The position numbers and the translations under genes were made by a program. From Thermoproteota archaeon (GTDB lineage Archaea > Thermoproteota > EX4484-205 > JAAOZP01), in the NCBI GenBank assembly GCA_049700215.1, contig JBNAVT010000039.1, positions 1-13,580 on the forward strand: a stretch of DNA of 13,580 nt, read 5' to 3'. The notes beneath the pieces were generated by a model. That model ran no database searches. It was not told the DNA's origin and saw nothing but the letters and a program-made list of their open reading frames with translations. Below are positions 1 to 13,580 of the stretch, one piece after another; the first letter of the stretch is position 1, and each line of letters opens with the position of its first letter.

Positions 1-57
1 GTACCCGGCGTAGATAAGCAGGACATTAAGCTGAACGTGGTCGGCAAGACCCTTTAA
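1..57 (+). pseudogene. Truncated Hsp20/alpha-crystallin small heat-shock protein fragment (enters from the left edge, stops prematurely)
   Basis: Frame +1 reads VPGVDKQDIKLNVVGKTL* (TAA at 55-57). This matches the sHSP beta3-beta5 pattern (L/V)PGVxKEDIKLxVxxxxL. The normal downstream part of the domain, including the AxYxNGVL motif, is absent. Only 18 codons are visible and the ORF track does not list it. Confidence 0.7.
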
Positions 58-109
58 GTATATTCAGAGCGCCGCCATATATTACGACTGGATCAAAAGG
101 GAGGAGCCT

Positions 110-2206
110 TTGATCTTCGAAAGGGTCAGGGAGAAAATCATGGGAGGCAAATGGATACTTGGAGCAGGCTGGGTGGAGTTCGACACTCAAATGATATCCG
201 GCGAGTCGCTTGCCAGGCAACTCTTATACTCTCAAAGGTTTTACAGGGAGAACTTCGGAAGAACTGCTGACGTTCTCTGGCTTCCAGACACTTTTGGATT
301 TACACCAACCCTCCCCCAGGCAGCGAGGCTTGGGGGCGTTAAGGTTTTCGCGACTCACAAGGTCTTCTGGAACGACACGAATACTTTTCCATACAACGTG
401 TTTCTATGGATTGGCCCGGACAACAGTAGTCTTAAGACAGTAGCCTTCGGCCATGGGAAGGGGGGCTACAATTCTGATTTCACGGCAGACAGTGTTTACG
501 AGCAGTGGCAGAACTGGGTCGACAAGAATCACCCTATGCTCTACTCATACGGATATGGAGACGGGGGAGGTGGGCCTACTGAAGAAATGCTTTTGAGGGC
601 GGAGGCAGTGGACTCGCTCCCGATCTTACCGAGGGTAGAGCTTAACGGTTCCCTGGAGTCAGTTGTGCACGACCCAGTGTCTGAAGAATGGAGGGGGGAG
701 CTTTATCTCGAGGATCATAGGGGGGTTTTCACCTCGCATTCGAAGATGAAACTTTTAAACAGGAGGGCCGAGTTGGCTTTAAGGGAAGCGGAAACATGGG
801 CGACTTTTGCCGGAACATATGATAAAGAAAAGTTTTCAAGCCTTTGGAAAACCCTGCTTAAAAACCAGTTTCACGATGTTCTGCCGGGCTCCTCCATAAG
901 GGAGGTTTACAGCGAGGCCTATCCTGAGCTTGAAAACGTGATCGCAGAGGCGGAGAGGATTGCTGAAGAAGCCATGAGGAAAATAGCGGGGGAAGGACGC
1001 TCAACACTGGTTTTCAACTCGCTACCCTGGGACAGGGAGGACTATGTTGTTCTCGAGAAAGAGGTCGAGGGCTCTCAGAGAATCCCTGAAGGCTTCTTGG
1101 CGAAGGCTAGAGCACCCTCAGTCGGGTATGCCCCACTCGCCGCGGCTAAGGCGGCTCCGCAGGTGAAGATCACGGAGGAGAACGATTCCTACCTGGTTGA
1201 GAACAAGTTCTTTACGATAAGGATTTCGAAAAACGGAAGGCTGCTTTCCATATGGGATAAGGAGGCGTCTAGAGAAGTTTTGAAAAACCCTGGGAACAAG
1301 CTGGTTGCTTACGAGAATATTCCGGGTTGGGCTGACGCGTGGAACATTGAGAAGGGCTATAAGGAAACCTCTTTCGAAATAACTGCCTCCGAAAGTTGGA
1401 TTGGCAGCAAAGGCCCGTTAATGGCTTCCGCGTGCTTCACCTACCCGTTCAGGAGATCCGAGATTAGGCAGGAGATCAGGATATACTCCGACTCTAGGAG
1501 GATAGACTTCAAAACCACTATTGGCATGAAGGACAGGGAGCTGCTGGTTAAGACATGGTTTGACTTTGAAGTGAACGCGGAGAAGGCTGTTTCAGACGTT
1601 CCGTTTGGAGTAACTGAGAGACCAACCGCAAGAAACACTTCGTGGGAGAAGGCTAAATACGAGGTGGCGATGCAGAAAATGGTTGACCTTTCTGAGCACT
1701 GTTATGGTGTAGCATTGTTGAACGATGGGAAATACGGGGTCTCAATAGAAGGCTCTTCAATAGGGCTTTCACTCACCAGGACGCCTGTTTTTCCAGATCC
1801 TTCAACCGATCTCGAGGAGACCGCCTTCACATACTCGATATATCCCCACACGGGAGACTGGAAAGAGGCGGGAGTATTAAGGAGGGCTTACGAGCTCAAT
1901 GTACCCTTGAGAGTGGTCAAGGGAAGGAAAGATAGTAAAAGCTTCTTGAAAATAGGCTCCGACAATCTGATGCTTGAGGCTGTGAAAACGCCGGAGGATG
2001 GAGACGGTATTGTTCTAAGGCTTTACGAGTTCTATAATGCAAGGGGCAAGACGCGTATCAATCTTGCAATTAAAGCGAAAAGCGTAGAATCCGTAGACCT
2101 GCTTGAGTCAAACACCGTCAACAGAGACCTAAGGATAGATAGAAACGGTTTAGAGTTTACATATTGCAACAGGGAAATAATCACTTTGAAAATACGCGGG
2201 CACTAA
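110..2206 (+). CDS. Glycoside hydrolase family 38 alpha-mannosidase, N-terminally truncated (possible pseudogene or assembly junction)
   Basis: GH38 motifs are present: GWVEFD..SGESLARQ, nucleophile motif WLPDTFG, YGYGDGGGGP, GELYLEDHRGVFTS, NQFHDVLPGSSI, and C-terminal GVALLNDGKYG. In-frame homology extends upstream of the TTG to about position 50 (PFKYIQSAAIYYDWIKREEP), with an in-frame TGA at 32-34. The N-terminal H-x-D zinc-binding motif is missing. GGAGG at 100-104 precedes the TTG at 110. Confidence 0.9.
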   Translation: MIFERVREKIMGGKWILGAGWVEFDTQMISGESLARQLLYSQRFYRENFGRTADVLWLPDTFGFTPTLPQAARLGGVKVFATHKVFWNDTNTFPYNVFLWIGPDNSSLKTVAFGHGKGGYNSDFTADSVYEQWQNWVDKNHPMLYSYGYGDGGGGPTEEMLLRAEAVDSLPILPRVELNGSLESVVHDPVSEEWRGELYLEDHRGVFTSHSKMKLLNRRAELALREAETWATFAGTYDKEKFSSLWKTLLKNQFHDVLPGSSIREVYSEAYPELENVIAEAERIAEEAMRKIAGEGRSTLVFNSLPWDREDYVVLEKEVEGSQRIPEGFLAKARAPSVGYAPLAAAKAAPQVKITEENDSYLVENKFFTIRISKNGRLLSIWDKEASREVLKNPGNKLVAYENIPGWADAWNIEKGYKETSFEITASESWIGSKGPLMASACFTYPFRRSEIRQEIRIYSDSRRIDFKTTIGMKDRELLVKTWFDFEVNAEKAVSDVPFGVTERPTARNTSWEKAKYEVAMQKMVDLSEHCYGVALLNDGKYGVSIEGSSIGLSLTRTPVFPDPSTDLEETAFTYSIYPHTGDWKEAGVLRRAYELNVPLRVVKGRKDSKSFLKIGSDNLMLEAVKTPEDGDGIVLRLYEFYNARGKTRINLAIKAKSVESVDLLESNTVNRDLRIDRNGLEFTYCNREIITLKIRGH

Positions 2207-2211
2207 CCTAC

Positions 2212-3492
2212 TCAGGGGGTTTCAGTTCTCCAGACAGCGTAAAGCTCCTGTATAACGTCTTTATCAGCGCCGTCAAAGTTCCAGTATACTATGCCGTCGG
2301 CACGCCCGCGCGCTGCAGATTTAACGCTTTCAACGAAGAACTCTCTGCCAGCCATAGAGATGTTTGAAATACGTTCACCAAGCAGATAATGCACAGAGTC
2401 TGTGCGGAGAACCAATACAACCGGCCATATTCTGGCCTTCCCAACATTCCAGTAGGAGATTTTCCGGAGACCTGCCTCTATCGAACTTGAAGGCAGTCCT
2501 GAAAGCCTTGTCTCGTCGTAGTTACGCGGCTTAACAATGGTGTTCAATCCCGTGGCTACGTAGTAAAACTGGCTGAGAACATCCTTGTCGACACCGTAGG
2601 CACGGCTTAGCTCCTTGACCGCCGTTAAGCCCTCCCACTGCATCCAGTCAAAATAAAGCATCGGCTCAATAATGTCAAGAATATTGCTGAGAGCCCTATA
2701 GCTCTGGCCTGCCAGAAGGCTCCACCACGGTGACAAAAGATTAGCGCCAACAACTGTTCCACGGCCGCCTTCCTCCTTTACTGCTGAAGCGAAAGTCTTA
2801 ACAACGTTCTCAATATAATCGTTCCTGTATCTAAACCATTCGAACACCCCTGGAAACTCGTTGTAAAGATCCAGAACATCTGGAGTGCTCAAGGCTCCCT
2901 GCCTAACTATTTCCTCGGAGAAGCCCCCCTTGCCGAGGAAGTCTGTCAGACCCAGCAAGTCTCTCCTGATCGAAACCGGGTCGTAACCCAGGCGCTTCAT
3001 CTCCTCGCAGCAACTAGGGCAGAAACATGTTAGAAAATAGTCTAAGCCAGCCATAGGGCTTTCAAACCTTATGAAGTCAAGCACGATTCCCTCAACCCCG
3101 TATAGTCTGACTAGGCTTCGAAGGTCGGCGACTATTCTTCTTAAAACATCAGGATTTGTCGGACAGGCTCGATCATAATGAGGCTTCCCAAGTATAGTCC
3201 ATGTCGAATACTCTGGGCCCCTTCTAGCTATCTCCGGCCTACTGAAAACAGGGTAGCTTGCGAAAAAGTTTAAGCCCACTCCGCGAAACTCCTCGACAAG
3301 CCTCTTAAGATCCGCGTATGATTCTTTCTCAAAGTTTTCCGGGAGACACCTTACACCATTATAGAGCTCCCTAGCCTCCTCCGGGAAAACAGGAAGATGC
3401 GTATGCACATACTCTACGCCATACTCTTCCAGAAGGCGGCTTCCATACTCCTTCAGAGCCTTATGGCTGATGAAGGCACCTATCGGCTTCAT
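2212..3492 (-). CDS. Uncharacterised glycoside-hydrolase-like TIM-barrel protein (GHL10/DUF187-like) with Cys cluster
   Basis: 426-aa ORF with motifs ACPTNPDV, YGVEGIVLDFIRF, CFCPSCC, EWFRYR, DIIEPMLY and ADGIVYW, which are typical of GHL10-like (beta/alpha)8 barrels. Its start overlaps the upstream stop (ATGA at 3489-3492). Confidence 0.7.
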   Translation of the reverse strand: MKPIGAFISHKALKEYGSRLLEEYGVEYVHTHLPVFPEEARELYNGVRCLPENFEKESYADLKRLVEEFRGVGLNFFASYPVFSRPEIARRGPEYSTWTILGKPHYDRACPTNPDVLRRIVADLRSLVRLYGVEGIVLDFIRFESPMAGLDYFLTCFCPSCCEEMKRLGYDPVSIRRDLLGLTDFLGKGGFSEEIVRQGALSTPDVLDLYNEFPGVFEWFRYRNDYIENVVKTFASAVKEEGGRGTVVGANLLSPWWSLLAGQSYRALSNILDIIEPMLYFDWMQWEGLTAVKELSRAYGVDKDVLSQFYYVATGLNTIVKPRNYDETRLSGLPSSSIEAGLRKISYWNVGKARIWPVVLVLRTDSVHYLLGERISNISMAGREFFVESVKSAARGRADGIVYWNFDGADKDVIQELYAVWRTETP

Positions 3493-4622
3493 TTCTTAAC
3501 CGCCTCCGAAATCTTAACAATCCTGTTCTTCTCTTCCTCGCGGAAAGAAAAGAAGTCGAGCCCATCTAAGCCTGTTTCAGCAGCCAGCTTAACAGCCTGC
3601 TCGATATGCGGGTCGTCCAGCATCAAGATTGGATGGAGCTCGCTCCTTCCCGCTATAAGCCTTTTAGCAGACTGAAGCTCTGTTTTGATGGAGGAAAGAG
3701 GCAGACAGTCTTCAAAAAGCCTCCTGATGCTTGTCGGATACTCCTCTCCCCGGAAGCCGAAAATCTCGTAGAGCGTTTCCAAAAACATGCTTTCAGACAG
3801 CCAGGGGTTCCAGCGGAGCAGCTCCTCAGCGATTTTAGCCAGCTCAAAGTTGAGGCAGGCTACCCCACGCCCCCTCCTGTAAACCATGGGCTTCACGAAA
3901 TCCAGGTAGCGCCAAAGCTCCTGATAGTTCTGGCCGACTAGAAAAGCTAGTGAAGGAGTGAAAACATAGGCACCGAGGCAAGCCTTCCTGCTGTAGGTCT
4001 TGACCACGTTCCTGGTTTCAACAATAAACTCTGTTACACAATGCTCCCTGAACTCAAGCCAATCGAGCAGGGCACGCCGCCTCGTGACAAGATCCAAGAC
4101 ACCTACTGGAGAGGAACGGTATGCTTGCAAAACCTCCCAAACCCGCTTAAAATCGTAGAAAGCGTCAAGCATCTTTTTAACTGATTCCCTCATCTCTATG
4201 AACGGGTAGCCGTATTCCCCAGCTTTACTTCTACAATTGTCGCAGAAACATGTGGCGAAAGCCTCGATCCCACTGCCCATGGACGCAAAACGGATTCCGT
4301 CGAGCAAAATACTACTAACCTCGTGTTTCTCAACGATCTCGGAAACCTGGCTGAGGGTTCTGCGCCTTATGTCAGGATTATTCGGGCACCCGGATCCGAA
4401 CCAGACGTGTTTCTTACCATACGGGTCCTCCGCTAGGAGCCTTGGTTCCCGAGGCTCGTTGTCAAGCCGAAAAGCCCCGATGACGACGTGAACATTCAAA
4501 CCCTTATCCAGCAGTCCTTTGATTAACTCAGGATCATAGCCAACGACAACATCCTTAAAACCCTTTTCAAGGAGGAAATCCGCGTATTCGAGACGCGGTA
4601 TTCCGAACATCCAGAGCCTCAA
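3489..4622 (-). CDS. Uncharacterised glycoside-hydrolase-like TIM-barrel protein (GHL10/DUF187-like), paralog of 2212-3492
   Basis: 377-aa ORF with a TTG start preceded by GGTG. Motifs GCPNNPDIR, ILLDGIRF, CFCDNC, DWLEFR, GQNY, DFVKPMVY and LDGLDFF parallel those of the downstream gene in the same order. Confidence 0.7.
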   Translation of the reverse strand: MRLWMFGIPRLEYADFLLEKGFKDVVVGYDPELIKGLLDKGLNVHVVIGAFRLDNEPREPRLLAEDPYGKKHVWFGSGCPNNPDIRRRTLSQVSEIVEKHEVSSILLDGIRFASMGSGIEAFATCFCDNCRSKAGEYGYPFIEMRESVKKMLDAFYDFKRVWEVLQAYRSSPVGVLDLVTRRRALLDWLEFREHCVTEFIVETRNVVKTYSRKACLGAYVFTPSLAFLVGQNYQELWRYLDFVKPMVYRRGRGVACLNFELAKIAEELLRWNPWLSESMFLETLYEIFGFRGEEYPTSIRRLFEDCLPLSSIKTELQSAKRLIAGRSELHPILMLDDPHIEQAVKLAAETGLDGLDFFSFREEEKNRIVKISEAVKK

Positions 4623-4645
4623 TCTTTCAACACACCGGGTTTAGG

Positions 4646-4668
4646 ATGTTTAAATAATATTTAAGCAT
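4646..4668. promoter_or_regulatory. Near-perfect 23-bp palindrome containing the TATA box of the minus-strand GH-like gene pair; candidate operator
   Basis: ATGTTTAAATA-A-TATTTAAGCAT has 11-bp arms with one mismatch. The minus strand reads CTTAAATA at 4665-4658, about 36 nt upstream of the TTG at 4622. Confidence 0.55.
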
Positions 4669-4794
4669 GACTGGTTAAAGCAGGGGAAAACCGCGCCTGA
4701 AACAACCGTATGCTGAATCAGTCAACACGCTGGAATGTAGAAGCAGGGTCCATCGGTTGAAACCCCCTCGGGTTTGCGTAAAAAGACACCGGGA

Positions 4795-4845
4795 GGAAAG
4801 TAATTTTTAAAACTTCTGTTTAAACCTCTCAGTCTAAACCGGTGG
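4795..4845 (+). promoter_or_regulatory. Putative archaeal promoter (BRE/TATA) and RBS of the GH2 gene
   Basis: Purine-rich GGAAAG, then TTTTAAAA (4805-4812) and a second candidate TTTAAA (4819-4824). GGTGG at 4841-4845 lies 5 nt before the ATG at 4851. Confidence 0.45.
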
Positions 4846-4850
4846 ACAGC

Positions 4851-7580
4851 ATGCTGGCAGGAAGCTGGACAATAGGGGCAGAGGTCAAAGGCTTCGCGTC
4901 GAACGTTAAGCTCCCTCTCAAACGCGTTATCAACCTGAATGATGGCTGGATGTTTACAGTCGACCCGGAGGGGAAGCTTAACCCGGGGACCGTCCGCTCA
5001 GTGAAGGAGGCGAGAAGGGCTAGAGCAGGCCTACCCTGGGAGGCTCTGTTCCCAGACCTTATAGATTACGACGGGGTTGCATGGTATTGGCGTAGCTTCA
5101 GCGTCCCGTGCAGGCTAGAGGGTAAAAGAATTATTCTAAGATTCGACGCTGCTGATTACGAGGCTAGAGTATGGTTGAACGGGGTGGAGCTAGGCTCCCA
5201 TGAGGGAGGCTACACCCCGTTCGAGTTCGATGTGACGAGCATCGTAAAATTCGGCGGAGAGAATGAGCTCACGGTTAGGGTTTACGACCCTAAGGATTGC
5301 TCTGAAATCCCCAACGGCAAGCAGTCTCACTACTGTAATATCGGCGGCCTATGGCAGGGGGTCAGCCTCCTAATCCGGGAGAAAGTTTACGTGCATTCAG
5401 CATTCATTCTGCCAGACATCGATGAGTCGACAGTCAGGGTCCGCATAGTTCTCTCTCACGTTGAGAAGGCTCCTGAGGAAGGGCTTAGACTAACACTGAG
5501 GATTTCTCCAACCGGGGAGGAGAAAATAGTTAAAATAGTTAAGGACAAATCTGTTTACGAGGCGAAGATACCCATCGGGGAGCTGAGAAAATGGTCTCCA
5601 GACTCTCCTTTTCTCTACAGGCTTGAAATCCTTCTCTCCGGGGAAGGGGTTGAAGAAACCTGTTTCATAGACTTCGGCATGAGAAAGATAGAGGCGCGCG
5701 GGAATAAGATTTTCCTTAACGGCGAGCCCGTTTACCTCATTGGAGCACTCGACCAGGATTTCTACCCGGATGTAATATACGGCACGCCTTCAGACGAAAC
5801 GCTGCACGACCAGTTTCTCAAAGCCAGAGAACTTGGACTCAATTTTCTGAGGACACATATTAAGATACCGTGTCCAAACTACCTTGAGTGGGCGGACAGG
5901 CTTGGAGTAATGCTTTGGATCGACTTCCCGAGCTTCTACAGGTTCACCGTGGAGGCGAGGGAAAGGATGAGTAGGGAGCTTGAAGAATGGGTTTGGAGGG
6001 ATTTCAACCATCCGTCAATCTTCTGCTGGTGTCTGGTTAACGAGGAGTGGGGTGTCCCGCTCGCCGAAGACGAGGAGGCGAGAAAGTGGCTCCGCGAGAT
6101 ATGGCACACTGTTAAAAGGCTTGATCCCACTAGGCTTGTCGTCGATAATTCTCCCGCGAACGCGGGGCACGTTGTAAGCGATATTGAGGATCAGCATGTT
6201 TACATGGCTACTCCCGATCATGCTCGCGAGTTCGAAAACTGGGTGAATGATTTCTCCAAACACCCGGCTTGGACGTTCAGGTTTCCCGAGTCTGAGAGAA
6301 GAGGCTTCGAACCCTTAATGGTTTCAGAGTTCGGCAGCTGGGGGCTTCCGGATGTTGAGGAAATCCTTCGCTACTATGATTGGAGAGACCCGTACTGGTT
6401 TAACCAAGCGAGCTACGGTGGGCCGATCCGAACTGGTGTTAACGAGTTCTTCAGACTAGGGCTGGACGAGGCCTACGGCTCGTTGAGGAAGCTGGCGGAA
6501 GCCACTCAAAAACATCAGCTTGACTCTCTCAAGTTCCAGATTGAAACAATGAGGCTTCACCCCGAGATAATCGGCTACGTGATAACCCAGTTTACAGACT
6601 TGAACAGTGAGAGCAACGGCCTCATGGACATGTGTAGGGGAGTTAAGCTTCTACACCGCTTCATGAGGTTCTTCCAGGCGCAGGACGTTGTCGTAATAAG
6701 GCCTGGGAAATGGAGCTGTCTCGAGGGCGAGGAAGCCCGAGTGAAAATCTATGTTTCAAGGTTTTCCGCTCAAGAGCCGAAGGCTGTTGAATGGTGGGTT
6801 GAGAACACTCCCGTAGGCGGTGTTTTAAAGCCTGTTAGCGTTGAGAGGGCTTGCTGCACCGAGGTTGGTGAGGCAAGGTTCAGGATTCCAGAAGCCGGGT
6901 GGCCGGGTAGGCTGAAAATATGGGCAAGGCTGCTCGACACCCATGGGAGAGAGGTGTGTCGAAACTATCAGGAGATTCTGGTTCTCCCATCCTGGTCCGT
7001 CAGGATTACCGGGAGAATCAGCGTGTTCGGGGCTGACGCAACCCTCACGGAGAAGATTAGGGAAACAGGCTTAACCATTGTTGAGCCCAGCCAGTCCAAC
7101 GTAGCTGTGTCTCTAGGAGTTAACGAAGACGCTTTCAACTTCGCCGAGAAAGGAGGCAGGGTGCTCTTCCTGCTTGAGGACGCTGAGGCAGGGTCCACCA
7201 TGCCCGGTGGAGTCCGGCTTGCGGAGAGACGGGAGAAAGGTCGCTGGGGAGACTGGTGCACCGCGTTCCTATGGCTTAAGAAGAATGTTGCGAGCAGGCT
7301 GTTCTACGAGGGCCACCTTGGGATGCCGTTTATAGAGTGCATCCCCAGCATGGTTCTAGAAGGGTTGAGCCCCAAGGATGCTAGAAGGGCTTTCGGGGGA
7401 GTTTTCATCGGCTGGATGAGGGAGCCGGCTGCCACAATACTCCCCGTGGAGACGGGGAAAGGGCTTGCCGTCCTCTGCACCTTCAGGCTGGTGAAAAACC
7501 TGGTTAAAGACCCGGTTTCAACCGCACTCTTCTGCTCGCTGATCGACTTAATGTTTTCAGGAAAACTGGAAAGCGTTTAG
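4851..7580 (+). CDS. Glycoside hydrolase family 2 protein (beta-galactosidase/beta-glucuronidase/beta-mannosidase family) with C-terminal extension
   Basis: GH2 sugar-binding domain motifs AWYWRSF, RFDAADYEARVWLNG and HEGGYTPFEFDVT. TIM-barrel motifs LNGEPVYLIGALDQ, GLNFLRTHIK, NHPSIFCWCLVNEEWG (acid/base Glu) and PLMVSEFG (nucleophile Glu). I prefer the ATG at 4851 over the GTG at 4842 because that GTG lies inside the RBS-like GGTGG. No obvious signal peptide. Confidence 0.93.
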   Translation: MLAGSWTIGAEVKGFASNVKLPLKRVINLNDGWMFTVDPEGKLNPGTVRSVKEARRARAGLPWEALFPDLIDYDGVAWYWRSFSVPCRLEGKRIILRFDAADYEARVWLNGVELGSHEGGYTPFEFDVTSIVKFGGENELTVRVYDPKDCSEIPNGKQSHYCNIGGLWQGVSLLIREKVYVHSAFILPDIDESTVRVRIVLSHVEKAPEEGLRLTLRISPTGEEKIVKIVKDKSVYEAKIPIGELRKWSPDSPFLYRLEILLSGEGVEETCFIDFGMRKIEARGNKIFLNGEPVYLIGALDQDFYPDVIYGTPSDETLHDQFLKARELGLNFLRTHIKIPCPNYLEWADRLGVMLWIDFPSFYRFTVEARERMSRELEEWVWRDFNHPSIFCWCLVNEEWGVPLAEDEEARKWLREIWHTVKRLDPTRLVVDNSPANAGHVVSDIEDQHVYMATPDHAREFENWVNDFSKHPAWTFRFPESERRGFEPLMVSEFGSWGLPDVEEILRYYDWRDPYWFNQASYGGPIRTGVNEFFRLGLDEAYGSLRKLAEATQKHQLDSLKFQIETMRLHPEIIGYVITQFTDLNSESNGLMDMCRGVKLLHRFMRFFQAQDVVVIRPGKWSCLEGEEARVKIYVSRFSAQEPKAVEWWVENTPVGGVLKPVSVERACCTEVGEARFRIPEAGWPGRLKIWARLLDTHGREVCRNYQEILVLPSWSVRITGRISVFGADATLTEKIRETGLTIVEPSQSNVAVSLGVNEDAFNFAEKGGRVLFLLEDAEAGSTMPGGVRLAERREKGRWGDWCTAFLWLKKNVASRLFYEGHLGMPFIECIPSMVLEGLSPKDARRAFGGVFIGWMREPAATILPVETGKGLAVLCTFRLVKNLVKDPVSTALFCSLIDLMFSGKLESV

Positions 7581-7651
7581 CCCCGGGAGCCCAGTGTAGG
7601 AGCAGGCATCCAGGCTTTTAACCCGCAGCCATCGTGGAAACCTCTAGACGC

Positions 7652-9076
7652 CTAGAAAGACAGCAATACTTGCCAGATGAAAAGATATCCCAGCGAGTCG
7701 ATTTCCTCCCAGACTCTTCTAAATAGCGTCTCGTCTCCAGAGATCGCTGCAATCTCCCTGCGTTTCTCATCCCAAGGTATGCAGACTCCCGGTTTTACTT
7801 TCAGACTAAGACCTGCCGCCGGCTTCCGCTCAACACCCCCCTCCCCCCGGGTATGATGCTTCAAGCCTTCAGAACACAAGTCTCCGTATTTTCCGTAGCT
7901 ACGTGTAAACTCAGTCATCGCCTTCACGTTTTCAACCTTAGCATCATTCTGAATTATGGCTGACGCATCCATGATGTACCCCCCGTCGGAAGCAATACTG
8001 TCAATGATTTTCTTACAGTATCGGCGCACCTCGTCGGGCGTCCCGAGGGTGAGCAGCCAGTTAGGCAGGCCCCCACTCAGACAGAACTTACGCCCGAGTT
8101 TCCTATGCGTCTCTGAAATATCACTCCTATCGATGTGGAAGACTATACTGCCCTCAGGCAATTCGGCGAAACTGTCTAGGTGCGGGGTCCAGTCTCCCTC
8201 CGCGTAGAAAAGCACCCGGAGCCCGTGAGACCAGAGCTCCTCAATAATTGGTTTCAACGTGCGCCAGTGAATTTTTTCAAAATGATCCATGCTGACGAAG
8301 GGCACGGTGCTGCGATGCATCCAGAAGCCTATTGGAACCTTTTTCTCCGGATCAGCAGTCATGCGGGCAACTTGAGTCAAATGTGGGGCGAGAGCCTCGC
8401 ATGCTTCAAGCACTTTCCCAGGCTGCCTGTGAAGATCCTTGGCTAAACCAATATACCCGCGGAGCTTGTCGGCTATAATATCGAGCGGAGCCTTGAGAAT
8501 ACCTGCTATAGCGGAGACGGTTCCAGCCTCCCTCCTCATCCTTTCAATCTGAGATCCGAAAGCGTTAAAATAATCGCTCATCGCCATAGCTCCTTTTACG
8601 AGCGCAAGCCTGCTGCGGTAGGAAGAGCAGGGTCCCTCTGCGGAAAACTCGCTGGAGACACGGGGAAGCCATACGTTGTAAAGGAACGATGTAGGGTCGT
8701 CTATCAGCAGATTATACTCCTCCGGCTTCATGAACGCCCTCTGCTCAGGCGGCTCAAGATACTGGAAAGCCGTGTCAGGAGGGATATCGAGGCCTGGTAT
8801 AGCGTAGTATTTCAGGCCGAGGGCCTGCGTGAGGCCTGTCCAAACATAAACCATGTTGGCGACCATCGCGTCCCAGTCAAAATCGCTAGCGCACTTCAAA
8901 ACAGCCTCGAAAGCCTTCCTGTAGTCGTGCGTCACCTCTTGACAAGTATAGCCCGCGTACTTTGCAGTAAACTCGGCGACAAAGGGACGTATCGGAATGC
9001 AATCCGGTTTCTCATTACGCATTGCAGTCAAGTAGCGTTTTAAACGCTCTTGGTAAACATGTTCCTTCTCACCCAT
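7652..9076 (-). CDS. Uroporphyrinogen-decarboxylase-fold protein, most like MtoB/MtvB-type corrinoid-dependent O-demethylase (methyltransferase I)
   Basis: 474 aa with UroD/COG0407-fold motifs: KPDCIPI, APLDIIADKLRG..GLAKDL..QPGKVLEACE, SMDHFEKIHWRTLK, LFYAEGDW, CLSGGLP..LL..GTPDEVRRYCKKIID and GGYIM. It has the FQYLE..FMKPEEY..LIDDPTSFL...WLPR insertion I associate with MtvB/MtoB. It lacks the H-x-C zinc motif of MtaA/MT2 (FYAEG in its place) and the WxMRQAGR motif of true HemE. A G-rich RBS (GGAGGGGG) lies upstream. The fold call is confident, the subfamily call less so. Confidence 0.8.
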   Translation of the reverse strand: MGEKEHVYQERLKRYLTAMRNEKPDCIPIRPFVAEFTAKYAGYTCQEVTHDYRKAFEAVLKCASDFDWDAMVANMVYVWTGLTQALGLKYYAIPGLDIPPDTAFQYLEPPEQRAFMKPEEYNLLIDDPTSFLYNVWLPRVSSEFSAEGPCSSYRSRLALVKGAMAMSDYFNAFGSQIERMRREAGTVSAIAGILKAPLDIIADKLRGYIGLAKDLHRQPGKVLEACEALAPHLTQVARMTADPEKKVPIGFWMHRSTVPFVSMDHFEKIHWRTLKPIIEELWSHGLRVLFYAEGDWTPHLDSFAELPEGSIVFHIDRSDISETHRKLGRKFCLSGGLPNWLLTLGTPDEVRRYCKKIIDSIASDGGYIMDASAIIQNDAKVENVKAMTEFTRSYGKYGDLCSEGLKHHTRGEGGVERKPAAGLSLKVKPGVCIPWDEKRREIAAISGDETLFRRVWEEIDSLGYLFIWQVLLSF

Positions 9077-9095
9077 CCCCGCCCCCTCCGTTGCT

Positions 9096-9118
9096 TAAAT
9101 ATTGAGCAGCAATATTTA
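9096..9118. promoter_or_regulatory. Perfect inverted repeat TAAATATTG-N5-CAATATTTA upstream of the O-demethylase-like gene; candidate operator overlapping its TATA region
   Basis: The 9-bp arms at 9096-9104 and 9110-9118 are exact reverse complements and lie 20-42 nt upstream of the ATG at 9076 (minus strand). Confidence 0.55.
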
Positions 9119-9202
9119 TCTTTAAATGTTTTATCCAAGTGGAAAAGGATTAGCCCCTGTTTCGAAAGCGCGCGCTTAAGACAAACCGTCGCCAAAAACC
9201 AT

Positions 9203-9217
9203 GAGAAAAGATTAATA
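9203..9217 (+). promoter_or_regulatory. Putative BRE-TATA for the isomerase/epimerase gene
   Basis: GAGAAAAG followed by ATTAATA, about 30-36 nt upstream of the ATG at 9247. GTGA sits just before the start. Confidence 0.45.
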
Positions 9218-9246
9218 CCCTCCAAGACATTCTTAACGCGTGATTA

Positions 9247-10080
9247 ATGATGGGAAGCCTGAAAATAGGGTTGGCATTATGGTCGCTAGGATTAACTAGG
9301 AACGAGACCGAGTTTAAAGCTGCTCTTGAAACAGCTAGGGAAATCGGTGTAAAGGGTGTTCAACTATTCTGCGTCGACTACTCCCCTTCTGAACCCTGCT
9401 TCCTGGATCCAGATAGGTGCGTAGGCGTTGAAAGAAGAAGAGTCAGGGAGATTGTAGAGTCCTACGGGCTTGAGATAACCGGGTTCTGCGCCCAGCTCAC
9501 TGGACCCATGGACCCGGGAATGCCATGGCCAGGCTCAGCCTTCGGCGACCCAAGAGGCCTTGAGAAGAGGATTGAAAAGACTATGAGGGCTTTGGAACTG
9601 GCCTCAGATATGGGCTCAAAGATAGTTACAACACACCCCGGTGAAATACCGTCAGACTGTTCAAGCAACAGGTACAGGGTGATGCTTAATTCCTGCAAGA
9701 CGGTGGCCAAGTATGCTGAGCAGGTTGGCGCAGTTTTTTGCATAGAAACAGGGCAGGAGAGAGCGGAGGTTCTTAGGCGTCTTCTCGAGGAAGTAGGGAG
9801 TGAAGGGTTAAAGGTAAACTATGATCCTGCCAACATGCTTCGACACGGTGTTGTGGAGGGTGTGAGAATCCTGGCTCCCTGGATTGTGCATACCCACGCT
9901 AAAGACTATAACCCGGTTTCGAAGCGTGCAACAGTCGGCGAAGGCCTAGTGCCATGGGACGAGTATATTGCTACGCTTAAATCGGTAAACTATTCAGGAT
10001 GGTTTGCAATCGAGGATGAAACCGGCATAGACGTAGTGGAGTCTATTAAACGTGGTAAAGCATTCTTGGAAAAATACTGA
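9247..10080 (+). CDS. Sugar phosphate isomerase/epimerase family protein (xylose isomerase-like / AP endonuclease 2 TIM barrel)
   Basis: The E-D-H-E metal ligand set is present: FCIETG, VNYDPAN, VHTHAKD and AIEDE. Also IVTTHPG and VGEGLVPW..Y...LKSVNYSGW. Confidence 0.9.
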   Translation: MMGSLKIGLALWSLGLTRNETEFKAALETAREIGVKGVQLFCVDYSPSEPCFLDPDRCVGVERRRVREIVESYGLEITGFCAQLTGPMDPGMPWPGSAFGDPRGLEKRIEKTMRALELASDMGSKIVTTHPGEIPSDCSSNRYRVMLNSCKTVAKYAEQVGAVFCIETGQERAEVLRRLLEEVGSEGLKVNYDPANMLRHGVVEGVRILAPWIVHTHAKDYNPVSKRATVGEGLVPWDEYIATLKSVNYSGWFAIEDETGIDVVESIKRGKAFLEKY

Positions 10081-10149
10081 CTCTAAAACAGTAACCCTTA
10101 CTTACTTTTAAAGCTCTCAGCCGCAGCACAGTCCTAAACGATTTTTTCT

Positions 10150-11292
10150 TCAGAAGACTGATGAAACCCTTAGCCTCCTACCGGTTCTCGAAGACTGTAT
10201 CGACTTTATCATTATTTCGCTAACATGAAAGCCCCACTCTAGGCTGGGGAGAGGATCCTTATCGTTTACTATGCACTCGAAAAAGTGCTCCGTGGAAGCC
10301 CTATAATAGTTCCAAGGTGGGAAATCCTGCTTGGGTATGCAGTACCAGCCGTCCGGCGAGTAATACTTGCTATCCCTACGCTTCGTCATAACGGATATTG
10401 CCGCCGGCCCACCTATGAGTAGAGCACCCTCACTCCCGTAGATCTCTATGTCAGGCATGTTTCCAACACCAGTCCTGAGGCCGTCGGGAGTCACGAAGTT
10501 CGCGATGACGCACCCCAGGCTTCCGCTCCTCATGTCGAGCAGTGTAAACGTGTTGTCCTCCGCCCGCATCCTTATCCTTTTACTTGGCTTCGCAGCAGCA
10601 AGCTTCGGCCAGAATGACTCATAGGGCTTATGGGAAAGATGCTCCGTGAAAAACTCGTCTGGAACTATGAATCTATCCGGTATAGATATTTCCGCCATCC
10701 CAGATACTGAGGAAGCAGGGCCGAGGAGGAAGGTTAGCGCAGCTATCTGGTATACGCCGAGGTCAAAAAGAGGGCCACCTGCTTGCCTGGTGAAGAAAGT
10801 CTCCTCCCCCCAGGTCGGCGCTCCCCTGCCCAGCCCCGCTCTAAACCAGTAGATTTCCCCTATGGTTCCCTCCTCCAGTATGCTTTTAGCCCTTAGGTAG
10901 AGGGGGCTCATCTGTACGTTCGGCTCCACAAGCGCCTTGACACCTGCTTTCTTAACCGCGGTAAAAACCTTCCGCGCATCCCTCATGTTCGTAGCCAATG
11001 GTTTCTGAACCAAGACATGTTTCCCAGCCCTAGCAGCCTTCGCAGCCTGGTCCGCATGCATACCCATGCCTGACAGTATGAAAACAGCTTCAACATCAGA
11101 TTTCTTCAGCATCTCGTCGACATCCGTATAATATTCTTTAGCACCCCATAGCTCCATGCTTCTCCTAGCCCTCTCCTTAATCCTGTCGCACGTGGCCACT
11201 AGCTCGCCCTTCTCAACTATCATTGGAAGATAGGCTTCGTTGGCGATGACTCCACACCCTACAACGCCACACTTCACCTTCCCATCCCCCAT
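10150..11292 (-). CDS. Gfo/Idh/MocA family NAD(P)-dependent oxidoreductase
   Basis: Rossmann motif KCGVVGCGVIA, plus AARAGKHVLVQKPLA, GTIGEI, GGPLFDLGVY and IEIYGSEG. I moved the start from 11448 to the ATG at 11292 (380 aa) because it is directly preceded by GGTGAGGAG, has a TATA box about 36 nt upstream, and the extra 52 aa show no family similarity. Confidence 0.92.
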   Translation of the reverse strand: MGDGKVKCGVVGCGVIANEAYLPMIVEKGELVATCDRIKERARRSMELWGAKEYYTDVDEMLKKSDVEAVFILSGMGMHADQAAKAARAGKHVLVQKPLATNMRDARKVFTAVKKAGVKALVEPNVQMSPLYLRAKSILEEGTIGEIYWFRAGLGRGAPTWGEETFFTRQAGGPLFDLGVYQIAALTFLLGPASSVSGMAEISIPDRFIVPDEFFTEHLSHKPYESFWPKLAAAKPSKRIRMRAEDNTFTLLDMRSGSLGCVIANFVTPDGLRTGVGNMPDIEIYGSEGALLIGGPAAISVMTKRRDSKYYSPDGWYCIPKQDFPPWNYYRASTEHFFECIVNDKDPLPSLEWGFHVSEIMIKSIQSSRTGRRLRVSSVF

Positions 11293-11337
11293 TCTCCTCA
11301 CCCTTGCTGTGCGAATCGGCGAGGATTTATTTAAAGC
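11293..11337 (-). promoter_or_regulatory. TATA box and RBS of the Gfo/Idh/MocA gene
   Basis: Minus strand reads GCTTTAAATA (11337-11328) and GGTGAGGAG just before the ATG at 11292. Confidence 0.55.
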
Positions 11338-11549
11338 TATCTCATTATTAATTTTAAGGATGAAAAGAAGGCTCCTCGTCCCTGAACCACATACTCCACT
11401 GCCCCGGCTCAACTTAATTAACGTAGCATCCGACTTCTCACTCGACAACGAGGAAGCATGCCGAAGGGATTTTTCGCCTAACGGGCGGAGCCCGAATGAT
11501 AAGGACTGGCCTCGTCATGATGGAAAGGGCTTACGGGCAGTGCTCGCGC

Positions 11550-11564
11550 GCTTAAAATTTAATT
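11550..11564 (+). promoter_or_regulatory. Putative TATA region of the creatininase-family gene (possibly a leaderless transcript)
   Basis: GCTTAAAATTTAATT lies 24-38 nt upstream of the ATG at 11588, and no RBS-like motif precedes the start. Confidence 0.4.
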
Positions 11565-11587
11565 AGAATGCTGTAAAAACAATAAGT

Positions 11588-12316
11588 ATGAAAATCAAGT
11601 ATGAGGAAATGACTCCTAAAGAGTTTCTTGAGGCGGTTGAAAAAATGCCTGTCTTCATAGTTCCGACAGGGCTTCTCGAGTGGCATGGCGACCATCTCCC
11701 ATTGGGGCAAGACGCGTTAAAAGCCTACGGCATATGTCTGCGAGTAGCTGAGAAGCTTGGGGGAGGAGTGGTTCTTCCCCCCAACTATTGGGGGAGACCC
11801 GGTTTTTCAACGTATGTGGGAACCCTGACTTTCAGCGACGGGTTGATTCGAACCCTCTTCTGGGAGCTTTTCGAGCAACTCAGGAAGGTTGGGGCGAAAT
11901 TGATACTGGTCGTTACAGGGCACTATGGTCCCTGCCAAGTAGATTGCCTTAAAGGGGTGGCTGAGGATTTCAACAGGTGCCATCCAGACGTTTGCGTCAT
12001 GGTTCAACCCGAATACGAGGGTGTCGAGGTTAACGGGGAAGTGCCTGCAGACCACGCTGGCAAATGGGAGACCTCCATGTTCTGGTACATGTTTCCCCAG
12101 CTTACAGCGCTTGAAGAATTTAAGCCCGGGAGTGTTAAGGTGCACACCTACCCAAATGCGCCATACAACTATTATCGTGAAAGCCCAGTGTGGGAGTGGA
12201 AGGAGGACATTAGGGTGGTCTCCTCCCCGCAGCTCGGGAGGGAAGCGGTAGAAACCATCGTGGACCATTTGGCTGAACTGGTTAAACGGAGGCTGGAGGA
12301 GTTGAAAAAACCCTGA
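11588..12316 (+). CDS. Creatininase / creatinine amidohydrolase family metalloenzyme
   Basis: Signature motifs PTGLLEWHGDHLPLGQD (E-x-H-G-x-H-L-P-x-G-x-D), VTGHYG (variant of NGHGGN) and DHAGKWETS, plus N-terminal YEEMTPKEF and C-terminal SPQLGRE. Confidence 0.9.
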   Translation: MKIKYEEMTPKEFLEAVEKMPVFIVPTGLLEWHGDHLPLGQDALKAYGICLRVAEKLGGGVVLPPNYWGRPGFSTYVGTLTFSDGLIRTLFWELFEQLRKVGAKLILVVTGHYGPCQVDCLKGVAEDFNRCHPDVCVMVQPEYEGVEVNGEVPADHAGKWETSMFWYMFPQLTALEEFKPGSVKVHTYPNAPYNYYRESPVWEWKEDIRVVSSPQLGREAVETIVDHLAELVKRRLEELKKP

Positions 12317-12321
12317 GGCTG

Positions 12322-13518
12322 TTAAGCCCTCCTCCTTATCCCGGCGACGATGATGAGGCACGCTAGGAACATTAAGACACCCATTGTACTGAACATAAAC
12401 CGGTAGCCATAGGCTTGGCTAAGCATGCCGATCGACATTGGAGCAAGCATGCTCGCTATGTTCCAGGAGGAGTTGAAAAGACCTAGGGCAAAACCCCTTT
12501 TATCTTCACCGACGAGTTCAGAGGCTAGTGCTGAACTGGCTCCTGAGAAAGCACCCCAGACAAAGCCGTAGAGAGCCATGGCGAGCAGAGCCCCCTCAAA
12601 ACCGGTGGTCATGGAATTTATGAACATGTAGGCCCCGCAGAGCACGTAGGCAACCAGAACGATGGTTTTACGCCCAAGCCTATCCGAGAGGTGTCCGAAG
12701 AACACGTTGATCGGTATCTCAAGCCAGCTGGTGAGGCTCAGCAGCAGCGTGGCCGTTATCATGCCGAGGCCCAGCTCGAAAGCATAGAACATCGGCACAT
12801 ACACGTTTTTAGCGAAATCGGCCATGAAGAAGATAACGCCTCCGGAGATAAACGCTAGAAAGGGGGTTCCTAGGCTGAGGATTGAGGCTGGAGAAAACCC
12901 CCCACCTTTCTTCTTCACACCTGAGGCACGGCTGTCTCCAACCTTTAAAAACAGGTGAACGAGGGTGAGCGAGGCGAAATAGAGGAGTGAGCAAAGACCG
13001 AAAAAGTATCCTCCACCCAACTCGTTTATAATGAACCCTGTGAACGCGACTGAAACAGCCCAACCAAGGGAGGCGGCTGACCAAAAAACACCCATCGACC
13101 TGCCGCGATTCTTTGTCGAGGAGACTTCTGACAAGAGTGCCATTGCAGCCGGGTAGGATGCTGAACCAACAAAGCTCGTTGTAACGAGGAGGACTGCAAG
13201 AACAAGCCTGTTCTTTAGCAAAACCATAGAAAGGTATCCGAGCGCGTAGCCCGCGGTCCCGAGCTTCAGGAAAAACAACCTGTTCATAGCCCTGTCCGAC
13301 AAGTATCCCCATGTTACCTGCCCTATGAGGCTTGACACCGCTATGGAAGACAGTAGCAGGTTGATGGAACCCCCGTCAAACCCGTTTGCAGAGAGGTATA
13401 GGGGAGTCCCTGGTACTAAAAGCCCGGAGGCAGCCATGAACAGTATGTTGTAAGCAAAGATGACGAGCAATGGGCTGAGACGAGTTTCCCCCGCGATATT
13501 TCCTTTCACGAGGCCCAT
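12322..13518 (-). CDS. Major facilitator superfamily (MFS) transporter
   Basis: 398 aa with about 12 hydrophobic segments. MFS motif A appears in both halves (WGYLSDRAMNR and FGHLSDRLGRK), along with NRGRSMG and KRGFALG. Confidence 0.93.
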   Translation of the reverse strand: MGLVKGNIAGETRLSPLLVIFAYNILFMAASGLLVPGTPLYLSANGFDGGSINLLLSSIAVSSLIGQVTWGYLSDRAMNRLFFLKLGTAGYALGYLSMVLLKNRLVLAVLLVTTSFVGSASYPAAMALLSEVSSTKNRGRSMGVFWSAASLGWAVSVAFTGFIINELGGGYFFGLCSLLYFASLTLVHLFLKVGDSRASGVKKKGGGFSPASILSLGTPFLAFISGGVIFFMADFAKNVYVPMFYAFELGLGMITATLLLSLTSWLEIPINVFFGHLSDRLGRKTIVLVAYVLCGAYMFINSMTTGFEGALLAMALYGFVWGAFSGASSALASELVGEDKRGFALGLFNSSWNIASMLAPMSIGMLSQAYGYRFMFSTMGVLMFLACLIIVAGIRRRA

Positions 13519-13525
13519 GGCAACA

Positions 13526-13565
13526 GCCTCAAACTCCTCGCTTAAACAAGCGGATATAAGCTTTT
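13526..13565 (-). promoter_or_regulatory. BRE-TATA and RBS of the MFS gene
   Basis: Minus strand reads AAAAGCTTATAT (13565-13554), about 36 nt upstream of the ATG at 13518, followed by GAGGAG and GAGG elements. Confidence 0.55.
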
Positions 13566-13580
13566 GAAAAACGATGCGGA

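Follow-up and report, generated by a model that had tools for sequence, protein, structure and literature searches.

In the archaeal Mto system, the methyl group taken up by a corrinoid-dependent methyltransferase (MT1) reaches a pterin by way of an MT2 of the MtrH type. As far as can be judged from their descriptions, MtoB and the related enzymes MtvB, OdmB and VdmB belong to the same superfamily as the protein analyzed here and work with the same four parts, namely an MT1, a corrinoid protein, an MT2 and an activator (PMC13222342, PMC10989822), and their genes are described as normally clustering with those of their partners (PMC10989822). CdmB of Acetobacterium dehalogenans has been demonstrated biochemically to be a chloromethane:corrinoid MT1 (PDB: 9rui; PMC13222342), and its gene lies with those of its partners in the cdmBCA cluster. 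A different arrangement is presented by MtgBCD of Ruegeria pomeroyi, which is described as a modular cobalamin methionine synthase or methyl-donor hub in which methionine synthesis is fed from an alternative methyl donor, and whose MT1 is a glycine-betaine enzyme of the MttB family rather than a UroD-fold protein (PMC12478193).

The window analyzed here is a stretch of 13,580 nucleotides from the genome of a Thermoproteota archaeon, and its minus-strand gene at 7652..9076 encodes a UroD-fold protein of 474 residues, P0001, which Pfam and an alignment with CdmB identify as a candidate corrinoid-dependent MT1. Unlike the cdmB and mtoB-type genes, it has none of its potential partners at hand: B12-binding, RACo, MtrH and pterin-binding Pfam domains are absent from all nine ORFs of the window, and its neighbors encode sugar enzymes with no aromatic context. 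The recurrent neighbors of the family to which it belongs are of the same enzyme types as those of oxidize-then-cleave sugar pathways, which combine Gfo/Idh/MocA proteins with TIM barrels and are exemplified by DgpA/DgpBC, the BT_2158-type 3-keto-glycoside route, the levoglucosan enzymes LgdA/B and Thermotoga IolG/N/O. We know of no UroD-fold or B12 component in those pathways.

Affinities of the UroD-fold protein

The ORF begins with ATG and is free of internal stops, and its full-length relatives align from residues 1-5 through residue 474, suggesting that both its start and its end are correctly called. The recovery of 3941 relatives at E <= 0.001 from 8000 scored candidates further indicates that the gene is real, while a scan for promoters and terminators around it gave signals at chance level only. 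The protein matches the Pfam URO-D profile (E 1.6e-25; 90.3 bits, the cut-off being 23.9), and its AF2 model displays a UroD-type TIM-barrel fold (pLDDT 89.1). Foldseek searches with this model, run on a structure library with entries up to April 2026 from which CdmB was not retrieved, recovered uroporphyrinogen decarboxylases as the top solved folds (8e-12), along with the Methanosarcina mazei methyltransferase 4ay7 (6e-8). The former matches favor a reading in which P0001 is not a methyltransferase, but a UroD-fold decarboxylase or some other sugar-acid enzyme acting with Gfo and TIM-barrel proteins independently of B12. The sequence relationships argue against this, as P0001 finds CdmB and no decarboxylase. 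In a search of the PDB, CdmB was the single meaningful match (E 3.1e-43), the sole other one being a histidine-kinase fusion at E 0.48, and a profile of 64 family sequences likewise retrieved CdmB as its only match at E <= 1 (5.6e-49). None of the HemE or MtaA chains in the PDB showed a sequence match to P0001, and its score of 15.8 bits against the NCBIfam hemE model, with a cut-off of 302.95, places it well outside HemE.

A zinc-binding H-x-C motif is the mark of MT2 enzymes of the MtaA/MtbA type (methylcobamide:thiol methyltransferases). A regular-expression search for H.C gave no match in P0001, in which no metal site is evident; the same expression matched 6 of the 25 other UroD-family ORFs of the genome, and one of the UroD paralogs, a protein of 340 aa encoded on contig C63, carries the motif as H-I-C at residue 240. 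Thus, the first-pass annotation, which had described a UroD-fold protein lacking the HemE and the MtaA zinc motifs and resembling MT1 enzymes, is borne out on both points. The closest paralog of P0001 within its own genome scores only 38.8 bits, and the names attached to ten distant relatives and to ESM Atlas clusters go no further than "uroporphyrinogen decarboxylase family".

Residues 8-72 and 86-397 of P0001 align with CdmB (E 3e-43) at an identity of about 30% by eye count on the alignment. Both proteins are UroD-fold TIM barrels without the H-x-C motif, CdmB being described as devoid of zinc (PMC13222342), and each would act with further components, namely a stand-alone MtaC-like corrinoid protein, an activator and an MT2. 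They differ in that the barrel core of P0001 (approximately residues 1-397) is followed by a family-specific C-terminal extension (398-474), which carries conserved motifs and runs about 77 residues past the end of CdmB. A further difference is that CdmB contains a hydrophobic haloalkane tunnel, whereas at corresponding positions of the barrel the P0001 family has invariant polar residues, H254 and R255, where CdmB has P and V, which faintly suggests that its substrate is polar. Taken together, P0001 is probably a corrinoid MT1. Within the limits of a comparison in which MtoB, MtvB, OdmB and VdmB are known by description only, it appears to typify a distinct and highly conserved candidate subfamily of these enzymes.

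Members of this family share 57-89% identity across archaea, Planctomycetota, Verrucomicrobiota, Hydrogenedentota and other lineages. Many of the archaeal relatives come from records labeled Brockarchaeota or Bathyarchaeia, but bacteria make up the majority of the carriers identified, with the archaeal genes grouping as a single clade next to those of bacteria. The family is thus not peculiar to archaea. We also considered identity with MtgB, the lignin O-demethylase MT1 of Yu et al., which is described as a protein of approximately 300 aa, without homology to known MT1s and found only in Bathyarchaeia (PMC10989822). Judged against that description, the length, the UroD fold and the mostly bacterial distribution of P0001 rule it out.

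Sugar-oxidizing enzymes as recurrent neighbors

In the window, a GH2 glycoside hydrolase (4842..7580, plus strand) that is convergent with the P0001 gene lies on one side. On the other are a xylose-isomerase-like TIM-barrel protein (PF01261; 9247..10080, plus strand), transcribed divergently from P0001 with 170 bp between the two genes, and a Gfo/Idh/MocA NAD-dependent sugar oxidoreductase (10150..11448, minus strand). The Pfam assignments agree with the initial description of a UroD-fold protein located between a GH2 and sugar-modifying enzymes, and the ORF strands with its remark that the genes of the window alternate in direction. Further out are a GH38 alpha-mannosidase-family protein (110..2206, plus strand), which may have been called with a truncated N-terminus, and two mutually paralogous minus-strand ORFs with no Pfam family (2212-3492 and 3489-4622), one homolog of which weakly matches GH42 (E 7e-4). 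At the opposite end are a creatininase-fold hydrolase (11588..12316, plus strand) with a weak likeness to the diketo-inositol hydrolase IolN, and an MFS transporter (12322..13518, minus strand), which is a candidate for import of the substrate. The Gfo/Idh/MocA protein, whose true start is likely to be an internal methionine at residue 53, has the C-glycoside 3-oxidase DgpA (DgpA1, E 3.9e-28) and a sugar 3-ketoreductase as its top solved relatives. The best solved relatives of the TIM-barrel protein are uncharacterized, and it shows no specific likeness to solved DgpB/C structures. All NCBIfam matches of these neighbors fall far under the equivalog cut-offs.

A census of related loci, for which we called the ORFs ourselves and derived the HMMs from the neighboring proteins, showed that in 32 of 81 loci (22/63 bacterial and 10/18 archaeal) the family gene lies no more than 3 kb from a gene for a Gfo, TIM or 3-keto-disaccharide-hydrolase protein. 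Around the bacterial members the density of such genes falls from 27 matches per 167 kb within 1.5 kb to 2 per 198 kb at a distance of 6-9 kb. Same-strand, near-abutting, operon-like orders are seen in several phyla, namely Gfo-gene-TIM-Gfo in locus L074, TIM-gene-Gfo in L047, and comparable arrangements in L090, L075, L079 and L081. Within the genome of the archaeon itself, a Gfo or TIM gene is located at most 3 kb away from 10 of the 26 UroD paralogs, whereas 2000 random gene sets gave 2.7 such cases on average and never more than 8. The linkage is weakened by the abundance of Gfo, TIM and DUF1080-type genes in the carrier bacteria. Moreover, the Gfo and TIM proteins of the window are only 24-30% identical to the neighbors of the bacterial members, as opposed to 57-69% for the MT1 proteins, suggesting that the linkage exists at the level of families; a module of MT1, Gfo and TIM genes transferred together is ruled out by the same values.

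Adjacency to glycosidases has a much narrower distribution, with a GH2 gene adjoining the family gene in 8 of 18 archaeal and none of 63 bacterial loci and a GH38 gene being syntenic in 7 of the 18. A general linkage to glycosidases can therefore be dismissed, given that the GH2 and GH38 adjacency is confined to closely related archaeal loci. Thus, recurrent linkage of the homologs holds for Gfo, to which TIM and 3-keto-disaccharide-hydrolase genes can be added, but not for the glycosidases. The creatininase-fold gene is syntenic in archaeal relatives only (6/18), the MFS transporter in 5/18 archaeal loci, and the paralogous pair at 2212..4622 in six archaeal loci. As side observations, GT2 and DegT aminotransferase genes occur near some family members or paralogs, and a gene for an MR/MLE enzyme near a few members.

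B12 partners in the genome and across the family

The corrinoid partners that are missing from the window had been predicted to be encoded elsewhere, and all of them are present outside it in this 2.09 Mb genome (completeness 94.6%). It contains a corrinoid methyl-acceptor in the form of one MtaC-like protein of 215 aa on contig C4, with B12-binding_2 and B12-binding domains and a GDLHDIG motif. It also encodes one RACo activator, which adjoins its one MtaB, and one MtrH-like gene on contig C34, which is embedded in a folate C1 cluster and flanked by FTHFS, FolD, a formyltransferase and 5-FTHF cyclo-ligase. The MtrH-like gene is a feature shared with the archaeal Mto system, whereas the folate-directed appearance of this acceptor module differs from the homocysteine-directed one of MtgBCD. 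No CobS was detected at this level of completeness, implying that the cobamide would need to be imported. As about 26 UroD paralogs have this one corrinoid protein in common, the label of an orphan MT1, which fits the immediate locus, does not extend to the genome. None of the three findings that the first-pass annotation had named as counting against it emerged here, with the grouping among MT1 enzymes being assessed only indirectly.

In 7 of 80 loci of the family, a gene for a corrinoid protein, RACo or a MetH-activation protein adjoins the family member. Locus L054 combines RACo, a homocysteine S-methyltransferase and a corrinoid protein in divergent orientation to the family gene, and L068 has the order corrinoid protein, MetH-activation-domain protein, Gfo, family gene and 3-keto-disaccharide hydrolase. 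In L059 the order is RACo, AraC and family gene, and in L034-L037 a Met_synt_B12-like ORF lies immediately upstream. In P0261, a relative at 31% identity (E 5e-41), the UroD domain is fused to B12-binding_2 and B12-binding domains, providing a "Rosetta stone" link. In genome G009, a hub operon encodes a corrinoid protein, DUF1638, RACo, a UroD protein and a homocysteine methyltransferase, and the family gene is the only UroD gene outside it. These bacterial carriers resemble MtgBCD in that a stand-alone corrinoid protein occurs near the gene or in the same genome, together with a reactivation module and a homocysteine S-methyltransferase (L054, L068, G009).

The absence of a nearby B12 partner from the other 73 of 80 loci counts against the MT1 reading and, together with the MR/MLE neighbors, speaks for an enzyme that functions without B12. 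On the opposite side, RACo was found in 30 of 30 carrier genomes tested and a stand-alone MtaC-like corrinoid protein in 27 of them. The background frequency of RACo is 73/201 in sampled Planctomycetota and 45/151 in sampled Verrucomicrobiota, and the three sampled Planctomycetota with a copy that is at least 59% identical all possess it. It was not found in two archaeal carriers, whose genomes are 70% and 82% complete, and its presence in 6 of 10 non-carriers of the archaeal genus counts against the MT1 reading. As RACo occurs widely, both in the sampled phyla (30-36%) and among members of the archaeal genus, its co-occurrence with the family, counted over related and hence non-independent genomes, serves as a test of a necessary condition only. 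Nevertheless, the presence of RACo in 30 of 30 carriers, the adjoining B12 genes and the domain fusion in a close relative, in conjunction with the exclusive sequence match to CdmB, render the non-methyltransferase reading very improbable.

The methyl donor and its biological implications

As an account of the whole, we favor P0001 being the MT1 of a corrinoid methyl-transfer chain whose donor is a carbohydrate-derived methyl compound, a reading to which we give an even chance. An O-methylated sugar or cyclitol appears the most likely compound of this kind, though a methyl ether derived from a sugar or cyclitol, taken as a specific claim, falls a little short of even. In such a chain, the UroD-type barrel of P0001 would hold the methylated small molecule, the Co(I) form of the MtaC-like corrinoid protein would take its methyl group, and the MtrH-like protein would move this to tetrahydrofolate, where FolD and formate-THF ligase could mediate its oxidation to formate. 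The RACo encoded beside MtaB would repair oxidized cobalt. In several of the bacterial carriers, the MT1 appears instead to feed a split MetH-like hub, consisting of the corrinoid protein, the homocysteine S-methyltransferase and either RACo or a MetH activation domain, with the methyl group ending in methionine.

To our knowledge, corrinoid MT1s do not cleave aliphatic sugar methyl ethers, for which the alkoxide would be a poor leaving group, and the activation of methanol by MtaB requires zinc. The Gfo/Idh/MocA and TIM-barrel enzymes may either prepare the methyl donor or consume the demethylated product. Preparation could take the form of oxidation beside the methoxy carbon to yield a keto or enol ether, the enolate of which would be a leaving group comparable to phenolate. 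Going further, one may speculate that the family is the first corrinoid demethylase for methyl-etherified sugars and cyclitols, acting on the keto or enol form made by Gfo and TIM enzymes, and that the approximately 26 paralogs are a battery for different methylated carbohydrates served by one corrinoid protein; this extended version is possible but on the doubtful side.

The chemical ease with which phenolate leaves is among the points in favor of P0001 being a methoxy-aromatic O-demethylase operating with the same corrinoid chain, perhaps on aglycones freed from aryl O- or C-glycosides by DgpA-like and TIM enzymes. The similarity of the window Gfo to DgpA, an oxidizer of aromatic C-glycosides, points in the same direction. 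MtoB, MtvB, OdmB and VdmB, the closest characterized relatives of CdmB, are all described as demethylating methoxy-aromatics, and the identity of CdmB to MtoB, given as 31% (PMC13222342), is about that of P0001 to CdmB. Nevertheless, no aromatic-compound gene is found among the recurrent neighbors, the TIM barrel of the window does not specifically resemble DgpB/C, and the carriers belong to glycan-degrading lineages, with many of the archaeal ones being labeled Brockarchaeota or Bathyarchaeia. The family also stands apart as a very tight clade, and its C-terminal extension has no counterpart in CdmB. For the original proposal that the locus processes methoxy-aryl glycosides or lignin fragments, we find nothing that ties P0001 to methoxylated aromatics or lignin, and we retain it as an unlikely rival.

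The B12 evidence would equally accommodate a corrinoid methyltransferase with a different kind of donor, such as methyl esters, methyl glycosides or compounds methylated on N or S (methylated amino sugars or methylthio sugars, for instance), or an enzyme that methylates a sugar from methyl-cobalamin. The substrates of UroD-type MT1s are described as wide-ranging, with some clades having no known substrate (PMC13222342), and the GT2 and DegT genes near some members or paralogs would fit such activities. The catabolic appearance of the recurrent neighbors of the family, which include hydrolases, a transporter, oxidoreductases and an aldose epimerase, and the lack of the thiol-activating zinc motif argue against them, making this reading distinctly unlikely.

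Polysaccharides of algae, plants and bacteria, cyanobacteria included, frequently carry methyl ethers on their sugars. The only route that we know to have been described for the demethylation of such sugars needs oxygen, with an oxygen-dependent P450 acting on 6-O-methyl-galactose. Searches of open-access text returned nothing on Brockarchaeota uroporphyrinogen decarboxylase proteins, on corrinoid demethylation of methylated sugars, on a connection between uroporphyrinogen decarboxylase, corrinoid protein and polysaccharide, or on elimination by 3-keto glycoside 3-dehydrogenase with xylose isomerase-like enzymes. The tight conservation of the family, its ties to B12 and its sugar-oxidizing context in many uncultured glycan degraders make it a concrete and testable candidate.

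Were the donor a methoxy-aromatic, P0001 would be an ordinary new member of the O-demethylases. If the extended version above applies, the family would be the anaerobic counterpart of the 6-O-methyl-galactose P450. In that case, methyl groups decorating polysaccharides would be converted to methyl-folate or methionine by glycan-degrading members of the PVC group and Hydrogenedentota and by Brockarchaeota-like archaea. A carbohydrate-derived donor would link glycan breakdown to C1 and methionine metabolism. This would also help explain the corrinoid methyl-transfer genes in Brockarchaeota-like archaea that lack methanogenesis. In these archaea, the MtrH-like gene of the folate cluster would be the likely MT2 and a candidate for the "undescribed protein" whose existence was postulated by De Anda et al. 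(PMC8065059).

Kinship, fold and distribution of the P0001 family

The gene at 7652-9076 on the reverse strand is real: it encodes P0001, a UroD-fold protein, as an uninterrupted ORF of 474 aa with an ATG start. P0001 matches the Pfam URO-D profile (E = 1.6e-25; 90.3 bits against a cut-off of 23.9), scores 15.8 bits against a cut-off of 302.95 for the NCBIfam hemE equivalog, and contained no H-x-C tripeptide in a motif search of the protein. To its left lies a convergent GH2 gene (4842-7580), beyond which are two family-less ORFs and a GH38 gene at the far left. To its right are a divergent gene for a xylose-isomerase-like TIM barrel (9247-10080) and genes for a Gfo/Idh/MocA oxidoreductase (Gfo; 10150-11448), a creatininase-fold hydrolase (11588-12316) and an MFS transporter (12322-13518), all assigned with Pfam. 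Pfam detected no B12-binding, corrinoid activator (RACo), MtrH or pterin-binding domain in the nine ORFs of the window. The first-pass annotation had described a UroD-fold gene devoid of H-x-C between a GH2 and sugar-modifying enzymes, with most genes alternating strand, and this description holds.

Among all PDB sequences, the only meaningful match of P0001 is CdmB of Acetobacterium dehalogenans (9rui; E = 3.1e-43, over residues 8-72 and 86-397), the second and last match being a histidine-kinase fusion (E = 0.48); a profile built from 64 sequences of the family likewise retrieves CdmB alone (5.6e-49). By our own count on the printed alignment the two proteins are about 30% identical. CdmB is a zinc-free, corrinoid-dependent MT1 (substrate:corrinoid methyltransferase) of known biochemistry and structure, placed by its authors within the UroD superfamily beside the O-demethylases MtoB, MtvB, OdmB and VdmB, with 31% identity to MtoB (PMC13222342). 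Given the family alignment, AlphaFold2 models P0001 confidently (pLDDT 89.1, pTM 0.89), and the model displays the UroD barrel. Foldseek searches with this model, against a structure library ending April 2026, recovered human UROD (8e-12) and the Methanosarcina mazei methyltransferase 4ay7 (6e-8), with CdmB absent from the matches. Unlike CdmB, P0001 continues for about 77 residues past the CdmB end point, with a low-confidence linker (401-416) followed by two helices in the model, and with C432, P434, W435, W456 and a C-terminal L-x-S-F invariant in the 64-sequence alignment. This extension is common to the P0001 family and sister groups at 27-43% identity; many relatives of 385-450 aa, 30-36% identical to P0001, end where CdmB ends.

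The family is very tight, the best 120 database clusters being 62-89% identical to P0001 over 99-100% of its length; the columns of the 64-sequence alignment average 66% identity, and the family forms one cluster at 50%-identity resolution. Species-representative genomes yielded 170 stretches with a relative, of which 80 loci were kept. Seventeen are archaeal (labelled Bathyarchaeia, Brockarchaeota, Thermoproteota and Nitrososphaerota; 75-89% identity, one 62%), and 63 are bacterial (57-69%), from Planctomycetota, Verrucomicrobiota, Lentisphaerota, Kiritimatiellota, Hydrogenedentota, Omnitrophota, Ratteibacteria, Armatimonadota and Chloroflexota, with some labelled Nitrospirota. In a quick maximum likelihood tree rooted only at its midpoint (72 rows with 400 aa or more, another 9 being dropped as shorter), the 17 archaeal rows form a single clade (SH-aLRT 99), placed among bacterial rows as sister to a Ratteibacteria/Omnitrophota group (98). 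A contig labelled 'Bathyarchaeia' (L083) falls outside this clade and groups, at nearly the same position, with a Hydrogenedentota sequence (L080), owing either to misbinning or to a second transfer. Within the archaeon's own genus the gene occurs in 7 of 16 other species genomes, and its own genome has no close paralogue of P0001, the next best match scoring 38.8 bits.

Corrinoid partners in the archaeon and in other carriers

The first-pass annotation had supposed that corrinoid partners are encoded elsewhere in the genome, and a methyl acceptor is indeed present: the archaeon's own genome (2.09 Mb, 94.6% complete) encodes one MtaC-like B12-binding protein, one RACo and one MtrH-like protein. 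The first, of 215 aa, combines a B12-binding_2 cap with a Rossmann domain bearing the motif GDLHDIG. The RACo-type activator, which has a 2Fe-2S domain, lies back to back with an MtaB gene (PF12176, 1.4e-175), 3.4 kb from the corrinoid protein gene on contig C4. The gene order there (C4:68257-75463) is RACo/MtaB, a HEPN/nucleotidyltransferase pair, the corrinoid protein, Gfo/Idh/MocA, a DHDPS-family gene, a DHODH-like Fe-S protein and a BNR sialidase-like gene. The toxin-antitoxin-like pair (C4:71680-72557) resembles those found directly upstream of the family member in three Bathyarchaeia loci (L022, L028, L031).

The gene for the MtrH-like protein (304 aa) is flanked on contig C34 (cluster at 10102-14570) by genes for formate-THF ligase, FolD, a formyltransferase and 5-formyl-THF cyclo-ligase, and its product is a candidate methyl-corrinoid:tetrahydrofolate MT2, the enzyme passing the methyl group on from the corrinoid protein. 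For Brockarchaeota, in which they report MtaB and MttB, De Anda et al. invoke an MT2 of unknown identity, an 'undescribed protein' for which the MtrH-like protein is a candidate; the word 'uroporphyrinogen' is absent from their main text (PMC8065059). The archaeon's own genome also has two MttB-family genes, and no pterin-binding (MeTr-type) domain was found in it. Despite the several B12-dependent methyltransferase genes, no CobS (PF02654) was detected in this 94.6%-complete genome, and the archaeon may depend on imported cobamides.

RACo was detected in all 30 carrier genomes tested, as compared with 73 of 201 Planctomycetota (71 above cut-off) and 45 of 151 Verrucomicrobiota in random phylum samples. 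Only 4 of the 201 sampled Planctomycetota carry a member of the P0001 family (E <= 1e-60); the three members at least 59% identical all co-occur with RACo, and the fourth, at 36%, does not. Among archaeal relatives, some of which are shared with the 30-carrier set, 7 of 9 carriers have RACo (the other two genomes being 70% and 82% complete) versus 6 of 10 non-carriers, so that RACo does not discriminate here. A stand-alone MtaC-like protein, 38-95% identical to that of the archaeon, is present in 27 of the 30 carriers; one further carrier has a MetH-sized frame only, and two gave no match with the own-genome query. In one genome (G020, L113:70-2124) the MtaC-like domain occupies residues 478-682, the C-terminus of a 684-aa ORF, which may represent a fusion of the corrinoid protein with a further domain.

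Genes for B12-related components adjoin the family gene in 7 of the 80 loci, representing at least three independent lineages. A verrucomicrobial locus (L054) has RACo, a homocysteine S-methyltransferase (PF02574) and an MtaC-like protein divergent from the family gene, and a Pirellulaceae locus (L068) runs corrinoid protein, MetH-activation-domain protein, Gfo, family gene, GT2 and 3-keto-disaccharide hydrolase. In L059 the order is RACo, AraC regulator and family gene, and in one Ratteibacteria/Omnitrophota clade (L034-L037) a small ORF directly upstream matches Met_synt_B12 barely over threshold, that of L037 being only a 91-aa piece. A more distant relative, P0261 (692 aa, 31% identity), has B12-binding_2 and B12-binding domains fused ahead of its UroD domain. 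The Verrucomicrobiales carrier G009 has just two UroD-family genes, the P0001 homologue and one of 334 aa in an operon (L128:5248-10235) with a corrinoid protein, DUF1638, RACo and a homocysteine S-methyltransferase. This operon looks like a split, MetH-like methionine-synthase hub, a similar set standing beside the P0001 homologue in L054, and is in line with the modular methionine-synthase idea shown for MtgBCD of Ruegeria (PMC12478193).

Taken together, the kinship with CdmB, the complete partner set, the strict occurrence of RACo in carriers from phyla where about a third of genomes have it, the adjacency of B12-related genes and the P0261-type fusion make the reading of P0001 as an MT1 well supported.

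Sugar-enzyme neighbours and the proposed methyl donor

In a neighbour census of the 80 loci and the window (our own ORF calls, BLAST clusters, representatives named by Pfam), 22 of the 81 loci, 8 of them archaeal and 14 bacterial, have a Gfo gene near the family gene. Xylose-isomerase-like TIM barrels form four clusters of 12, 4, 3 and 2 loci, and a 3-keto-disaccharide hydrolase (PF06439) occurs in 10 loci. Other recurrent neighbours are sulfatases (8 loci), aldose 1-epimerases (5), DUF6807 (5) and DUF6785/6784 membrane proteins (3 and 3). Six Hydrogenedentota-type loci (L053, L060, L062, L064, L067, L023) have the family member flanked by a protein of about 1040 aa that matches HZS_alpha, F5/8 type C and cytochrome c profiles and by a CHASE4-PAS-GAF-SpoIIE sensor phosphatase of about 1190 aa, with a 3-keto-disaccharide hydrolase, aldose epimerase and DUF6807 close by. 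GH2 (8 loci), GH38 (7), the creatininase-fold protein (6) and MFS (5) recur in the archaeal clade only, which is ordinary synteny among relatives.

Of the 63 bacterial loci 22, and of the 18 archaeal loci 10, have at least one Gfo, TIM-barrel or 3-keto-disaccharide hydrolase gene no more than 3 kb from the family gene. These counts were obtained with HMMs built from the neighbours themselves on our own ORF calls, and are to be read with the abundance of these families in PVC genomes in mind. The bacterial density of such matches is 27 per 167 kb within 1.5 kb of the gene versus 2 per 198 kb at 6-9 kb. Several arrangements are co-directional and near-abutting (spacings in parentheses): Gfo(-3)-gene-(2)TIM-Gfo in L074, TIM(43)-gene-(105)Gfo in L047, Gfo(4)-gene in L090, TIM(11/28)-gene in L075 and L079, gene-(61)Gfo-TIM in L081, and the gene followed by a 3-keto-disaccharide hydrolase in L041, L023 and L080. 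The Gfo and TIM barrel of the window are only 24-30% identical to their bacterial counterparts, so that the link is one between families and not between orthologues.

Sugar oxidoreductases of the C3 type, sugar enzymes of the TIM-barrel kind and 3-keto-disaccharide hydrolases accompany the family consistently, which points to a donor derived from carbohydrate, and we favour an O-methyl sugar or cyclitol. Conceivably, such a compound is first oxidised beside the methoxy carbon, which would create a leaving group akin to the phenolate of known O-demethylase substrates, and is then attacked by Co(I). The first-pass annotation, whose MT1 kinship and partners encoded elsewhere are borne out, had also proposed a methoxy-aromatic donor released by glycosidases; the glycosidase link reduces to the archaeal synteny. 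This less likely rival draws on the aromatic O-demethylases that are the nearest characterised relatives of CdmB, and on DgpA-type enzymes, which act on aryl glycosides: the window Gfo is closest to DgpA1/DgpA (3.9e-28, 1.1e-24) and a sugar 3-ketoreductase.

Targeted searches of open-access text brought up no account of UroD-type MT1 genes within clusters for glycan or sugar metabolism. The CdmB paper makes no mention of sugars, Planctomycetes or Bathyarchaeia (PMC13222342). MtgB of Yu et al. is a different Bathyarchaeia MT1 of about 300 aa; these authors also report 'bacterial-type MT1' genes or clusters, which they do not link to sugars, in 31 of 297 MAGs (PMC10989822). We regard the P0001 family as an MT1 subfamily of its own, whose sugar-enzyme context is both unusual and recurrent.

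UroD paralogues across the genome

Pfam URO-D matches 28 places in the archaeon's own 2.09-Mb genome, corresponding to about 26 ORFs that are mutually 20-60% identical. A single paralogue (C63:485-1507, 340 aa), adjoining an aldehyde:ferredoxin oxidoreductase and a DeoC-Fer4 gene, has a full-length match (200 bits) and H-I-C at residue 240, which we take to be an MtaA-like zinc motif. At another locus (C24; L137:10275-12851) an 858-aa radical SAM ORF matches an intein-splicing domain (PF14890, 1.9e-11) and probably contains an intein.

Gfo or TIM-barrel genes lie within 3 kb of 10 of the 26 UroD ORFs, a number reached by none of 2000 random 26-gene sets (mean 2.7, maximum 8). Sugar-related neighbours were identified with Pfam at 15 of 20 other paralogue loci (L129-L148; 107 ORFs within 3.5 kb), and include GH4, GH31, GH38, GH57, GHL10, a GxGYxYP protein and CBM96, together with sugar kinases, aldolases, fucose isomerase, MR/MLE, Gfo and TIM barrels. 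P0001 is thus one case of a genome-wide pattern in which many UroD-fold genes reside in carbohydrate clusters and share a single corrinoid protein.
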